64,000 bases of DNA from a candidate division WOR-3 bacterium. Its GTDB lineage: Bacteria > Hydrothermota > Hydrothermia > JBDRYB01. Positions within the stretch are counted from its first letter, which is position 1; every line of letters begins with the position of its first letter. Positions 1 through 64,000 of the stretch are shown here, one piece after another. The position numbers and the translations under genes were made by a program. Below the pieces are notes generated by a model. It was not told the DNA's origin and made no database searches. It saw only the letters and a list, made by a program, of their open reading frames with translations. The DNA lies in the NCBI GenBank assembly GCA_039803205.1, contig JBDRYB010000004.1, forward strand, positions 64,001 to 128,000, read 5' to 3'.

Positions 1-612
1 ATGGCTTTCCCCTCAAAGATCAACTCTGAGCCATTCAACATCAAGACCTGGAGGGCACACCTGGGCCTTCCGGACGACTCGGTTGCCTCCGTGGTTTCAA
101 CAGGAGATTTCATGCCCCGGATTGGCATCGGCATCCTTTTGAAATCCGGAGGTTTTTGGCTTCTGGGAAACGGGGAAATCGGAGGAGGCGGGCTCCTGTT
201 CAGAGACACCGCGAAAGAGCAAGAGCCAGTGGGATCGGCCTCTTTCGGGTTTCTGCACGCAGGGGTATCAGGAGGTTATGAGTTTGGAAACCAGAGATAC
301 GGGGTCAGCCCTCTGGTCTCGTTTAGGCAATTTGACATCAATGCAGAGTATTACTATCACGAAGAACTGAAGTTCTCACAGGAAATGCAGGCAGACTATG
401 CCTCAGTGGGCCTCAGGGGAAGGGCTTATTTTATAAGGTTTCTGTATTCCCATCCCGTAGCGGGAAAAGGCCTATCGGAGGCCCTCGCGTCCGCCACATT
501 TCCCCTGAAGGCTCTTGTTTGGGGGAACATACACTACTCCGCTTCCTGGAACGCCGAGAACCGCGTTGATGTTTTCGGATGCCTTATCGCTTGGCCTAAG
601 TGGGGCCTCTGA
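1..612 (+). CDS. Hypothetical outer-membrane beta-barrel-like protein (possibly 5' partial)
   Basis: ORF at window edge; alternating aromatic/Gly beta-strand pattern and aromatic-rich C-terminus (AWPKWGL). Confidence 0.45.
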   Translation: MAFPSKINSEPFNIKTWRAHLGLPDDSVASVVSTGDFMPRIGIGILLKSGGFWLLGNGEIGGGGLLFRDTAKEQEPVGSASFGFLHAGVSGGYEFGNQRYGVSPLVSFRQFDINAEYYYHEELKFSQEMQADYASVGLRGRAYFIRFLYSHPVAGKGLSEALASATFPLKALVWGNIHYSASWNAENRVDVFGCLIAWPKWGL

Positions 613-778
613 GAGACCAGCCCATAAGCTGGAGTGCGGGTTTTCCCTTATTTGGCGGTTCGGATGCGAGCAAACAGGAGAAAGACCTGAGACCAAAGCA
701 AAATTTGAACGATCTTGACCTGAAGCTTTAGAATAACTTAATGAAACGAACAAAAGAGGTCTCAAGGAGTGAAGTGAT

Positions 779-2293
779 ATGTTGTATACATTTATAAACT
801 TTGGCGTTCTGCTTTCCATTAGCCTCTTCGCCAACGCATACGGGACTTCATCCGAGGAATACGGCGGGTTTTCAATAGTTCAATCTCCTGACGGAGGCTT
901 TGTCTCGGTTGGCGGAAGGCTCGATCCAAGCTTCGCGGACGAGGCCCTTGCATTCAAAGTCAACTCCACGGGCCAACTGGTCTGGCAAAGGACATACGGG
1001 CCACTGATGGACAGCGACGAGGATGTCTATTCGGTTGATCTAACCGGGGACGGCGGATATGTGATGGCAGGCATGTATGGGCCTCCTGCTTCTGCTGATG
1101 CCCTCGTTATGAAGATAAACTCCACGGGCGGCCTGGTCTGGGCAAAGACCTTCGGCGGAACGAGCGACGACGCGGCCCAGTGCATCATAAGAACCCCTGA
1201 CGGTGGCTACGCTGTTGTTGCCTTTGGAATGGGCGCGAGCTCAGCGGACATATTGTTTCTGAAGCTGAACTCCACCGGCGGATTGACCTGGGGAAAGAGG
1301 TTTGGCGGGCCGAACTGGGATTACCCCAACCAGGTCATAAGAACCAGCGATGGCGGATACGCGATTGCCGGCTACACCAATATTGGCGTTGGGAATGATG
1401 ACTTTCTCGTCTTGAAGACAAACTCCACCGGCGGCCTGGTCTGGGGAAGGACATTCATAGGGTCATCCATAGATGAGGCATCATCCATAGTTGAGACCCC
1501 GGATAATGGCTACATAGCTGTGGGTGGCTCATGGAGCTTTGGCGCGGGCTCCTATGACTTCCTCGTGATAAGGCTAAACTCATCCGGAGACCTCGTCTGG
1601 GCAAGGACAATAGGTGGCTCTGGTTCGGACTGGCCCAACTCCATAATCCCAGCTATAGACGGAGGATATGTTATAGCGGGCTCAACAACGAGCTATGGAC
1701 TCGCTGGCTATGACTGTTTCGTGGTCAAGATAGCCGAGGATGGCTCCTTAGTCTGGGCATACACATTCGGAACAAGCGGCTCGGATGTCGCGTATGACAT
1801 AATTCAAACCACCGACGGAGGATACGCCATTACCGGTTATACCTATGGCCTCGGAGCAGGCGGTTCCGATGTTCTCATCATAAAATTCAACGCGGATGGA
1901 ACCTATCCATCCTGCGCTATCCCATGCTCACCGGAGATCACGGCTGTCTCTCTCTCCAGCTCGTCAATTACTTGGGACGCCAGCTATAGCCCCTTCCTAG
2001 CCGATCAGCCCCTCAACGAGAACGACCCGACCTTTTCCAGAGCCTCCCTTTGCCCTCCGGTCTCAGCTGAAGAGGGTTTTCCGGAACACGGTATACATTA
2101 TGTTAGATGTGTTCCTTTTGCTGGTGGCCTGAAGTTTTTCTCCGGCGAAGAACTGGAGCTTACTCTCTACAGGCCTGACGGCAGGCTCGTTTATGCCGGA
2201 ACCATCTCAAAGGGTGAAGACCGGATAGGTCTTGAACAGGGGGTCTATTTCTGGAGAGCGGGAGATTTCTCCGGCGTATCAGTGGTGAGATAG
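779..2293 (+). CDS. Secreted beta-propeller repeat protein with T9SS-like C-terminal domain
   Basis: Signal-like N-terminus; about 7 repeats of T.DGGY...G...D....K.NS.G.L.W.RT.GG; C-terminal LYRPDGRLVY...GVYFW motif. Confidence 0.75.
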   Translation: MLYTFINFGVLLSISLFANAYGTSSEEYGGFSIVQSPDGGFVSVGGRLDPSFADEALAFKVNSTGQLVWQRTYGPLMDSDEDVYSVDLTGDGGYVMAGMYGPPASADALVMKINSTGGLVWAKTFGGTSDDAAQCIIRTPDGGYAVVAFGMGASSADILFLKLNSTGGLTWGKRFGGPNWDYPNQVIRTSDGGYAIAGYTNIGVGNDDFLVLKTNSTGGLVWGRTFIGSSIDEASSIVETPDNGYIAVGGSWSFGAGSYDFLVIRLNSSGDLVWARTIGGSGSDWPNSIIPAIDGGYVIAGSTTSYGLAGYDCFVVKIAEDGSLVWAYTFGTSGSDVAYDIIQTTDGGYAITGYTYGLGAGGSDVLIIKFNADGTYPSCAIPCSPEITAVSLSSSSITWDASYSPFLADQPLNENDPTFSRASLCPPVSAEEGFPEHGIHYVRCVPFAGGLKFFSGEELELTLYRPDGRLVYAGTISKGEDRIGLEQGVYFWRAGDFSGVSVVR

Positions 2294-2643
2294 CTCCTCA
2301 GTAAGCCTCTGGAACCCTCACGCTTTCGGAGAACGGCAGGAACCTCGCGGGCGGCTCGGAACGCGTTGACCCAAGAGGAGGTCCGAGAATTTCTCTATAT
2401 CCCTGATCACCTCCCACCTGCCATCGTGCACCAGAACCTCTGCTGGACTCGGAGTTTCCATGAGGAGGATCCCGTTGGGGGATGCCAGCCGAAACTGCCA
2501 TGCAGAGCTCCCCGTCGGAGAAGAGATCCGCGCCCTCCTGGGCGAGTATCCGCAAGAGCACGAGTAGGGTGCTAATTCTCATGGGACTCGGTGCCTCAAA
2601 AGGATATTTGCCCGGCTCCCCTCACATGGTTTAGAATTTGGCC

Positions 2644-5600
2644 ATGAACGAAAGGCTGAGGTCTTGGTTTGCCGGAGAGAACCTGAAGTGGACCCTGTTT
2701 GGCCTGATAACCCTATTTGTCTTCGCTGTCTATTTCCAGACAACCGCTCCAACGGTGGTATTTTGGGATGTGGGCGAGTTCCTTGCCGCTGCCCACATCC
2801 TCGGTGTTCCCCACCCACCAGGAACCCCCCTCTATGTTATCCTATGCAAGTTCTTTGACATCCTCCCCCTTCCCCTTGCCTTCATTTACAGGCTGATAAA
2901 CGGCGTCCCGGCGGTTGAGTCTGTTCTCAGAATGACCTTCGTTCCCATAGCCATGGGCGCGTTCACCGCGGGCCTGGTTTATCTGATAATCTACGACACC
3001 ATAACCCTGTGGAAGCCCGAGACCCCGAGGCACATCCTCCATGTTTCTGCGGCCTTTGCCGCTTTAATGGCCGCTTTCGGGGCAGTGAACTGGATGAACT
3101 CAATAGAGGCAGAAACATACACCCCCGCGAACTTCTTTGCCCTTCTGGCAGTCTACCTGACGCTCCTCTGGTATAGGAGAAGGGGATGGGACGAGTGGGC
3201 GACGAGGTTCCTCCTCGCTGGGACATACCTGATTGTTCTGGCGACAGGCATCCACCTCACCGCGATATTTGCCTTGCCAGCCATGTTCGTATTCGTTGCG
3301 ATAGTCCACCCGCGCCTCATTTTCGGCAAGGAATTCATAGGGCTTTTGGGCGCCCTGATTCTGCTGGCAGGCCTGATGGAGTTCACATATCAAGCATCCA
3401 ATATGAGCAAAGGCATGGTGGCTCTCGGCCTCGCTCTGATGGTTTTCTACTTCTGGCGAGCGGATTTTTTCAGGGACTTCACGGATGTCTGGACCATACT
3501 CTTCGCGGTATCCGGCATCGCGCTCATATACGGTATATTTGCCAACAAGACCTTTGCTATGGTCTCAGGAGGCCTCCTCTCAATAGTGATGATGTATATA
3601 AGGGGAAGGCTCTGGAAGGACTGGAGAGGTTTGGCGCTCATTCTCATAATTCTCGCGGTTTCCGTAGAGTTTTGGCTCATAGTTAGGGCTTACTATCTCC
3701 ATCACCATCCAACAGCCGCTTGGATAAACGAGGCAGATCCCTACAACTGGCAAGCCTTCATGGATGTGCTGACCCGCAAGCAATACGAACCGGCGAAGAT
3801 GTTCCCCAGGAGGATAGCGCCTGTCCTGCAGTTCAAGGTCTTCATAAAGTATTTCAACTGGCAATACAACACTCTCAGCGTAGTGGCCCTCATCTTTCTC
3901 GGTTTGGTCGGACTGGTCACCCAGCTCTCAAACGACTTCTCAAGGAAGTTCCTGAACAGGACAAAGGTTGTCTGGCTCCTCGGCCTCGTTTTCATCCTGG
4001 CAACGATTGGGTTCTGGTTCGCGTTCAACCTCAAGGACTCGCCTACCCAGCCGGTTGGCGGGGTTCATCCCACTACGGGAGAGCCTCTCTTGCCAACTGA
4101 GGTGAGGGACAGGGACTACTTCTACGCGACCGCTCACATAATGATATGCCTTTATGCTGGGATAGGACTCTGGGAGCTCCTCAGGATCGCTGGCAAGTAT
4201 CTCAGGAAGTGGTGGGTGGTCTCAGCGGTCTTCTATCCGCTCGCGGCATTCACGGTTGGGTGGCAGTTCTACAAGTTTTACCCGGAGTGCAACCGCTCCA
4301 GGTTTTATCTCGCTGAGGACTCGGCCTACAACCTCTTGATAAGCCCATCAACAGGAGGGGTAATGTTCACGAACGGGGACAACGACACATTTCCGCTGTG
4401 GTTCGCGCAGGAGGTCCTAAAGATCCGGAAGGACATAGTCATAGCAAACCTTTCCCTCCTTAACACCAATTGGTATATCAGGCAGGTCAAGGCGTGGGGC
4501 GCGCCAATATCCTTCTCTTACGAGGACATAGACAGGCTTCCGCCCGTCATACCTCTTCAGTGCAAGGTAGCAAGCGTTGGCCCTCAGGGTTTTGAGATAG
4601 ATGTCCCGGACACGAAAGGGGGCCTGCACAGGGTCTATGTATCATACGAGAGAACCCCCCTTCTGGGCCTCTATGGCGGCAGGAGGGACATCCTGAGGGC
4701 GGATCTGCTTCAGGCCCAGAAGACCGGTGAAATGCTCGGCCTTCCCATAATGACCCTCAGGGACTTCGCCATAAGGGATATGATAGCGACATCCTCGGGA
4801 TACAAGCCAAAGACCTTCACCAGGATACCCTCTGCCGACGGCGCTTTCATGGATGTGCCTCTCATCTACCTTGATGATCCGGCCGCTTTTGCGAAAGAGG
4901 TCTTCTACGGCAAAGCATTCAGCACAAACATATACTTCGCCATGACCACGACCCCTGAGGCTTGGGAGGGTTGGGAGAATTATCTCCTCATGGAAGGAAT
5001 GGCGTTCAGGCTCGTTTCGTATGAGACAGGGCCCCGCGGGGGTTATCCCCTTGAGAACCTCAGCCCGGACTATACCGCTTACACGCTTCACGATGCCATG
5101 GCACCCCTTGAATATCTGAGCGAATATTCGGGTTATCACAAGATCCCGGCCGAGCGCGCTTTCAGATACAGGGGGATCCTTGACAAGAGGGTGCCGAAAA
5201 CCGATAGATATGACACGAACGAGAAGATAGTCCGAAACTACGCGCAGGTCGCGTTCTCTCTCGGAAGCTATCTTGCCCAGCGCGGCGACCTCAGGAGGTC
5301 CGCTGATGAGCTGGAGCTGGGGAAGGCTTTCCTTGACCAAATACCCTCTGAGCGAGCGCCAGGCCTAGAGAGACAGAAGCTATACATAAGCCTTTCTCTC
5401 GCTGAGATATACACGAAGCTCGGGGATTACACCAAGGCAGAAGGATTCATAAAGGAGGCCGCTTCGATCCAGCCCGGTCCCATGATTGACATGAAGATGG
5501 GTGACCTTATGAGAGCGCAGGGAAGACTTGACGAGGCCGCCAGATACTACGAGAAGGTTCTATCATCGGGCATGCAGGACCCCTTGGGGTTCGTTTTGAT

Positions 5601-5820
5601 AGCGGATTTCTACAGGGAGAAGGGGGATTACGCTAAGGCTGAAGAACTCTACAAGAGGGTGCTCTCCATGGGGTTCACGGACACCATGGTCACGAACGGC
5701 CTAAGGGAAGTGATGGAGGCTCAGGGAAAAGGCCCTGAGGCTGAGAGCCTAATAAACTCTATAACGGAAAAGACGCCGCTCATCGCACCCGGAGCGGTCA
5801 ACCCACAGGGAGGAAGATAA
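2644..5820 (+). CDS. DUF2723/TMEM260-like multi-pass membrane protein (putative GT-C glycosyltransferase) with C-terminal TPRs
   Basis: Motifs WDVGEF, GVPHPPGTPLY, EAETY, RDRDYFY, FTNGDNDTFPLW; many TM segments; TPR-like helices; ATG 6 nt after TAGAAT. Confidence 0.8.
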   Translation: MNERLRSWFAGENLKWTLFGLITLFVFAVYFQTTAPTVVFWDVGEFLAAAHILGVPHPPGTPLYVILCKFFDILPLPLAFIYRLINGVPAVESVLRMTFVPIAMGAFTAGLVYLIIYDTITLWKPETPRHILHVSAAFAALMAAFGAVNWMNSIEAETYTPANFFALLAVYLTLLWYRRRGWDEWATRFLLAGTYLIVLATGIHLTAIFALPAMFVFVAIVHPRLIFGKEFIGLLGALILLAGLMEFTYQASNMSKGMVALGLALMVFYFWRADFFRDFTDVWTILFAVSGIALIYGIFANKTFAMVSGGLLSIVMMYIRGRLWKDWRGLALILIILAVSVEFWLIVRAYYLHHHPTAAWINEADPYNWQAFMDVLTRKQYEPAKMFPRRIAPVLQFKVFIKYFNWQYNTLSVVALIFLGLVGLVTQLSNDFSRKFLNRTKVVWLLGLVFILATIGFWFAFNLKDSPTQPVGGVHPTTGEPLLPTEVRDRDYFYATAHIMICLYAGIGLWELLRIAGKYLRKWWVVSAVFYPLAAFTVGWQFYKFYPECNRSRFYLAEDSAYNLLISPSTGGVMFTNGDNDTFPLWFAQEVLKIRKDIVIANLSLLNTNWYIRQVKAWGAPISFSYEDIDRLPPVIPLQCKVASVGPQGFEIDVPDTKGGLHRVYVSYERTPLLGLYGGRRDILRADLLQAQKTGEMLGLPIMTLRDFAIRDMIATSSGYKPKTFTRIPSADGAFMDVPLIYLDDPAAFAKEVFYGKAFSTNIYFAMTTTPEAWEGWENYLLMEGMAFRLVSYETGPRGGYPLENLSPDYTAYTLHDAMAPLEYLSEYSGYHKIPAERAFRYRGILDKRVPKTDRYDTNEKIVRNYAQVAFSLGSYLAQRGDLRRSADELELGKAFLDQIPSERAPGLERQKLYISLSLAEIYTKLGDYTKAEGFIKEAASIQPGPMIDMKMGDLMRAQGRLDEAARYYEKVLSSGMQDPLGFVLIADFYREKGDYAKAEELYKRVLSMGFTDTMVTNGLREVMEAQGKGPEAESLINSITEKTPLIAPGAVNPQGGR

Positions 5821-6944
5821 TGGGACACGCTTACACACCAGGACTTAAGGTCACAAAAGCCACAGTAATAAGAAAAGAGAGGAGGCTTCCTGTCCCAGGA
5901 ACGGTTCTCGTGAAGCTTGGGGACAGGGTCAAAGCGGATCAGACGGTTGCGAAGGCAGACCTTCCGGGGAATGTGGTTCCCCTGAATGTAGCTGGCAAGC
6001 TCGGCATACAACCAAACGAGGTCCCTGAGGCCATGAGGGTTAAGGAAGGCGAGGCTGTCAAAAAGGGTGATCTGGTTGCCGTATCCAAGGGCATAATGGG
6101 GCTCATGAAGACATCGCTAAAGGCTCCTTGTGACGGAACGATAGAATCCATATCCGCCATAACGGGACAGGTGATCTTGAGGGAACCCCCGCTCCCCATA
6201 GAGGTAAAGGCATACATTGACGGCAAGGTCGTTGAGGTAATAGAAAGGGAAGGCGTCCTGATTGAGACCACAGCGTCTTTTGTTCAGGGGATATTCGGGA
6301 TAGGGGGCGAGGTAATAGGCGAGATAAAGGTGGTGGTTGATTCTCCGGATCAGGAGCTTCTGCCATCCCTGATAACGGAGGACGCGAAAGGGAAAGTGAT
6401 AGTCGGTGGAAGCTTTATCTCAGTAGAAGCCATGCGCAAAGCCAGAGAGCTTGGCGCGGTGGCAGTTGTAGCAGGGGGAACAGATGACAGGAACCTAAAG
6501 GATTTCCTGGGCTATGATATAGGCGTTGCCATAACGGGCCAGGAGGATGTAGGGCTAACCGTGATCCTCACAGAAGGATTCGGAAGGCTGAGAATGGCGC
6601 ACAAGACCTTTGAGCTCCTCAAGAGCCTTGAGGGCAAAATAGCATCAGCTAACGGCGCAACCCAGATAAGGGCTGGCGTAATAAGGCCGGAGATAATCGT
6701 TCCAACCCAGGAGGAATCCCTGATTTCTGAGGAGACAGTGGACGAAGGGGTGCTTGAAATAGGTTCCCTGGTGAGGGTTATCCGGGAGCCTTACTTCGGC
6801 CTCATAGGCGAGGTCACGAAGCTGCCCCCTGAGCCAACCGTCATAGAGACAGAGGCCAAGGTCAGGATACTTGAGTTGAGGCTTGAGGATGGCAGGTGCG
6901 TTACCGTTCCGAGGGCAAATGTGGAGCTCATAGAGACCCTATAA
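5820..6944 (+). CDS. Conserved hypothetical protein (MGHAYTPGL family): barrel-sandwich hybrid repeats, alpha/beta domain and C-terminal KOW/SH3-like domain
   Basis: V..GD.V hybrid motifs (LVKLGDRV, VKEGEAVKKGD); GSLVRVIREPYFG KOW-like tail; TAATG overlap with upstream gene. Confidence 0.65.
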   Translation: MGHAYTPGLKVTKATVIRKERRLPVPGTVLVKLGDRVKADQTVAKADLPGNVVPLNVAGKLGIQPNEVPEAMRVKEGEAVKKGDLVAVSKGIMGLMKTSLKAPCDGTIESISAITGQVILREPPLPIEVKAYIDGKVVEVIEREGVLIETTASFVQGIFGIGGEVIGEIKVVVDSPDQELLPSLITEDAKGKVIVGGSFISVEAMRKARELGAVAVVAGGTDDRNLKDFLGYDIGVAITGQEDVGLTVILTEGFGRLRMAHKTFELLKSLEGKIASANGATQIRAGVIRPEIIVPTQEESLISEETVDEGVLEIGSLVRVIREPYFGLIGEVTKLPPEPTVIETEAKVRILELRLEDGRCVTVPRANVELIETL

Positions 6945-7408
6945 TGGATATCTTACGGGAAGATGGCCTTGAGGAATCAACAAAGAAGGCGGAGCTCCTC
7001 CTCAGGATAATCTGCTCCCTCATCAGGCTACACGGAAGGGAGATACTCTCCAGGCATCACCTCTCTCCACCTCAGTTTGACATAATGACCACCATTTACT
7101 TTGAAGGCGAACTGTCCCAAAACGAGATGCCGAAGAAACTGCATCTTGCCAAATCCACCATATCCGCCCTGCTGGATAGATTGGAGAAACAGGGTATGAT
7201 AACTAAGAAAAAAACCCCGGATGACAAGCGCATCTCCACGGTTAGGCTTACATTCAAAGGGACAAATGTGATAGAGCAGGTAATAGAAAGAAGGAGGGAA
7301 CTCCTCAGGGAGCTTTATTCTCATCTCTCCGAGCGCCAAAGAGAGGAGTTCAACGAGATAATATCTCGGTTCGCTTACCTTCTGGAGGCAGAGGAGGGAA
7401 AGATCTGA
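6944..7408 (+). CDS. MarR family transcriptional regulator
   Basis: LSPPQFDI, KSTISALLDRLEKQG, DKR wing motif; TAATG overlap. Confidence 0.85.
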   Translation: MDILREDGLEESTKKAELLLRIICSLIRLHGREILSRHHLSPPQFDIMTTIYFEGELSQNEMPKKLHLAKSTISALLDRLEKQGMITKKKTPDDKRISTVRLTFKGTNVIEQVIERRRELLRELYSHLSERQREEFNEIISRFAYLLEAEEGKI

Positions 7409-7451
7409 TTGAGTGGTGGCCGATGGCCGGAAACCCATATAATTTGTTGTT

Positions 7452-8054
7452 ATGAGAAAGGTCTGGATCTTAGCTTCAGCAACAGCAACCGGACTACTGC
7501 TTGCCTGCAATTTGTGCGGGCTTGGTGAGCTGATTCAAAGGTTCCGCGAGGGCCTGGAAGAGGGCGAGGGCATAACTATTCCTGAGGAAACGCAGGAAGC
7601 CGATTTTGAGGGTTTTGGCCTGAGCCTGATCCTACCCGATGGTTGGGAGACGATAGAATACCAACCATCAGAGGGCCCATCGGAGGTGGAAGTGACCAGA
7701 GGCGTATTCGCTCATACCGATGGGCTTGAAGCAACCGTGACATGCATCATGGATCCGGAGATGTTTTCGGGCAGGACAGCGGATGAGGTCGCGCGCTACA
7801 TGGTCTACGCGCCGGATGTCGAGCATCCACCAACTACGCATGAGGGAAGGATAACCATATCCGGCCTCCGCGGCTATGAGGCCACCTATGTGATGGAAGA
7901 GGAGGAAACTTTCACCTACCGCTATATCGCGCTGGCCACCAAAAAGGACAGCCGCATATTCACCATAGATTTTACCCGGCACGGGAGAAGGGGTTTTACA
8001 TCCGAGGACAAGAGGGAGATGAAGAGGTTTCTGGATGGTATCAAGATAGATTAA
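7452..8054 (+). CDS. Putative lipoprotein (PsbP/DUF1795-like fold)
   Basis: Lipobox LLAC; LPDGW motif and ITISGL..YEATY strand pattern. Confidence 0.55.
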   Translation: MRKVWILASATATGLLLACNLCGLGELIQRFREGLEEGEGITIPEETQEADFEGFGLSLILPDGWETIEYQPSEGPSEVEVTRGVFAHTDGLEATVTCIMDPEMFSGRTADEVARYMVYAPDVEHPPTTHEGRITISGLRGYEATYVMEEEETFTYRYIALATKKDSRIFTIDFTRHGRRGFTSEDKREMKRFLDGIKID

Positions 8055-8120
8055 CGGACGCGCGCATCCCAAAACTCCTTACAAGTAGACTCATCCTTTC
8101 AGGATAACTGTAAAGGGTAA

Positions 8121-8153
8121 AAAAGAAGGCCCCCGCCGCGGGGGCCTTCTTTT
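8121..8153. terminator. Bidirectional intrinsic terminator
   Basis: AAAAGAAGGCCCCC-GCCGC-GGGGGCCTTCTTTT perfect hairpin between convergent genes. Confidence 0.9.
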
Positions 8154-8169
8154 CTTCGGTGCCAAGGTT

Positions 8170-8385
8170 CTACATACGCCTCACCCTCACAGCCTTTGGC
8201 CCTTTGTCGCTCTCTATGACCTCGAAGGAGACATGCTCTCCCTCCTCTAGGCTCTTATAGCCTTCTGCCTCTATGTCGCTGTAGTGGACGAAAACAGAAC
8301 CCTGTCCATCGTCCCTGTCTATGAACCCATATCCCTTGCGTGCATTGAACCAACGCACCGTTCCTTCTATCCTTTCATCTGACAT
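8170..8385 (-). CDS. cspA: Cold-shock protein
   Basis: WFNARKGYGFI (RNP1), VFVHYSDI (RNP2), GPKA; GGAGG SD. Confidence 0.95.
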   Translation of the reverse strand: MSDERIEGTVRWFNARKGYGFIDRDDGQGSVFVHYSDIEAEGYKSLEEGEHVSFEVIESDKGPKAVRVRRM

Positions 8386-8419
8386 CTACAAAAACCTCCA
8401 AGAAGTCAACCACACCCAA

Positions 8420-8449
8420 ATTATATACCCTCTGGCATGGGTATTGCAA
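8420..8449 (-). promoter_or_regulatory. Putative sigma70 promoter of csp gene
   Basis: TTGCAA-N18-TATAAT on minus strand. Confidence 0.55.
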
Positions 8450-8457
8450 CCCCGCGC

Positions 8458-8886
8458 GTTCGCTCAAAATAGAATCCTAACCCTGAGCTAGGGGAGGGCA
8501 AATATCAGCTGAGCATGCGAATGGCCCCGAGATACAGAAGGGCCACCAAGAAGGAGAAGTCCAGGATAGGGACGAGTATATGGCCATCACCGTGCTGAAA
8601 ACCAGGAAATACGCCATAGCAAAGCTGAACAGATACGCTAGACCCCACCGCCAGAGGTTCAAGATCAAGAAGACCCAGAGAAGGTGTTGGGCATTCACGG
8701 AGGATGGGAGGAGCCGGATGAGCTAGTTGAGTATCTGATGAACCAGAAGAACGAGTAGAGGTTAACGCACGCGAGGGCATTCCCTCGTGTGCTCTTCAAT
8801 TTCACAATCTCTCCCTATGTAGAACCCCTCTGAGCTTGAGCATTATCCTCTGGTAGCTCAGGGTTAGGTCTTAGTTTTGAGCGAAC
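8458..8886 (+). mobile_element. MITE-like non-autonomous element, copy 1 (internally deleted IS)
   Basis: Imperfect ~33 bp TIRs GTTCGCTCAAAATAGAATCCTAACCCTGAGCTA / TAGCTCAGGGTTAGGTCTTAGTTTTGAGCGAAC; near-identical inverted copy at 29193-29603; transposase N-terminal remnant. Confidence 0.9.
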
Positions 8887-8933
8887 TTGGCTATTTTGCG
8901 CCCTGTCAGCCCGATGGTATATAATAGCTTCAC

Positions 8934-10715
8934 CTGAACAAGGCTATTCTCCGCGAGCTCGTCCGTTCAGCGCCTTCCGCGCCTGGGGTCTATATCTTCA
9001 GGGACAGGAAGGGGGCCTACCTCTATGTGGGCAAAGCGAGGGATATTTCGGCTCGTCTCTCTTCGTATCTGAGCTCGGATGACCCAAAAACAAGAGCCAT
9101 GCTCGCGCGAGCGCACAGCCTTGAGTGGTTGGTAACGGGTTCTGAGGCCGAAGCCCTTTTCACGGAGTCTTCGCTCGTTAGGTTCCAGAAGCCTCCCTTC
9201 AACATAAGGCTGGCTGGCGGGGAGTATTATCCATACATAAAGATAACCGTTAAGGAGCCGTGGCCTCGGATATTTCCAACGAGGAAGCTCGTGGAGGATG
9301 GCTCGTTGTATTTTGGGCCTTATCCGGACGCGGCCGCGGCCCGCAGGACGATCCAGGCAATAAGGAGCCTTTTCCCAATAAGGCCATGCAATTATTCCCT
9401 CCCATCGGGGAAGGTGAAGCTTTGCATCTATTATCACATGGGAAGATGCCCGGGCCCGTGCGAGCTAGAGGTTGATCCGGCTCTCTATGCCAGCTACATA
9501 AAAGGAGCAGTTGATCTGCTTTCAGGGAGGGGCTCTGATGCTGAGCGAGAGATTGAATCCGCTATGACAAAAGCGGCCGAGGAGCTCAGGTTTGAGACGG
9601 CCGCGGCCCTGAGGGACAGGCTTCTCGCCCTCCGAAAGACGTTGGCTGCTCCAGCGGGTTTCGGGGAGGGGGGCGAGTCAAGGGACATCATCGTCCTCAG
9701 CTCAGCCGGGAACATCGCGGCAGTGGTGCTCTATGCTCTGAGAGAGGGCAGGCCAGGGGTTGAGGAGAGGTTTCTCATGGAGAGCCCCCGCGATACGGAA
9801 CCCCCTGAGATAATCTCCGCTTTTCTGAAGGACTACTACACATCGAGGCCCATAAACTCCGAAAGGCTCGTTTGCGTTCCCTTGCCGGATGAGCTTCCGC
9901 TCCTAGAGGAGGTCTTCTCTGAGAGGGCAGGCCGAAGGATAAGGATAACAAAGCCGGGGAGGAACGACAGGAGCTTCGTTGAGATAGCGGCCGCAGCGGC
10001 TGAGGAGCATCTGATGAGGGCTTTGGAGAAAGCGAGAAAGCCCGTGCACCAAGGGCTCAGGGAGCTCGCTGAGATCTTTGGGGCTGATAACCTGGAGCGG
10101 ATAGAGTGCTTTGACATATCGCACACATCGGGGAAAGAAACAGTGGCCTCATGCGTTGTCTTTTTGGGAGCAAGGCCAGCAAAGAGCCTTTACCGAAGGT
10201 TCAAGATAAGGACAGCCAGACCCTCTGACGATTACGGTGCCATGAAAGAGGTGATATACAGGAGGCTGAGGAGGCTCATTGATGAAAGGCAGGAGCTCCC
10301 CGATGCCATACTCATAGACGGGGGGCCGGGCCAGCTCAGCGCAGGGCTTGCGGCTATGGAAGAGCTTGGGCTGAGCATCCCAGCGGCCGCTCTCGCGAAG
10401 AGATACGAAGAGCTGTATCTACCAGATGGCGGCCAAATAATCCTTCCCGGGAGGTCAAAGGCCCTTATCCTTCTCAAGAGGATAAGGGATGAGGCGCACC
10501 GTTTCGCGGTCAGCTATCACAGGACCCTCCGTGGGAGGAGGGGAATGGGTTCGGTCCTGGATGGCCTTGAGGGCATAGGCCCGGAAAGAAAGAAAGCGCT
10601 CATGCGGTATTTTGGTTCGCTTGATAGGCTCCGGGGAGCGTCCCTTGAGGAGATCGAGAGGGTTCCGGGCATAGGGAAGAAGCTGGCGAGGGAGATATAC
10701 GAGTTCCTCAGGTGA
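8934..10715 (+). CDS. uvrC: Excinuclease ABC subunit C
   Basis: GIY-YIG (PGVYIF...YVGKA, in frame upstream of 9027), YFGPY, Cys cluster, UVR domain, IECFDISH, IDGG.GQ, RDEAHRFA, HhH; start inferred at CTG 8934. Confidence 0.93.
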   Translation: MNKAILRELVRSAPSAPGVYIFRDRKGAYLYVGKARDISARLSSYLSSDDPKTRAMLARAHSLEWLVTGSEAEALFTESSLVRFQKPPFNIRLAGGEYYPYIKITVKEPWPRIFPTRKLVEDGSLYFGPYPDAAAARRTIQAIRSLFPIRPCNYSLPSGKVKLCIYYHMGRCPGPCELEVDPALYASYIKGAVDLLSGRGSDAEREIESAMTKAAEELRFETAAALRDRLLALRKTLAAPAGFGEGGESRDIIVLSSAGNIAAVVLYALREGRPGVEERFLMESPRDTEPPEIISAFLKDYYTSRPINSERLVCVPLPDELPLLEEVFSERAGRRIRITKPGRNDRSFVEIAAAAAEEHLMRALEKARKPVHQGLRELAEIFGADNLERIECFDISHTSGKETVASCVVFLGARPAKSLYRRFKIRTARPSDDYGAMKEVIYRRLRRLIDERQELPDAILIDGGPGQLSAGLAAMEELGLSIPAAALAKRYEELYLPDGGQIILPGRSKALILLKRIRDEAHRFAVSYHRTLRGRRGMGSVLDGLEGIGPERKKALMRYFGSLDRLRGASLEEIERVPGIGKKLAREIYEFLR

Positions 10716-10718
10716 ACC

Positions 10719-11168
10719 CTATTCCTCCCAGGTGGTTATGGAGTGATAGAATATCTGGTCGTTGTCGTCCAGGCCTCGCTCTATTTCGGTGATGTGGGAT
10801 GTGGTTGCACCAAAGGCTGAGAGGACATACTTCACGGCCTCCATGGGTTTCGTGTGATTCCCGCATGTGTATATGTCAAGTGCCGCATAACGAACCTCAG
10901 GCCAGGTGTGAACGGAGAGGTGGGATTCGGATATGACCACAACGCCCGATACCCCATTCGGAGGGAACCTGTGGACGGATACCGCCCAAACCTGAGCGCC
11001 TGCCTTGTTAGCGGCCTCAAGAAGTATGCCCTGGACCTGATCAACCGAGCCAATAACCTCAGGGGAGCATCCGGAGCACTCCACCACATACTGTATACCA
11101 AGGGTGCCGTGTGGCCTTGACTCAGCAAATTGGCCCCTTTCAGGCTTATGACTGGGCTTCTTTGCCAA
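10719..11168 (-). CDS. speD: S-adenosylmethionine decarboxylase proenzyme
   Basis: GVSGVVVISESHLSVHTWPE, DIYTCG; TTG start after GGAGG. Confidence 0.93.
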   Translation of the reverse strand: MAKKPSHKPERGQFAESRPHGTLGIQYVVECSGCSPEVIGSVDQVQGILLEAANKAGAQVWAVSVHRFPPNGVSGVVVISESHLSVHTWPEVRYAALDIYTCGNHTKPMEAVKYVLSAFGATTSHITEIERGLDDNDQIFYHSITTWEE

Positions 11169-11709
11169 TTTCTCCTCCCTCCTCAATTGCCTTCTTGTGA
11201 GAAACCACGCTTCCCTTCTTTGAGACCTTGAGCAGTTTCACCGGGATTGCCTTACCCAGTATCCCGCGCGCCTCGCTCTCGGTTATGCTCGTGTGAGATG
11301 AGGGCAAAAAGGCCTTTATGCCCATTATATCAACGAGAAAGCCACCCCTCACGATGCTTCTCAGGGTAGCTTTTACCACACTGCCCTTGGCATGGGCTTC
11401 CCTGAGCGCTGAGAGGACTCTTTCAACCTCTCCTTTATCCCTTATGGGTTTCAGCTTTATCTCCTTGCTCACATAATCAGCAACGGTTATCCTGGCCTCT
11501 GTCTCGTGCCCTTCGGGTAGCTCGCGATCGTAGCAGTGTAGGAATCCAACAAGACCCCAAGGCAGTTCAACCATGTATCCACCCCTGACAGGCTTCATCA
11601 CTTGAACCTTGATTACCTTGCCCTGGTCCTTAGCCGCGAAAACCTCTCCCCATAACTGGGCTCTTCTCATTATGGACTCAGGGGAACGATTATCCGGTTT
11701 TGTAGCCAT
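11146..11709 (-). CDS. Two-domain S1 RNA-binding protein (RpsA N-terminal-like)
   Basis: Two S1 repeats (VRGGYMVELPWGLVGFL; VRGGFLVDIMGIKAFLPSSH...VVSHK); 187 aa. Confidence 0.75.
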   Translation of the reverse strand: MATKPDNRSPESIMRRAQLWGEVFAAKDQGKVIKVQVMKPVRGGYMVELPWGLVGFLHCYDRELPEGHETEARITVADYVSKEIKLKPIRDKGEVERVLSALREAHAKGSVVKATLRSIVRGGFLVDIMGIKAFLPSSHTSITESEARGILGKAIPVKLLKVSKKGSVVSHKKAIEEGGEIGKEAQS

Positions 11710-12932
11710 CAGAGTTCCTCCTCGTATTTGTTTATGAAGGCTCCCGCAACCGCAACCGCTCCCTCCCCAAGTGGGCAAAAGCACTTGCCCCTCATTCCTT
11801 CAATAACATGCCTTATCCTGTCCGGATTTCCGTTCTTGTGTCCCAGCTCTATCTCCCTGAAAAGCCTGGCGAGCCAGGTTGAACCTTCCCTACAAGGGGT
11901 GCACTTCCCGCAGGACTCGTGGGCGAGAAACTCAAGAGACCTCCTGGCAACTGAGGCCAGAGGAACGGCGTCGTTAACCACTATTACGGCTCCTGAACCG
12001 AGCAGGGAGCCTGCTCGTTGGATATCCTCATAGGTGAGCCTCACATCCAGCTCCTCAGGCCTAAGGATGGGGGTTGAAAGCCCTCCCGGTATCACCCCTA
12101 CCAGCTTCCCCTTCACCCCTCCAGCGTATTCATCAATGAGCTCGCGCAGGGTCAGGTCCCCGAACCTGAACTCGTAGACCCCCGGCCTCCTCACGCCGCC
12201 AGAGACAGTGAATATCTTGGTTCCAGTGCTGTCCTTTGTGCCCATGGCCCTATACCATTCCGGACCATTCTTGATTATAAACGGCACATTTGAAAGGGTT
12301 TCAACATTGTTGACGACGGTTGGCATGCCGTAGACCCCATATGAGACCGGATAGGGTGGCCTGAGCCGTGGATGGCCCCTCTTGCCTTCAAGGGATTCTA
12401 TCAGAGCGGTCTCCTCGCCGCAGATGTAGGCTCCGCCACCTCCGTAGACCTTAACCCTGAACGAGAAACCGGTTCCCATGATGTTCTCACCGAGAAACCC
12501 CTCCTTCTCGGCCTCGGCTATTGCCGCTCTCAGAATCCCCTGCGCCTTCGGATACTCTGCCCTGACATATATGAAGCCTTGGTGAGCCTCTATGGCCCTG
12601 GCCGCTATGAGCATCCCCTCCAGGAGGAGGTGCGGATACTTCTCCACTATCTCCCTGTCCTTGAATGTGCCAGGCTCGCCCTCGTCGCAGTTCGCGATAA
12701 CAAAGCGCGGCCTCGGATCATCCTTCGGAACGAAGTCCCACTTGAGTCCGGTCGGAAAGGCCGCTCCTCCTCTTCCTCTGAGGCCGGAGGCCTTGACCGC
12801 GTCAATTATCTCCTGGGGTTTCATGGAGAGAGCCTTCCTCGCGGCCTCGTATCCGCCGTGTTTGAGGTAGAAAGAGAGGCTTTCCGAGCCATCTGCTCCA
12901 GCGTGCTCAAGTATTATTCTGGTCTCAGGCAT
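11709..12932 (-). CDS. nuoF: NADH-quinone oxidoreductase subunit F
   Basis: GLRGRGGAAFPTGLKW, DEGEPGTFKDR, YICGEETAL, ESCGKCTPCREG. Confidence 0.95.
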   Translation of the reverse strand: MPETRIILEHAGADGSESLSFYLKHGGYEAARKALSMKPQEIIDAVKASGLRGRGGAAFPTGLKWDFVPKDDPRPRFVIANCDEGEPGTFKDREIVEKYPHLLLEGMLIAARAIEAHQGFIYVRAEYPKAQGILRAAIAEAEKEGFLGENIMGTGFSFRVKVYGGGGAYICGEETALIESLEGKRGHPRLRPPYPVSYGVYGMPTVVNNVETLSNVPFIIKNGPEWYRAMGTKDSTGTKIFTVSGGVRRPGVYEFRFGDLTLRELIDEYAGGVKGKLVGVIPGGLSTPILRPEELDVRLTYEDIQRAGSLLGSGAVIVVNDAVPLASVARRSLEFLAHESCGKCTPCREGSTWLARLFREIELGHKNGNPDRIRHVIEGMRGKCFCPLGEGAVAVAGAFINKYEEEL

Positions 12933-13407
12933 TCCCGACCTCCCTTCTCAACCCATCAAGCAGGTTTTTCAGCTTATCCCTCGTATCAAGGGGCCCTATT
13001 CTCTCGCCGTTGAGGAGGACGGCTGGGGCAAGGTCGCACGAGCCGATGCACTCAGCCTCCTCGTAGGAGAAAAGCCCATCCGGCGTCGTCTGGCCGGGTT
13101 CAACCCCGAGGAGCTCCTTCATCCATCCGAAGAGGTCATAAGCGCCGCAGATCATGCAGGAAAGGTTCGTGCAAACGAGGAAGTGGAACCTCCCGACGCT
13201 CTCGCGCTTTATGAGGTGATAAAAGGATGCCACAGCCTCAACATGCTCGGGCTTCGTGCCGAGCTCATCCGCTATGACGACCGCCACATCCCTGCTGAGG
13301 GCTCCGAAACGGGACACCGCCTCATGTATTGAGGGGATTAGAGCACTGTCGCCCATGGGGAACTCGGCCTTTAGCTCCCGTATCCTTTCTCTGAACCCGT
13401 TCATCAT
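12925..13407 (-). CDS. nuoE: NADH-quinone oxidoreductase subunit E
   Basis: VASFY, CTNLSC...ECIGSC 2Fe-2S motif. Confidence 0.93.
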   Translation of the reverse strand: MMNGFRERIRELKAEFPMGDSALIPSIHEAVSRFGALSRDVAVVIADELGTKPEHVEAVASFYHLIKRESVGRFHFLVCTNLSCMICGAYDLFGWMKELLGVEPGQTTPDGLFSYEEAECIGSCDLAPAVLLNGERIGPLDTRDKLKNLLDGLRREVGNA

Positions 13408-14612
13408 CTGTCCACCTCCCCGAGGACCACATCAAGGGTCCCTATTAGCGTTATCACATCAGCAATAAGCCCCCCAACAGCCATCTTCTCAAGGGTTTGT
13501 AGGTTTATGAAAGTTGATGCCCTTATGTGCATTCTGTAAGGCCTCTGAGACCCATCTGATACGATATAGAACCCTAGCTCGCCCTTTGGCGCTTCTATTG
13601 AGACATACACCTCTCCCTCCGGGACCGAAAACCCCTCTGAGACTATCTTGAAGTGGTGGATGAGGTTCTCTATGGAGTCGTAGACCCTATCCTTCGGGGG
13701 CGGAATAACCTTTGCCTCGTCCGCGATAACAGGCCCCTTTGGCAGTTGGGCCAAACATTGCTCGGCCATCTTGGCCGATTCCTCCATTTCCTCCATGCGG
13801 ACTAAATACCGGGCATAGCTATCCCCTTCGGTATAAACAGGAACCCGGAAATTCAGCCTGTCGTAAACCAGATACGGCTCATCCCTGCGCATGTCGTGGT
13901 CAAGCCCAGAACCCCTTGCGACCGGGCCGGTTGCTGAGAGAGCCAGAACATCATCCCTCGTTAGGATGCCAACCCCTTGGGTCCTCTTCTTCCAAATGAT
14001 GTTGTCCGTGAGCATGGTGTGCAGCTCTTGGAGGGCCTTTGTCCGGAAGTTAGCGAGGAAATCCGTGAGGCCCACGATGAACTCGTGGTTCAGGTCAGCC
14101 GCGACGCCGCCTATCCTCATGAAAGTGTTGTTCATGCGTTGGCCAGTGAGTATTTCAAGAAGATCGTATATCTTCTCGCGCTCGCGGAAGGCATAGAACC
14201 AAGCAGTCCAGGCTCCTAGGTCCATGCCGTGTGAGGCATACCAGACGAGGTGGCTCTCTATCCTCGTTAGTTCTGCCAGAAGGGTTCGTATATATTTGGC
14301 CCTCTCGGGAACCTCAAGACCGAGGAGCTTCTCAACCGCCATCACATAAGCTAGGTTGTTGGTTAGCGGAGCGAGGTAGTCAAGGCGGTCCGTGTATGGG
14401 ATTACCTGGTGATATGTCTTTTGTTCGGCTATCTTCTCGGTCCCCCTGTGGAGGTAGCCTGGGGTTATCCTGGCCTTCACGACGGTTTCGCCATCAAGCC
14501 AGAGCTTTATGCGCAGGACCCCGTGGGTTGCTGGGTGCTGGGGCCCCATGTTGAGCTCTATGACATCCGTTTCAACCCCAGCTGAATCCCTAAAAAGGAT
14601 CTCTTTTTCCAT
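13404..14612 (-). CDS. nuoD: NADH-quinone oxidoreductase subunit D
   Basis: NMGPQHPATHGVLR, GYLHRG, EAPKGELG, GEVDR; no NiFe CxxC motifs. Confidence 0.96.
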   Translation of the reverse strand: MEKEILFRDSAGVETDVIELNMGPQHPATHGVLRIKLWLDGETVVKARITPGYLHRGTEKIAEQKTYHQVIPYTDRLDYLAPLTNNLAYVMAVEKLLGLEVPERAKYIRTLLAELTRIESHLVWYASHGMDLGAWTAWFYAFREREKIYDLLEILTGQRMNNTFMRIGGVAADLNHEFIVGLTDFLANFRTKALQELHTMLTDNIIWKKRTQGVGILTRDDVLALSATGPVARGSGLDHDMRRDEPYLVYDRLNFRVPVYTEGDSYARYLVRMEEMEESAKMAEQCLAQLPKGPVIADEAKVIPPPKDRVYDSIENLIHHFKIVSEGFSVPEGEVYVSIEAPKGELGFYIVSDGSQRPYRMHIRASTFINLQTLEKMAVGGLIADVITLIGTLDVVLGEVDR

Positions 14613-14618
14613 ATCAAC

Positions 14619-15080
14619 CTACCTGTTATCCGGCAGGGGAACATCCTCCCGCCAGTTGAAGTCCTTTCTCAGCGGCCAACCCGGAAACCCATCCCAAAGC
14701 AGGATGTGCGTGAGCTCAGGGTTTCCCTTGAACTCTATTCCGAACATCTCCCAGGTCTCGCGCTCCATGAAGCCAGCGCCTAGCCATATATCAACCACGC
14801 TATTGACCGATCCTTCGCACGGACATTTGACCCTGAGACGCAGGTTTCTTGAGTATGAGTGAAGGTGATAGACCACCTCAAAGCGCGGCTCACGCCTTCC
14901 GAGCCAATCAACGGCGGTCAGATCTGTTAGCATCTCAAAGCCGCCGGAATCCCTGAGATAGAGCATGAGATCGTGAAGGGCCTCTGGTTTGACTATCAAT
15001 GTAGTCTCACCGAGCCTCGTGTAGGAATCCAAAACCGCATGACCAAACCTTTCCCTTATGGCGTTTATGAGCTCATCCAT
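14619..15080 (-). CDS. nuoC: NADH-quinone oxidoreductase subunit C
   Basis: DLTAVD, RFEVVYHL, ERETWEMFGI, PLRKDF. Confidence 0.95.
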   Translation of the reverse strand: MDELINAIRERFGHAVLDSYTRLGETTLIVKPEALHDLMLYLRDSGGFEMLTDLTAVDWLGRREPRFEVVYHLHSYSRNLRLRVKCPCEGSVNSVVDIWLGAGFMERETWEMFGIEFKGNPELTHILLWDGFPGWPLRKDFNWREDVPLPDNR

Positions 15081-15131
15081 TTTGACCTCCGTTCCCAGGC
15101 CACAGGGATAGGGAGTTCTTTATGATGAGTG

Positions 15132-15725
15132 CTATTTTATCCACGGATAAAGCCTCCCTTTCTCCTTGCGTATCTTCGCGGCAAGCTTGAGAAACCCGTA
15201 GAGAAGGGATTCCGGCCTCGGGGGACAGCCTGGGACATATACATCTATGGGGATTATCCAATCGGCTCCCTGGACAACAGCGAAGGAGTTATACATTCCT
15301 CCAGTTGAAGCGCATGCGCCCATGGCTATTGCCCATTTTGGCTGTGCCATTTGTTCCCAGAGCTGTCGGACAACGGGTGCCATCTTCTTGGTCAGGGTTC
15401 CAGCTATGACGATGAGATCTGATTGGCGAGGGGATGGCCTGAATACCTCGTATCCGAAACGGGCCATGTCAAACCTCGGGCCCCCTGTTGCCATCTGTTC
15501 AATAGCGCAACAAGCGAGGCCGAATGTCAGGGGGAACAAGGAATTTCCCCTTGCCCAGTTGACTATCCACTGGCTCATGCTTTCCACGGTAGTGAAAAGG
15601 ACTCGCTGTGCCAGCGTTCGTCTTATCGCCTCTTCCTCCTGGGGGCTCAGCCTGAGCCTTATCTCATCTAGCTCCAGGAGAAACCTCTCTCTGGCTTCCG
15701 TCGTAGGTCTTTCGCCTATTTCCAT
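15132..15725 (-). CDS. nuoB: NADH-quinone oxidoreductase subunit B
   Basis: [32 protein letters not shown]. Confidence 0.96.
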
Positions 15726-16069
15726 TCGAGTCCTCTCCTCCCCCACGCGTATATATATCCGAATACCAATATGCCCATGAAAACGAACGCTTCAATCAGG
15801 CCAAAAATCCCAAGTTTCTCGGCCTGCACAGCCCAAGGGAACAGGAGAACCGTCTCAACATCAAAAGCCAGAAAGAGAAGCGCCACGACGAAGAACCGGA
15901 CAGAGAACCTTATCCTAGGCGTTCCTACTGGCTTTATCCCGCACTCATAGGGTTCGTTCTTCTTCTCCTCTCGGATGGAGGGCCCGAGGAACATTGAAGC
16001 GATAACGCCCCCGAACCCTATGACCATTCCGAGTATGAGCATTATCAAAAGGGGTATCTTTGGATCCAT
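15716..16069 (-). CDS. nuoA: NADH-quinone oxidoreductase subunit A
   Basis: [20 protein letters not shown], 3 TM. Confidence 0.95.
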
Positions 16070-16615
16070 TTATGTTCCTCCAAAATCCTCCCACCTCAGG
16101 ATATACCAGAAACCCGTTTCCGGGTCCCTTTTCATGAAGAACCTGGCCCTTCCCTTTGCCACAGAAGCACCTCCCTCTGGTGGAGGCTCTATGACCAGGT
16201 AATACTCGCATATCCAGCACGAAGAGGAATCGTTCCCTTCTATCCTCCGGAGCTGGCTCAGGGTGAGATCAAGGCTCCCGCCCTCGCTCCCCTTTATGTA
16301 GTTAAACAGGGCCTCGGCGGAAAGCCGCTCCTCTGTCCTCCCCCAGACCAGGCTATCCAAGCCCCAATTCTCCTTTAACAATTCCCTTATGCCCTCCTCG
16401 CCGGGGTCAAAGTAGAACTTGAATGAGTCATCAAAACAAGCCATATAGCCCTCAAGATCCAGAGAAACATATGAGGTCTGGAGGTTCTGAAACACCACGG
16501 AGTCGCTGAGGGGAAGCGGATAGCCCGTTCCAGGCTCGGTATGTGGATTAAACGGATTCCAGCATCCTGCAGTGATGAGGGATGTGAATCCCAGGATTCG
16601 CCGGGGGCTAGGCAT
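16070..16615 (-). CDS. Putative lipoprotein (NTF2/SnoaL-like)
   Basis: Lipobox ITAGC followed by WNPF; Y..LD...Y..C..D.F.F; C-terminal WYILRWED. Confidence 0.55.
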   Translation of the reverse strand: MPSPRRILGFTSLITAGCWNPFNPHTEPGTGYPLPLSDSVVFQNLQTSYVSLDLEGYMACFDDSFKFYFDPGEEGIRELLKENWGLDSLVWGRTEERLSAEALFNYIKGSEGGSLDLTLSQLRRIEGNDSSSCWICEYYLVIEPPPEGGASVAKGRARFFMKRDPETGFWYILRWEDFGGT

Positions 16616-16860
16616 TAGACCACAGAGACATAGACCCTGCCCTTTCTGCGCTCAAACCTTACTGTGCCTTCTTTGAGAGCAAAAAGGGTGTCATCTCCGC
16701 CCCTGCGAACATTTGTCCCGGGGTAGATCCTGGTTCCCCTTTGCCGGACGAGAATCTGGCCAGGCCTCGCTATCTGGCCATCGCCCATTTTAACGCCCAA
16801 ACGCTTTCCTGGACTATCCCTTCCATTTCTCGTTGATCCCTGGCCTTTCTTGTGAGCCAT
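16615..16860 (-). CDS. rpmA: 50S ribosomal protein L27
   Basis: [22 protein letters not shown]. Confidence 0.98.
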
Positions 16861-16927
16861 GGTAACCTCCTTGCCGGAGATACAAATGATAATCCAGGGC
16901 TACGCCCCGGATCAAGGCCTCGTATAG

Positions 16928-17487
16928 CTGAGATCTCACACTTTCCTCCCCTCTGAAACCCTTATCCTGCAAGACTCTCAAACCCTTGGGGCCGTAGTGG
17001 CCCAGGGAGGCCCTGAGGGATGAAAATATAATCCCGGCCCCAAGAAGGAAGGGCCGGGAAAGGAGAAAAAATATGACCCTTTCTCCACAAGTATCAAGCA
17101 AGCTGAAGCTATGGCTCAAGTCCATGGGGGCCAAAGAGGGTCTCGTCCTGGGCAAGGTGCGCATCTAGGCAATTGAGTATTCCCGCTCAAGCCTCGCATG
17201 GTGGGAGGCAAAATCCGAGGTCAAAAGGGCTTCCTCAGGGGATACATGGATGCGATAAACCTTGTGAGATACCTGCAAAGACATAGACAGCACGGATGAG
17301 GACTCTGAGAACAGGTTTCTGATGATAGCCAAGCCCCTACTCAAGAGGCTACTCATCATAGGGGACAGAAGATACGCTGACGGCAAGAGCTCACCAGGAA
17401 GATACGCTAAGTTCTTGTGCCCCAAGAACTACAGGCTATCCTAATTCAAACCTTGTTTTTGGAAGGTGGGGATATGTGAGATCTCAG
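16928..17487 (+). mobile_element. Degenerate IS remnant/MITE with terminal inverted repeats
   Basis: Perfect 13-bp IR CTGAGATCTCACA / TGTGAGATCTCAG with imperfect extension to about 30 bp; interior has broken ORFs including IIGDRRY. Confidence 0.6.
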
Positions 17488-17526
17488 GCAATTTCAAAAA
17501 CAGTCGCCTCCAGGTTGCTGTTGGTT

Positions 17527-19383
17527 TTACTTTACCAGCAACTTGGCTGTGGCCGTTCTCTCCCTGCTCTTGTAGACCGCCATGTAAATCCCAGCAGGGA
17601 CAGATGGCCTGAACTCAAAGACACCCGGCCCCATGTCTCCTTCGTGAATAACGCTGAGGAGTCGGCCAGTGGCATCGTAGAGACTGAGCCTAGCGGTTGT
17701 AGGCCCTGGAAGCTCAAGAACCAGAGCGTCCCCTCTTTGGTTCATCCTGAACACAGAGGGCATGGGCTTTGTCTCCTCAACCTTCTCATACAGGGGGCAA
17801 GAGGTGTATTTTATCCAGACCCCTCCCTGGGTCGCTATCTCCCTGTTGACCTGGTCGGCCCTGAGCACTATCCTGTATTGGAAATACTTCTTGCATGGTG
17901 TCCCCAGGAAAATAGAATCAGCCCCTGTTCCCTCTGGTAGGAATATGGGGCCCACCCAGGGCGCGGCCAGTATCTCTGCCACGGTGTTCCCAGCGCGCCA
18001 GAATAGCGCGACAGCGGTATCGTTTGGAATGCAAGTCCCATATCCCCACCCGAACCAGGATATTGCGCCTCCTGAATCCGCTACAGCGTGCAGTTGCAGA
18101 ATTGAGGATTCAAGCCATCCTGACGGGGCGAAGGCGGATACCATTCTGTTCTCGTATATGGCGTGCTCCCCCTCCCTGGTGGCGAATATGTCAATATCAG
18201 GGGTGCACGAGATCTGGTCAGCATCATCAGGATAAACCCAGTGGGAGTTGAAGAAGCCTGCGATGAAATATTCCGTGAATGTTGGGAAAGGAAGAGTCTG
18301 CCGGAAATAGCCGAGATTCGACCAACCCCCTGATATATCCGTGAGGCCGTCCAGATCCATGTCCCTGGCTATACTGCCGTCAGTGTAGCTGCCAGCGTCG
18401 CCGGTAAGGGGAGTCCAAACATAGTTGAAACCTGTTCCGTCATTCAGAAGTCCCTCAAACCTGTATTGACCCAGGGAGTTCGGATATGTGGCTACTGTGA
18501 TGTCAAGGTCCCCATCCCTGTCAAGGTCATTGAACCACATCCCGTCCACGCAGGAGAAGAAATAGCCTACGGTGTTCAGGCTAAAGCTTCCTGATCCATC
18601 ATTGATAAAAACATTGGCCATGCCGTTTCCACAGCAACCGGTCGCCACGAAATCCGGATCAAGGTCCCCGTCAAGGTCGCCAATTGCTAGCCGCCAGACA
18701 TCTATGCCCGGAAGCCAAACAACCTCCTCGGTGAAGTTGCCTGAGCCGTCGTTCCTGTAGAGCCATATTCCGGGGACATCCCACCAGCTTCGGTTTGAAG
18801 CCAGTATGTCCTTGTCCCCATCCCCATCAAAGTCAGCTGAGAAAGCACGGGACCGAGAGCTGCTTGTCAGGGTTGTCGCGGCCCAGGCACCGCCGTTGTT
18901 TCTGTAGAAGATGAGCCTCCCGTTGGGGTCTCCTGCACCTGCGTCAGCGACCACAACATCCCCATCCCCATCCCCATCAAAGTCATCTGCCCAAACCCCA
19001 GCGTAGCCTTCACTCGTGAGTGTTCCAAGGTTTGCTATGTCATGGGGTATGTATGTCCAGTTGGCAACGAACTCATACCAGCGGACTATCTCTCCGCTGA
19101 GAAGGATCAAATCCTTATCCCCATCCCCGTCTATATCAAACGGTGTGAATCCCTGGTAGTGATGCTTGCCGCCAGCGTCTATGCTGTGGGCTGTCCAACT
19201 GGTGAACATCCAAAGGATGGCAACTAGGGAGAGTATGCCCGGATTTGAATAGTTGACATTCTGAGACTGCCAGAAACGGTTTCCCCAGGCCGCTACAGGC
19301 CCCTGAACCCCTGGCCCCCCAGACCAGTCGTTCTGGAAGGCATATATCTGCGATAGGAGCAAAACCATCAACATAATATTCAC
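17527..19383 (-). CDS. Secreted FG-GAP/VCBS repeat protein with T9SS-like C-terminal domain
   Basis: Multiple D(F/L)DGDGD.D repeats; LYDATGRLL...AGIYM...KLLVK tail. Confidence 0.8.
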   Translation of the reverse strand: MNIMLMVLLLSQIYAFQNDWSGGPGVQGPVAAWGNRFWQSQNVNYSNPGILSLVAILWMFTSWTAHSIDAGGKHHYQGFTPFDIDGDGDKDLILLSGEIVRWYEFVANWTYIPHDIANLGTLTSEGYAGVWADDFDGDGDGDVVVADAGAGDPNGRLIFYRNNGGAWAATTLTSSSRSRAFSADFDGDGDKDILASNRSWWDVPGIWLYRNDGSGNFTEEVVWLPGIDVWRLAIGDLDGDLDPDFVATGCCGNGMANVFINDGSGSFSLNTVGYFFSCVDGMWFNDLDRDGDLDITVATYPNSLGQYRFEGLLNDGTGFNYVWTPLTGDAGSYTDGSIARDMDLDGLTDISGGWSNLGYFRQTLPFPTFTEYFIAGFFNSHWVYPDDADQISCTPDIDIFATREGEHAIYENRMVSAFAPSGWLESSILQLHAVADSGGAISWFGWGYGTCIPNDTAVALFWRAGNTVAEILAAPWVGPIFLPEGTGADSIFLGTPCKKYFQYRIVLRADQVNREIATQGGVWIKYTSCPLYEKVEETKPMPSVFRMNQRGDALVLELPGPTTARLSLYDATGRLLSVIHEGDMGPGVFEFRPSVPAGIYMAVYKSRERTATAKLLVK

Positions 19384-19480
19384 ACCTCCATCTTAGTTGC
19401 CTAAAGTATACACCTTCCCTCGTGGATTTTCAAGTTTGCGAGGGCGTCATTAACCCGGATTTGGTCTTTGAGTTGAACCT

Positions 19481-21121
19481 CTAATATTTCCTATCCGATT
19501 CCAGGAGGGATCTGAGGAGGTCAGCCCTTATTGGGTTTTGGAGCTTGCGAAGCGCCTTTGCCTCTATCTGGCGGATGCGCTCACGAGTTACCCCGAATAT
19601 GTATCCTACCTCCTCAAGGGTCTTCGGGGGCTCGTTGTTCAGACCGAATCTGAGCTCTATGACCTTCTTCTCCCTCTTAGTCAGCGTTGATAGGACATCA
19701 TCAAGTCGCTCCCTGAGAAGGATGTCCCTCGCGTCCTCGTAGGGGGTAGGCTGTATGGTGTCAACCAGGAGGTCGCCCATATATGTGTCATCGTTCTTGC
19801 CTATGGGCTTGTCTATTGATATGGGATCCCTCGCCGCTTCCATGGCCTGCTTGACCTTCTCAACCCTCACATCAATGTATTCCGCTACCTCCTTAGCCGT
19901 TGGTTCCCTTCCGTATTCCTGCATGAGAAGGCGAGAGGCCTTTGAGATCTTGGTTATGGTCTCTATCATGTGTATCGGTATCCGGATCGTCCTTGACTGG
20001 TCAGCAATTGCCCTTGTTATGGACTGCCTTATCCACCATGTAGCGTATGTTGAGAACTTGTAGCCCTTCCTGTAGTCAAACTTCTCTATTGCCTTCATGA
20101 GGCCGACATTACCTTCCTGGACGAGGTCCATGAAGTCAAGCCCGCGATTCAAAAAGCGCTTTGCTATACCTATAACGAGCCGGACATTTCCACATGTCAT
20201 CCTTTCCTTGGCTTCCATGAAGAGCTCGTATTCAGCGTTAAGCCTTGCCGCGTAGTCAATCCCGTCCTGAACATCCATTCCAAGGGTCTTCGTGACTTCT
20301 CTGAGCCTGTTCCGCAATCTCCTCAATTCCTGCTTTGCCGTGTCTATCCGCTCAGCGGCATCAGGGTCCTTTGAGCCTTCAAGCAGGAGTATTTCGTGCT
20401 CAAGCTTCCTTATCCTGGTGTCAAGCTCCTTCGCCTTGCTCACCAGGCTCATGAAATCGTCAAGCCAGCGGAAAACTACCTTGGTTTTAGGTTTCAGCGC
20501 GTCTATCTTGTTGACTATCTCAAACAGAGCCCTTTTGGCCTTTTGGGCTTCCTCCTGGCTCACCTCCTCAAACCAGGTCTTGCGCACCATCTCAAAACGC
20601 TCTGTCAGATAAGCAAAAGCCTCAGCGACTCGGGCCTTTTCCTCAGCGTTCTTCTGCCTGCTCGTCCAGTATTTGGAGTCAACCTGAACCAGGTCCTCTA
20701 TCTGCATTATGTCCTTCTCAGTGAGCTCTATTGCCTTGAAGAACTTCTTCAGGCCGAACTTGGTTGAAAAGAGTATCCTGATGATGTTGCGCCTAGCATC
20801 ATCCAGCTGCTTTGAGTATATTACCTCTTCCTCCTTCTTGAGGAGTCGCAGGTTTGATATCTGCTTCAGGTATGCTTTTGCCGGATCGCCGCCTGCACCA
20901 GGGAATTCCTCCTCTGGCACGAAGGATCTCTTCTTGGTCTTGGCACCCGCTACCTCAACCTCCACGCCGGCTTCCATCAGAGCGACCACTATCTCATCCA
21001 TGGAATCAGCCGAATAGCCAACCGAGGGCAGGAGCGCGGTTATCTCCTTGTAGGTTATCCTGCCCTTTCTTTTGGCCTTTTTGACCAGCTCCTCTATGCT
21101 TTCGTCTCTCTTCTCTTCCAT
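19481..21121 (-). CDS. rpoD: RNA polymerase primary sigma factor
   Basis: Region 1.1, [50 protein letters not shown]. Confidence 0.96.
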
Positions 21122-21134
21122 TTCTCAATCCTTT

Positions 21135-22976
21135 TTATTTTTCATCGTTCCAGACAGGCTCGTTTATCCGCGACAGAAGAAGATCAAGCCTGTCCAGTTC
21201 AGCCTCAACCCCACTTCCATCCTCGCGGTTGCTAACCTTTTCCCATATCTCCCACAACCTTTCCAGTAAGATCTTTCGCCTTTCCGGATAACGAACCTTT
21301 CTTTCCCTTATCTTCTCAAGGGTGTTCTTTATGCGGCCCATCAGTCGCTGGGCGCTTAGGGCCGCGTTTGCGGCCTCCGGATCGCTCTCGGTCTTTGCGA
21401 TCCGGGCCTTTTGCCTTCTTATTGCATCAAAGACCATTATAGCAAAGGACATCTTGAGGTCCTCATCCGCTATCTCCTGTGCTGTAAGAACGGCTGAGAC
21501 CATCTCCCCAAGCCCCTCCTCCCGAACGATCTCGGCTACGGGTTTACCTTCCCGCCACAGCTCCAAAAGCCTCCTGGCCGCCGGGTTATTCAGGTCCTCT
21601 GGCTCCAAGAGGGAAAGAACAGAGGAAAAGAATTTCTCCTTTGACCGGGCGATCGCGTGCGCAATAAAGAACACCTCTCTACCCGAGCATTTCTCTTCAT
21701 CTGCGGATTTTTTCACTGGGCCTTGGTTTGAGAGCCTTTGATTCACCCCAGAGACCCAGTCCTGGCCGTATCCGAGAATTTCCCTGGCGGCTGAAAGATA
21801 CGCCTCGCGCTCCTCGGGCAAGAGGGGCCTGAGAATCTCCATGATCTCCCTTTCAAATCCCTTCTTGCCCTCAAGGGAGCTATCGTAAAAACTACTGAAG
21901 AGAAACTCAATCCAATCGGGCGCGCTCTCAAGGGAGACGCGAAGCGCATCAGCGTTTTCTCCTGCAACCAGGCTTGCTGGGTCCTCCCCCTCCGGAAGCC
22001 TCGCAACCTTCACGAGGAGCCCATTCTGGACCAGATATGGGATTGCTCTTCTTGCGGCTAGCCTGCCCGCATTATCGCCATCAAAGGCTATTATCACCTT
22101 ATCCGAATACTTCCTGAGCAACCTGGCCTGGGAAGGGGTCAGAGCGGTTCCCAAAGGCGCGACCGCGTTTTTGAGGCCAGCTTGATGCGAGAGAACCACA
22201 TCAAGGTTCCCCTCAACGAGGACGGCAGAACCAGTCTTGCGCATCTCTTGGCGAGACCTCCACAACCCGTATAAGAGCTCCCCCTTCTTGAAATACTGGG
22301 TCTCAGGGGTGTTCAGATACTTTGGCTCATCACCGCCGAGCGCCCTTCCAGAGAATCCAAGGATGTTTTTGCCTGACGGAGAGTAAACCGGAAAGACAAT
22401 CCTATTTCTGAAAAAGTCAAACCAAGCGCCGGAGGGCCCCCTGTGAACCAGGCCCCCAGCGGCAAGCTCATCCACCCCGAAGCCCTGATCGTGCGCGGCG
22501 CGCAGGAGAGCGTTTTCGCTTGGTGCATAACCGATGGCGAAATCATTGATGCTTTCCGCGGTTATTCCGCGGGACTTGAGGTATTCAAGAGCGATCCTGC
22601 CATCAGGCGAGAAGAGCCTCTCGTGGTAGAACCTGAGCGCGAAATCCAGGGCCTCGGCTGGTCTAGGCTTTTCCCGAGAGGTTGGGGTTTCTGGCTTTGG
22701 AACCCCGAACCGTTCCGCGAGGTAATCAAGAGCCTCCGGAAAAGAGAGCCCTTCGCTCTCCATAACGAATTTTATGGCGTCTCCGGATGCTCCACAGCCA
22801 AAGCAGTAATAAAGCCCAAGGTCAGGCTCCACATAGAAACTGGGGGTCTTTTCTCTGTGGAATGGGCAAAGGGCCTTGAGGCGCCTGCCAGACCTGGTTA
22901 ATCTTATCCCCCTCTCAGCCATGAGCTGGGTTATATCCGTGGCCTCGCGAACTTTCTCTACGAAATCCCTATCCAT
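21135..22976 (-). CDS. dnaG: DNA primase
   Basis: CPFHREKTPSF...CFGC zinc finger; KYLNTPET; TOPRIM VEG, FDGD. Confidence 0.96.
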   Translation of the reverse strand: MDRDFVEKVREATDITQLMAERGIRLTRSGRRLKALCPFHREKTPSFYVEPDLGLYYCFGCGASGDAIKFVMESEGLSFPEALDYLAERFGVPKPETPTSREKPRPAEALDFALRFYHERLFSPDGRIALEYLKSRGITAESINDFAIGYAPSENALLRAAHDQGFGVDELAAGGLVHRGPSGAWFDFFRNRIVFPVYSPSGKNILGFSGRALGGDEPKYLNTPETQYFKKGELLYGLWRSRQEMRKTGSAVLVEGNLDVVLSHQAGLKNAVAPLGTALTPSQARLLRKYSDKVIIAFDGDNAGRLAARRAIPYLVQNGLLVKVARLPEGEDPASLVAGENADALRVSLESAPDWIEFLFSSFYDSSLEGKKGFEREIMEILRPLLPEEREAYLSAAREILGYGQDWVSGVNQRLSNQGPVKKSADEEKCSGREVFFIAHAIARSKEKFFSSVLSLLEPEDLNNPAARRLLELWREGKPVAEIVREEGLGEMVSAVLTAQEIADEDLKMSFAIMVFDAIRRQKARIAKTESDPEAANAALSAQRLMGRIKNTLEKIRERKVRYPERRKILLERLWEIWEKVSNREDGSGVEAELDRLDLLLSRINEPVWNDEK

Positions 22977-22978
22977 GG

Positions 22979-24934
22979 CTATACCTCATACAAAGCCGAG
23001 CTCTCAACCTCCACCCTTGCGTTACCAACCAGAAGGAGGGCCTTTGAGCCGCGGATCTCTATTAGCTCCCCAACAAAGCCCATTGGGGATACCCTGTATT
23101 CCTTTCCGGGCTCAGGGTTTTCTGCCCTGACCGAGAACGCTTTGTCCAAAGAGGCCTCAGCCTTCTTGAGCTCCGAGCGCGCCTCCCGGGCCAAAGCGAT
23201 CCTGCGCTCCGCCCTCGTTTCCTCCCTGAGCTTTCTGGCCAGCTCTTCAATCTCTCTCCTCGCTTCGGAGATTATCCTCTTCGCTTCCGCTCTCGCGGCG
23301 TTTATTATGCGCTCGCGCTCAGCCTCAGCCTCGGCTATGAGGGATCTCTGTTTGGCCAGAGAGGCCTTGAGCTCGGATTCCAACCGGGCTAAGCGCCTGG
23401 ATGTTCTCGCCATCTCCTCGTCGTATCCCTGCATAGCGGCCTCAGCTGAGAGAATCACATCCTCAGGGAAGCCTGCCCTTCTCGCTGAGGCTATAGCGTA
23501 GCTCTCGGCTATTGCTCCCAGCTTAAAAGAGTATGTGGGATTGCCATCTGGCCCCAACTGCGCGGCCGCTGTGAGAAATCCCTCCTGGCCCTTGGCCAGG
23601 TTCTTCAACACTGTGAGGTGGGTTGTGGAGAAGGTCGTGGCACCCGCATCAGAAAGCCTCTTCAGTATTGCGAAAGCAAGGGCTCCGCCCTCAGTCGGGT
23701 CTGTTGATGAGAGAACCTCATCAAAGAAGGCCACGGTCCCAGGCCCCGCGCTCTCAAGAACCTCTCTCACCTCCTCAAGTAGGCCAGTAAAGGATGAAAG
23801 CCCTCGTTCAACGCTTTGCTCCTCCTCAAAACCTATCGCGAACAACCTCTCCGGAAGCCATATCCTTATCTCTTCTCCCGGGAACGGCAAGCCGCACGCG
23901 CCCGCGAGAAAAGCCAGGGCTATTGTCTTCATCGCGATTGTCTTTCCGCCAGCATTTGGCCCCGTGAATATGAGAGCGCTTACATATGGGCCTATCCTGA
24001 GATCAAGCGGAACCGTGTGAGAACTTCCCTTGACCGAAAGGAGTATTGGGTGCTTGGCTCCCCTGAGGACGAGCCCCCTATCCTTGATTATCGTTGGAAT
24101 GCAAGCACCAAAAGCCTCGGCGTAGCGGGCCTTTGCCCAGATCAGGTCCGCTTTGCCAAGAGCATCATAAAGGTCTCTGAGAAAGCCTGAGTTAGCCCTG
24201 GCCCTCTCGGTCAGATCCGAGATTATCCGAGAGACCTCCTCTCTCTCCTCCTCCTCAAGGCGAATGAGCCGGTTCTGCTCATCCACGCATTCCAAAGGCT
24301 CAACATACTGGGTCTCGGTTGTCCGCGAGTATCCGTGAATTATGCCATCCGTCTTAGCCGAGGAGGAGAACGCGAGAACGAACCTCCCGCCGCGAACCGT
24401 CACCACCTCGTCACGGAGCGAGTCCCTATATCTCTCTGCGACGCGCTCCATGAGAGAGATAACCCTTTGACGCTGTCTGCGTTTTGCTTCTCTGAGCCTT
24501 TTCAGGGTCGGGGTGGCGCTATCAACCACCTGGCCATCGGGATCAAAGCTCCCCTGAATGTCCTTGGCCAGGGGGATCAGGTAATACGGATCCGGAACAA
24601 CACCCAGGCTCTCTAGAGCGTCGTATATCCTCGCTCCTGCTGTGATGAGCCAGGAGAGCTCAAGGAGCTCCTTGCCCGTGAGCACCGAACCTATCCTGAG
24701 TTTTTCAAGTGCCTTCTCCGCATCCGGAACATCGTGGAACGGAGGGGAAACCCCCTCTCTGAGGAGTTCAAGGGCTTTCTTCGTCAGATCGTGCTCCCTC
24801 GCGGCTTCATCGGGCTTCATGGGCTTGACGCGAGCTATAGCGGCCCTGCCTGGCGGGGATGACAGAAATCCCCCGATAATTTCGAGCCACAGCCCGAACT
24901 CCAATCGGTGGAGGGTTCTCTCCTCGGCGTTCAT
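22979..24934 (-). CDS. mutS2: MutS2 family ATPase lacking Smr domain
   Basis: TGPNAGGKT, LSSF, FFDE..SSTDPTEG, TTH; coiled coil and KOW; stops at 651 aa. Confidence 0.85.
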   Translation of the reverse strand: MNAEERTLHRLEFGLWLEIIGGFLSSPPGRAAIARVKPMKPDEAAREHDLTKKALELLREGVSPPFHDVPDAEKALEKLRIGSVLTGKELLELSWLITAGARIYDALESLGVVPDPYYLIPLAKDIQGSFDPDGQVVDSATPTLKRLREAKRRQRQRVISLMERVAERYRDSLRDEVVTVRGGRFVLAFSSSAKTDGIIHGYSRTTETQYVEPLECVDEQNRLIRLEEEEREEVSRIISDLTERARANSGFLRDLYDALGKADLIWAKARYAEAFGACIPTIIKDRGLVLRGAKHPILLSVKGSSHTVPLDLRIGPYVSALIFTGPNAGGKTIAMKTIALAFLAGACGLPFPGEEIRIWLPERLFAIGFEEEQSVERGLSSFTGLLEEVREVLESAGPGTVAFFDEVLSSTDPTEGGALAFAILKRLSDAGATTFSTTHLTVLKNLAKGQEGFLTAAAQLGPDGNPTYSFKLGAIAESYAIASARRAGFPEDVILSAEAAMQGYDEEMARTSRRLARLESELKASLAKQRSLIAEAEAERERIINAARAEAKRIISEARREIEELARKLREETRAERRIALAREARSELKKAEASLDKAFSVRAENPEPGKEYRVSPMGFVGELIEIRGSKALLLVGNARVEVESSALYEV

Positions 24935-24936
24935 CC

Positions 24937-25128
24937 CTAGAGCTCTCTGGCTCTTCTGGCCGTCCTTCTTCTAGAAGCGATTGCCTTCTTTTTTCTCCGC
25001 TCGGAAGGCTTCTCGTAATATTGGAACTTCTTGACATCCTGAAGCACTCCATCCCTTGAAACGATCTTGCGGAAGCGCTTCACGAGAGAATCAAAGGACT
25101 CGCCATCTTTGAGTATAACTCCTGACAT
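24937..25128 (-). CDS. rpsU: 30S ribosomal protein S21
   Basis: ESFDSLVKRF, YYEKPSERRKKK. Confidence 0.95.
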   Translation of the reverse strand: MSGVILKDGESFDSLVKRFRKIVSRDGVLQDVKKFQYYEKPSERRKKKAIASRRRTARRAREL

Positions 25129-25157
25129 GCCTCTATCACCTCCTTTCTCTCATGTCC

Positions 25158-25481
25158 TCATCCTGGCGGCCAAGCCATCTGCCTGCCGCCGAGTATGTGA
25201 AAATGCAGGTGGGGAACAGCTTGTCCCGCCTGCGGCCCTTTGTTCAGAACTATCCTGTAGTCGGTGAGGCCAAGTTTCTCTGCGGCCTCTGATATTGCTT
25301 CAAGTATGTCTCCGGCTAGGTCAACGATCTCCTCAATCCTCTCCGCGTGGCGTTTCGGGATCGCGAGGAGATGAACCGGAGCCTGCGGGTTTATGTCCCG
25401 AAAAACGAGGACATTCTCGGTCTCGTGTATGACATCCGAAGGTATTTCGCGGTTGATTATCCTGCAGAAAACGCAATTCAT
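25158..25481 (-). CDS. hinT: HIT family nucleotide-binding protein
   Basis: [27 protein letters not shown]. Confidence 0.92.
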
Positions 25482-26623
25482 GCCGCTCTCCTCGCTTCCT
25501 CTTTTATCCTCTCAAAGAATCCGTTTCGTTTTTCCTCTTCAAGGAGCCTCTTGTAGAGCTCTTTTTCGGATTTGCCCAGCTTCTCCGGCGTCCTGGCTAT
25601 GACCCTCACGAAGAGGTCGCCCCTCCCGCCTTTGAGGCCGGGCATTCCCGCGCCCTTTATCCTGAAAGCGGTGTGGGTCTGGGTTCCCGGCGGAATCCTG
25701 ATCTCGTGCTCCTGGCCGCCGAGACCGCCAACCATCACCTTATCACCGAGGGCCAACTGCGCGGGTGAAACGGGAATGTCTCTATATAGGTCATCCCCTT
25801 CTCTCCTGAATACCGGATGCGGTTTCTCATCAACCAAGACATGGAGGTCTCCCCTTTGGCCGCCCCTGGCACCAGCAGAGCCTTGACCCCTGATGAGAAG
25901 CACTTCTCCCTTTCTTATGCCGGCTGGAAACCTGATCTCTATTTCAACCTCCTTCTTTATCCTTCCGCGCCCCCCGCATTCATGGCACAGGGACTCCAGG
26001 ACCTCGCCGGCGCCTCCGCACTCCTGGCAGGTTATGGTTTGGTAGATCGGGCCGAGAAATGTGCGGTGGGCCCTCTGGATGACGCCGCGGCCGCCACACG
26101 CGGGGCAGGCCTTGGTTTTTCCCGTTGTCGAACCCGTTCCCCTGCAGTATCCACAGGGTTCAAATCTTAGAAGCCTTATGCGCTTTGTCGTTTCTCTGGC
26201 CATCTCTTCCAAGCTCAGGGGAACGGTTATCCTTAGATCCTCGCCCGGCCTCGCCTTCAAGCCGCGCTTTGGTCTGGATTGGGTCTGAAACCCGAATAAG
26301 CTTCCCAGAAGGTCACCGAAGAAGTCCCCAAATATGTCCCTGAGGTCATCGTAATGCGAGAAATCCTGCCAGGTGAAGTTCGGTCCTCCCGAGGAGAAGG
26401 AGACATCGCCGTATGTATCGTAGGCTCTGCGCTTCTCGGGATCCATGAGGACCTCGTATGCCTCTGATATCTCCTTGAACCGTTCCTCAGCCTCGGACTT
26501 CTTCTCAGGCGGGACCCTATCCGGGTGATACTTCAGGGCCAGGCGCCTGTATGCTTTCTTTATCTCATCAGGGCTGGCAGACCTTTCAACCCCTAGGATC
26601 TTGTAATAATCCTTGGCGGCCAT
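25478..26623 (-). CDS. dnaJ: Chaperone DnaJ
   Basis: HPD J-domain, four CxxCxGxG. Confidence 0.97.
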
Positions 26624-26626
26624 TAC

Positions 26627-28525
26627 CTATTCCACCACCTTGTAATCCGTATCATGCGGACCACCATCGCCTCCTTCATCGCTGTCTTTCCCATCGTCAG
26701 AAGGGTTTCCTCCGCTGGTCGCCCCAGTGGTCTGGTATATCTTAGTTGCTATCCTGTTCCAGGCCTCTTGAAGCCTGTCAAAAGCCTTTCTGATGGCCTC
26801 AGGGTCATCTCCTCCTATCTTCTCCCGCAGCTCCTCTGAGAGCCTGTTTATCTCATCCCGCTCCTGGCTTGTCATCCTCTCCCCGAAGTCCTTCATTGAC
26901 CTCTCAACCGAGAAGAGATACCCATCTGCTTGGTTCTTCAGGTCCACTAGCTCCTTCTTGCGCTTATCCTCCTCAGCATGGCGCTCTGCTTCTTCAACGA
27001 GACGCTGAACCTCCTCGTCCGTGAGACCAGATTTTGCGTGTATCTTGATCTGGGATTCTTTGCCCGTTGCCTTCTCTCTCGCGTGGACATGCAGGATGCC
27101 GTTCGTGTCTATATCAAAGGTCACCTCTATTTGCGGGACGCCTCGCGGGGCCGGAGGGATGCCCGTAAGCTCAAACTGGCCGAGAAGTCGGTTTTCGCTA
27201 GCGATAGGCCTTTCGCCCTGATAAACCTTTATCAGGACAGATGGCTGGTTGTTCTCAGCAGTAGTATAGATCTTGGTCTTCTTCGTGGGTATGGTGGTAT
27301 TCCTCGGTATTACCACATCAAAACCACCATAAAGCACCTCAACCCCGAGGGAAAGCGGCGTCACATCAAGAAGGACGATGTCCCTGTCAGCATATTCGCC
27401 AGCTATTATGCCAGCCTGTATAGCGGCTCCAACAGCGACAACCTCATCGGGGTTTATGCCCTTGTGGGGCGTCTTGCCGAAGAAGTTCCTAACAGCCTCC
27501 TGAACCGCGGGCATCCTCGTCTGGCCGCCAACGAGGATCACCTCGTCGATCTCAGAGGGAGAAAGTCCTGCATCCTCAAGCGCCTGCCTGCATATGTTTA
27601 TTGTCCTGTCAATGAGATCCTGAACCATCGCCTCAAGCCTTGATCTGGTAAGGGAGACATCAAGGTGGTGTCTCTCGTAGAGGAAAGGTATCTTAATCGG
27701 TGTCTCCATCTTGAAGGAGAGCTCCTTCTTCGCCTTCTCCGCGGCCTCCCTTACCTGCTGGAAAGCCTGAGGGTTTCCTCGGATGTCCACCCCTGTCTGG
27801 GCCTTGAAGGTCTCCGTGAGCCAATCCGTGATCCTGAGATCGAAGTCATCGCCACCGAGATGCGTGTCTCCTGATGTGCTCTTGACCTCAAACACGCCCT
27901 CAGCTAGCTCAAGTATGGATATGTCAAATGTCCCGCCACCGAGGTCATAGACCGCAACCCGGAGGTTTTTCTCCGTCTTATCCAGGCCGTAGGCCAGAGC
28001 TGCTGCGGTTGGCTCCGGGAGGATTCGCATGACTTCAAGCCCTGCTATGGTTCCTGCATCCTTTGTTGCCTGGCGCTGGGCGTCGTTGAAGTATGCCGGA
28101 ACCGTGATAACGGCCTTGGTTATCTTCTGGCCGAGGTAGCTTTCCGCGGCCTCCTTGAGATACTTCAGGATCTTTGAGGAAATTTCCTCGGGCGTGTAGT
28201 TTCTTCCCTCAGCCGGGATGAAGATCTCAGCCCTGCCCTCCTTTCCCTCAACAACCCTATATGACAGCCTATCAACATCCTCTCTGGCCTCCGTGAACCT
28301 CTTTCCCATGAGGCGCTTTACCGAATACACCGTGTTCTGGATGTTCATGGCCGCGGAACGCTTCGCGAGGGAGCCGACCAGGGTCTCATTTCCGTCAAAG
28401 GAGACGACGGACGGGGTTATGCGTTCCCCCTCAGGGTTCGGTATGATGACGGGATCACCTCCCATCACTATCGCGACAGCAGAGTTCGTGGTTCCTAGGT
28501 CTATTCCGATTATCTTCTCCTTCAT
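26627..28525 (-). CDS. dnaK: Chaperone DnaK
   Basis: GIDLGTTNS, TVPAYFNDAQRQATKDAG, DLGGGTFD. Confidence 0.98.
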   Translation of the reverse strand: MKEKIIGIDLGTTNSAVAIVMGGDPVIIPNPEGERITPSVVSFDGNETLVGSLAKRSAAMNIQNTVYSVKRLMGKRFTEAREDVDRLSYRVVEGKEGRAEIFIPAEGRNYTPEEISSKILKYLKEAAESYLGQKITKAVITVPAYFNDAQRQATKDAGTIAGLEVMRILPEPTAAALAYGLDKTEKNLRVAVYDLGGGTFDISILELAEGVFEVKSTSGDTHLGGDDFDLRITDWLTETFKAQTGVDIRGNPQAFQQVREAAEKAKKELSFKMETPIKIPFLYERHHLDVSLTRSRLEAMVQDLIDRTINICRQALEDAGLSPSEIDEVILVGGQTRMPAVQEAVRNFFGKTPHKGINPDEVVAVGAAIQAGIIAGEYADRDIVLLDVTPLSLGVEVLYGGFDVVIPRNTTIPTKKTKIYTTAENNQPSVLIKVYQGERPIASENRLLGQFELTGIPPAPRGVPQIEVTFDIDTNGILHVHAREKATGKESQIKIHAKSGLTDEEVQRLVEEAERHAEEDKRKKELVDLKNQADGYLFSVERSMKDFGERMTSQERDEINRLSEELREKIGGDDPEAIRKAFDRLQEAWNRIATKIYQTTGATSGGNPSDDGKDSDEGGDGGPHDTDYKVVE

Positions 28526-28531
28526 CTCTTC

Positions 28532-29017
28532 TCACTCCTCCATTTGCATCTCCACCACAACCCTTGCTGGCCTCAGGACACGGCCCCTTAGCTCGTAGCC
28601 GGGGGCCATTACCTCGGCAACGATGTTTGAACCATCCCCTCTCCTCGTCTCAACAACCTCCATAAAGCTTGGATCAAAAGCCTGGCCAGGACTCGGAACG
28701 ATCTTCCTGGCGCCGGCTGACTCAAGCGCTCGATCCATCTCCTCCTTTATCATTATAACGCCCTCCAGAAGGGCTTTTGGGTCTGGATTGCCTTGCGCGT
28801 ATTCCAGGGCCCTCTCCATGGAGTCAAGGGCGGGTAAGAGAGCGAGTATCACCCTCTCCGCGCCCCGTCGTTCCCGTTCCTCAGCTTGGCGCCTGGCCTC
28901 TGCTTTCAGGTTTTCCAGCTCAGCCAGGGCCCTCGCATAGGCTTCCTTATAGCGGTTTCTCTCTTCGGCCAGGCCCCGGAAAAATTCAGACAACCTTTCC
29001 CCTAATCCTTTCTTCAA
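28532..29017 (-). CDS. grpE: Nucleotide exchange factor GrpE
   Basis: LLPALDSMERAL, FDP, GYEL.GRVLRPARVVV; upstream of dnaK. Confidence 0.92.
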   Translation of the reverse strand: MKKGLGERLSEFFRGLAEERNRYKEAYARALAELENLKAEARRQAEERERRGAERVILALLPALDSMERALEYAQGNPDPKALLEGVIMIKEEMDRALESAGARKIVPSPGQAFDPSFMEVVETRRGDGSNIVAEVMAPGYELRGRVLRPARVVVEMQMEE

Positions 29018-29029
29018 AATCAGCTCTAA

Positions 29030-29058
29030 TTAATAACGGTTTTTGCTTGGACTGTCAA
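29030..29058 (-). promoter_or_regulatory. Putative sigma70 promoter of grpE-dnaK operon
   Basis: TTGACA-N17-TATTAA on minus strand. Confidence 0.5.
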
Positions 29059-29192
29059 GGGCCGAGTCCACTCATCTGACACATTCCATACCCCCGGATT
29101 AAAGGTCTGGCCAGGGTTTCCTTGCAATCTACGGGGGTCTCTGAGATGAAGGCTTATGTAGCCTCTCAGAAACTCTCTAACCAGGAGTCCAA

Positions 29193-29603
29193 GTTCGCTC
29201 AAAACTAAGACCTAACCCTGAGCTACCAGAGGATAATGCTCAAGCTCAGAGGGGTTCTACATGGGGAGAGATTGTGAAATTGAAGAGCACGCGAGGGAAT
29301 GCCCTCGCGTGCGTTAACCTCTACTCGTTCTTCTGGTTCATCCGGCTCCTCCCATCCTCCGTGAATGCCCAATACCTTCTCTGGGTCTTCTTGATCTTGA
29401 GCCTCTGGCGGTGGGGTCTAGCGTATCTGTTCAGCTTTGCTATGGCGTATTTCCTGGTTTTCAGCACGGTGATGGCCATATACTCGTCCACTATCCTGGA
29501 CTTCTCCTTCTTGGTGGCCCTTCTGTATCTCAGGGCCATTCGCATGCTCAGCTGATATTTGGCCCTCCCCTAGCTCAGGGTTAGGATTCTATTTTGAGCG
29601 AAC
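29193..29603 (-). mobile_element. MITE-like non-autonomous element, copy 2
   Basis: Inverted near-identical copy of 8458-8886; intact mini-ORF RYRRATKKEKSRIVDEY..IT....RKYAI..LN. Confidence 0.9.
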
Positions 29604-29701
29604 GCGCAGTTGGCAATGCCACGAAAGGATGCATTATAATCTCTCCACACTCGTAATTGAAGAGCCTGGTAAGCTGGTTCAGGCTCTTAAGGAGGTTGAT
29701 T

Positions 29702-30325
29702 ATGGAAAAGGGAAAAGCGGGAATGTTCGTTGATGTGCAGAATGTCCAGGTAACCTTTGAGAAGGCTGGGAACGAGGTCAGATATGACAAACTCCTCTCT
29801 GAGATAGCAAGGGCATGTGAAAAGGAAGGGCTTTCACTCTGGAAGGCCGTTGCTTTTGTGCCATTTGACCCCAGGGATCAGCGGAGGGAACGCCTCATCA
29901 ACGCGCTCTCCTTCATGGGTTACAGGGTAAAATCTAAGCAGGTCAAGCGCCTTCCGGATGGCTCGGTGAAAGCGAACATGGACATGGAAATAACCCTGGA
30001 GATACTATCCGCCGCGGATTATCTGGACATGATAGTAATAGTCTCCGGAGACAGCGATTTTGTTCCTCTCATTGATACCCTGAACAGGATGGGCAAAAAG
30101 ATATGGGTCATAGGCACGAAGAAGGGCGCTGTCGGAATAGAACTCATAAGGGCATCCGACAAATACGATAACATGGATGACATGGAGGGCGTGATAATTC
30201 CTTTCAGCGTTTCCTCAACCAAGTGGGAGGAGGATTTCTTCACGGTTTCCGGAGGCGTTGAGGAGTTCAAGGAGGGATGGCCAGAGGAAGAGCCGGATAT
30301 TGGTCAACCTGAGGAAGAGGAATAA
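29702..30325 (+). CDS. NYN domain (LabA/DUF88) protein
   Basis: FVDVQN, KANMDMEI, VSGDSDFVPL. Confidence 0.9.
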   Translation: MEKGKAGMFVDVQNVQVTFEKAGNEVRYDKLLSEIARACEKEGLSLWKAVAFVPFDPRDQRRERLINALSFMGYRVKSKQVKRLPDGSVKANMDMEITLEILSAADYLDMIVIVSGDSDFVPLIDTLNRMGKKIWVIGTKKGAVGIELIRASDKYDNMDDMEGVIIPFSVSSTKWEEDFFTVSGGVEEFKEGWPEEEPDIGQPEEEE

Positions 30326-30338
30326 TTAAGCCCAGAAT

Positions 30339-31388
30339 TTGGAAACATCTCTCTCGCTTTATGACTTTGCACTGCCGCCCGAGAGGATAGCTCAGTATCC
30401 CTCCCAGAGGGGGAGGTCAAGGCTATTTGTCATACAGAGAGATGGCTCGTTCCTGCACGGAAGCTTCTCGGACATCCCGGATTACTTTGAGCCAGGCGAT
30501 GTCCTCATCGTAAACGATACGAGGGTTCTAAGAGCGAGACTCCTCGGCAAAACCCCTTCAGGGGGCAGAGTTGAGATATTGTTCACGAAGGCTAATGAAG
30601 CTAAAAGGTTCAGGGCGATCGTCAGGCCGGGGAAGAGGTTCAAGCCGGGCACGAGGATAGCGGTTGAGGATGAGGTCCTTGTTGTTCTATCAAGGGATGG
30701 CCGGTTGGCTGAGCTGGAGATTGAGAGCGGCAATGATGTCATTATGCTCCTTGAGAAGCACGGCCGTGTTCCGCTTCCTCCATACATAAAGAGGCCTCCG
30801 GAGCCTGACGACGAGAAGCGCTACCAGACGGTCTTTGCCAGAGAACCCGGCTCCGTTGCCGCGCCCACAGCAGGACTGCACTTTACCGAGGAAATCCTTG
30901 AGGGAATAAGGGCAAAGGGAACCAAGATAGCCAACATAACCCTTCATGTTGGACCCGGAACCTTTAATCCGATAGAGGCTTTGGACCTTAAGGAGCACAA
31001 CATGGAGGCCGAATACTACACCATCCCAAAGGAGACCGCGGAGGCGATCCGAGAAGCCAAATCAAAAGGTAGGAGGGTTTTCGTGTGCGGCACGAGCTCG
31101 GCGAGGGCCACCGAAACCTGGGCTATGGGCCGGGGGCCTCTGGCTGGTTGGACAGACCTGTTCATTTATCCGGGCCACGAATTTAGCGTTCCATCCGCCC
31201 TCATAACCAACCTTCACCTGCCCAAAAGCACCCCCCTCGCGCTTGTCGCGGCCTTCTGCGGTAGGGAGCTCATCCTTGAGGCATACAAAGAGGCATTGAA
31301 AATGGGCTACATGTTCGGCTCGTATGGGGATGCAATGCTGGTTCTGTATCGTGTGGCCCCTGGGGAAAACAGGCTTCTGGAGTTTTAG
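30339..31388 (+). CDS. queA: S-adenosylmethionine:tRNA ribosyltransferase-isomerase
   Basis: LPPERIAQYP, PLPPYIKR, YQTVFA, AAPTAGLHFT, SYGDAML. Confidence 0.96.
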   Translation: METSLSLYDFALPPERIAQYPSQRGRSRLFVIQRDGSFLHGSFSDIPDYFEPGDVLIVNDTRVLRARLLGKTPSGGRVEILFTKANEAKRFRAIVRPGKRFKPGTRIAVEDEVLVVLSRDGRLAELEIESGNDVIMLLEKHGRVPLPPYIKRPPEPDDEKRYQTVFAREPGSVAAPTAGLHFTEEILEGIRAKGTKIANITLHVGPGTFNPIEALDLKEHNMEAEYYTIPKETAEAIREAKSKGRRVFVCGTSSARATETWAMGRGPLAGWTDLFIYPGHEFSVPSALITNLHLPKSTPLALVAAFCGRELILEAYKEALKMGYMFGSYGDAMLVLYRVAPGENRLLEF

Positions 31389-31397
31389 CCCCCCGCA

Positions 31398-31762
31398 GTG
31401 TTTCAAAATTCCAGATCACCGAACCAAGGGTCCACAGGGTTAAGGCGTTGTCTGAGCTCCAGCTCCTTAGCTGTCTCCTCGGGGAGATATGGTAAGAGCC
31501 TCTTTGGGGGCCTCTGAGGCTGGCCATATACGCTCCTCGGCCTGCCGCTTTCTGTTCTCACCTTGAGTATGCTACGCCTCGTTGAGGTGAAGAGGTTTAG
31601 AAGCGGCTCGTGGTGGCCTGGTTCACCATCCCTCCCTGTGGCTATGGAATAGGGTATCCTGGCTCTCAGGGGCCTCTAGGCTGATGAGTTTCTCTTCACG
31701 AGGGACTATAACCCATGCCTATCTGAGGGTCGTATTCGGCGATCACATTTTTGGAGCTAAAC
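31398..31762 (-). mobile_element. IS-derived remnant carrying a transposase C-terminal fragment
   Basis: Minus-strand LLNLFTSTRRSILKVRTESGRPRSVYGQPQRPPKRLLPYLPEETAKELELRQRLNPVD; imperfect TIRs sharing CAAAA..GATC.CCGAA. Confidence 0.6.
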
Positions 31763-31804
31763 GCCGGTTTTTAACCAGCAACCATGAGCCAATATAATTT
31801 GAAG

Positions 31805-32452
31805 GTGATCCGTGGCGCTTTTCACCTGCACTCGTCCCTCTCCTCCGATGGGCAAGGGGATTTTAGGGATTGGGCACTTTGGGCACGAGAGCGCGGGCTT
31901 TCCTTCCTTATTTTCACCGAGCATGAGCCTGATGTAACCGAGGCACAGCTTGCCGGGATGCCTGATGAGGTAGCAGGCGTAAGGCTATTTTGGTTCTTTG
32001 AAAAAGGAAACGAGCATTGCCACTGGGTTGAGCTTCCAGGCATGGCGGTTCTCCTCCACCCGGGCGAACCAAAGTCCCCTGATAAACTTTTCGCTTGCGT
32101 GGAGGCGTGGAACCTGAAACGCGACGGGCCTTATCCATCGCGCCGGGTTCTCACGGCATTCAAGGGACAGGATCTTATGTTCATCGGGGGATGCGATTTC
32201 CATTCTCCTCGGTATACGCCTATAGTCCTCGAGCTTGAGGGGAACGACCCTCTCATTTCGCTACGGGAAGGCAGGTTTGTTTCCCGCCGGGGCAGGGTTA
32301 TTCTTCATCCGGACGGGAGGGTTGAGGGCGCCGGAATGGGTTGGAGGGCTTGGGAAGCCCTGATGGCCGGATACCGTGGGCTAAGGTGGATTGCGAGGAA
32401 TCTCGGCCTGGCAGGGGTTCTCAGGCGGATAAGGAGGAATCTGAGAAAATGA
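31805..32452 (+). CDS. PHP-domain metal-dependent phosphoesterase-like protein
   Basis: HLHSSLSSDG, FTEH, HP, VEAWN, GGCDFH. Confidence 0.75.
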   Translation: MIRGAFHLHSSLSSDGQGDFRDWALWARERGLSFLIFTEHEPDVTEAQLAGMPDEVAGVRLFWFFEKGNEHCHWVELPGMAVLLHPGEPKSPDKLFACVEAWNLKRDGPYPSRRVLTAFKGQDLMFIGGCDFHSPRYTPIVLELEGNDPLISLREGRFVSRRGRVILHPDGRVEGAGMGWRAWEALMAGYRGLRWIARNLGLAGVLRRIRRNLRK

Positions 32453-33168
32453 GAGGCAAAAGGGTTCTTTTATACCATTCAATAACCGATAGAGACGGAT
32501 TTCTCCGGCAGATTGACATTATATCAGGCATGCGAACCTGTTTTGCTTCTGAGATATTGAGGGCAGAAGCCCCTTGCGTCGCGATAACATTTGACGATGG
32601 GTGGTCGGATCTCATCTGGGCTTTTTCCGAATTGAAGGCCAGGGGCCTCCCGGCCACGCTTTTTTTGACAACAGTGCTTCCAGAGCTGAGAGAAACAGGT
32701 CGCTGGGAGAACTTCACTCGGGCCAAATTCCCTCGCTTGTCAGAGACATCGTTTTTGGTTCCGCTTTCCTGGGATGAACTGCGAGAGCTTGTCAAGGAGG
32801 GACTTGAGATAGGCTCACACGGCTACATCCACATCAGGTTTGCCTCTGGGGCAGAGGAGGAGCTCAGGGTTTCGCGGAAGATGATAAGGGAAAGGCTCAG
32901 CGTTGAAACGAAGATATTCGCTTATCCCTATGGAAGGCGCAGGGACATTGAACTCTCGGCAAAGGGGCTTCTTCCCGCGTCCGGTTACGAGATGGGTTTT
33001 ATCGGCCATGGCTGGGCTGTCCCCGATGATTGCGATCCCCTTCTCATTCCGAGGCACCCCGTGAAGGAGTCGTGGTCTCCCGAAAGATTCAAGGGCATAC
33101 TGGCAGGAAAGACGGATCTCAAGGAGCGGATGTCCTGGTGGGTTCAGGGTCTTATTTCCCAGAGGTAA
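32449..33168 (+). CDS. Polysaccharide deacetylase (CE4/NodB-like)
   Basis: LLYH, ITFDDG, EIGSHG..H, FAYPYG. Confidence 0.88.
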   Translation: MRGKRVLLYHSITDRDGFLRQIDIISGMRTCFASEILRAEAPCVAITFDDGWSDLIWAFSELKARGLPATLFLTTVLPELRETGRWENFTRAKFPRLSETSFLVPLSWDELRELVKEGLEIGSHGYIHIRFASGAEEELRVSRKMIRERLSVETKIFAYPYGRRRDIELSAKGLLPASGYEMGFIGHGWAVPDDCDPLLIPRHPVKESWSPERFKGILAGKTDLKERMSWWVQGLISQR

Positions 33169-33679
33169 TCGTGAGCCTCTCCGAATCTGAGGGGTTGGTC
33201 ATCCCGCTCTCATCGTAACCCACCACATATATCCAGTAGTTTCCGTAAGGCCAACCGGAGACATCCAGGTCCAGATATACATCCTCGGAATCCGAATCAA
33301 ACGAACCATCCGAGGGTTTCATGGATTTCTGGGTAAAGCCAGGAATCTCCTCAAATGATTCTGTCCTCGCACAGAGCTCAGCCCGGGCTACGCGATGAGT
33401 ATCGCCGGGTTCAGGACTATAAGTTATGACGGTCGCGACCACCCTGACCGTCCTCGCTCCCTCAGTTGGGTTCGGGAAAACGATTAAGCTCGTGATACCG
33501 GGGCCGTAATAACTGGGCATTGGAACATAGCATGTTGGTGCGATGTCTTCTGCCGAGAGTCCGGAAGCCAAGAAACCCAGCAACCCAAAAACTAATCCTG
33601 AGGGCAAAACCCCTTTCCTCGCGCCGAGGAAGAGAAGTCGACAAAGCCCCCGCAGGACATCCTTTTTCATTTTTGCCAT
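33152..33679 (-). CDS. Hypothetical exported protein with Ig-like domain
   Basis: Signal-like segment, PTCYVPM, FPNPT, DGSFDSDSE; leaderless ATG. Confidence 0.6.
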   Translation of the reverse strand: MAKMKKDVLRGLCRLLFLGARKGVLPSGLVFGLLGFLASGLSAEDIAPTCYVPMPSYYGPGITSLIVFPNPTEGARTVRVVATVITYSPEPGDTHRVARAELCARTESFEEIPGFTQKSMKPSDGSFDSDSEDVYLDLDVSGWPYGNYWIYVVGYDESGMTNPSDSERLTITSGK

Positions 33680-33807
33680 GGCCAAATTATAGATCTTGCG
33701 AAACCCGATAAGAAAATCCTTGGCGGAGAACCCCCGCTGTTTGCTCCTCGGTTATCTTCAGTTCCATCAATCAGGGTTCTGGCCATCGCCACGGAATAAT
33801 TCCCCAG

Positions 33808-34638
33808 CTATCTCATGAGAACCCACCAGGCCCGCTCCAGTTTCTCTGGTTTTGGTTTGATGCTTAGAGGCAATATCTCTTCAACTTCTTCCTCAGACAG
33901 CCTGTAGGCAAATGCGCTGGTTATTAACGAGCCTTCCTGGAACCAGGGGCCGGGTTCCTCTTTTCCCCTTTGTAGGGTGAATACCGGCCACCACTCTCCG
34001 AGGAAAGCCTCAGCGGCCCCTTCGGTGAGTCCTGCAGAGACCAGATTTCTCCTTATCTCGCTTTCGGACGGAATCCCTGCCGGCTCGGGCCAGATCGTCT
34101 CTGATGGCCCCAGAATAGGTATGTAATACGAAAGGAGGATTCCCTTTTCGGCTCCGGGGTAGCCAATCAGGTATATGATATCATAAACAGGATGCTTCCC
34201 GGAGTTCAGGAACCCCATTTTGTCCCCCTCTCTCAGTATCCTAACCTTGTTCTCGTATGAGACCTGAGCCTCGTAGAAGATGTAGCCGCACGCGTGCTCG
34301 TTCGCGAGGATTGCCGTCGCTTTCTGATCCGTCCAGCACGAGGGTTCGGGGCTGGCCTTCTTGGGATCACATTGCCTTATCCTCCAAGAGGGCTTTCCAT
34401 TTATCTCAACAAATGGTGGTTCTGAGACGGTTATCTTATCAGGAGAAACTCCAAGGCTGAGAACCAATTCCTTGGAGATGTTCCCGTAGAAATAGAGGAC
34501 AGGGGCTTTCACGACAGGCATATCCGAGGTATCCTCTATCAGCTCTCCGAATGCTGTGGCCGAGGATATCACCTTGCCTGAACCGAGGTCTACAACTCCC
34601 CACTCCGAAACAGAGAAGCTCAGAATAATCGCTATCAT
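33808..34638 (-). CDS. Hypothetical secreted protein
   Basis: VSEWG, KAPVLYFY, IFYE, AGLTEGAAEAFL..W, LPLSI.P.P motifs. Confidence 0.6.
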   Translation of the reverse strand: MIAIILSFSVSEWGVVDLGSGKVISSATAFGELIEDTSDMPVVKAPVLYFYGNISKELVLSLGVSPDKITVSEPPFVEINGKPSWRIRQCDPKKASPEPSCWTDQKATAILANEHACGYIFYEAQVSYENKVRILREGDKMGFLNSGKHPVYDIIYLIGYPGAEKGILLSYYIPILGPSETIWPEPAGIPSESEIRRNLVSAGLTEGAAEAFLGEWWPVFTLQRGKEEPGPWFQEGSLITSAFAYRLSEEEVEEILPLSIKPKPEKLERAWWVLMR

Positions 34639-34670
34639 TATCATATTATAAAGCTTCTCGCACCTGAAGT

Positions 34671-34865
34671 CTACTCGGTTATCTCTGTGTCTATGGAATC
34701 CGGAGAGCCAAGCATTCCCTCCATGTCCCACCCTGAGACAAAGACCCTGTGCTTTCCAGGGGTGAGGCCCGTTATGTCCAGGCCAAGGGGTATCCTTCCT
34801 CTTCTTAGCGAGGTCAAAAGAAACCTGGCAAGACCGCGCGTCAATTCCTTTTTCACCTTTGTCAT
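34671..34865 (-). pseudogene. Internally deleted paralog of 33152-33679
   Basis: First ~26 aa and last ~38 aa align with the two ends of the neighbouring gene; the middle is missing. Confidence 0.65.
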
Positions 34866-34898
34866 GTGTAAAATATTAATTCAAGGATGAGGGATCTT

Positions 34899-35846
34899 TC
34901 AAGGCTCAAAGCTCCTGAGAAACGCCTCCATCCTGAAGATATACTGGAGCTTGTCCGGTTTCTCTGGCGCGAAAACAGCCATGTCTATCATGTAGAATTT
35001 TCCTCCTTCATTAAAGGCTATGAGCTTAAAAGGCCCCCCCGCGACCCGCTGGTCGTTCTGCCAGACCCCCCAGATGGCCATAGCGGGATTACCCCTGAAC
35101 CTGGTCTCCTCAACCTCAACCAGGTCCCTCATTGAATAGTCCCCGTCGTAGAAAGCCGCGGTCAGCTCATCCCTGAGATCAAGGATCCCCTTGGGATCCA
35201 GGGCACGAGGAGCGGATTCCCTGTAAATGAAGAAGAACTGGTCTGGGTTGTGCTTTGCCATACAGAGGAAGTTCTCCTCCTCTTTTACAAAGGACCAGCC
35301 ATCCGGCAGGTCTATTTTGTAGCCATATTCCTCCCTTATGGTGTTTGCGAACTTCTTGTTCCTGCCAGGGTAGTATGAGAGCCGGGAGTAAAGGAACATG
35401 ACCCTGTCAATCATCTTGTCCCTGAGAATGGGCGTTATGGCTGTTAGCGAGCCGTATAGCCCCTCCTCTTTTTCGCCAAAGAGCCCTATCACATAATCGT
35501 CTCTCACAAACCCCCCATTCTTCTCCGAGAGGCCTTGTCGCGGTTCAGGGAAAACGGAGAGGTAGAGGTTGAAGGTCTTGGATGAGGGCGTGGCCAGGAT
35601 GATTATGTTCTTGTGGCCTTTCCAGTTCTTCTGGAATTCATCCGGCGTCACGAAAGTCAGCTTGAAGAGGCTCTCGGGTTGCGGGGTCTGGATGATCCTG
35701 AACATCTCTGCCTGCAGGTGCGTTGCGACCCGTCTCAGGTCATCCGAATAGACGATAACCCATCTCCTCTCTTCTCCTCTGGCATAGCGCTCTATCCTTG
35801 GGAAACAGGAAAGCGCGATCACTACCAGTATAAAGGCTTTCCTCAT
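34899..35846 (-). CDS. DUF4837-like lipoprotein
   Basis: Lipobox ALSC; PQPE..F, GVW.ND...GGPF, VFAP.K. Confidence 0.7.
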   Translation of the reverse strand: MRKAFILVVIALSCFPRIERYARGEERRWVIVYSDDLRRVATHLQAEMFRIIQTPQPESLFKLTFVTPDEFQKNWKGHKNIIILATPSSKTFNLYLSVFPEPRQGLSEKNGGFVRDDYVIGLFGEKEEGLYGSLTAITPILRDKMIDRVMFLYSRLSYYPGRNKKFANTIREEYGYKIDLPDGWSFVKEEENFLCMAKHNPDQFFFIYRESAPRALDPKGILDLRDELTAAFYDGDYSMRDLVEVEETRFRGNPAMAIWGVWQNDQRVAGGPFKLIAFNEGGKFYMIDMAVFAPEKPDKLQYIFRMEAFLRSFEP

Positions 35847-35923
35847 GGACAAATTATAAACGGGGAGATCGCGTTTGATCCGCAACGCGCGGGGAGGATA
35901 TAATTGGCGTCTAGGCGAAGCCC

Positions 35924-37177
35924 ATGCGAGATTTTCATATCGCAGACCCAAGGCTAGCTGAGGCTGGCCAGAAGCGGATAGAATGGGCAGGAGAACACAT
36001 GCCTGTCCTTGCAAACCTCTCCAAAGAGCACACCGGAACCCTGAAGGGCCTAAGGCTCTCGCTTTGCCTTCATGTGACCACCGAGACAGCGAATCTGGTT
36101 TTGGCACTGAGGGCCGCGGGTGCGGATACCAGGCTTTGCGCCTCAAATCCCCTATCAACCCAGGACGATGTGGCCGCGGCCCTGGCGGTCAATCACGGGG
36201 TTCCGGTCTTCGCCATACACGGCGAGGATAAAGAGACATATTATGAGCACATAAAAAGGTGCCTCAGCCACCGGCCCCACATAACCATGGATGATGGAGG
36301 AGACCTCACATCGTATATACACAAGGAGGATCCGGGTATGGCTGAAGGCGTCCTTGGGGGAACCGAGGAAACAACCACTGGGGTCATAAGGTTCAGGGCC
36401 ATGGAGCGCGAGGGGGTTCTACTTTATCCCATAATAGCGGTCAACGATTCCCGGACCAAGTTTCTGTTTGACAACCGGTATGGCACTGGTCAGAGCACAA
36501 TAGACGGGATACTCAGACTAACGAACATCCTTCTTGCCGGTAAGACCTTCGCTGTTGCAGGATACGGATGGTGTGGAAAGGGAATAGCTCAGAGGGCCAA
36601 AGGCTCAGGCGCGAGGGTCCTCGTCTGTGAGGCAGACCCAATTAAGGCGCTTGAGGCGGCGATGGATGGGTTTGAAGCGGTTAGCGTTGCTGAGGCCATA
36701 GCGAGGGCTGACATCCTCGTTACGGCCACCGGGGACAAGCATGTGGTTGACGAGGAGCACATTGCCCTGGCAAAGGATGGGATAATCCTGGCCAACTCTG
36801 GCCACTTTGATGTTGAGATAAACATCCCGGCCATACGGAAGGCCTCGGTTAAAGAGGATGAGGCCAGGCCTGGGGTCAGGCGCTTCACTCTGAGGGATGG
36901 CAGGAGGATATACCTACTTACGGATGGGAGGCTCGTTAACCTCTCAGGCGCTGAGGGCCACCCCGCTGAGGTCATGGATATGAGCTTCTCCAATCAGTTC
37001 CTAGCCGCAAAATACCTAAAGGAGAACGCTGGCAAACTGGAGAAGAAAGTCTATACCCTCCCTGTTGAGATAGATGAGATGATCGCCAGGGCAAAGCTCA
37101 GACACATGGGGATGGGCCTTGAAGAGCTGAGACCGGACCAGCTCAAATACCTTTCCGACTGGAGAGAGGGAACATGA
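35924..37177 (+). CDS. ahcY: Adenosylhomocysteinase
   Basis: CLHVT.ETA, SNPLSTQD, EETTTG, FDNRYGTGQS, GHPAEVMDMSF. Confidence 0.97.
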   Translation: MRDFHIADPRLAEAGQKRIEWAGEHMPVLANLSKEHTGTLKGLRLSLCLHVTTETANLVLALRAAGADTRLCASNPLSTQDDVAAALAVNHGVPVFAIHGEDKETYYEHIKRCLSHRPHITMDDGGDLTSYIHKEDPGMAEGVLGGTEETTTGVIRFRAMEREGVLLYPIIAVNDSRTKFLFDNRYGTGQSTIDGILRLTNILLAGKTFAVAGYGWCGKGIAQRAKGSGARVLVCEADPIKALEAAMDGFEAVSVAEAIARADILVTATGDKHVVDEEHIALAKDGIILANSGHFDVEINIPAIRKASVKEDEARPGVRRFTLRDGRRIYLLTDGRLVNLSGAEGHPAEVMDMSFSNQFLAAKYLKENAGKLEKKVYTLPVEIDEMIARAKLRHMGMGLEELRPDQLKYLSDWREGT

Positions 37178-38247
37178 CTCTCTTTCTCTGCCTCGCCTCT
37201 CTCCAGCCCCCAAGGAATCTCAGGAGCGCAACCTGCGTCGGAGATACGACCGCTGGCCTGCTCCTGATGTGGGATAGGAGCCCAGACGCGGAGCTATACG
37301 ATGTCTTTCTGGTTGATTCCACCGGAAACAAGCTCTATCTCGGAACGACGAGTCAGGACTACAACAGATACAAGCACTTTGATGTTAAGGCCGGGGAAAC
37401 ATACACCTTTATAGTTTCATCAGTAAGGGGCGATGAAAGAGCGGAATCAGCACCATACACGATCGCATTCAGGCCGGCTTGGTTTGATGTGACCAGGCTC
37501 AACAACCTCGTTTTCCTCCTGGGTTTCAGCCTCGTCTTTTTCGCTTATCTTTTGGTTGCCCGGAGGGGGATCCCCATGTCAATCCGGAAGATAGCGGGGC
37601 TTGAGGAGATTGACAACGCCGTTGGCAGGGCAACGGAGCTCGGCAGGCCCATACTCTTCATCCACGGTCTGAGCACCATAAGCGAACTGCCGACCGTGGC
37701 CGCTCTCACTGTGCTGAAACACATAGGAAAGAAGGCCGCTGAGTATGAGATCAGGCTCCTCGTTCCGAACAACGATCCCCTGGTCATGGCCGCGAGCCAG
37801 GAGGTCGTCAAGGAGGCATACACCGAGTCCGGGAGGCCTGACCTCTACAACGAGGATGACATATTCTTCGTCTCGCCTGAGCAGTTTGCCTATGCGGCCG
37901 CGGTGAACGGCATCGCCATAAGGGAAAGGGCAGGTGCTGTATTTCTCCTCGGATACTTCTACGCTGAGAGCCTGATGTTCGCTGAGGTCGGGCAATCGGT
38001 TGGCGCTATACAGGTCGCTGGAACATCAGCTACGGATCAGCTTCCCTTCTTCGTGGCCTCGTGCGATTACACCCTCATAGGAGAGGAGCTCTACGCGGCC
38101 TCGGCTTATCTCTCTGGAGATGCCCTGCAGATAGCGACCGTGAAAGCAGAAGACATATTCAAGCTCTTAACGGTCATTTTGGTTCTTCTTGGCTCCATAA
38201 CCGAGGCAATTGGTTGGAGGTTCATCTTTGACCTTTTGATGACCTGA
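37174..38247 (+). CDS. FN3 + DUF6754-like membrane protein
   Basis: N-terminal FN3-like domain, TM, then IRKIAGLEEIDNAVGRATELGRP...CDYTLIGEELYAASAYL, C-terminal TM. Confidence 0.7.
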   Translation: MTLFLCLASLQPPRNLRSATCVGDTTAGLLLMWDRSPDAELYDVFLVDSTGNKLYLGTTSQDYNRYKHFDVKAGETYTFIVSSVRGDERAESAPYTIAFRPAWFDVTRLNNLVFLLGFSLVFFAYLLVARRGIPMSIRKIAGLEEIDNAVGRATELGRPILFIHGLSTISELPTVAALTVLKHIGKKAAEYEIRLLVPNNDPLVMAASQEVVKEAYTESGRPDLYNEDDIFFVSPEQFAYAAAVNGIAIRERAGAVFLLGYFYAESLMFAEVGQSVGAIQVAGTSATDQLPFFVASCDYTLIGEELYAASAYLSGDALQIATVKAEDIFKLLTVILVLLGSITEAIGWRFIFDLLMT

Positions 38248-38258
38248 AGGAGGTTTAT

Positions 38259-39899
38259 ATGGAAGGCTTTTTTGCCATACTCATCTTAAATCAGGCTCCG
38301 GAGCTTGTCCCCCCGCAGAACCTCATGGTGGGAGTGAGGTCTGATGGCTACTGGATACTCTGGGAGCCATCCCCAACCGATTCCCTGATCACGAGATACG
38401 AGGTTTTCAGGGACGGCCAGTTCATAGGACGGGCAGGCATAGGGAAGTATGAGTTCGTAGACAAAGGCGTCTCAGGCCCCCACACATACTTTGTGAGAGC
38501 GGTAGGAGGCTCTAGATACCTGAAGGAGGTGGAAATCTGGGGAATGAGACTCCCCCTTCTCTTTTGGAAAGAGGAGGGCTACGCTGAGACGAAACCCATA
38601 ACGATAGCGCCCCTACCCGGTTTCACGGCATCCTATGAGTGGCAAGGCTTTGGCTTTGGAGGATACAGGCTTGAGTGGGGGTTCAGGCCCCAGGGATTCG
38701 TTGAGGTCCTGAGAAAAGGGGCTGTCATAGTCACCCTTCCGCCGGGAACACAGAGCTACACCGATCCTTCTGCAACCCTGGGCCAGGCGGATTACACGGT
38801 CAGAGATGTCAACTCCGGCATGGAAATTAAGCCAAACATAAGGGCGAGGTGGTTCGCTGTGCACTTCCGAGGCGTGAAGGTTTCGTGGAATCAGGTTGAT
38901 CAAGGTTTTACCCTAATGAGGTCATCGGAGACCAGAGAGCAGGACATGAAGACCGTGGATCGCACCCCTCCTGAGCCAATAGCGCAGATAAAGCCCGGGG
39001 AATCCACCTTCACGGATCGCGGAGCATCGGGGGAAATAGCCGCTCTCCTGAGAAGCAGATCCCCCATGAGCACATACCGTTATTACCTCGTATCAGAGGA
39101 CGGGTCTAGGGTCTTCTTCTCAGAGCCAGTAAGGCCTCAGCCCTTCAACTTCATGAAGCTCCCTGTCCTCATATTTGACATCCTTTTCGCTTGCGTTTTC
39201 TTCGGTTTTCTCTTCGCGGCGAAGCAGGGGAAACGCATGTTCATAAGGAAGATAGCCGGACTTGAGGAGCTTGATAACGCGGTTGGACGCTCAACGGAGA
39301 TGGGGAGGCCTATTGTATATGTGCCTGGCATAGGCACGATAGCTGACATAGAGACAATAGCCTCCTTGACCATACTCAAGCATGTGGCGAAGAAGGCCGC
39401 AGAGTATGAGACTGTGGTCATAATGCCTAACTTTGACCCAATGGTCACAGCCGCGGCCAAAGAGGTGATAAAGGAGGCATACACCGAGGCGGGAAGGCCA
39501 GACCTTTACAACGAGGATAATGTTTTCTATGTCGCTAGCCAGCAGTTCGCGTTCGCTGGCGCGGTGAGCGGGCTTATCGTTAGGGAGAAGCCAGGCGCTA
39601 CTTTTCTGATAGGTTATTATGCCGCGGAATCCCTTGTTATCGCTGAGGCAGGCTATTCGGTTGGAGCAATACAGGTTGCAGGAACAGCGTCTGTCCTCCA
39701 GACCCCGTTCTTCCTCGCCGCTTGCGACTATGTCCTTATTGGAGAGGAGGAATACGCGGCCTCAGCATACCTATCGCACAACGCCCTACAGATGGCAACC
39801 CTAAAGGCAGAGGATGTCTTCAAGGCTACCTTCGTGAGCTTTATAGTTCTTTTCAGCTTGCTGGTGAGCCTTGGCGTTTCCTTTATTTTCTTGAGTTAA
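38259..39899 (+). CDS. Multi-FN3 + DUF6754-like membrane protein (paralog)
   Basis: FN3-like repeats; IRKIAGLEELDNAVGRSTEMGRP...CDYVLIGEEEYAASAYL. Confidence 0.7.
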   Translation: MEGFFAILILNQAPELVPPQNLMVGVRSDGYWILWEPSPTDSLITRYEVFRDGQFIGRAGIGKYEFVDKGVSGPHTYFVRAVGGSRYLKEVEIWGMRLPLLFWKEEGYAETKPITIAPLPGFTASYEWQGFGFGGYRLEWGFRPQGFVEVLRKGAVIVTLPPGTQSYTDPSATLGQADYTVRDVNSGMEIKPNIRARWFAVHFRGVKVSWNQVDQGFTLMRSSETREQDMKTVDRTPPEPIAQIKPGESTFTDRGASGEIAALLRSRSPMSTYRYYLVSEDGSRVFFSEPVRPQPFNFMKLPVLIFDILFACVFFGFLFAAKQGKRMFIRKIAGLEELDNAVGRSTEMGRPIVYVPGIGTIADIETIASLTILKHVAKKAAEYETVVIMPNFDPMVTAAAKEVIKEAYTEAGRPDLYNEDNVFYVASQQFAFAGAVSGLIVREKPGATFLIGYYAAESLVIAEAGYSVGAIQVAGTASVLQTPFFLAACDYVLIGEEEYAASAYLSHNALQMATLKAEDVFKATFVSFIVLFSLLVSLGVSFIFLS

Positions 39900-39911
39900 G
39901 GAGAGAGAAAT

Positions 39912-40724
39912 ATGTTTAGAGCACCGGTTTGGCTCGTTTTCATAGCGGGGCTTTTCATGGCTTCGGCCTTTTTCATCCCCGTAGACCCGTTCCCCATGAT
40001 GCAGACCTGGGCCCTTAAGTGGGATGTCATAGTTAGCGCGTTCGCTCTGGTTGTCGGTATAGACTCCCTGGTCATGCATCACATCCGCAGGGTCCAGCGC
40101 AGGCAGAATGTCCTTTACTCAGGCACCCTGCTGGTTGGTTTCTGGGTCACTATAGCCTGGGGAGCCTTCGCCTGGTGGAGATACGGAGGGCCTTTTGCTA
40201 CCCAGTCAACATTCCTCTGGCTCTTCCGCTACATCGTCGTTCCAATGGATGCCACGATGTTCTCCCTGCTCGCGTTCTTCATAGCATCAGCCGCATACAG
40301 GGCTTTCAGGGCGCGGAACTTCTCGTCCTCACTTCTCCTTCTGTCAGCCGGGATCGTAATGCTCGGCCGGGTTCCTTTTGGCGATTGGGCCGCGGCTCCT
40401 ATTTTCACCGCCTTCGCGCTCCTCCTGGCCTTCTATTTCCTCAGGGTCTTCAGGCAATACGAGGGCTGGGGAAGGGGCATCAGGCTCGTGGTTGGAATAG
40501 CATTTCTCGCGGTTGGCATCGTTCTCCTATGGCCTGTTTGGCTGAATGGGCAGATATTCCCCGCTTTCCGGTTCGTGGTTCACCACATACAGGGCCTCGC
40601 GGGCTGGATAATGGAGGTCCCGCAGATGGCCGCGCGAAGGGGGATTGACCTCGGAATATCTCTCGGTTCCCTCGCTTTCGCGCTCAGGGTTCTCGTCGGA
40701 ATAGAAAGGGGGTATATGAGATGA
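39912..40724 (+). CDS. Conserved integral membrane protein
   Basis: About 7 TM; ATMFSLLAFFIASAAYRAFR, LGIERGY-type C-terminus. Confidence 0.7.
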   Translation: MFRAPVWLVFIAGLFMASAFFIPVDPFPMMQTWALKWDVIVSAFALVVGIDSLVMHHIRRVQRRQNVLYSGTLLVGFWVTIAWGAFAWWRYGGPFATQSTFLWLFRYIVVPMDATMFSLLAFFIASAAYRAFRARNFSSSLLLLSAGIVMLGRVPFGDWAAAPIFTAFALLLAFYFLRVFRQYEGWGRGIRLVVGIAFLAVGIVLLWPVWLNGQIFPAFRFVVHHIQGLAGWIMEVPQMAARRGIDLGISLGSLAFALRVLVGIERGYMR

Positions 40725-41602
40725 GATTCCTGTACATTTTGACCACCATAGACAGGCGAATAATCTATGCCCTGGTGTTTCTGGCAACCGCACTCCCATT
40801 CCTCTTCAAGAAATCCCCAGATGTCCAGATAACACCTGAGGTTGAAAGGGTTTACCGGTTCATAGACAGGCTTCCGGCTGGCTCAAGAATAGTTATCTCC
40901 GCTGACTACGGGCCTTCATCCATGCCGGAGATACAGCCCATGCTCTACGCGATATGCAAACACGCTTTCACGAAAGGGCACAAGGTATATCTTCTTACCC
41001 ACTGGACCTATCAGGGCCTCATTGCTGGTCAGGACGGAATAATGAGCGCTGTGAGGGACTTCAACAGGGAGATAAAGGAAGGCAAGCATCCGGAGAGAAC
41101 CGACACCCTCATAGAAGGGGTTGACTATGTTTCTTGGGGATTCAGGCCTGGCGGGATGGCCGTGATGCTTCTCATGAACTCTGACATAAGGATGGCCTTC
41201 TCCCGTGATGTGAGGGGCATACTCCTTGATAGCCTTCCGGCAATGCAGGGCTTCAGGAACCTCAGAGACCTCGGCACGGTTGAGAATCCAAAGGGCATAT
41301 TGATAGGGCTTGAAGCTGGTTTCACCGGCGATGTCTGGGTTGTATACGGCCAAGCTCAGGGGCGCTGGCCCATGGCCCTCGGTTCAACCGCTGTCGTCAC
41401 CCCATCATACTACACCTACCTTGAGGCTGGCCAGATAATCGGGATCCTCGGAGGTCTGAAGGGGGCCGCGGAATACGAGCAGTTGGCCGGATTCAAGGGC
41501 CAGGCCTCCATAGGAATGCTCTCCCAGAGCATAGTCCACATCCTCGTGGTTGTCCTCATCTTCCTGGGCAACCTGGGGTTTTTCCTGGCAAGGAGGAAGT
41601 GA
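40721..41602 (+). CDS. Conserved membrane-anchored alpha/beta protein
   Basis: IDRRIIY N-terminal TM, DYGPSSMPEIQPM, GILGGLKGAAEYE, C-terminal TM. Confidence 0.7.
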   Translation: MRFLYILTTIDRRIIYALVFLATALPFLFKKSPDVQITPEVERVYRFIDRLPAGSRIVISADYGPSSMPEIQPMLYAICKHAFTKGHKVYLLTHWTYQGLIAGQDGIMSAVRDFNREIKEGKHPERTDTLIEGVDYVSWGFRPGGMAVMLLMNSDIRMAFSRDVRGILLDSLPAMQGFRNLRDLGTVENPKGILIGLEAGFTGDVWVVYGQAQGRWPMALGSTAVVTPSYYTYLEAGQIIGILGGLKGAAEYEQLAGFKGQASIGMLSQSIVHILVVVLIFLGNLGFFLARRK

Positions 41603-41603
41603 G

Positions 41604-42260
41604 ATGAACATATGGGAACTAATAGGGATATGGTTGGCCGCGATTTTAACCTTCGCGGTTTTCTCTTTCCTATACCGGGATAACCCTGTCTACAAATGGG
41701 CAGAACATCTCTTCGTCGGGGTCTCGGCCGCTATAGGCGTTTATGCTACTCTGGATCAAGCAGTTGTGCCTGCTGTTCGGGAGGCCCTCGCATTCCCTGG
41801 GGTCTTCAAGCTCGTAACCTGGCTAGCTGTTGTGCTTGGCGCGTTGATCCTCTTCAAGCTCGAGATATTCGCCACATACCTCCCTAACCTGACCTTCCTC
41901 TCCAGGTATCCCATAGCGTTTGTTACTGGAATGGGGGTCGGCCTAACCCTCGTGAATGTGGTGAACGGGTATCTGTTCCCGCAGACGCAAGCGACATTCC
42001 TTCCCTTGTTTAACATCCAGGGCGCCAACTGGTTAACCATTCTGAACAACTGGATCATCGTCCTGGGCGTCGTGTTCGCGCTGATGTATTTCTTCTTTTC
42101 CGCGCAATACAAGGGAAGGCTGGGAATGGTTCTCAGGGTGGGCATAACCTTCCTAATGGTTGCCTTCGGCGCTATGTTCGGATACACGGTCATGGCAAGG
42201 CTATCCCTGCTCATAGGCCGGATATACTTCCTGCTTCACGACTGGCTACACCTAATATAG
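41604..42260 (+). CDS. Conserved integral membrane protein
   Basis: FSFLYRDNPVYKWAEHLFVGVSA, FGAMFGYTVMARLSLLIGR; about 6 TM. Confidence 0.7.
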   Translation: MNIWELIGIWLAAILTFAVFSFLYRDNPVYKWAEHLFVGVSAAIGVYATLDQAVVPAVREALAFPGVFKLVTWLAVVLGALILFKLEIFATYLPNLTFLSRYPIAFVTGMGVGLTLVNVVNGYLFPQTQATFLPLFNIQGANWLTILNNWIIVLGVVFALMYFFFSAQYKGRLGMVLRVGITFLMVAFGAMFGYTVMARLSLLIGRIYFLLHDWLHLI

Positions 42261-42273
42261 CTGGATTGCGAGA

Positions 42274-42765
42274 ATGCGGCTGAAGCTCAGGTGGAAGAAC
42301 CTCGTCATCGCGGCCTCATTGTGGGCTGTGATAACCTCTCTGGACCAGCTCACCAAGTTCCTCATAACCAGAAACCTGAGGGCGTATGTGGATTATCCTG
42401 TTCTCGGCAACTTCTTCAAGCTGACCCTCGTTTATAACAAGGGGATCCTGTTCGGGATAAACCTCTTCCCGTCTGACTGGGGGCCGATCCTATATCCGAT
42501 CGTGATGATCGCCATTATGATACTTGTCCTCGTCTCGCTTGGTCTTGAGGGGAGATGGCCAAACACCGTAGCATACGGAATGATCCTCGGAGGAGCGCTT
42601 GGCAATCTGATAGACCGGTTTAGGATAGGCAGGGTCGTTGATTTCTTGAACTTTGGGATAGGGGAGCTACGGTGGCCATACTTCAATATCGCTGACAGCG
42701 CGATAGTCTGCGGGATGATAACTCTTATTGTCTTCTCGTTCTTCAGGAAAAAGGGTGCGGAATAG
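42274..42765 (+). CDS. lspA: Lipoprotein signal peptidase II
   Basis: DQLTK, N.G..FG, GGALGNLIDR, VVDF, FNIADS. Confidence 0.95.
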   Translation: MRLKLRWKNLVIAASLWAVITSLDQLTKFLITRNLRAYVDYPVLGNFFKLTLVYNKGILFGINLFPSDWGPILYPIVMIAIMILVLVSLGLEGRWPNTVAYGMILGGALGNLIDRFRIGRVVDFLNFGIGELRWPYFNIADSAIVCGMITLIVFSFFRKKGAE

Positions 42766-42774
42766 GTTGGTCGT

Positions 42775-42826
42775 GCCCCAGGCGCAGGGGCCTGGGGCTA
42801 ACCGGCGCAGGGGCCTGGGGCTAACC
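42775..42826. repeat. GC-rich hairpin with 23-bp tandem duplication between convergent lspA and rho
   Basis: GGCGCAGGGGCCTGGGGCTAACC twice (42781-42826); hairpin GCCCCAGGC-N6-GCCTGGGGC. Confidence 0.75.
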
Positions 42827-42836
42827 GGGAAACCCG

Positions 42837-44105
42837 TTAGAACTTTCCCTCCGTGAGCATCTTGAGGAAATCAGCGTTTGTCTTTGTTAGCCTCATCTTT
42901 TCCTGAAGGTACTCCATCGCGTCCGAGGGCTCGAGGTCCGATATGACCTTGCGCATGAGCCAAACCTTCTGAAGGGTGTCGGCTGGGAGGAGCAGTTCCT
43001 CTCGCCTCGTGTAGGATTTTATGAGGTCAATGGCGGGATATATCCGCTTGTCAGCCATGTGCCTGTCAAGGTCCATCTCCATGTTTCCGGTCCCCTTGAA
43101 TTCCTCAAATATGACATCGTCCATCCTACTGCCGGTCTCTATCAGAGCGGTCGCTATGATGGTCAATGAGCCGCCCGACTCTATGTTCCTGGCTGAACCG
43201 AAGAACTTTTTGGGCTTGACGAGGGCTGTGGCATCAAGGCCGCCGGAGAGGGTCCTTCCTGAGTGAGGCGCGACGGCATTGTGAGCCCTGGACATCCTGG
43301 TTATGGAGTCAAGGAGTATTGCTACATCCTTGCCCATCTCAACGAGGCGCTTTGCCCTCTCGAGGGTTATGTCTGAGACATAGACATGGCGGTCTGGGGG
43401 CATGTCAAATGTTGAGGAGACTATCTCAGCATCAACCAAGCGCTCCATCTCCGTGACCTCCTCTGGCCTCTCGTCTATGAGTAGGATGATGAGGTGAACA
43501 TCGGGATAATTTGCTCTTATGGACTGGGCTATCTTCTGGAGGAGGACGGTCTTGCCCGCTCTTGGCGGGGAAACTATCAAGCCTCTCTGGCCCTTGCCAA
43601 TGGGGACAAAGAGGTCAAGTATCCTCATGGAGAGGTCAGTGTCCCCGGAATCCGGCCTCTCCAGGATCATCCTTTCAGTGGGATAGTAAGGGACCAGCTT
43701 CTCAAACTCGGGCCTCTGGGTAGGAAATTCCTCCGGGGAGAAGCCGTGAACGCTCTCAAGCCTTATCAGGGAAGGGAATCGTTCCTTCTCCTTGGGTGGC
43801 CTCGCGTATCCCACTATATAGTCTCCGCGCCTCAGTCCCAGCCTCTTGATTATGTTGGGTGAGACATAGACATCTGAGGGGCTCGGAGCATAACCGTGTT
43901 CCAAGAACCTTAGGAAGCCGTAGCCGTCCTTGTGTATATCAAGAACCCCCTCTTTGCGGAAGAGCCCTTCCCTCTCAGCGGTTTGGTTTGTTATGTGCTG
44001 TATGAGCTCGGCCTTCTTTAACGAGGAGTAATTGGGTATCCCAAGCTCCTTTGCTATCTCGTATAGCTCGGCGAGCTTCTTTGTCTTAAGCTCCTCTATG
44101 TTCAT
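42837..44105 (-). CDS. rho: Transcription termination factor Rho
   Basis: DGYGFLR, GKGQRGLIVSPPRAGKT, DERPEEVT, FKGTGNME. Confidence 0.98.
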   Translation of the reverse strand: MNIEELKTKKLAELYEIAKELGIPNYSSLKKAELIQHITNQTAEREGLFRKEGVLDIHKDGYGFLRFLEHGYAPSPSDVYVSPNIIKRLGLRRGDYIVGYARPPKEKERFPSLIRLESVHGFSPEEFPTQRPEFEKLVPYYPTERMILERPDSGDTDLSMRILDLFVPIGKGQRGLIVSPPRAGKTVLLQKIAQSIRANYPDVHLIILLIDERPEEVTEMERLVDAEIVSSTFDMPPDRHVYVSDITLERAKRLVEMGKDVAILLDSITRMSRAHNAVAPHSGRTLSGGLDATALVKPKKFFGSARNIESGGSLTIIATALIETGSRMDDVIFEEFKGTGNMEMDLDRHMADKRIYPAIDLIKSYTRREELLLPADTLQKVWLMRKVISDLEPSDAMEYLQEKMRLTKTNADFLKMLTEGKF

Positions 44106-44150
44106 ATTTACCTCCCGTAAAAGGTGCCCTGAAAAAAGCGACCAGGGGGT

Positions 44151-44807
44151 TCATAGCATCCTCATCCCGTTTATCCATACCTGGAAGGAAGCCGAGAGCG
44201 CCCTCGCGGCCCTTTCGGCTATGTGTATCCTCGGCGTGAAGATCTCAAAGTATTCCATGACGGGGCTTATCTCGGTATCTATCTCTATCCTGTAAGATAT
44301 AACTCTAGCGGCAGGGTCCACTTCTATAGTGCTGTCAGTTGCCGCGAAATTGACCCTGTCGTGTATATCGTGTTCTATATCATACGCGACCACCCTCGAT
44401 CTGTGGACATCAGCCTTATCGGCGAGGATGACGGCCGCTGTTATTGCTGTCACGGGTTCCCCGGTCTCCTCGTGGTGGTTGCCTATGGCAGTGGCAACAT
44501 CAAGGGCGTCCTGGAACGGCATTCCCATCCCGGTGAGATAAGTCAAGGCGAGGATGGCCCCGGTCTGCTCGTGCTGGTTGCGGTTTACAGCTGAGCCGAT
44601 ATCGTGTAGGTATCCGGCTATCTCCGCGAGCCCAACATCCCTCTCAGGATACCCCAGATTCCTCATTATCTTGCCAGCATCCTCCGATACCTTTGACATG
44701 TGCCTTTCCCCGTGCTCCGTGTATCCCAGCTTGACAAGGGCCTCCTGTGCCCTTGATATGAGCATGGTTATCCTATGGTCCCTTTTAAGGTCTTCTACGG
44801 TTATCAT
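44151..44807 (-). CDS. HD-domain phosphohydrolase
   Basis: TEHG.RH, LHDIG, NHHE, ADKADVHRSRV. Confidence 0.85.
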   Translation of the reverse strand: MITVEDLKRDHRITMLISRAQEALVKLGYTEHGERHMSKVSEDAGKIMRNLGYPERDVGLAEIAGYLHDIGSAVNRNQHEQTGAILALTYLTGMGMPFQDALDVATAIGNHHEETGEPVTAITAAVILADKADVHRSRVVAYDIEHDIHDRVNFAATDSTIEVDPAARVISYRIEIDTEISPVMEYFEIFTPRIHIAERAARALSASFQVWINGMRML

Positions 44808-44822
44808 AAATAAGACTAGAAC

Positions 44823-45539
44823 CTATAGGGCAAAAAGCCCCTCTTCCTCTACAACGGTTCCCACAACCACATAGTCTGCCCCTGCCCCGAACGCGGCCTC
44901 AGCGGCCTCCTTTGTCCTTATGCCACCGCCAACCAGGAGGGGAAGGGTCGTTTCGGCCCTCGCGGCTTTTATCATCCCAGGCGGAACCGGCTTAGGCGCA
45001 CCTGAGCCCGCCTCAAGATATATCGCCTTGAAACCCAGAAGACAAGCGGCCATGATGTGCGCAACGAGTATATCAATCTTATCCCTCGGAATGGGCTTTG
45101 TGCCGGACATAAATTCTACAGCTGTCTGAGCCCCGGATTCAACCAGTATGTAAGCCGTGGTCACAACGGATAACCCCATTCTCTTTATGTGCGGAGCGGC
45201 CCGGACATGCTCCCCTATGAGGAACTCGGGGTTCCTACCCGATATCAGAGACAGAAGAAGGATGCCGTCAGCCTCGGGCGAAAGCTGGGTTGAGTTGCCG
45301 GGGAAAATTATGACGGGTTTCGCGAAGTTTCGCTTGAGCTCCCTTACGAACCCTGAGAAATCCTCTGAGAGCATGAGGCTCGTGCCAGCCAAAACCGCCT
45401 TTACCCTCTCGTCAGGATTGATTCTCTCCGCAAGACGCGGTATGTCCTCCCTGGGAAGACGGTCAGGGTCTAGGAGCACGAAGAATCCCTTGTCCCTATC
45501 TTCCGAAAAGAGTCTCCTTAAGGTATCTGAAAAGGGCAT
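44823..45539 (-). CDS. Geranylgeranylglyceryl phosphate (GGGP) synthase, group II / PcrB family
   Basis: LLDPD, IFPG, LSLISGRNPEFLIG, TAYILVESG, YLEAGSGA, VGGGIR. Confidence 0.9.
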   Translation of the reverse strand: MPFSDTLRRLFSEDRDKGFFVLLDPDRLPREDIPRLAERINPDERVKAVLAGTSLMLSEDFSGFVRELKRNFAKPVIIFPGNSTQLSPEADGILLLSLISGRNPEFLIGEHVRAAPHIKRMGLSVVTTAYILVESGAQTAVEFMSGTKPIPRDKIDILVAHIMAACLLGFKAIYLEAGSGAPKPVPPGMIKAARAETTLPLLVGGGIRTKEAAEAAFGAGADYVVVGTVVEEEGLFAL

Positions 45540-46716
45540 TTTTCCCTTTTTTTAGGGCAAAGGCCGCGAGCCCGGGCGCGCCTGAGAGTATCATGCGGCC
45601 GATATATATAGAATCAACGCTTTCAAGGCTCTTTTCGTGGAAAAGGGGCTTCAGCTGGCCGAATAGGTAATCCAGATCCCGATCCGTGAAATCAAAATAT
45701 GCCTCACGGAGGCTGTATGAGAGCTCGTAGGACTTCCTGTCAGCCTCAGACCAGTATCTCTTTGGATACTCTGCCAGGTTCTTTTCCGAGAGGTCATCCT
45801 CCAGGAGCGCCCTCGCGCCCACCTGGCCGGCTATCGTTCCAGAAAGGAGGGCGGGGCCTATTCCACCCCCGGTTATCGGGTCAGCGAGCCTCGCGGCATC
45901 GCCGACGACCATCACCCTATCTCCATAGGGCCTGAGCCTGTGGCCGCCGGTCGGAACAACGGCCAGGATCCGAGAGAGCCTCTTCCCACGAGGAAAATAT
46001 CTGGCCAAGAAGGTCTCAAGATAAGGCAGGGGATCAACCCTGGCCCCTCTATCAGCAACACCGACCCCAGCGTTGGCGAGCCCGTCTCTTTTCGTGAAAA
46101 GCCAGGCATAGCCGTGAAGCCCTATATCAGAACCGGAGTATAGTCCGAGCCAATCCCCCGATATATCCCCATCGGAAAGGAGAACCTGCGCGGTGTAATG
46201 GACATCCGCATGGGAAACATCAACGGCCAACCCGAGGGCCTTTCCCACGGCGGACGCCGGGCCATCAGCGCCAATCACGAGCCTCGCCCTGACCCGTTCA
46301 TCCTTCCCCAAATGAACGAAGCTGAGCTCTATGTCATCCTTCGTTCTTCGGGCACCCGTGAACCTCGCTGACACGAGAAACTCAGCGCCAGCAGAAGCGG
46401 CCCGGACGGCCAGGTCCCTATCAAATATCCTCCTTTCCAGGATGTAGCCGACATGGCCTACATGAACATGGAAATAATCCCCTCCGGGGGAATAGACCCT
46501 CACATTCCTAACATGATTGGATATCCACCGGGGTTCGGGCTTCCATCCCAGGGCACCGAACCAGAAATCCGTTATACCCTCCGCGCAAGCTATCTCTCCA
46601 GCTACCTGGCGTTGGCGTTCCAGGACAAGAACCCTGAAGCCGCTCCTGGCGAGCTCATATGCGGCGCATGAGCCGCTAGGCCCAGCACCAACAACCACAG
46701 CGTCGTAGCGCTCCAT
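45496..46716 (-). CDS. Geranylgeranyl reductase, archaeal digeranylgeranylglycerophospholipid-reductase-like
   Basis: GAGPSG, CAEG, GYILERRIFDR.LA, IGADG, GYAWLF.K, GDAA...DPITGGGI. Confidence 0.85.
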   Translation of the reverse strand: MERYDAVVVGAGPSGSCAAYELARSGFRVLVLERQRQVAGEIACAEGITDFWFGALGWKPEPRWISNHVRNVRVYSPGGDYFHVHVGHVGYILERRIFDRDLAVRAASAGAEFLVSARFTGARRTKDDIELSFVHLGKDERVRARLVIGADGPASAVGKALGLAVDVSHADVHYTAQVLLSDGDISGDWLGLYSGSDIGLHGYAWLFTKRDGLANAGVGVADRGARVDPLPYLETFLARYFPRGKRLSRILAVVPTGGHRLRPYGDRVMVVGDAARLADPITGGGIGPALLSGTIAGQVGARALLEDDLSEKNLAEYPKRYWSEADRKSYELSYSLREAYFDFTDRDLDYLFGQLKPLFHEKSLESVDSIYIGRMILSGAPGLAAFALKKGKNALFRYLKETLFGR

Positions 46717-46724
46717 GAGGATTA

Positions 46725-47783
46725 TCAGGGGGAGAGTCCGGCTTTCTCCAGGATCTTAGCCCTTATTTCCCCAGCGATATCAGGGTGCTCCCTGAGGAAA
46801 TCCGCGGAGCGCTCCCTTCCCTGACCAAGCTGGGTATCCCCATATGTATACCACGAACCAGCCCTCTTTACTATGCCCTTATCAAGAGCAAGGTCAACCA
46901 GCTCAGCGAACTGATCTATGCCCTTCCCGTAGATGAGGTCAACCTGAGCGCTCTTGAATGGGGGCGCGACCTTGTTCTTCTGAACCTTGATCTTTAGGGT
47001 GTGGCCTATTGCCTCCTCGCCCTCCTTGATCTGGGCGGCCCTGCGAACCTCTATCCTCACTGAGGCGTAAAACTTGAGCGCGTTGCCTCCGGTGGTTACC
47101 TCCGGGTTCGCATACGGGCCAACGCCTATTTTGTATCTTATCTGGTTTATGAATATTACCACCGATCCGCTCTTGCTCACGGCCCCGGCGAGCTTCCTGA
47201 GGGCCTTTGACATCAAGCGGGCCTGCGCTCCAACGGTCGTATCCTCCATGGCGCCCTCCAGCTCAGCTCTTGGAACCAGCGCCGCGACGGAATCAACAAC
47301 AAAGATGTCGATTCCGCCGGAGCGGATCATGGTCTCAAGTATGTCCAAAGCCTGCTCCCCATCATCCGGTTGTGAGACCCACAGGTTGTCAACATCAATT
47401 CCGAGAGCCTTCGCGTATCCGACATCCAAAGCGTGCTCCGCGTCTATGAACATGGCGGTCCCCCCCTGCTTCTGAGCCTCGGCTATTGCCAGGAGAGCGA
47501 CGGTCGTCTTACCGCTCATCTCAGGGCCGTATATCTCAACTATCCTTCCTCTGGGATACCCGCCAACCCCAAGGGCTATGTCAAGCGCGAGGGAACCCGA
47601 AGGTATGACAGGAACCTTCTCAACTGGTTTCCCGCCTATTATCTGCACCGCGCCCTTTCCGTAGTTCTTTTCTATGATCCTGAGAGCGGCTTCGAGCGCC
47701 TTGGCTTTTTCTGAGGGAGGTTCAGTCTGCTTTGGCTTCCCGGAAGCCTTTGTCCCCTCATCCTCGTGTTTTTCTTGTGTCAT
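46725..47783 (-). CDS. recA: Recombinase RecA
   Basis: [36 protein letters not shown]. Confidence 0.98.
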
Positions 47784-48349
47784 GTCTCTTTCTCCTCGAT
47801 CTTTGGTGCCACCACCCCTTTCTGCTCCTGATACTTCCCCTTCCTGTCCTTGTATGATCGCCTCGTTATCTCGCTCGCTTCAATGAATATGAGCTGAGCT
47901 ATACCTTCCCCAGCGTAGACCTTTGCTGGGAGAGGGGTTGTGTTTGAGATCTCTATCGTCAAGTGGCCCTCCCACTCCGGCTCAAGTGGGGTTATGTTGA
48001 CCACTATGCCGCACCGGGCGTATGTGCTCTTTCCGAGGCATATTCCGAGGACATCCCTCGGCATTCTGAAGTATTCAACTGACCTCGCAAGGCAAAAAGA
48101 GTTCGGAGGAATGATGCACTCAGGTCCTCTGAAATCAACCAGGCTCCTAGGATCAAAATTCTTGGGGTCAACAACCGTATTCCAGACCTCAGTGAATATC
48201 TTGAACTCATCCGCTACCCTTATGTCATACCCATAGGAGGAAAGCCCATAGGAGATAACCCCGCGGGTGACCAGTTCTGGCACAAAAGGCTCAATCATGC
48301 CGTGTTTTAGGGCCATTTCCTCTATCCAGCGGTCGGATTTAAGCCCCAT
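47780..48349 (-). CDS. dcd: dCTP deaminase
   Basis: [28 protein letters not shown]. Confidence 0.95.
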
Positions 48350-48351
48350 AT

Positions 48352-48729
48352 CTATTCTATAGCGGCTATGCATTCTATTTCCACCAGCGCGTCCTTGGGC
48401 AACCCAGAAACCTCAACGCAGGCCCTTGCCGGATAAGGCTCTGAGAAGTGCCTCGCGTATACCTCGTTCACGCGAGGGAAGTCCTTCATGTCCCTGAGGA
48501 ATATGGTCACCTTGACTATGTCCTTCATCTCAAATCCACCAGCCTCAAGTATGGCCGATATGTTCCTGAGGGCTAGATCCGCCTGAGCCTCAACCCCCTC
48601 AGCGAGGGCGCCTGTTTTCGGATCTATACCGAGTTGGCCTGATACAAAGACGAAATTGCCAACCTCAACAGCCTGGCTGTAAGGTCCAACGGGCTTCGGC
48701 GCGTGCTGGGATTCAATCGCTCTCTTCAT
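48352..48729 (-). CDS. ridA: RidA/YjgF enamine deaminase
   Basis: [25 protein letters not shown]. Confidence 0.92.
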
Positions 48730-48736
48730 GGCTAAA

Positions 48737-49319
48737 TCATAGACCCAAAGCTGGTTCCGGTGCAACCAGATTAAGGCCCCGATTATCTAACAACGAGTCG
48801 TGCCTGTTGATGAGTATGGAAAGTCCATCCTCGTAGGCCTTTGGAGAGAGGAGAAGAAACCAGCTTTTGCCAAAAGTGGAGGCGACGAGGCTATCGTAGC
48901 TGTATCCATATGACCATTTCAGATGGCTTGAGGGGATGCTGAAGGTATCACCGCTGAACTCCCAGCCACTTATCTCGCCATTCATGAGCTTTCCGATGGT
49001 AATTTCCTCATAGTAGTTAATCTTCAGATTAACCGAGAGAAAAGCGCTATCCCCGAAAACCAGAACTCCCTATACATCACGAAGAAACCGCCGTTTCCGT
49101 AGGCTACAATGGGTGCCTCATAGGACAAACCCCCCATATTCCTCCCAATAGCCTTCTTCCAGAAGTGCCGTCGCGAGCGGCCCTTATCTGATGAGAACCG
49201 TTCACGAATGTGTGCCAGGCAACGAGAAAGTATCCCCCGCCAAAAGCAACAGCGGGTTGATCGTGGGTTCCTGGCGTGTTGCAAACCGGAAAGATCAGGC
49301 TTATCAGAAAGGTAAGCAT
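48737..49319 (-). pseudogene. Frameshifted remnant of a secreted repeat protein
   Basis: SD + ATG; DQPAVAFGGGYFLVAW then APIVAYGNGGFFVMY in another frame; several breaks. Confidence 0.55.
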
Positions 49320-49408
49320 GATAACCTCCTGTCTGGACAAATTATGAACCGGAGAGAAGGTAAATTGCAAGCGCTAAAGGCCGAGCTTTAGAATTTTAGC
49401 CCCGCAGA

Positions 49409-49696
49409 ATGCTGGTCGCGCTTTTGGAGCTTGATCTCGCCCTTCCTGGGGTAACGAGCCTGAAGGAGAAGCGCATGGCGCTGAACCGGATAAAGGACAA
49501 GGTCTCCAGGCAGTTCAGGGTCTCAATCGCTGAGATCGGGGATTCAAAGGATTCCTGGGGCTCCGCGTCCATGGCGGTCGTAGCCGTATCTGATGATGGC
49601 GCTTTCCTTTCATCCGTTATGGCCAAAGTAATAGACTTCATAGAGAGGGAAAGAGGGGTTGAGATAACGAGGTATTCAACGAGATTTATCGGATGA
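49409..49696 (+). CDS. DUF503 (YlxP-like) protein
   Basis: SLKEKR, FRVSIAE...DSW. Confidence 0.85.
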   Translation: MLVALLELDLALPGVTSLKEKRMALNRIKDKVSRQFRVSIAEIGDSKDSWGSASMAVVAVSDDGAFLSSVMAKVIDFIERERGVEITRYSTRFIG

Positions 49697-49959
49697 TAGA
49701 GAGACAGGTGACCATAGTCAACGCCCTGGGCATACACGCTAGGCCCGCGACCCTCGTGGCTCAGGTCGCCCAAAGGTTCAAGTCGGACATAACCGTGGAA
49801 AAGGACGGACTTGAGGTGAACGCGAAGAGCGTCATGGGCGTGATGATGCTCGTTGCCGCAAAGGGTTCTGTGATAACAATAAGGGCCTCTGGGCCGGACG
49901 AGGCCGAGGCAATTGAGGCCCTGGTCCAACTCGTGGAGGACGGATTTGGAGAGGAATAA
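49693..49959 (+). CDS. ptsH: Phosphocarrier protein HPr
   Basis: GIHARPA (His15), NAKSVMGVM (Ser46). Confidence 0.96.
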   Translation: MIERQVTIVNALGIHARPATLVAQVAQRFKSDITVEKDGLEVNAKSVMGVMMLVAAKGSVITIRASGPDEAEAIEALVQLVEDGFGEE

Positions 49960-51616
49960 AACCCTCTACGGCACCCCTGTATCAAAAGGGATCGCTACGG
50001 GCAAGGCATTCCTGAGCGATGCTCACGGGAGCCCGGAACCAGAAGGGCTCTCCGGTGAAGAGGCCTTCGCTCGCGTGAAGGAGGTCCTTGATGACGCGAT
50101 AAGGGAGATGAGGGAGTCCTCAAGGTTGTTTCCCCCTGAGATAAAGAGGATGACAGAGGCGCAGATAGCCATCCTTGAGGATAAGGGCTTCCGCGATTCC
50201 ATAATGAAGGGAATAGAATCCGGCCTTTCTCCACAGGAAAGCATAACTGAGGCCGCGGAGCGAGTGGCTCTCAGACTTGAGACCTCGCAATCCGAATACA
50301 TGAAAGAGAGAGCAGGGGAGATAAGGAGCCTCGCGAGGGAGATATGCAGGTTCCTTGCCGGAGCGAGGGCTATACCCCCTGATTCTGTTCTGGTCTGCGA
50401 GGACATGACGGTATCAGAGGCTTTGAGGGCAGTGAAGGCAGGGGTGAGGGCCGTTATCATGGAGCGCGGCGCGATAACATCCCACGGGGTGATAATTCTC
50501 AGGGACTACAGGATCCCGGCCTTGATAGAGGTCTTTGAGGCCGCTAATGTCATAAAGGAAGGAATGACCCTGGCCGTGGATGGGTCAGGGGGCATGGTTG
50601 TGATTGAGCCGGACGAGGAGACCCTCTCATCGTTTCAAAAGAAACAGGAAGAGGAAAGGATTGAACAGGAAGAACTTGAAAGGCTCATTGGTTTGGAGAC
50701 CAGGACCCTGAACGGCCACAGGGTTGAGATAATGATGAACCTTGATCTCCCTGAGGAGATAGAGCTCGTTGAGAAGGTAAAGAAGTGCGGGGTAGGGCTT
50801 TTTAGGACAGAATACCTATTCCTAACCGGCAGAAGGGACGAGGAGAGCCAGACGAGGATATACAGGGAAATGGCGAGGGCCAACTATCCCTATGTTTTCA
50901 CGGTAAGGACATTTGACCTGGGAGGGGATAAGGTGATAGGGGTCAAGGAGCCAAACCCGTTTCTCGGGATGAGGGGCCTCAGGTTCCTGATGGTGAGGCC
51001 TGACCTCTTCAAGGCACAACTGCGCGCTGTCATGAGGGCGAACGAGCTGGGAAACATCAGGATAATGTTTCCGATGGTCTCATCCCTTGAGGAGCTTTCC
51101 GGGGTGAAGGCCCTGTTTCAGGAGGTAATAGACGAGGTTTCGCCTCCGCATGTCCCTGATTTTGGCATAATGGTTGAGGTTCCATCTGTCATCATGATGG
51201 CGAAGGAGTTCGCCAGAGAGGTTGATTTCATGTCCATAGGCACGAACGACCTAACCCAATATACTCTCGCTGTTGACAGGCAGAACTTCAGGGTCTCTCA
51301 CCTATACCAGCAGCTGGACCCCAGCGTGCTCAGGGGGGTCTACAGGGTGGTGGAGGCCGGAGCTGAGGCAGGTATTCCAGTAGCCGTGTGCGGAGAGCTC
51401 GCTTCCGATCCCATTGGAGCGCTCGTTCTTCTGGCCCTTGGGGTCCGAGAGCTCTCGGTCTCGCCCCCGAATTACCTGAGAACGAAAAAGCTGGTGATGA
51501 ACCTCGCTTTGGGGGACACGGATATGCTCCGAGAGAGCATACTTTCAGCGAGGACCCCGGAGGATGTGAAACGGATGGCCCATTGGCTCATGAAGCAAAA
51601 GGGGATTCCAGCATGA
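49946..51616 (+). CDS. ptsI: PTS enzyme I
   Basis: TSHG, GVGLFRTE, RTFDLGGDK, EPNPFLGMRG, SIGTNDLTQY, VCGE; TTG start after GGAGGA. Confidence 0.95.
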   Translation: MERNKTLYGTPVSKGIATGKAFLSDAHGSPEPEGLSGEEAFARVKEVLDDAIREMRESSRLFPPEIKRMTEAQIAILEDKGFRDSIMKGIESGLSPQESITEAAERVALRLETSQSEYMKERAGEIRSLAREICRFLAGARAIPPDSVLVCEDMTVSEALRAVKAGVRAVIMERGAITSHGVIILRDYRIPALIEVFEAANVIKEGMTLAVDGSGGMVVIEPDEETLSSFQKKQEEERIEQEELERLIGLETRTLNGHRVEIMMNLDLPEEIELVEKVKKCGVGLFRTEYLFLTGRRDEESQTRIYREMARANYPYVFTVRTFDLGGDKVIGVKEPNPFLGMRGLRFLMVRPDLFKAQLRAVMRANELGNIRIMFPMVSSLEELSGVKALFQEVIDEVSPPHVPDFGIMVEVPSVIMMAKEFAREVDFMSIGTNDLTQYTLAVDRQNFRVSHLYQQLDPSVLRGVYRVVEAGAEAGIPVAVCGELASDPIGALVLLALGVRELSVSPPNYLRTKKLVMNLALGDTDMLRESILSARTPEDVKRMAHWLMKQKGIPA

Positions 51617-52416
51617 GAGAAAACCCTCCTCTTTGGGACGAGGTAGAGGTTACCAGGGCTATATTCAAAGCATATTCCGAGAAGTTTATCAGGAGCCTTG
51701 AACTGGATGTCGCGATAGTCGGAGCTGGGCCGAGCGGCCTGGTCGCGGGATATTACTTGGCAGGCGAGGGTTTTTCGGTTTCCATATTTGAGCGAAAGCT
51801 GGCGCCAGGTGGGGGGATGTGGGGAGGGGGGATGATGTTCAACGAGATAGCTGTCCAGGAAAGCGCCCTGCCAATCCTCAAGGAGTTCGGGATAAGATAT
51901 GAGAACGCTGGATGTGGGCTTTACACAGCTGATTCCGTTCACTCCACGGCCATGCTCCTGGCCGGGGCAACATCCAGGGGGGTGAGAATATTCAATTGCG
52001 TGTCGGTTGAGGACATAATGGTGAGGGAGGGAAGGATAACCGGAATCGTTATACAGTGGACCCCCGTGGGGCTCGCTAAAATGCATGTTGATCCCTTGAC
52101 CGTGCGAGCCAAAGCGGTAATTGACGGGACAGGCCATCCAGCTGAGATAGCTCGCATGGTCCAGGATAAGCTGAAGGCAAACCTGAACACCCCCACGGGA
52201 AGGATAATGGAGGAGAGGCCCATGTGGGCTGAGAGGGGAGAGGAGGAGGTTGTCCAGAATACCAGGGAGGTATATCCTGGCCTCTGGGTCATGGGAATGG
52301 CCGCGAACGCTGTATTTGGCTCGTCGCGCATGGGGCCTGTTTTCGGGGGGATGCTCCTCTCGGGGAAACGGGCGGCAGAGGAGGTTGGGGATTACCTGAG
52401 AAGATGTGGGTCCTGA
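51613..52416 (+). CDS. thi4: Sulfide-dependent ADP-thiazole synthase (Thi4 family)
   Basis: GAGPSG, GGGMWGGG, HVDP, DGTGH, RMGPVFGGMLLSG. Confidence 0.92.
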   Translation: MRENPPLWDEVEVTRAIFKAYSEKFIRSLELDVAIVGAGPSGLVAGYYLAGEGFSVSIFERKLAPGGGMWGGGMMFNEIAVQESALPILKEFGIRYENAGCGLYTADSVHSTAMLLAGATSRGVRIFNCVSVEDIMVREGRITGIVIQWTPVGLAKMHVDPLTVRAKAVIDGTGHPAEIARMVQDKLKANLNTPTGRIMEERPMWAERGEEEVVQNTREVYPGLWVMGMAANAVFGSSRMGPVFGGMLLSGKRAAEEVGDYLRRCGS

Positions 52417-54188
52417 GCCTTTTCTTCGCCGCAAAAGATGCCGATCTGAAGGGGCTCATTGAGAGGGACCCGGACGCGGCCATCCCTGTCTTAAAAGCCC
52501 TTTCCGAACAAAACGCTATAGCCAGGCCTTGGGTTCAATATACCCTCCTAAAGGCTTATTTGAAAAAGGGGGAAGCAGACAGCGCTGAGGCATTGCTATC
52601 GGGCCTTGAAACGCCCCAATTGCGATATGCCCTGGAAAGGCTATTTGAGCATCACCTTTCCAAAGGGAATTACCGCCGGGTTATCGCGCTTTCCGATAGG
52701 TATCCGAAGATCGTGGGGGGGAGGCCTGTGCTCCTCTGGCAGAGGGCCCAGGCGGAAAAGGCAACCGGGATGACCGAGAGATACCAAAGGACCCTCTACG
52801 AGATAGTTGATGCCTTTCCTTCATCGGTCTACGCTGAAAAGGCAATAGAAACCGGAGGTTTTTCGGCTGAGGATAAGGCTATTGTCCTATACAACAGGGG
52901 AAGATACAAGGAGGCCATTTCCGTTTTCAAGAGGGCAAAACCCATATCAGGACTCGCTTATCACGCTTATTTCATGAGCCTTTACAGGACAAAGGATTAC
53001 TCCGGAGCTGTCTCGTTATACGAGCGCGAGGGCATAAGGAAGCTGGGTGGGCGCTACTCCAACGAGATCTATCTTTACGCTGGGATCTCATACAACAGGC
53101 TTGGGATGCCGGACCAGGCGATCTCGGCCCTCATTATGGTTGATGAGGACATGGCTGAGAGGGCGATAGCCGAGGCCTCCTTCGTAATACTTGAGCGGGG
53201 ATGCTCCTCTCGCTACCAGGATGTGGTTTCTGCCTTCGGTAAAACGAGGGATCCGGATGCGCTTTTGAGGCTTGGCCTCCTCGCGTTCGCTCTCGGTGAG
53301 ATGGGAGACGCGGAAGCATTCCTGAAGAGGGCGCTTGAAAACAGTCCCTCTGTGGGGACAGAGGGCGCTTGCTATTATTGGCTGTGGCGGACAACCGGGG
53401 ATGGGTTGTGGAAGGCTCGCTTGCTCTCGGTTGATCCTCTCAGCTGGTATGGATTGATGGTGAGGCCTTGGATCCCTGTTTCAGAGCGAGATCCCTGTTC
53501 CTGGGCGGGTATCGGATGCGATCCGGAGGCAGGCGAGGCTGTCAGGATAATGACGAGGCTCGGCCTAGCTGATGAGGCCTACGGGCTCCTGAAGGACAAG
53601 CCGGAGACATGGTGGGTTGGAGGCAAGGCCCTGGCTAGCGCGGGGGATTTTCTCGCCGCGAGCAGGCTTTTCACGGAGATATACAGGAGGGCTCCCAAAA
53701 GGGATACCCTGCCAGAAGAGCTTTTGAGGGCAATGTATCCCCTTCTTTACTGGAATGAGATCAAGCAGGCCGCTGACTCGGCAGGGATTGAGCCGGCCCT
53801 CCTGATAAGCATCGTCAGGGAGGAGAGCAGATTCAGGCCCGACGCGATTTCCCCTGCTGGCGCTAAGGGCCTCGCTCAGCTCATGAACTACACAGCTAGA
53901 AGGCTCGCTGATTCCCTGGGAATAAGATACAACATCTTTGATGTCAACGATAACCTTTACCTCGGGGCTGTCCATCTCAGGGAGCGTCTGAACGATTTCG
54001 GTAAGGAGTATCTGGCCGTCGCGGCATACAACGCTGGGCCCCAACCGGTCAGGCGCTGGATGGGTTTCATGGAAGGCTGGCCCCCAGACCTCTTCTGCGA
54101 GTTCATCACATACCAGGAAACCAGGAACTACACCAAGAATGTGATGAAAAGCTACTGGATATATAAGTGGCTCATTAGTGAGCAATAG
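52404..54188 (+). CDS. Soluble lytic murein transglycosylase (Slt-like, TPR)
   Basis: IVREESRF, GAKGLAQL, AAYNAGP, ETRNY. Confidence 0.88.
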   Translation: MWVLSLFFAAKDADLKGLIERDPDAAIPVLKALSEQNAIARPWVQYTLLKAYLKKGEADSAEALLSGLETPQLRYALERLFEHHLSKGNYRRVIALSDRYPKIVGGRPVLLWQRAQAEKATGMTERYQRTLYEIVDAFPSSVYAEKAIETGGFSAEDKAIVLYNRGRYKEAISVFKRAKPISGLAYHAYFMSLYRTKDYSGAVSLYEREGIRKLGGRYSNEIYLYAGISYNRLGMPDQAISALIMVDEDMAERAIAEASFVILERGCSSRYQDVVSAFGKTRDPDALLRLGLLAFALGEMGDAEAFLKRALENSPSVGTEGACYYWLWRTTGDGLWKARLLSVDPLSWYGLMVRPWIPVSERDPCSWAGIGCDPEAGEAVRIMTRLGLADEAYGLLKDKPETWWVGGKALASAGDFLAASRLFTEIYRRAPKRDTLPEELLRAMYPLLYWNEIKQAADSAGIEPALLISIVREESRFRPDAISPAGAKGLAQLMNYTARRLADSLGIRYNIFDVNDNLYLGAVHLRERLNDFGKEYLAVAAYNAGPQPVRRWMGFMEGWPPDLFCEFITYQETRNYTKNVMKSYWIYKWLISEQ

Positions 54189-54209
54189 GTTAGCGACGAA
54201 AGCTATTCC

Positions 54210-55718
54210 CTAAGCCTCTATTTTCGCCCTCTTGTCCGTGTCTATCTGGGCCCTCTGGAGGGTTCCCGAGTAGTCAATGTAGACGGTCTTTATCTCGTTG
54301 AATATCTCGTATACCGTCCAGCCGCCTTCACGGTGTCCGTTCCCGGTCTGCTTGACCCCCCCAAAGGGCATGTGGCATTCCGCTCCTATTGTCGGCGCAT
54401 TTATGTAGGTTATTCCCGCCTCAAGCTCCTCAATAGCGCGCATGGATTCCCGAAGATCCCTGGTGTATATGGATGAGGAGAGCCCATACCTTACGCCGTT
54501 TGCGACCCTTATGGCCTCATCAAGGCTACCAACCTTTATCACAGAGAGGACAGGCCCGAATATCTCCTCCTGCTCTATGCGCATTCCGGGTTTGACGCCC
54601 TCAAATATGGTAGGCGCGTAGAACCAGCCCTTAGCAAGAGGGCCATCGGTCAATCTCTCGCCCCCGTAAACCAGAGACGCGCCCTCGGCCTTCCCTATTT
54701 CAACATATGATTGAATGGTCTTGAGCTGGCTCTCGTTGATCAGCGGGCCCATGTTGGTCTCGTCTTTAGTGGGATCCCCTATTTTAAGGCTCTTGACCCT
54801 TTCTATGAGCTTTGCCATCATCTCATCATAGACATCCTCGTGGATTATGAGCCTGCTGGTCGCTGTGCAACGCTGGCCCTGGGTGCCGAATGCTCCCCAG
54901 AGGACGCCATCAACCGCTAGGTCAAGATCCGCTGAGGGCATTACTATCTGCGGGTTCTTCCCTCCCAGCTCAAGCGAAACCCTTTTCAGGTGCTTGCCGG
55001 CTATCTCAGCTATGCGCGAACCAACCTCAACCGAACCCGTGAAGGAGACCACGCCGATATCCGGATGGGTCAGTATTGCCTCCCCGACCTCTCCTCCCCC
55101 GCCTGTAACGAGATTGAGCACCCCCGGCGGAAGGCCCGCTTCCTCAAATATCTTGACGAACTCGGCCGCGCACGCGGGAGTGTCCGTAGCAGGCTTGAAT
55201 ATGACGCAGTTCCCGGAGAGCAGTGCGGGGAATATCTTCCAGGAGGGTATCGCCATCGGAAAGTTCCAGGGGGTTATGATTCCAGCTATTCCTATTGGTC
55301 TCAGGACAGTGAGGGCCATCTTCTCAGGGAGCTCAGACGGAGCGTTTCGGGAGAATAGCCTTCTCCCCTCGCCGAAAGCGTAATAGCCCGTGTCTATTGC
55401 CTCTTGGGTATCTCCCCTTGCCTCAGTGATGACCTTTCCCATCTCCCTCGCCATCAGGAGGGATATCTCCTCCTTCCTTTTAACCAGGAGCTCGGTCGCC
55501 CTGAGCATGATCTCCCCGCGCTTTGGCGCGGGCAGTTTTGACCACTTTGGAAAGGCCCTCTTCGCGGCCTCAACAGCCTCTGCCACATCCTTCGCGCTCG
55601 ACTTCGGAAATGTGCCGATAACCTCTTCCCAATCCGATGGGTTCCTATCTTCGAAGACCCTCCCGGTCTCCGATGGAACCCACTTCCCGTCTATGTAGTT
55701 AAGGTATTCCTTTGTCAT
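54210..55718 (-). CDS. Aldehyde dehydrogenase
   Basis: ITPWNFP, FTGS, LELGGKN, GQRCTA, EEIFGPV. Confidence 0.93.
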   Translation of the reverse strand: MTKEYLNYIDGKWVPSETGRVFEDRNPSDWEEVIGTFPKSSAKDVAEAVEAAKRAFPKWSKLPAPKRGEIMLRATELLVKRKEEISLLMAREMGKVITEARGDTQEAIDTGYYAFGEGRRLFSRNAPSELPEKMALTVLRPIGIAGIITPWNFPMAIPSWKIFPALLSGNCVIFKPATDTPACAAEFVKIFEEAGLPPGVLNLVTGGGGEVGEAILTHPDIGVVSFTGSVEVGSRIAEIAGKHLKRVSLELGGKNPQIVMPSADLDLAVDGVLWGAFGTQGQRCTATSRLIIHEDVYDEMMAKLIERVKSLKIGDPTKDETNMGPLINESQLKTIQSYVEIGKAEGASLVYGGERLTDGPLAKGWFYAPTIFEGVKPGMRIEQEEIFGPVLSVIKVGSLDEAIRVANGVRYGLSSSIYTRDLRESMRAIEELEAGITYINAPTIGAECHMPFGGVKQTGNGHREGGWTVYEIFNEIKTVYIDYSGTLQRAQIDTDKRAKIEA

Positions 55719-55795
55719 TTTCGCCTCCGTTAGGCCTTGATTATAAAACGGATAAGGGATCAGGTGCCAGGATAAAGCAAGGCTTCGGGTCATAG

Positions 55796-55847
55796 AAAAG
55801 CCCCGGCCGGGGAACGGGAGGTGCGAGGATTTTTGCCCAGCCGGGGC
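55796..55847 (-). terminator. Intrinsic terminator with CACCTCC loop
   Basis: GCCCCGGCTGGG...CCCGGCCGGGGC-TTTT just after stop codon at 55854. Confidence 0.7.
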
Positions 55848-55853
55848 CAGAGG

Positions 55854-57368
55854 TTATCGGACTATCTTCAGGGTCTTCGTCCCTCCCCGATACCTGAGAA
55901 CCGCGAGATAGATGCCATTCGTTTTCGTGTTCGGGATGAATGTGTGTCCCCCTTGGCCGAGGACGCCCTCATAGAGCCTCTGAAGGAGCCTGCCCCCTGC
56001 ATCGTAGAGCGAAAGGGATACCTGATCTGAGCTGGGCATGAAGAGATATATCCCCTTACCCATGGTTCTGAAATCAAACCCTTCTCCCAAGTCTTCTTCT
56101 ATACCTTCATATACCGGGCCGCAGCCCGTGGCGTTCAGGAAGTCGTCCAGAACCCAAAAATCGGCCGTGGCGTTCGTGTGCGTTCCAAGCATTATCTCAA
56201 TGCAGTTGTCGTCGTCTATATCGCCTATGGTCGGATCGTGCAGGTCCTCTGCAAGTGCCTTTGTCCAGAGGAGACTACCATCGGTGTTCAGGCAATATAG
56301 AAGCCCGCCTCCCCTGTTCGGAACAACAACCTCAAGGCCTCCGTCGCCATCAACATCAGCCAGGGCGGGTGTCCGGTGAACCCCGCTCCCTATGGTGTAA
56401 TTCCACATAAGAGAGCCGTCGGAACCCCTCAGGCAATATACCTTGCCGTCCTCTGACCCGAAGACAACTTCAAGCGAGCCGTTGCCATCCATATCGCCAA
56501 TTGCAACCCCGGATTTCACCAGGCCAACCGCGCCCACCGAGGGATATCTCCAAACCTGGGTTCCCAGACTGTCGTAGCAGTAGAGATGGCCATCCAGGCA
56601 CCCGATGAGCACATCCGTTTTTCCATCGTTGTTGACATCTGCAACAGCAGGGGATGAGGTGTCAACGCCTGAGGGAAGGATGATCTGCCGGAAAACAGTC
56701 CCGTTTCGCCTATAATACCAGAGGACATTCCCGGCGCCCACGACTATTTCGGGAAGCCCATCCCTGTTTATGTCCGCGACCGCGGGGGTTGACACGCCGC
56801 CCGCGTTCAGATGGCTCCACCACAGGGTTCCATCGTGCTGAAGGCAGTATATATACCAGTCATCCATGAACAGGACCTCATCCAGGCCGTCGTCGTCCAA
56901 GTCATACGCAATTGGAGAGTATGTCGTGCTTGGGGAAGGGGGAGTGTATTTCCACATCAGTGTTCCGGCCCCTCCGTTTAAACAGAAAAGTGAGCCTCCG
57001 CCTGTTCCGCATGTGCCAAAGAGAACCTCCGGATTACCATCCCGGTCAAGGTCAGATATGCACGGAGCTGAGTATATGTCAGCGCCCGCGCCGTATTTCC
57101 AGAGCAGGGAGCCAGTGTATCCAGAGAAACAATAAAGGGTGTCTGTTTGGCTCCCGACAACGATCTCAGGGCCCGGGTTATAGGAAACGACCTCTCCCAA
57201 GCCTGGATTGAAGCTCTCAACCCAGTTTCCTGTCCTGTAGCTCCATTTGACCACAGGAGCCTCCGACATGGCGCCCTTTGTGGTCTGGAGATGGGTGTTA
57301 GAGTAGTTCTGGCCATACTGCGTCCAATAGCCATAGGCTATGATCAGGGTTATCTTAAAAAACATCAT
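55854..57368 (-). CDS. Secreted FG-GAP/PQQ-like beta-propeller protein with T9SS-like C-terminal domain
   Basis: PA.AD.D.DG..E....G repeats with G.L.W; LYDAGGRLL...GIY...KIVR tail. Confidence 0.8.
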   Translation of the reverse strand: MMFFKITLIIAYGYWTQYGQNYSNTHLQTTKGAMSEAPVVKWSYRTGNWVESFNPGLGEVVSYNPGPEIVVGSQTDTLYCFSGYTGSLLWKYGAGADIYSAPCISDLDRDGNPEVLFGTCGTGGGSLFCLNGGAGTLMWKYTPPSPSTTYSPIAYDLDDDGLDEVLFMDDWYIYCLQHDGTLWWSHLNAGGVSTPAVADINRDGLPEIVVGAGNVLWYYRRNGTVFRQIILPSGVDTSSPAVADVNNDGKTDVLIGCLDGHLYCYDSLGTQVWRYPSVGAVGLVKSGVAIGDMDGNGSLEVVFGSEDGKVYCLRGSDGSLMWNYTIGSGVHRTPALADVDGDGGLEVVVPNRGGGLLYCLNTDGSLLWTKALAEDLHDPTIGDIDDDNCIEIMLGTHTNATADFWVLDDFLNATGCGPVYEGIEEDLGEGFDFRTMGKGIYLFMPSSDQVSLSLYDAGGRLLQRLYEGVLGQGGHTFIPNTKTNGIYLAVLRYRGGTKTLKIVR

Positions 57369-57412
57369 GTCAAGCCTCCTTTGTTCTCAAGGGGAAGGAA
57401 CTTTCTTCAAAT

Positions 57413-58159
57413 TCATCTCACAACCACCTTTCCCTTGTGAGTATCTGCTATCCAGATATAGACACCTTTTTCTAGGCTTATCGTAGTTTCACCCCTTTTC
57501 AGTTGTCCAGAATATGCAAGCCTGCCATCGGCAGAGTATATCCTCAGAGGGACATCAAGAGCAGAAAGGAAAAGCGCGGCGCTAGGAACAAGAGAGCAGG
57601 TTATCGGTGGTTGTTGATTGATGCTGATTTCCTCATGCTCAAGAAGAGCTTCGCACGGATCGGCTATTGTGAGATCAGGAGAGTTCACAGCCAAAGTTGG
57701 GGTTACGACTATGGGATCACATGATGTAATACTGGAAGGTAAAGATATGGTCAAGGCCGGACTCAAAGCCATAGGGGAACAATCCTGAACGCATCCGGGG
57801 TAATTCCCTTCCCGGTCAAGCTTGAGTAACAGAACATCATAATTGCCAGCACCGAAACTCTGCGTTCGTCCGACGATAGCATAATCCCCATCCGCTGTCT
57901 GGATTATGGATCTGGGATATTCTACATAGTCATTGCTTGGGCCTCCGAAAGTCCTTGCCCACGCTATACTGCCGTCTGAAGCCAGCTTGATCGCGAGGAT
58001 GTCGTATCCGCCCGCGCCAAAACTATTCGTGTATCCCGTGACCGCGTAGCCTCCATCCGCGGTTTGGATTATGGGATAGGCCACATCATCATTTGTCCCC
58101 CCATAGCTCTTCGCAAAGAGACCCTGGGAGACGAGCACGGTTATAAAAAGGTTCGTCAT
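57413..58159 (-). CDS. Short paralog of the 779-2293 beta-propeller protein (about 2 repeats)
   Basis: IQTADGGY repeats, G.YP.C..C.P linker, IYSADGRLAY...GVYIW tail. Confidence 0.7.
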   Translation of the reverse strand: MTNLFITVLVSQGLFAKSYGGTNDDVAYPIIQTADGGYAVTGYTNSFGAGGYDILAIKLASDGSIAWARTFGGPSNDYVEYPRSIIQTADGDYAIVGRTQSFGAGNYDVLLLKLDREGNYPGCVQDCSPMALSPALTISLPSSITSCDPIVVTPTLAVNSPDLTIADPCEALLEHEEISINQQPPITCSLVPSAALFLSALDVPLRIYSADGRLAYSGQLKRGETTISLEKGVYIWIADTHKGKVVVR

Positions 58160-58184
58160 GATAAAAACTCCGTAGTTTTCGGGT

Positions 58185-58234
58185 AAAAAAGGCCGACTGG
58201 AACGATCAGGAGGTGTAAAACTTTCCAGTCGGCC
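58185..58234 (-). terminator. Intrinsic terminator with CACCTCC loop
   Basis: GGCCGACTGGAA-loop-TTCCAGTCGGCC-TTTTTT. Confidence 0.8.
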
Positions 58235-58298
58235 CGGATGAATCGTCCTGCCCTTGCTGAATGCCTTCTCGTGGACATGAAAGAACTCCTTCGCTCTC

Positions 58299-58718
58299 TC
58301 AGCAGGAGAGGGCTTCCTGTTTTTCAACCAGGGCCCTTCCGGCTATTATCCACGAGAGATAAGCGCTGGATTCCCTTATTAATGACCTCGCCAGATCCAG
58401 ATGTTCTGCGTTTCGCAGGGCCAAGACCATATAGCACCTGACATCATCAAGCGGAGCCACTATCAGGCTCATATTTCGTGTGCTCAGCACTAGGTCAAGG
58501 GTCTTCCCAACCCGTTCGCGTCCACCAAGCGCTTCAAGCGCCCAGGATTGCTGGGTCAGCATGTCACCTAGCACGGCAGAAGCGGAGAGGGCATCCAGGC
58601 TTTCATCACCAACCAGGGCAAGGGACTCTGCGGTCTCCGCGTCGCAGATCCCCATGAACAAAAGCCCAGGGAGCCGGTGGCTTATTTTTTCGAGGGCTTC
58701 CTTGAGTTGCTGTCTCAT
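58299..58718 (-). CDS. Roadblock/LC7-like protein
   Basis: PG......D.ETAESLA, NLGLAR-like HLDLAR; GGAGGT SD. Confidence 0.55.
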   Translation of the reverse strand: MRQQLKEALEKISHRLPGLLFMGICDAETAESLALVGDESLDALSASAVLGDMLTQQSWALEALGGRERVGKTLDLVLSTRNMSLIVAPLDDVRCYMVLALRNAEHLDLARSLIRESSAYLSWIIAGRALVEKQEALSC

Positions 58719-58840
58719 CTTTCACCTCCGATCGTTTCGTCCATATTTATAAAAAATCCGCCTAAGCATTGCCTAAGCGCGGAGGCCTCAACGCTTGCCG
58801 TGGTTGCATTTGTCATAGCTTATGCCATATATTCTTTGCT

Positions 58841-60418
58841 ATGGACACACTGGAGAAGGTAAGGGAAGGGGTTCGGCTCCTGGAGGAGGGACTCGTGGCT
58901 GAGGCGGAGGATTACATCCGGTCCATGAGGACAAACGATCCCCTGGCGGCTTCGCTGGTGGAGGTCTATCTGGCACTCCGAAGGCACAACCCCTCGGAGG
59001 TGATCAGGCTCGGCTCCCGGCTATCAAAGAATGTTTCAGAGAAACCGGAGCTCGGCGGAATGTTCTTTATCTGGATGGGCAGTGCTTACAGGTTAATGGG
59101 GGAACCCGATACCGCGGAGAACTATTTTCTGCGGGCAATTGATTTCAGCGAACACACGGGCCAACCGGATTTAGCCTCTGTGGCAAGAACAGAGATATTC
59201 TTCCTCATGTTTTCAAAAGGGGAATATGTGCCGCTATATAGGAGAGTCAAAGATTTTCTTCGGACCAAAGGGCACGGGGGAGGGATTCTCGCGCTATACC
59301 TGCTTTCTACCCTGGAGATAATCCGAGGCGAACCAACAAAGGCTCTAGACATCATAGACTCCCTACTTGAATCTGGGGAAACCGGAAGGTTTCGACTCAG
59401 CTTACTAGAGCTCAGGGGCTTGGCGCTTCGGCTCGCTGGGGGTCTTGAGGGGGCGGTTGAGAATTTCTTGGAATCAGCCAAGGGATATGCCGAGATGGAT
59501 GGGGCCTATTCTGTTTTCCCTGTCGCGAAGGCGCTTGAGATAACAAGACTAGCGAGCCTGGAGAGTCCGCCAGCCAGTCTTCTGAGCAAATGCGCCGAAC
59601 TTGGCAAAAGGGGCGGATGGGGGGAACAGGCTGCTGTCAAGGAAATAGAGGCTCTCGTCTCACCCGAGGACGATATCGCGGCCCAAGGACTTTATCAAGC
59701 TAGCATTGATTATTTCAGGGTCTATCAGCCATTAGAGGCGTTCGTTTCCGGCCTAAGCTCGGCCTTCCTTGCATGGAGATGTGAGTCACCAGTATTCTCA
59801 AGGGCCGCAAGGTTCATCGCGCCCCTCGCGCCCCTGCATCCCGGATTTGCTTCTGATCCTCTATTGGGTGAGTTTCTGAGTAGTCTGAGTCCCCTGCTTT
59901 GCTATCAGGTTAAACCGACCTCTGACCGCGGAATAAGGGCCCATCTTGCGGGCGAGTTCTTGGTGAGCGTGGATGGGCGAAGACTCTCACTTACAGGATG
60001 GCGGAACGACAAGGCCCTGATGATCCTGGTCTATCTCCTTCTCTCACCAAAGCACAGGATGGCCTGGGATCACCTGCTTTTTCTCCTCTGGCCAAAAGAG
60101 AGAGACAGAAAAAAGGCAAAAAACCGGCTCCATGTCGCGGTTAGCATCCTGAGAAAACACCTGGCAAGGCCGGGCGTGCTTTCCAGAAAAAGGGATTTCT
60201 ACCAGCTTGAGGATGTCTGGACAGACCTCGGAGAAATTGAAAACCTACTCCGGCTCGCGGACGCGACCCATGATCCGGCCGAAAAGGAGGAACTCCTCGC
60301 GCGGGCCCGTGAGCTCGCGAAGGGCGAATTACTGCCAGAATTCCCCTATGACCGCTATATTGACGAATACAGGCAATACTATGAGAGGCTTAGAAGGAGG
60401 CTTTTCGGGGAAAAATAA
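58841..60418 (+). CDS. TPR protein with C-terminal SARP/AfsR-like winged helix and truncated BTAD
   Basis: LAGEFLV...W...KAL...YLL...LWP...NRLHVAVS.LRK.L, GELLPE. Confidence 0.7.
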   Translation: MDTLEKVREGVRLLEEGLVAEAEDYIRSMRTNDPLAASLVEVYLALRRHNPSEVIRLGSRLSKNVSEKPELGGMFFIWMGSAYRLMGEPDTAENYFLRAIDFSEHTGQPDLASVARTEIFFLMFSKGEYVPLYRRVKDFLRTKGHGGGILALYLLSTLEIIRGEPTKALDIIDSLLESGETGRFRLSLLELRGLALRLAGGLEGAVENFLESAKGYAEMDGAYSVFPVAKALEITRLASLESPPASLLSKCAELGKRGGWGEQAAVKEIEALVSPEDDIAAQGLYQASIDYFRVYQPLEAFVSGLSSAFLAWRCESPVFSRAARFIAPLAPLHPGFASDPLLGEFLSSLSPLLCYQVKPTSDRGIRAHLAGEFLVSVDGRRLSLTGWRNDKALMILVYLLLSPKHRMAWDHLLFLLWPKERDRKKAKNRLHVAVSILRKHLARPGVLSRKRDFYQLEDVWTDLGEIENLLRLADATHDPAEKEELLARARELAKGELLPEFPYDRYIDEYRQYYERLRRRLFGEK

Positions 60419-60460
60419 AGCTGGGCCAGAATGGCCTAGCCAAACCGCAATCATCGTTTT

Positions 60461-61366
60461 CTATACGAGCAAGAACCTCAAGAGCGCCTTCTGCGCGTGA
60501 AGGCGGTTTTCTGCCTGGTCATAGACTATTGAATATGGAGCGTCTATGACCTCATCGGTGACCTCTTCACCCCTGTGAGCAGGGAGGCAATGCATGAACA
60601 TCGCGCCCTCCCGTGCCTTTGCCATGAGGTCCTCGTTGACCTGATAAGGCGCAAAGACCTTCTTGCGGACCTCTGCCTCGGATTCCTGGCCCATTGATGC
60701 CCAGACATCAGTGTAGACGAAGTGAGCATCACGGACGGCTTCGGCTGGGTCGTTCGTGATGAAGATCTTTGCGCCGGATGCCCTGGCTTCCTCCTGGGCT
60801 CTCTCAACGATAAATGGCTTGGGCTCGTATCCGGGAGGCGTCGCGAGCGAGACATTTACCCCAAGCCTCGCTCCCATTAGCAGAAGGGAGTGTGCCACAT
60901 TGTTCCCATCGCCAACAAATGCGAGCGTGAAATTGAGACTCCCCTTCTTCTCCCACATGGTGAGGAAATCCGCGAGTGCCTGGCAGGGATGCTCAAGGTC
61001 AGAGAGCGCGTTTATGACCGGGATACGGGTTTTTGCCATTATCTCCAATGCCTCGTGAGCGTAAACCCTCGCTATTATCCCATCGCACCAGCGCTCAAGG
61101 TTTAGTGCAACATCCTTCACACCCTCTCTTTTACCGAGACTTATGTCCCCTGGGGCAAGATATATTCCACGAGCGCCCATCTGAAGCAGGCCAACCTCAA
61201 AGGTCACCCTTGTCCGAAGCGATTGCTTTTCAAAGATGAGAGCGAAAACAGCGCCCTCAAGCTCCCTGCTCACATAACGGGGTTTCATGGACCGCGCCAT
61301 CTCAAGGACACGAAGCATTTCATCCCTTGAGAGGTCAAGAACCGAGAGAAAATCTCGCTTTTTCAT
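60461..61366 (-). CDS. argF: Ornithine carbamoyltransferase
   Basis: FEKQSLRTR, HPCQ, GDGNNV, YTDVWASMG, HCLP, QAENR. Confidence 0.94.
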   Translation of the reverse strand: MKKRDFLSVLDLSRDEMLRVLEMARSMKPRYVSRELEGAVFALIFEKQSLRTRVTFEVGLLQMGARGIYLAPGDISLGKREGVKDVALNLERWCDGIIARVYAHEALEIMAKTRIPVINALSDLEHPCQALADFLTMWEKKGSLNFTLAFVGDGNNVAHSLLLMGARLGVNVSLATPPGYEPKPFIVERAQEEARASGAKIFITNDPAEAVRDAHFVYTDVWASMGQESEAEVRKKVFAPYQVNEDLMAKAREGAMFMHCLPAHRGEEVTDEVIDAPYSIVYDQAENRLHAQKALLRFLLV

Positions 61367-61370
61367 TTAA

Positions 61371-62504
61371 TCACTTCTGCTTTCCCTCAAGCTCAAGGGC
61401 CTTCTTGAAGGCATCCATGGACTCCTTCTTGCGGTTGAGGTTCTTGAGTATAGCGCCCTTGAGATTGTAGGCCTCAGGGGTCTCCCTTATTGAGATGGCC
61501 ATATCAATTGCTACGAGAGCCTTTTCCTGATCGGATTTCTGATCGCTCGGAAGATAAGCGCCCGCTAAAAGGAACCAGCCGTTGTAGTCGTTTGGCTTCA
61601 TGGATGTGTATTTCTCCAAAGCGGCGGCGGCCTCGGCTGATTTCTCTATCTTTATGTAGCATATGCCCAGGTTGAGCCAGGCCTCGCCCAGGGTCTCATC
61701 CAGCTTAGTTGCTTTCGCGAAGTTCTCGGCCGCGACGGTATAGTGCTTCAGGATTTGGGGCTTGAGCGCCTCTTTTTCCTTGGGATCCTTTGACTCGTTA
61801 TACTTGTCTTCGATCTTCTTGCCCCTCTCAAAGTTGATGAAACCGAGCTCCTTGTAGGCCTCGGCGTAGGCCGTATCCAGCTTGAGGGCCTCCAGCACGA
61901 GCTTCTCCGCCTCATCCAGTTTCCCGTCCTGCTCAGCGAACAAAGCGAGGTGCAGTTTTACTTGGGGATTCTTCGGATCCAGCCTGTCCGCCTCAACCAG
62001 GGCCTTTCTCGCGCTCGCTGTATCATTCATCTGCTCGTAGGCAGAGACCAAGAGGAGATACGCCTTTGCCTCACTGGGACGCAGATCCTTCGCCTCTTCA
62101 AAGTATTTCAGCGCGCTTTTCGCATCGCCCTCATTAAGGAAGTTTATCCCGGCGTTAAGGATAACCTGATAAACCCCCCCAGCGTCAAACACAGAGGCTC
62201 CGGCTATTGTGAGCTCGCGGTTTATGACATCCGGATTCCTGGTGGAACTATCCATAGCAAAGGCCTTCATGAAGAAATCGGCCGCGGCATTGTAATCCTC
62301 CTCACTGGCCTTGATAACCCCCATCCACAGATATGGCTTGGCACTGGTGGGTTCGGATTCGGCCCAAGCTTGGGCTTCGGACATAGCCTTCGCGTTGTCC
62401 CTTTGCTGGATGTATATCTTGACCGAAGAGGCGTGGGGGTTGCCGGCAACACAACCAGCGATAACAGCACCTATGCTAACAAAGACAAAGCTCCTTCTGA
62501 ACAT
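61371..62504 (-). CDS. TPR lipoprotein
   Basis: Lipobox IAGC; multiple TPRs. Confidence 0.8.
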   Translation of the reverse strand: MFRRSFVFVSIGAVIAGCVAGNPHASSVKIYIQQRDNAKAMSEAQAWAESEPTSAKPYLWMGVIKASEEDYNAAADFFMKAFAMDSSTRNPDVINRELTIAGASVFDAGGVYQVILNAGINFLNEGDAKSALKYFEEAKDLRPSEAKAYLLLVSAYEQMNDTASARKALVEADRLDPKNPQVKLHLALFAEQDGKLDEAEKLVLEALKLDTAYAEAYKELGFINFERGKKIEDKYNESKDPKEKEALKPQILKHYTVAAENFAKATKLDETLGEAWLNLGICYIKIEKSAEAAAALEKYTSMKPNDYNGWFLLAGAYLPSDQKSDQEKALVAIDMAISIRETPEAYNLKGAILKNLNRKKESMDAFKKALELEGKQK

Positions 62505-62617
62505 AGCTCTATCCTCCAAAACTCAGAGGCAAATTATTGCACAGGCCGTAGAGCAGATTCAACCTGCCCCAGGGGGTCTGGAACAACTTGAGCCGCTCCG
62601 GAGTCTATCTTTAAGCT

Positions 62618-63298
62618 ATGCAAATGAGCCTTTTTTTCCTTGTTTCAGCGCTTCCGTTTTATTCGGGAGAGACCCTTACATTCAAGGTCAAATACGGCTT
62701 CATATCAGCTGGCGAGATGACCCTCGTTGTCCTCGGAATAGAGGAAAAGAACGGAATTTCCTGCTGGCACTTCAGGCTCAGGGCCGACGGCGGAATCCCC
62801 CTCTACAATGTTAAGGACGAGATACATTCCTGGGTTTCTGTCTCGGATTTCGCGACGGTCTATTATCAGAAGGACATAAACGAAGGGAGTTATCACAAGA
62901 AGGCCTGGATAGCATACGATCCTGAGAGCTACAGGGCCGTATATCCAGAAGGGGATACCTTGGATATTCCAAAGGGCGCGCTTGACCCCCTTGCTGTTTT
63001 CTACTATGCCAGAAAGCTCCCCCTTGATGAGGGCAAGGTATTCTGGGTTCCTTACCATGTTGATAGGCGATCCGAGATGATGAAGGTTGAGGTGAAGAAT
63101 AAGGAGAGGGTCAAGGTCCCATATGGGGAGTTTGATTGCTATCTGGTCGAACCAAGGGTATCCACTGGAAAGAACATATTCGGCGCGAAGGGCGGCCTAA
63201 AGATATGGTTTACCGCGGACGACCAGAAGTTGCCCGTGAGGGTTGAAACCCAAGTAACCTTCGGATCAATGACGGCCGAGCTGAAGGATAAAAAGTAG
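62618..63298 (+). CDS. DUF3108 family protein
   Basis: GETLTF.VKYGFISAG, LDPLAVFY..R, VPYGEFDC, IWFTAD...PV. Confidence 0.8.
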   Translation: MQMSLFFLVSALPFYSGETLTFKVKYGFISAGEMTLVVLGIEEKNGISCWHFRLRADGGIPLYNVKDEIHSWVSVSDFATVYYQKDINEGSYHKKAWIAYDPESYRAVYPEGDTLDIPKGALDPLAVFYYARKLPLDEGKVFWVPYHVDRRSEMMKVEVKNKERVKVPYGEFDCYLVEPRVSTGKNIFGAKGGLKIWFTADDQKLPVRVETQVTFGSMTAELKDKK

Positions 63299-63303
63299 CG
63301 TCT

Positions 63304-63999
63304 CTATCTTATTACTGCCTTAGCCTCCTGGCTCCTGCCTCCAACAGAAAGCAGCCCGATGTATATCCCAGGATTAAAGCCGGTCTCGGTTTGCGTTTTC
63401 CCGGTTCCTATCCCATCGTATAACCTGACCATCCTTCCGGTGGCATCATATATCCTTAGGCTAAAGGAGGCTCCCTCAGGCACTATGAACGCGAAGCCCT
63501 TCTCCGATGGCCTTATGCTCACCTCTCCTTTGATAGGCTCCTCTTTCTCCGCGATGCCAGTTATATCAACGATGGTCCTTACCGGGTGAGACCAGTCTGC
63601 CCATCCCCGCGGGGTGTTTTTTGGTTTTACCCTGTGGTAATATATGCCGTTGCTGGGAACGCTCACCTTGTAGCTTGTGGCTGTTATGTTCGTGTCAATG
63701 GTCATCGTGTCCACGAAGTAGGCTATCTTTATGTCGTCAACATAGACGCCCTGGCCTCGGGTTCCTGGGTCAAGCATGTAGTATATTGCAAAGTAAAGCC
63801 ACTTGCCTGTCCAAGGAGCAAGGGAATAAGCCTTTCTGACCCAGTTGGAGCTGCTTCCCCACCACTTGTCAAGGAACTCCCAATCCCTCCCGTTCTCTGA
63901 GACAGCAACCTCAACGGCATCGTAGTAGCTCTCGGTGCTATACCATATCCAGAAGGTAAGGGAGTCGTTGGCGCTCTTAACATAGTAGGGCCAACAGGT
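63304..63999 (-). CDS. Secreted protein with carbohydrate-binding/MAM-like and FN3 domains and T9SS-like C-terminal domain (5' partial)
   Basis: Frame stays open to the window edge (LTFWIWYSTESYYD, GVYVDDI); IYDATGRMV...GIY tail. Confidence 0.7.
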   Translation of the reverse strand, partial: TCWPYYVKSANDSLTFWIWYSTESYYDAVEVAVSENGRDWEFLDKWWGSSSNWVRKAYSLAPWTGKWLYFAIYYMLDPGTRGQGVYVDDIKIAYFVDTMTIDTNITATSYKVSVPSNGIYYHRVKPKNTPRGWADWSHPVRTIVDITGIAEKEEPIKGEVSIRPSEKGFAFIVPEGASFSLRIYDATGRMVRLYDGIGTGKTQTETGFNPGIYIGLLSVGGRSQEAKAVIR

Positions 64000-64000
64000 T

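Follow-up and report, generated by a model that had tools for sequence, protein, structure and literature searches.

Results

Organization of the locus

The window analyzed here is a 64,000-nucleotide stretch of a contig (JBDRYB010000004.1) from a candidate division WOR-3 bacterium. Between ahcY and lspA it carries five tightly coupled open reading frames on the + strand, annotated for simplicity as A1, A2, C, D, and E, and an associated gene, H, lies further upstream.

ahcY, 35924..37177, + strand: upstream context gene (PF05221) that overlaps the start of A1; not a member of the system.
A1, 37174..38247, + strand: 357 aa, PF20539 (E 2e-108); short hydrophobic N-terminal signal, one FN3 domain, TM1, an alpha/beta DUF6754 domain (predicted cytoplasmic), and TM2.
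A2, 38259..39899, + strand: 546 aa, PF20539 (E 1.4e-100); DUF6754 paralogue with ~3 FN3-like repeats; lineage-specific tandem duplicate.
C, 39912..40724, + strand: 270 aa, polytopic; family core of six helices (predicted N-in) plus a ~60-aa insert with two hydrophobic segments.
D, 40721..41602, + strand: 293 aa; TM1, a Rossmann-like alpha/beta domain (predicted extracytoplasmic), and TM2.
E, 41604..42260, + strand: 218 aa, polytopic, with 6-7 helices, predicted N-out.
lspA, 42274..42765, + strand: downstream context gene (PF01252); not a member of the system.
H, 5820..6944, + strand: soluble partner, 30 kb upstream in the same window; barrel-sandwich-hybrid repeats, a central alpha/beta part, and a KOW-like end.

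The junctions, read from the sequence, consist of 4-nt overlaps (ATGA) at ahcY/A1 and C/D and of gaps of 11 nt (A1/A2), 12 nt (A2/C), 1 nt (D/E), and 13 nt (E/lspA). Coordinates, junctions, and the PF05221 and PF01252 matches thus agree with the original prediction of five coupled genes between ahcY and lspA. The context gene ahcY adjoins the cassette in the related families G005 and G009 and not in most other loci. Both ahcY and lspA were rejected as members of the system.

The conserved unit is a cassette of four genes, A(DUF6754)-C-D-E, whose order is kept in 67 of 78 loci. None of the 78 loci has a tandem A, and a five-gene unit was therefore rejected: what had been proposed as a five-gene complex is a four-gene set with A duplicated here. 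Since G005 and G009 carry ahcY-A-C-D-E-lspA, the extra A here reflects a local duplication, and tree and synteny together identify the A1/A2 pair as lineage specific.

The DUF6754 proteins and their cognate partners

Both A proteins are full members of Pfam DUF6754 (PF20539), scoring 361.8 and 336.1 bits against a cut-off of 27, and share 56% identity across 277 aa. The two conserved alpha/beta motifs noted earlier downstream of the transmembrane helix were found in A1 and A2 alike. The A1 model (pLDDT 92.4) contains a seven-strand FN3 sandwich, with a structure-comparison Z of 13.2 and an rmsd of 2.0 Å over 90 residues, and Foldseek agrees; the fold search with this model was filled with FN3 matches and bears on that domain. 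The FN3 repeats of A2 come from matches to a family FN3 profile, at residues 33-89 (E 1e-7) and 207-293 (E 1e-4), with a trace at residues 157-176 (E 1.1). The predicted contrast of about one versus about three FN3 domains therefore stands for the single domain in A1 and for two repeats in A2; 'about three' is a reasonable profile-based estimate in which the middle repeat is weakly supported. Around TM1 of A, Lys plus Arg average 4.1 after the helix versus 1.3 before it across the family, and the bias is opposite in D.

The ectodomain of A varies more than its core (27% versus 51% mean identity) and is missing from some complete systems (L114, L115). In 17 of 75 cassette A proteins fewer than 75 residues precede the core, which leaves no room for an FN3 domain. 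Among 83 cassettes, the paired distance matrices of A, C, D, and E correlate with r of 0.72-0.78, and in 5000 shuffles that exchanged paralogues inside loci (30 cassettes, 12 loci) none of the 6 pairs reached its observed value. These sequence comparisons indicate that, in multi-cassette genomes, every A co-evolves with the C-D-E of its cassette. Together with the A proteins that lack an ectodomain, this argues against freely exchangeable receptor subunits as a general design, which we rejected. The original prediction of an undescribed machine with interchangeable, variable-ectodomain receptors on a constant core thus holds for the undescribed membrane system and fails, in general, for the receptors. 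In this genus only, one C-D-E set is common to two A variants, and local interchangeability of A1 and A2 is possible.

Subunits C, D, and E

C and E are polytopic, and D consists of two transmembrane helices flanking an alpha/beta domain, as had been read from the sequence at the outset. PF20539 catalogues one subunit and assigns it no function. For C, D, and E, neither Pfam nor NCBIfam gave a significant match, and no family library searched contains them. Profiles of C and E retrieved nothing significant among PDB sequences and gave no significant alignment with each other, and in these searches neither protein resembled any transporter family in sequence. In a protein atlas D fell in unnamed clusters and E had no named match, and a plasmid collection contained no match to E.

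All three families carry strongly conserved positions: R130 is invariant in C, and E70, D163, W206, E253, and N284 are invariant in D, while E has the conserved segments DNPxY..AEH and FGASFGYTVMxR. Overall, ~16 helices are conserved, and they include conserved polar positions (R130 in C; H273 and N284 in D; D26 and E34 in E). The D model (pLDDT 95.5, pTM 0.91) gave generic Rossmannoid matches with VIA, the best at Z 9.1 to MTH777, and no Foldseek match at E <=0.001. One D homolog, P0292, carries inserts in this domain that are presumably CARDB-like, which would fit an outside location of D. A natural D-E fusion (P0386) has one extra transmembrane helix joining its halves. The A and D models share the order TM-helix-(beta-alpha)x6-TM and are predicted to face opposite sides of the membrane; hhalign aligned 96 columns of A and D in register, with an E of 0.052 that is not significant.

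A GlmL-like ATPase module associated with the cassette

The full system comprises eight genes, Y-X-M-H-A-C-D-E, in which M is a GlmL-like putative ASKHA ATPase, H is its hybrid-domain partner, and X and Y are small proteins. All eight are present in the source genome, scattered over three contigs, and H was its single match to the neighbor profile (E 6.6e-164). Elsewhere, 22 of 78 loci have M and/or H no more than 8 kb from the cassette, and two arrangements of complete operons are seen (L033, L035, and L057; L114 and L115). The M-H-X-Y module, which the original prediction did not include, is the main mechanistic clue to the system.

M retains the nucleotide-binding motifs DCGSTTTK (16/18 members, the other two rows being without an N-terminus), DIGGATTD (18/18), and GSGGxLSH (18/18), which we take to be the phosphate-1, phosphate-2, and adenosine signatures of ASKHA proteins. 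Pfam PF13941 matches the M family (420 bits for the copy in L041) and, with NF040745 and TIGR01319, covers GlmL/MutL, an accessory protein to B12-dependent glutamate mutase. By sequence, M is closest to GlmL-type chaperones. Unlike GlmL, the source-genome M scores below all three NCBIfam cut-offs (241/475, 227/600, and 172/204 bits), has ~130 extra C-terminal residues, and is set with H and membrane genes. The E subunit of glutamate mutase was found in none of five genomes (PF06368 0/5, and PF09043 also 0/5, with no positive control above cut-off), and the loci read showed neither glutamate mutase nor aminomutase genes next to M. In the H family, Pfam matches are to Biotin_lipoyl (14/21 members), RnfC_N (14/21), and KOW (6/21). 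Profiles of M and H gave nothing significant against PDB sequences. M and H are fused in L107, and orphan M-H pairs or fusions occur away from any cassette (L107, L121-L124), which suggests that the pair can have other clients.

Distribution across genomes

Cassette genes co-occur widely in other genomes. In a 221-genome sample of the G042 phylum, A is present in 76 genomes, H in 74, and both in 73, that is, in 73 of the 77 holding either, leaving 3 of 76 A-positive genomes without H; genomes within a phylum are not independent, which bears on these counts. A and H are also co-retained where they are unlinked (e.g., G334, G263, and G242). In the G041 phylum, the 18 of 111 genomes that have A are also those with H and with MutL-family matches, apart from one additional MutL fragment at a contig edge, and the genes form one operon there. 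H was not found in one of ten cassette-bearing genomes (G049).

Among relatives of the source, A and M are each present in 41/41 genomes. In the G043 phylum, A occurs in 151/151 genomes, mostly with 4-6 matches, and M in 41/41, as a single copy in 40, so that one M gene accompanies one to ~5 cassettes. The loci read showed no cargo-related or recurrent metabolic neighbor beyond lineage synteny. Rfam returned no match in sets of 9 and 6 sources and, in 8 further sources, one c-di-GMP-I aptamer ~9 kb from a cassette start; with no riboswitch at these operons, riboswitch-based cobalamin import has no support.

Discussion

Since the cassette co-occurs with an ASKHA ATPase-like protein and its partner, it is best read as the membrane half of a probably ATP-driven transport machine. 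We give a probability of roughly 0.45 to the prediction that A-C-D-E is the membrane half of an undescribed ATP-energized inner-membrane transporter, to which no cargo is assigned. Tentatively, the whole could be a primary active transporter of a new class, with an actin/Hsp70-fold (GlmL-type) ATPase motor instead of an ABC, P-type, or AAA+ one, a pseudo-symmetric A-C/D-E arrangement that places Rossmann-like domains on both faces, an M-H motor common to several paralogous units, and a core function in whole bacterial lineages. We know of no transporter class that runs on a GlmL-type ATPase.

In the proposed mechanism, the membrane core would be built from C, E, and the four helices that anchor A and D, and would be flanked by the Rossmann-like domain of D outside and that of A, of the same layout, inside. 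Cargo would be caught at D and passed through the C/E core to A, and the cytoplasmic M-H pair would spend ATP remodeling A to reset the complex, in the manner of chaperone-like reactivases. MutL/GlmL is described as a chaperone that reactivates glutamate mutase (PMC4682846), and the Hsp70-like ATPase of glycerol/diol dehydratase reactivase swaps a subunit and frees the cofactor (PMC7674605). The parallel would lie in the use of ATP for displacing a subunit and freeing a bound cofactor. As for the FN3 ectodomain, it probably serves as an optional spacer or binding arm in the periplasm, and in the source genus the duplicated A may provide two versions on one C-D-E set, either alternative or co-assembled.

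The searches run mapped the system to no characterized transporter. In Group II ECF transporters several membrane modules draw on a common ATPase module whose genes often lie apart from theirs, much as one M accompanies several cassettes here. However, those systems use ABC-type ATPases, EcfT, and single-chain S components, whereas the repeated unit here is a four-protein cassette, and no P-loop ABC ATPase, EcfT, or ABC permease is among the eight conserved families. Rnf/Nqr complexes and mannose-family PTS permeases likewise have paired polytopic subunits, soluble alpha/beta domains, and partners with a hybrid fold; the present system differs in having no redox-cofactor ligands, invariant phosphorylatable His, or sequence match to them. 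With regard to a PTS-type phospho-His/Cys relay, no His is invariant in H, and A has a Cys in 78/83 members to which no role is assigned.

The FN3-TM-cytoplasmic layout of A, its variable ectodomain, the universal, multi-copy presence in whole lineages, and the missing cargo-related neighbors would also suit a transmembrane signaling or envelope-assembly scaffold, in which D and FN3 outside would detect or retain an envelope component, C/E would transmit a conformational change, and M-H would act as a nucleotide switch instead of a transport motor. We consider this unlikely, given that the conserved neighbors include no regulator, kinase, or DNA-binding output, that so many conserved helices with polar residues exceed the need of a simple receptor, and that L114 and L115 are complete without the ectodomain. 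Somewhat harder to sustain is a set of transmembrane group-transfer enzymes, where M would activate a small molecule with ATP like hydantoinase/oxoprolinase-type ASKHA proteins, H would carry or channel it, and A, C/E, and D would pass the group to an envelope acceptor. A weak Hydantoinase_A match in M (E 2e-4, below cut-off), the lipoyl-like hybrid domains of H with Lys at position 90 in 16/21 members, the many invariant acidic residues in the soluble domains of A and D, and a Cys of A conserved in 78/83 members speak for it, but the proposed carrier Lys varies among members, no His or Cys is invariant in H, M has GlmL-type chaperones as its closest kin, and D matches no enzyme family specifically.

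An ion-pumping, energy-converting complex like Rnf/Nqr, in which C and E would pair antiparallel and D would be a flavodoxin-like subunit on the outside, is improbable. It draws on weak RnfC_N and NqrA_N hybrid-domain matches in H, on transhydrogenase domain III among the tied matches of D (Z 8.1, rmsd 3.5-3.7 Å over 143-145 residues), and on the opposite predicted orientations of C and E. Yet no Cys is conserved at >=85% in C, D, or E, no Fe-S, heme, or flavin motif was seen in them, no Rnf/Nqr membrane-subunit family is among the Pfam matches listed (100 C members, best 25 of 35 families; 93 E members), the hybrid-domain match reflects a generic fold, and the partner is ATPase-like, not an oxidoreductase. 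Least probable is a self-contained secondary carrier or channel with which M, H, X, and Y merely co-travel: an opposite-facing architecture is typical of secondary carriers and orphan M-H pairs exist, but co-retention holds for unlinked genes, the source genome included, and X and Y directly flank A in several operons.

Returning to the transporter reading, if it is true the system adds a way of coupling energy at membranes that is new, and the label 'MutL/glutamate mutase accessory' is mistaken for many proteins of these phyla. We found no published description of A-C-D-E: open literature on DUF6754, six family accessions, and GlmL, MutL, reactivase, TraDIS, and Nitrospira/Kuenenia work (subscription papers and bioRxiv supplements being outside its scope) showed nothing on the system. 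No search term occurred in the supplements of PMC10632474 (5 files), PMC3655542 (12/13 files), and PMC12053348 (3 files), in which locus-tag-only tables would hide these genes. The eight-gene parts list makes the system directly testable. It is near-universal in some little-studied lineages and is also present in nitrifier and anammox records, namely Nitrospira lenta (L076) and an entry named Ca. Brocadia pituitae by its source (P0240).

A conserved four-gene membrane cassette

The genes between ahcY and lspA belong to a real and widespread system, undescribed in the searched literature, and the present locus is an unexceptional example of it in which the A gene is duplicated. The five ORFs, all on the + strand, are as follows.

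37174-38247, +, A1, DUF6754 (PF20539) protein
38259-39899, +, A2, DUF6754 paralog of A1
39912-40724, +, C, membrane protein
40721-41602, +, D, membrane protein
41604-42260, +, E, membrane protein

The DUF6754 identity of A1 and A2, anticipated from the sequence, was borne out by Pfam/NCBIfam searches. C, D, and E had no significant match in either database, and no further copies of A, C, D, or E were found in the source genome. The genes are as tightly coupled as was proposed: ahcY and A1 overlap by 4 nt, as do C and D, and the remaining gaps are 11 nt (A1-A2), 12 nt (A2-C), 1 nt (D-E), and 13 nt (E to lspA). Close homologs carry WOR-3/Hydrothermia source labels. A sigma70-like site (TTGATC-18-TATAAT, window 35875-35904) lies just 5' of ahcY and, from a 10/12 consensus match only, may drive the whole run to lspA. 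A number of probably exported source-genome proteins, A1 (window 37174), A2 (38259), and that at L101:1444-2454 among them, start with a very short hydrophobic signal of ∼10 residues lacking a basic N-region.

A scan of species genomes with the D alignment gave at least 564 relatives, the best 80 of which represent 78 loci. A-C-D-E occurs in the same order in 67 of these 78 loci (three with an insertion), confirming co-occurrence in other genomes, and tandem A genes occur in none of the 78. The conserved unit is thus four genes and not the five originally predicted. Of the other 11 loci, seven end at a contig edge, one lacks the upstream A, and three consist of D by itself. Two or three cassettes frequently stand in an array. 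Two related families (G005 and G009) have ahcY-A-C-D-E-lspA with a single A, a genome of the source genus (G002) has A-A-C-D-E, and in G001 both A genes are present, on split contigs. A preliminary tree, made by a quick search from 85 selected A cores, places A1 and A2 together in a single lineage clade that is moderately supported (SH-aLRT 88-92). Given this clade and the single-A families, the second A is best read as a local duplication.

Several loci depart from this layout. At L131:5224-7182 (genome G003), A adjoins C with no D-E after it, and the gene run breaks between C and D in L048, L073, and L075, hinting that A-C and D-E are sub-modules. Three extra D genes follow the cassette in L036 (7059-9758) and L087 (2028-4727), and D stands alone in L025, L059, and L081; these loci suggest that multiplication can affect D instead of A. 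A c-di-GMP-I riboswitch aptamer (L126:1047-1173) lies ∼5 kb past a cassette end with other genes between and has no link to the cassette.

Coevolution and topology of the subunits

The distance matrices of A, C, D, and E from 83 paired cassettes correlate pairwise with r of 0.72-0.78. A test on 12 loci with several cassettes each (30 cassettes in all), in which partners were swapped inside their locus in 5000 shuffles, gave a mean r of 0.12-0.19 versus 0.74-0.88 observed; the observed value was reached in 0/5000 shuffles for every pair. In addition, P0386 is a natural D-E fusion. It is very likely that A-C-D-E forms one complex. The A ectodomain is variable and optional: mean identity is 27% versus 51% for the A core, 17 of 75 A ORFs, with mechanically assigned starts, have fewer than 75 residues ahead of the core, and two complete systems (L114 and L115) have no A ectodomain. 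Taken together, these patterns indicate that A has a fixed pairing with the C-D-E of its own cassette, which argues against the interchangeable receptor subunits of the original prediction. A D-x-P-x-D-x-G motif is found in 151/206 family ectodomains and is missing in A1 and A2 (window 37174-37480 and 38259-39150).

Models of D (pLDDT 95.5) and A1 (pLDDT 92.4) share one element order: a TM helix, a helix, six beta-alpha units, and a TM helix. On family average, K+R is 4.1 after versus 1.3 before the first helix of A; for D it is 3.2 before versus 1.2 after the first helix, and 2.4 after the last. From this bias, the A domain is predicted to lie inside and the D domain outside. The charge pattern of C alternates cleanly with N-in, and E is judged to be N-out from the extra helix in P0386. 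A and D profiles align in register over 96 columns without reaching significance (E 0.052) and a C versus E comparison found nothing, so a duplication is only suggested. Fold matches of D were generic (best Z 9.1), and the A1 search was dominated by FN3 matches that mask the DUF6754 core. D takes large inserts at a single site (P0292, P0344, and P0246), which we take to be repeats of CARDB/Ig-like or HEAT-like type or a second copy of the alpha/beta domain.

An ATPase-family module accompanies the cassette

Clustering of 1170 flanking ORFs revealed two recurrent neighbors, H and M, in 21 and 19 loci. H has barrel-sandwich-hybrid and KOW matches; M is a PF13941 GlmL/MutL-family protein with intact ASKHA motifs that scores under the NCBIfam GlmL cut-offs. 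X and Y, both small proteins, are further recurrent neighbors, and the operon orders are Y-X-M-H-A-C-D-E or Y-X-A-C-D-E-M-H. All eight genes are present in the source genome.

Positions of the accessory genes in the source genome
H, window 5820-6944, ∼30 kb upstream of the cassette
M, C1:255005
X, C1:89735
Y, C6:102517

H overlaps the end of a gene for a 1060-aa membrane protein and is followed by a presumably MarR-like ORF.

Because the genomes counted are kin, the following co-occurrences overstate independence: A, H, and M occupy the same 18/111 genomes in the phylum of G041 (labelled Nitrospira lenta), plus one extra MutL fragment; A is in 76, H in 74, and both in 73 of 221 genomes in the phylum of G042 (labelled Planctomycetota), including genomes where the two lie far apart; A and M are each in 41/41 relatives; and in the G043 phylum all 151 of 151 genomes carry A, mostly 4-6 times, and M is single in 40/41. 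Records labelled Ignavibacteriales (L074) and Ca. Acidoferrum (L090) share one phylum in the genome search, and record titles are therefore unreliable for phylum counts. A search for a mutase E subunit, which had no strong positive control, found it in 0/5 genomes.

Proposed function

No paper was found in the searched literature for "DUF6754" or the family accessions, and other literature searches returned nothing on the cassette/ATPase system. Membership of the system in ABC/ECF or Rnf/Nqr, and of M in true GlmL, is in each case contradicted by one or more of the features tested. This agrees with the proposal of an undescribed system, whose mode of working appears to resemble none of those compared.

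Our leading reading, at a probability of roughly 45%, is that A-C-D-E and M-H form an ATP-energized transporter. It rests on a core of many helices, with conserved polar residues and a soluble domain predicted on each face, that is retained together with the cytoplasmic ATPase-like M, whose characterized relatives are described as chaperones that free a bound cofactor (PMC4682846 and, for a reactivase, PMC7674605); ATP use, physical coupling of M-H to the cassette, direction, and cargo are the inferred parts. That the complex works with M-H is itself likely. A single gene for M, the proposed motor, accompanies several cassettes, much as in group II ECF systems, where one motor serves several membrane modules. 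Among the alternatives, a signaling or assembly scaffold is unlikely, and transmembrane group transfer is slightly less likely than that; an ion pump is improbable, and a carrier working independently slightly more so.

M-H fusions and orphan M-H pairs also occur. Divergent examples with no A-C-D-E beside them (L107:2468-5374, L121:6780-9512, L122, L123, and L124) have an H part that stops before the KOW-like region, and such cassette-free forms may represent a second use of the ATPase module.

Follow-up and report, generated by a model that had tools for sequence, protein, structure and literature searches.

A geranylgeranyl reductase gene overlapping a group II GGGPS gene in a hot-spring bacterium: probable enzymes of an archaeal-type ether lipid pathway

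The window analysed here, a stretch of 64,000 nucleotides, belongs to the genome of an uncultured hot-spring bacterium (2.3 Mb, 95.9% complete), whose closest named relatives are candidate division WOR-3 and Ca. Caldipriscus MAGs. On the minus strand it carries the array ridA-dcd-recA-GGR-GGGPS-HD-rho, in which neighbouring genes either overlap or lie at most 45 bp apart:

48352-48765, minus strand: ridA, before dcd in the co-directional array
47780-48373, minus strand: dcd, between ridA and recA
46725-47783, minus strand: recA (PF00154, 416.9 bits), with an 8-bp gap to GGR; context only
45496..46716, minus strand: GGR, a geranylgeranyl reductase family flavoenzyme of 406 aa (TIGR02032, PF22578, match to 3oz2, tree)
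45496..45539, minus strand: 44 bp shared by the 3' end of GGR and the 5' end of GGGPS (open reading frame coordinates)
44823..45539, minus strand: GGGPS, a group II geranylgeranylglyceryl phosphate synthase of 238 aa (PF01884, TIGR01769, 4jej/4mm1)
44151-44807, minus strand: HD-domain gene (PF01966, 39.7 bits), between GGGPS and rho
42837-44105, minus strand: rho (Rho_N, Rho_RNA_bind and ATP-synt_ab domains), last gene of the array; context only

The initial annotation had described two overlapping reading frames, and 44823..45539 and 45496..46716 do share positions 45496-45539; the motifs that it named are all present, LLDPD, LSLISGRNP and YLEAGSGA in GGGPS and CAEG, GYILERRIFDR and YAWLF in GGR. 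Its placement of the pair inside a ridA-dcd-recA...rho operon, and not in an island, is borne out by the gene order and by the GC content, which is even across the window (0.51-0.56) and thus gives no sign of a genomic island. The ATG of GGGPS is preceded by aaaaaagggaaaa, within the GGR reading frame, and the overlap likely reflects translational coupling; an identical 44-bp overlap is found in a genome of the same genus (G032, contig L095: 2637-3353 and 3310-4530). One message would carry both genes, probably as part of a recA-to-rho transcription unit. The terminator scan placed no terminator-like site between the genes of the array, its 10 sites not being above the number in shuffles (6.9 +/- 2.8), and the promoter scan gave promoter-like matches of 9/12 at best.

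The synthase passes the cut-offs of PF01884 (121.3 bits vs 23.9), of the GGGP equivalog TIGR01769 (170.3 vs 161.55) and of NF003198 (249.2 vs 247), and scores low with TIGR04146, of the A. fulgidus type (40 bits), and with the HepGPS model NF003197 (26 bits). Its nearest solved structures are 4jej (E 3.8e-54) and 4mm1 (E 2.9e-43), both of group II, which we take to be the GGGPS of Flavobacterium johnsoniae and of M. thermautotrophicus, respectively. The three proteins have the stretches FPG, LSL(I/L)SGRNP, YLEAGSGA and VGGGI in common in the alignment; the window gene differs in being overlapped by a GGR gene. In the AraM-PcrB system of Bacillus subtilis, G1P and a PcrB-family prenyltransferase give rise to ether-linked heptaprenylglyceryl phosphate, with no DGGGPS or GGR involved. 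PcrB is a group I, C35 enzyme, and the window protein matches it at E 6e-7 only; the heptaprenylglyceryl phosphate synthase structures 3vzx and 1viz are matched at about 6e-7 to 7e-7 (3vzx, 6.4e-7). With groups I and II as defined in the available part of PMC7888582, the window protein is thus a group II GGGPS, as proposed initially, and a putative C20/G1P enzyme, its sequence being far nearer to the group II structures than to those of the PcrB type.

The reductase scores above the cut-offs of TIGR02032 (212.6 vs 158.8) and PF22578 GGR_cat (38.8 vs 27), its best solved relative is the digeranylgeranylglycerophospholipid reductase of T. acidophilum (3oz2, E 3.6e-46), and it shares about 33-39% identity with Methanosarcinales and Methanothrix enzymes. 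It remains below three lipid-reductase equivalog cut-offs (NF041160, 172/780; NF041080, 136/580; NF041385, 67/700). A Methanosarcinales GGR accompanied by a ferredoxin gene, taken as a control, fails them as well (319.8 vs 780 and 178.6 vs 580) and ranks the NCBIfam models in the same order as the window GGR; these DGGGPL-reductase cut-offs are therefore lineage-narrow. Conserved GGR motifs, as listed in the accessible text of PMC10821996, are GxGxxG, a catalytic Cys (Cys47), PxxYxWxFP, RxxFD and LxGD. The window protein keeps GAGPSG, ERRIFD and VVGD, and its C44 aligns with the Cys of the 'vrCgeg' stretch of 3oz2, so that GxGxxG, the conserved Cys, RxxFD, the YxWxF core and (V/L)xGD are common to it, to Thermoplasma 3oz2 and to Methanosarcina GGR. 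PxxYxWxFP reads LHGYAWLFT, with the Y-W-F core kept and both prolines replaced, as they are across the window's genus; FPK is kept in most homologues of alignment A1.

In a tree of 47 rows (quick search, SH-aLRT only, long branches), the window GGR falls within a 40-row clade (SH-aLRT 95) together with GGGPS-linked GGRs of the same phylum, homologues from Gemmatimonadota, Zixibacteria and Latescibacteria, and methanogen lipid reductases. Outside it lie three references for BchP, one GGR-family protein from Streptomyces, FixC and two haloarchaeal lipid-reductase references. The profile, structure and tree results agree with the earlier description of the reductase as archaeal-like. Grouping with the MenJ, ChlP or BchP reductases had been named as the outcome that would speak against that description; the references of this kind in the tree were three BchP proteins, and the window GGR stands apart from them.

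The distribution of these genes was followed in 151 sampled genomes of the phylum. GGGPS is present in 99 of them, a DGGGPS-like UbiA in 94, a GGR-like protein in 90 and a G1P dehydrogenase (G1PDH)-like protein in 59; all four occur together in 45 genomes, the three without G1PDH in 31, none in 36 and other combinations in 39. Some of the weak GGR-like matches (25-30% identity) may be paralogues. Searching for loci with the single GGR protein as query gave no confirmed relative, and with alignment A1 as query it gave 79 loci. Synteny in relatives had been suggested earlier as a check. Of the 79 genomes with both genes, 36, from many families, have GGR directly upstream of GGGPS in the same orientation, with a spacing of -41 to +253 bp (tblastn coordinates); in 42 of the 79 the two are on different contigs. 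This conserved operon linkage lends indirect support to a putative function of GGR on lipid chains.

It is on these observations that another reading, in which the reductase acts on a different isoprenoid (the menaquinone side chain, polyprenols or free GGPP) and neighbours GGGPS through shared regulation only, appears highly improbable. GGR-family enzymes include MenJ and BchP, and the genome encodes an MqnP/UbiA_other prenyltransferase (TIGR01475, 279.7 bits), so a prenylquinone is likely; the sub-threshold equivalog scores and the 11 GGR-like-positive genomes in which GGGPS is absent also fit such a role. Against it, 36 genomes keep the order GGR-then-GGGPS, the two genes overlapping or lying a short distance apart, GGGPS accompanies the GGR-like protein in 79 of 90, the tree places the enzyme with methanogen lipid reductases and apart from BchP, the MenJ model gives a weak 69 bits, and this is the sole GGR-family gene of the genome at E<=1e-20.

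The surroundings of the pair are less constant. Among the 16 relatives' loci annotated, recA precedes GGR only in the window's genus, and rho lies downstream of GGGPS in 8/8 same-class loci, with an HD-domain gene between them in 7/8. The HD-domain gene was considered as a member of the lipid module and rejected, given that it is found in 54 of 61 genomes of the class, including families in which no GGGPS was found; its sole solved relative is an uncharacterised HD hydrolase (2pq7, a weak match at E 0.0039), and its protein probably stands outside the module.

No ferredoxin gene lies upstream of GGR in the window or in any of nine same-class loci, in contrast to 5/7 loci from other classes of the phylum and to both Methanosarcinales loci examined. 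Thermoplasma GGR has been reported to use NAD(P)H directly. The lack of a linked ferredoxin gene in this class leads us to guess, by analogy, that the window GGR also uses NAD(P)H directly. The Methanosarcina enzyme, whose gene is accompanied by a ferredoxin gene unlike that of the window, pairs with its ferredoxin (Isobe 2014, as cited in the parts available of PMC7852524 and PMC10821996). The neighbours of the Methanosarcinales GGR genes are the ferredoxin, TrkH/TrkA and a methyltransferase, and no tetraether synthase was found beside them.

The remaining steps of an ether lipid pathway appear to be encoded elsewhere in the genome, in line with the initial statement that DGGGPS and G1P dehydrogenase lie outside the window. 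A genome search for a DGGGPS-type UbiA identified a 271-aa protein on contig C8, which adjoins the genome's only CdsA gene. Its best NCBIfam models are those of DGGGPS, with scores below the cut-offs (NF009521, 169.8 vs 296; NF009523, 164.8 vs 269), and among solved structures it has a single relative, the DGGGPS of M. jannaschii (6m31, E 6.2e-29), which makes it a candidate for the second prenyl transfer. The search for EgsA/AraM likewise led to a G1PDH-like gene, on contig C7. Its product scores best with NF002022 (225 bits, below the equivalog cut-off of 413), glycerol dehydrogenase being the second-best family at 71.6; the nearest structures are G1PDHs (4rgq, E 2.2e-44; 4rfl; 5fb3), whereas typical glycerol dehydrogenase structures match at E 1e-13 or weaker, and residues GDGIASP, SGSEH and LHGEQ are identical to those of 4rgq. 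CarS and a GGPP synthase were searched for as well. CarS (PF01864) had no match in this 95.9% complete genome, which has two CDP-alcohol transferases (PF01066), and two polyprenyl synthases, candidate sources of GGPP, were found on contigs C7 and C9; the former is near FPP synthase and CrtE-like models (269 vs 275 and 250 vs 460, both below cut-off), and the latter is ambiguous by NCBIfam. The genes of a bacterial lipid pathway, FabH, two PlsY and GpsA, are present as well.

Two further adjacencies were rejected as conserved couplings. The overlap of FabH with G1PDH recurs in the same genus only (1/14 relatives' loci), and UbiA adjoins CdsA in 0/13 relatives' loci, the same-genus contig ending right after UbiA. 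The GGR, GGGPS, UbiA and G1PDH genes are spread over three contigs, and the conserved linkage is that of GGR and GGGPS only.

This pattern would fit the alternative that the genes serve a minor, non-bilayer product, such as a derivative of glycerol phosphate with one alkyl chain (phytanyl or geranylgeranyl) that undergoes dephosphorylation, acylation or glycosylation, possibly as a surface-glycan anchor or carrier, with UbiA having another job. A precedent exists in the PcrB-derived heptaprenylglycerol of Bacillus. UbiA never adjoins GGR-GGGPS in the loci examined, and it is missing, at the threshold used, in 11 of the 99 GGGPS-positive genomes; sugar-nucleotide or heptose-type genes (SIS, GHMP kinase, NTP_transferase, RmlD) lie downstream of the pair in 7/8 loci of other classes, and in several families the gene after UbiA is that of BacA, which belongs to the undecaprenyl-PP phosphatase family. 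The role of the C20 ether lipids of Bacteroidetes is stated as unknown in the portion of PMC7888582 that was available. We nevertheless regard this alternative as unlikely, given that the phyletic coupling of the two prenyltransferases is strong (a DGGGPS-like UbiA in 88 of 99 GGGPS-positive genomes, and thus both in 88/151, vs 6 of 52 GGGPS-negative ones), that both the best family and the only solved relative of UbiA are DGGGPS, and that the Cloacimonetes homologues of the two enzymes yield a diether phospholipid in E. coli, according to the accessible sections of PMC7852524.

A salvage or breakdown of archaeal lipids abundant in hot springs, by reverse or recycling reactions and not de novo synthesis, seems extremely unlikely. 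Reverse catalysis has been raised for bacteria that have GGGPS and DGGGPS and no G1PDH (Coleman et al., PMC6431249, available in part), and the runs listed as containing window positions 44100-47800, four DNA runs of one study and no RNA run, are labelled hot springs metagenome. In this genome, however, the supply side is encoded by the G1PDH-like gene and the polyprenyl synthases, the pair shares its operon with the housekeeping genes recA and rho, and it is not obvious what a reductase would do in breakdown.

Family membership, gene order, phylum-wide co-occurrence and linkage are all observed directly here. They lead us to consider it probable that the pair comprises the first-ether-bond and chain-saturating enzymes of an archaeal-type ether lipid pathway operating beside fatty-acid lipids. 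In such a pathway, the G1PDH-like enzyme of contig C7 would produce sn-glycerol-1-phosphate, to which the window GGGPS would join a C20 prenyl chain from GGPP, and the DGGGPS-like UbiA enzyme of contig C8 would add the second chain. The sole CdsA, encoded beside UbiA, could then form the CDP-activated lipid in place of the absent CarS, head groups would be attached via the CDP-alcohol transferases, and the window GGR would turn the chains into phytanyl chains by reducing their double bonds. We infer in this way the substrates, the stereochemistry, the product and its abundance in the membrane, as well as the electron donor of GGR; the mixed, saturated membrane proposed in the initial annotation would follow from the same genes.

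Several studies have linked bacteria to archaeal membrane lipids. The GGGPS and DGGGPS of Cloacimonetes form an archaeol-type phospholipid in E. coli, in which bacterial CdsA can replace CarS (PMC7852524, in its accessible part). The FCB/Cloacimonetes set of Villanueva et al. (2021, ISME J; PMC7852524), as far as the available text describes it, resembles the present one in combining a group II-type GGGPS with a DGGGPS-like UbiA in one genome, a euryarchaeal-related GGR, CdsA without CarS and a bacterial fatty-acid pathway; the FCB-type gene set is found here as GGGPS and DGGGPS homologues, CdsA and CDP-alcohol transferases with CarS absent, and FabH, PlsY and GpsA. Three differences are apparent from the same portion of that paper. 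GGGPS is in an operon with GGR here, whereas GGGPS-DGGGPS co-localisation is reported among bacteria for Cloacimonetes only; a G1PDH-like gene is found here, whereas egsA/araM was not detected in four Cloacimonetes MAGs; and the present genome is WOR-3/Caldipriscus-like and from hot springs, the Cloacimonetes set being from a marine anoxic water column. Coleman et al. (2019, PMC6431249) report G1PDH, GGGPS and DGGGPS in one genome for the Fibrobacteres Chitinispirillum and Chitinivibrio and for some Firmicutes and Actinobacteria; their Table 1 also has an entry for candidate division WOR-3. Those bacteria, of other phyla, are like the window genome in having all three core archaeal lipid genes together, and the available part of the survey does not treat GGR or gene order.

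As GGGPS and DGGGPS, with or without GGR, are already published for FCB-related bacteria in what was accessible of PMC7852524 and PMC6431249, the window is a well-supported new example, and it leaves the overall picture unchanged. What is new here is the G1PDH homologue in the same genome, the phylum-wide co-inheritance and the ferredoxin-less GGR arrangement of this class. As a candidate, the window genome is more complete than the Cloacimonetes MAGs published so far, given that its own G1PDH homologue would account for G1P stereochemistry without the need for an unknown pathway, and the GGR-GGGPS operon offers a compact pair for expression. Whether living bacteria do make membrane lipids of the archaeal type matters for the lipid divide, and also for how archaeol and GDGT biomarkers from hot springs and sediments are interpreted. 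More tentatively, and with doubt prevailing at present, this lineage and much of its phylum might, in adapting to heat, have come to possess a heterochiral membrane of saturated G1P archaeol-type diether phospholipids and G3P fatty-acid lipids, the former built with their own G1PDH, GGGPS, DGGGPS and CdsA and with a GGR that needs no ferredoxin. Such a membrane, if true, would offer a test of the lipid divide in a natural lineage that has the complete pathway.

The coordinates, motifs and 44-bp overlap (45496-45539) originally given for the two ORFs of geranylgeranylglyceryl phosphate synthase (GGGPS) and a geranylgeranyl reductase family flavoprotein (GGR) agree exactly with the ORF listing:

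44823-45539, minus strand: GGGPS ORF, 238 aa, with LLDPD, LSLISGRNP and YLEAGSGA
45496-46716, minus strand: GGR ORF, 406 aa, with CAEG, GYILERRIFDR and YAWLF

The minus-strand neighbours run in the order ridA, dcd, recA, GGR, GGGPS, HD-domain gene (44151-44807) and rho, all intergenic gaps being at most 45 bp where genes do not overlap, which bears out the placement of the pair in a ridA-dcd-recA...rho operon. The GC content is even along the entire window, as expected from the proposed location outside any island. The recA stop lies 8 bp ahead of the GGR ATG, and no purine-rich ribosome site precedes this ATG. A sigma-70-like match is found within the end of recA at 46721-46750 on the minus strand (TGGAGA, 18 nt, GATAAT; 9/12, a consensus match only), with its -10 box ending 5 bp before the GGR ATG. 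If used, this promoter-like match would start the GGR message with little or no leader.

The window lies on a 138-kb contig of a 2.32-Mb genome (50 contigs, 95.9% complete, 0.05% contaminated). The host is beyond doubt bacterial, because bacterial RecA, Rho, DnaA, FabH and PlsY are all encoded in the genome. The nearest named proteins belong to MAGs named 'candidate division WOR-3 bacterium' (84% identity for GGGPS, 81% for GGR), and the nearest named genomes for GGR are those of Ca. Caldipriscus (48-49% identity). Four sequencing runs, all DNA and from one study, are the sole runs with this DNA, and their label is hot springs metagenome.

The GGGPS ORF encodes a PcrB/GGGPS family protein: it matches PF01884 (121 bits) and exceeds the cut-offs of both TIGR01769, the GGGP equivalog (170.3; cut-off 161.55), and NF003198 (249.2; cut-off 247). 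Group II, as described in PMC7888582, comprises most archaeal and the Bacteroidetes GGGPS, and group I Firmicutes PcrB and haloarchaea. Matches to the group II structures 4jej (E 3.8e-54) and 4mm1 (E 2.9e-43) are far stronger than that to heptaprenylglyceryl phosphate synthase/PcrB (~7e-7), which upholds the group II assignment of the initial annotation.

GGR scores 212.6 against TIGR02032 (cut-off 158.8) and also matches PF22578, the GGR catalytic domain. Its top solved relative is the digeranylgeranylglycerophospholipid reductase of Thermoplasma acidophilum (3oz2, 3.6e-46), followed by the Sulfolobus GGR (5.6e-23). Among the archaeal GGR motifs listed in PMC10821996, GxGxxG, the catalytic Cys, RxxFD and a conservative VxGD are kept. 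The catalytic motif PxxYxWxFP reads LHGYAWLFT, retaining the Y-W-F core with both prolines substituted; FPK is retained in most homologues. The highest-scoring specific NCBIfam models describe archaeal lipid reductases, at 172 and 136 bits, followed by BchP-ChlP at 112 and MenJ at 69 bits; all of these scores fall under the equivalog cut-offs. Since a control Methanosarcinales GGR that has a ferredoxin gene of its own gave an identical ranking and likewise missed these cut-offs, the lipid-reductase cut-offs are narrow and missing them is uninformative.

Kinship with pigment reductases was weighed in a GGR tree of 47 rows with long branches, obtained by a quick IQ-TREE search with SH-aLRT support alone and no bootstrap. 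Its references, from annotated plasmids, were three BchP, one Streptomyces GGR-family protein, two haloarchaeal proteins and FixC, with no MenJ or ChlP. The window's GGR falls within a 40-row clade (support 95) that holds the phylum's GGGPS-linked GGRs, homologues from Gemmatimonadota, Zixibacteria and Latescibacteria, and methanogen enzymes. The clade excludes BchP, which forms one of its own (support 100), as well as the Streptomyces protein, the two haloarchaeal references and FixC. In this tree without MenJ or ChlP rows, the enzyme stands with those of methanogens and apart from BchP.

In the same tree, GGRs of the window's class cluster by themselves (support 90), separately from a group that contains the methanogen enzymes and most of the ferredoxin-linked ones. 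Just upstream of GGR, 5/7 loci from the phylum's other classes and both Methanosarcinales loci inspected have a small 2x[4Fe-4S] ferredoxin ORF, and one Latescibacteria homologue is a ferredoxin-reductase fusion. No ferredoxin ORF occurs within 450 bp upstream of GGR in any of nine loci of the window's class, and no 2x[4Fe-4S] ferredoxin ORF was found anywhere in the window. With this arrangement, electrons for the GGR of this lineage may come from NAD(P)H or an unlinked donor.

Of the 79 genomes with both genes, 36 have GGR immediately upstream of GGGPS and in the same orientation, at a separation of -41 to +253 bp (tblastn coordinates); another 42 have the two on separate contigs, and the remaining one has 431 kb between them. 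Annotation covered 16 of 17 fetched loci. Within the window's class the order is GGR-GGGPS-HD-rho, with rho in 8/8 loci and the HD gene in 7/8, a count that includes two loci settled by separate follow-up. A recA gene upstream of GGR is limited to the window's genus among the annotated loci. The pair has a different conserved setting in other classes, where alaS-GGR-GGGPS leads into sugar-nucleotide genes and prs (7/8 loci). Five such loci (L104, L106, L107, L110 and L111) carry alaS, the small 2x[4Fe-4S] ferredoxin, GGR, GGGPS, heptose/nucleotide-sugar type genes (SIS, GHMP kinase, NTP_transferase, RmlD) and prs. In L106 the GGR gene is duplicated in tandem, and both copies have the same Pfam scores.

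The HD-domain protein has a sole solved relative, 2pq7 (E 0.0039). Its gene is present in 54/61 class genomes, including families with no GGGPS found, which rules it out as specific to the GGGPS module; it is a class-wide housekeeping gene. In one same-class genus, a divergent PcrB-family gene with 32-33% identity to the window's GGGPS adjoins the HD gene, at the position that GGGPS has in the window:

G108:C44:34704-35369: divergent PcrB-family gene
G112:C51:13102-13749: divergent PcrB-family gene
G119:C1:35473-36120: divergent PcrB-family gene

At the search thresholds, these three genomes gave neither GGR nor a DGGGPS-like UbiA, and the gene may be a remnant that has diverged or taken on a new purpose.

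Candidates for the remaining pathway steps, and two further UbiA-family genes, lie on contigs C7, C8 and C12 of the window's genome, G000:

G000:C8:46693-49140 (L094 4694-7141), minus strand: SPFH/Band 7 gene, DGGGPS-like UbiA (putative second-chain enzyme), CdsA
G000:C7:40819-44827 (L093 4820-8828), plus strand: gene run of polyprenyl synthase, PAP2-like DUF212, M50-like protease, fabH, G1PDH-like gene (putative sn-glycerol-1-phosphate dehydrogenase), dnaA
G000:C12:43698-46001 (L003 592-2895), plus strand: UbiA-family gene, 767 aa, mid-protein UbiA domain and long C-terminal extension
G000:C7:5518-6450 (L004 1333-2265), minus strand: UbiA-family gene, 310 aa

Five UbiA-family genes are present. 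The C8 protein (271 aa) has as best models the DGGGPS families NF009521 (169.8; cut-off 296) and NF009523 (164.8; cut-off 269), both missed; its sole solved relative is the M. jannaschii DGGGPS 6m31 (6.2e-29), with both Asp-rich stretches aligned. The other four are one MqnP-like, one decaprenyl-phosphate phosphoribosyltransferase-like and two unassigned; the 767-aa C12 and 310-aa C7 proteins reach no NCBIfam cut-off. The genome's only CdsA adjoins the DGGGPS-like gene on the same strand. In this genome and at least five further families, the DGGGPS-like gene is preceded by an SPFH/Band 7 gene; on its downstream side, relatives have either BacA, of the undecaprenyl-PP phosphatase family, or a Metallophos_2 phosphoesterase and then CvpA.

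The search for EgsA/AraM led to the G1PDH-like protein on C7, which scores 225 bits against NF002022 (cut-off 413, missed), the next family being glycerol dehydrogenase (71.6); its nearest structures are the G1PDH 4rgq (2.2e-44), then 4rfl and 5fb3. The gene overlaps the 3' end of fabH, an adjacency shared only within the genus. Elsewhere, in other families, it follows GH57, GT2 or MobA-like nucleotidyltransferase genes, and once a CDP-alcohol transferase. CarS was not found in the genome. Two polyprenyl synthases were found. By NCBIfam score, one resembles FPPS or CrtE, the second is ambiguous, and neither is given a definite product length. There are two CDP-alcohol phosphatidyltransferases. 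GpsA and two PlsY genes are present, and therefore the bacterial G3P route is encoded as well.

Among 151 genomes evenly drawn from the phylum, the window's own included, GGGPS occurs in 99 (E<=1e-10), DGGGPS-like UbiA in 94 (E<=1e-15), a GGR-like gene in 90 and a G1PDH-like gene in 59 (both E<=1e-20). All four are present in 45 genomes, none in 36, the three other than G1PDH in 31, and other combinations in 39. The UbiA gene accompanies 88/99 GGGPS-positive versus 6/52 GGGPS-negative genomes, and entire families carry either every gene or none. Because the sampled genomes are related, these counts are descriptive and carry no statistical test.

Villanueva et al. (2021, PMC7852524) described GGGPS and DGGGPS across the FCB superphylum and in candidate phyla related to it, and the Cloacimonetes enzymes yielded unsaturated archaeol-type phosphatidylglycerol in E. 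coli. Their account also notes GGRs near euryarchaeal ones, with CarS and G1PDH undetected. Coleman et al. (2019, PMC6431249) name bacterial phyla in which all three core genes occur; candidate division WOR-3 is a row of their Table 1, cited here for the row's name rather than its gene entries. A preprint on Hbs/Mss (10.1101/2023.10.20.563219) mentions WOR-3, and our literature search returned no paper specifically on WOR-3 ether-lipid genes.

The initial observation is fully confirmed. The analysis shows which families the proteins belong to, the order of the genes, how they co-occur and their linkage, and this genomic evidence supports the archaeal-type ether-lipid reading; from these genes we infer the pathway's substrates, stereochemistry, product and share of the membrane. 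The phenomenon is already known in bacteria, and the present genome is another example. It makes modest additions: a G1PDH homologue in the same genome, four genes co-inherited phylum-wide, a conserved GGR-GGGPS operon among housekeeping genes, and a ferredoxin-less arrangement in the window's class.
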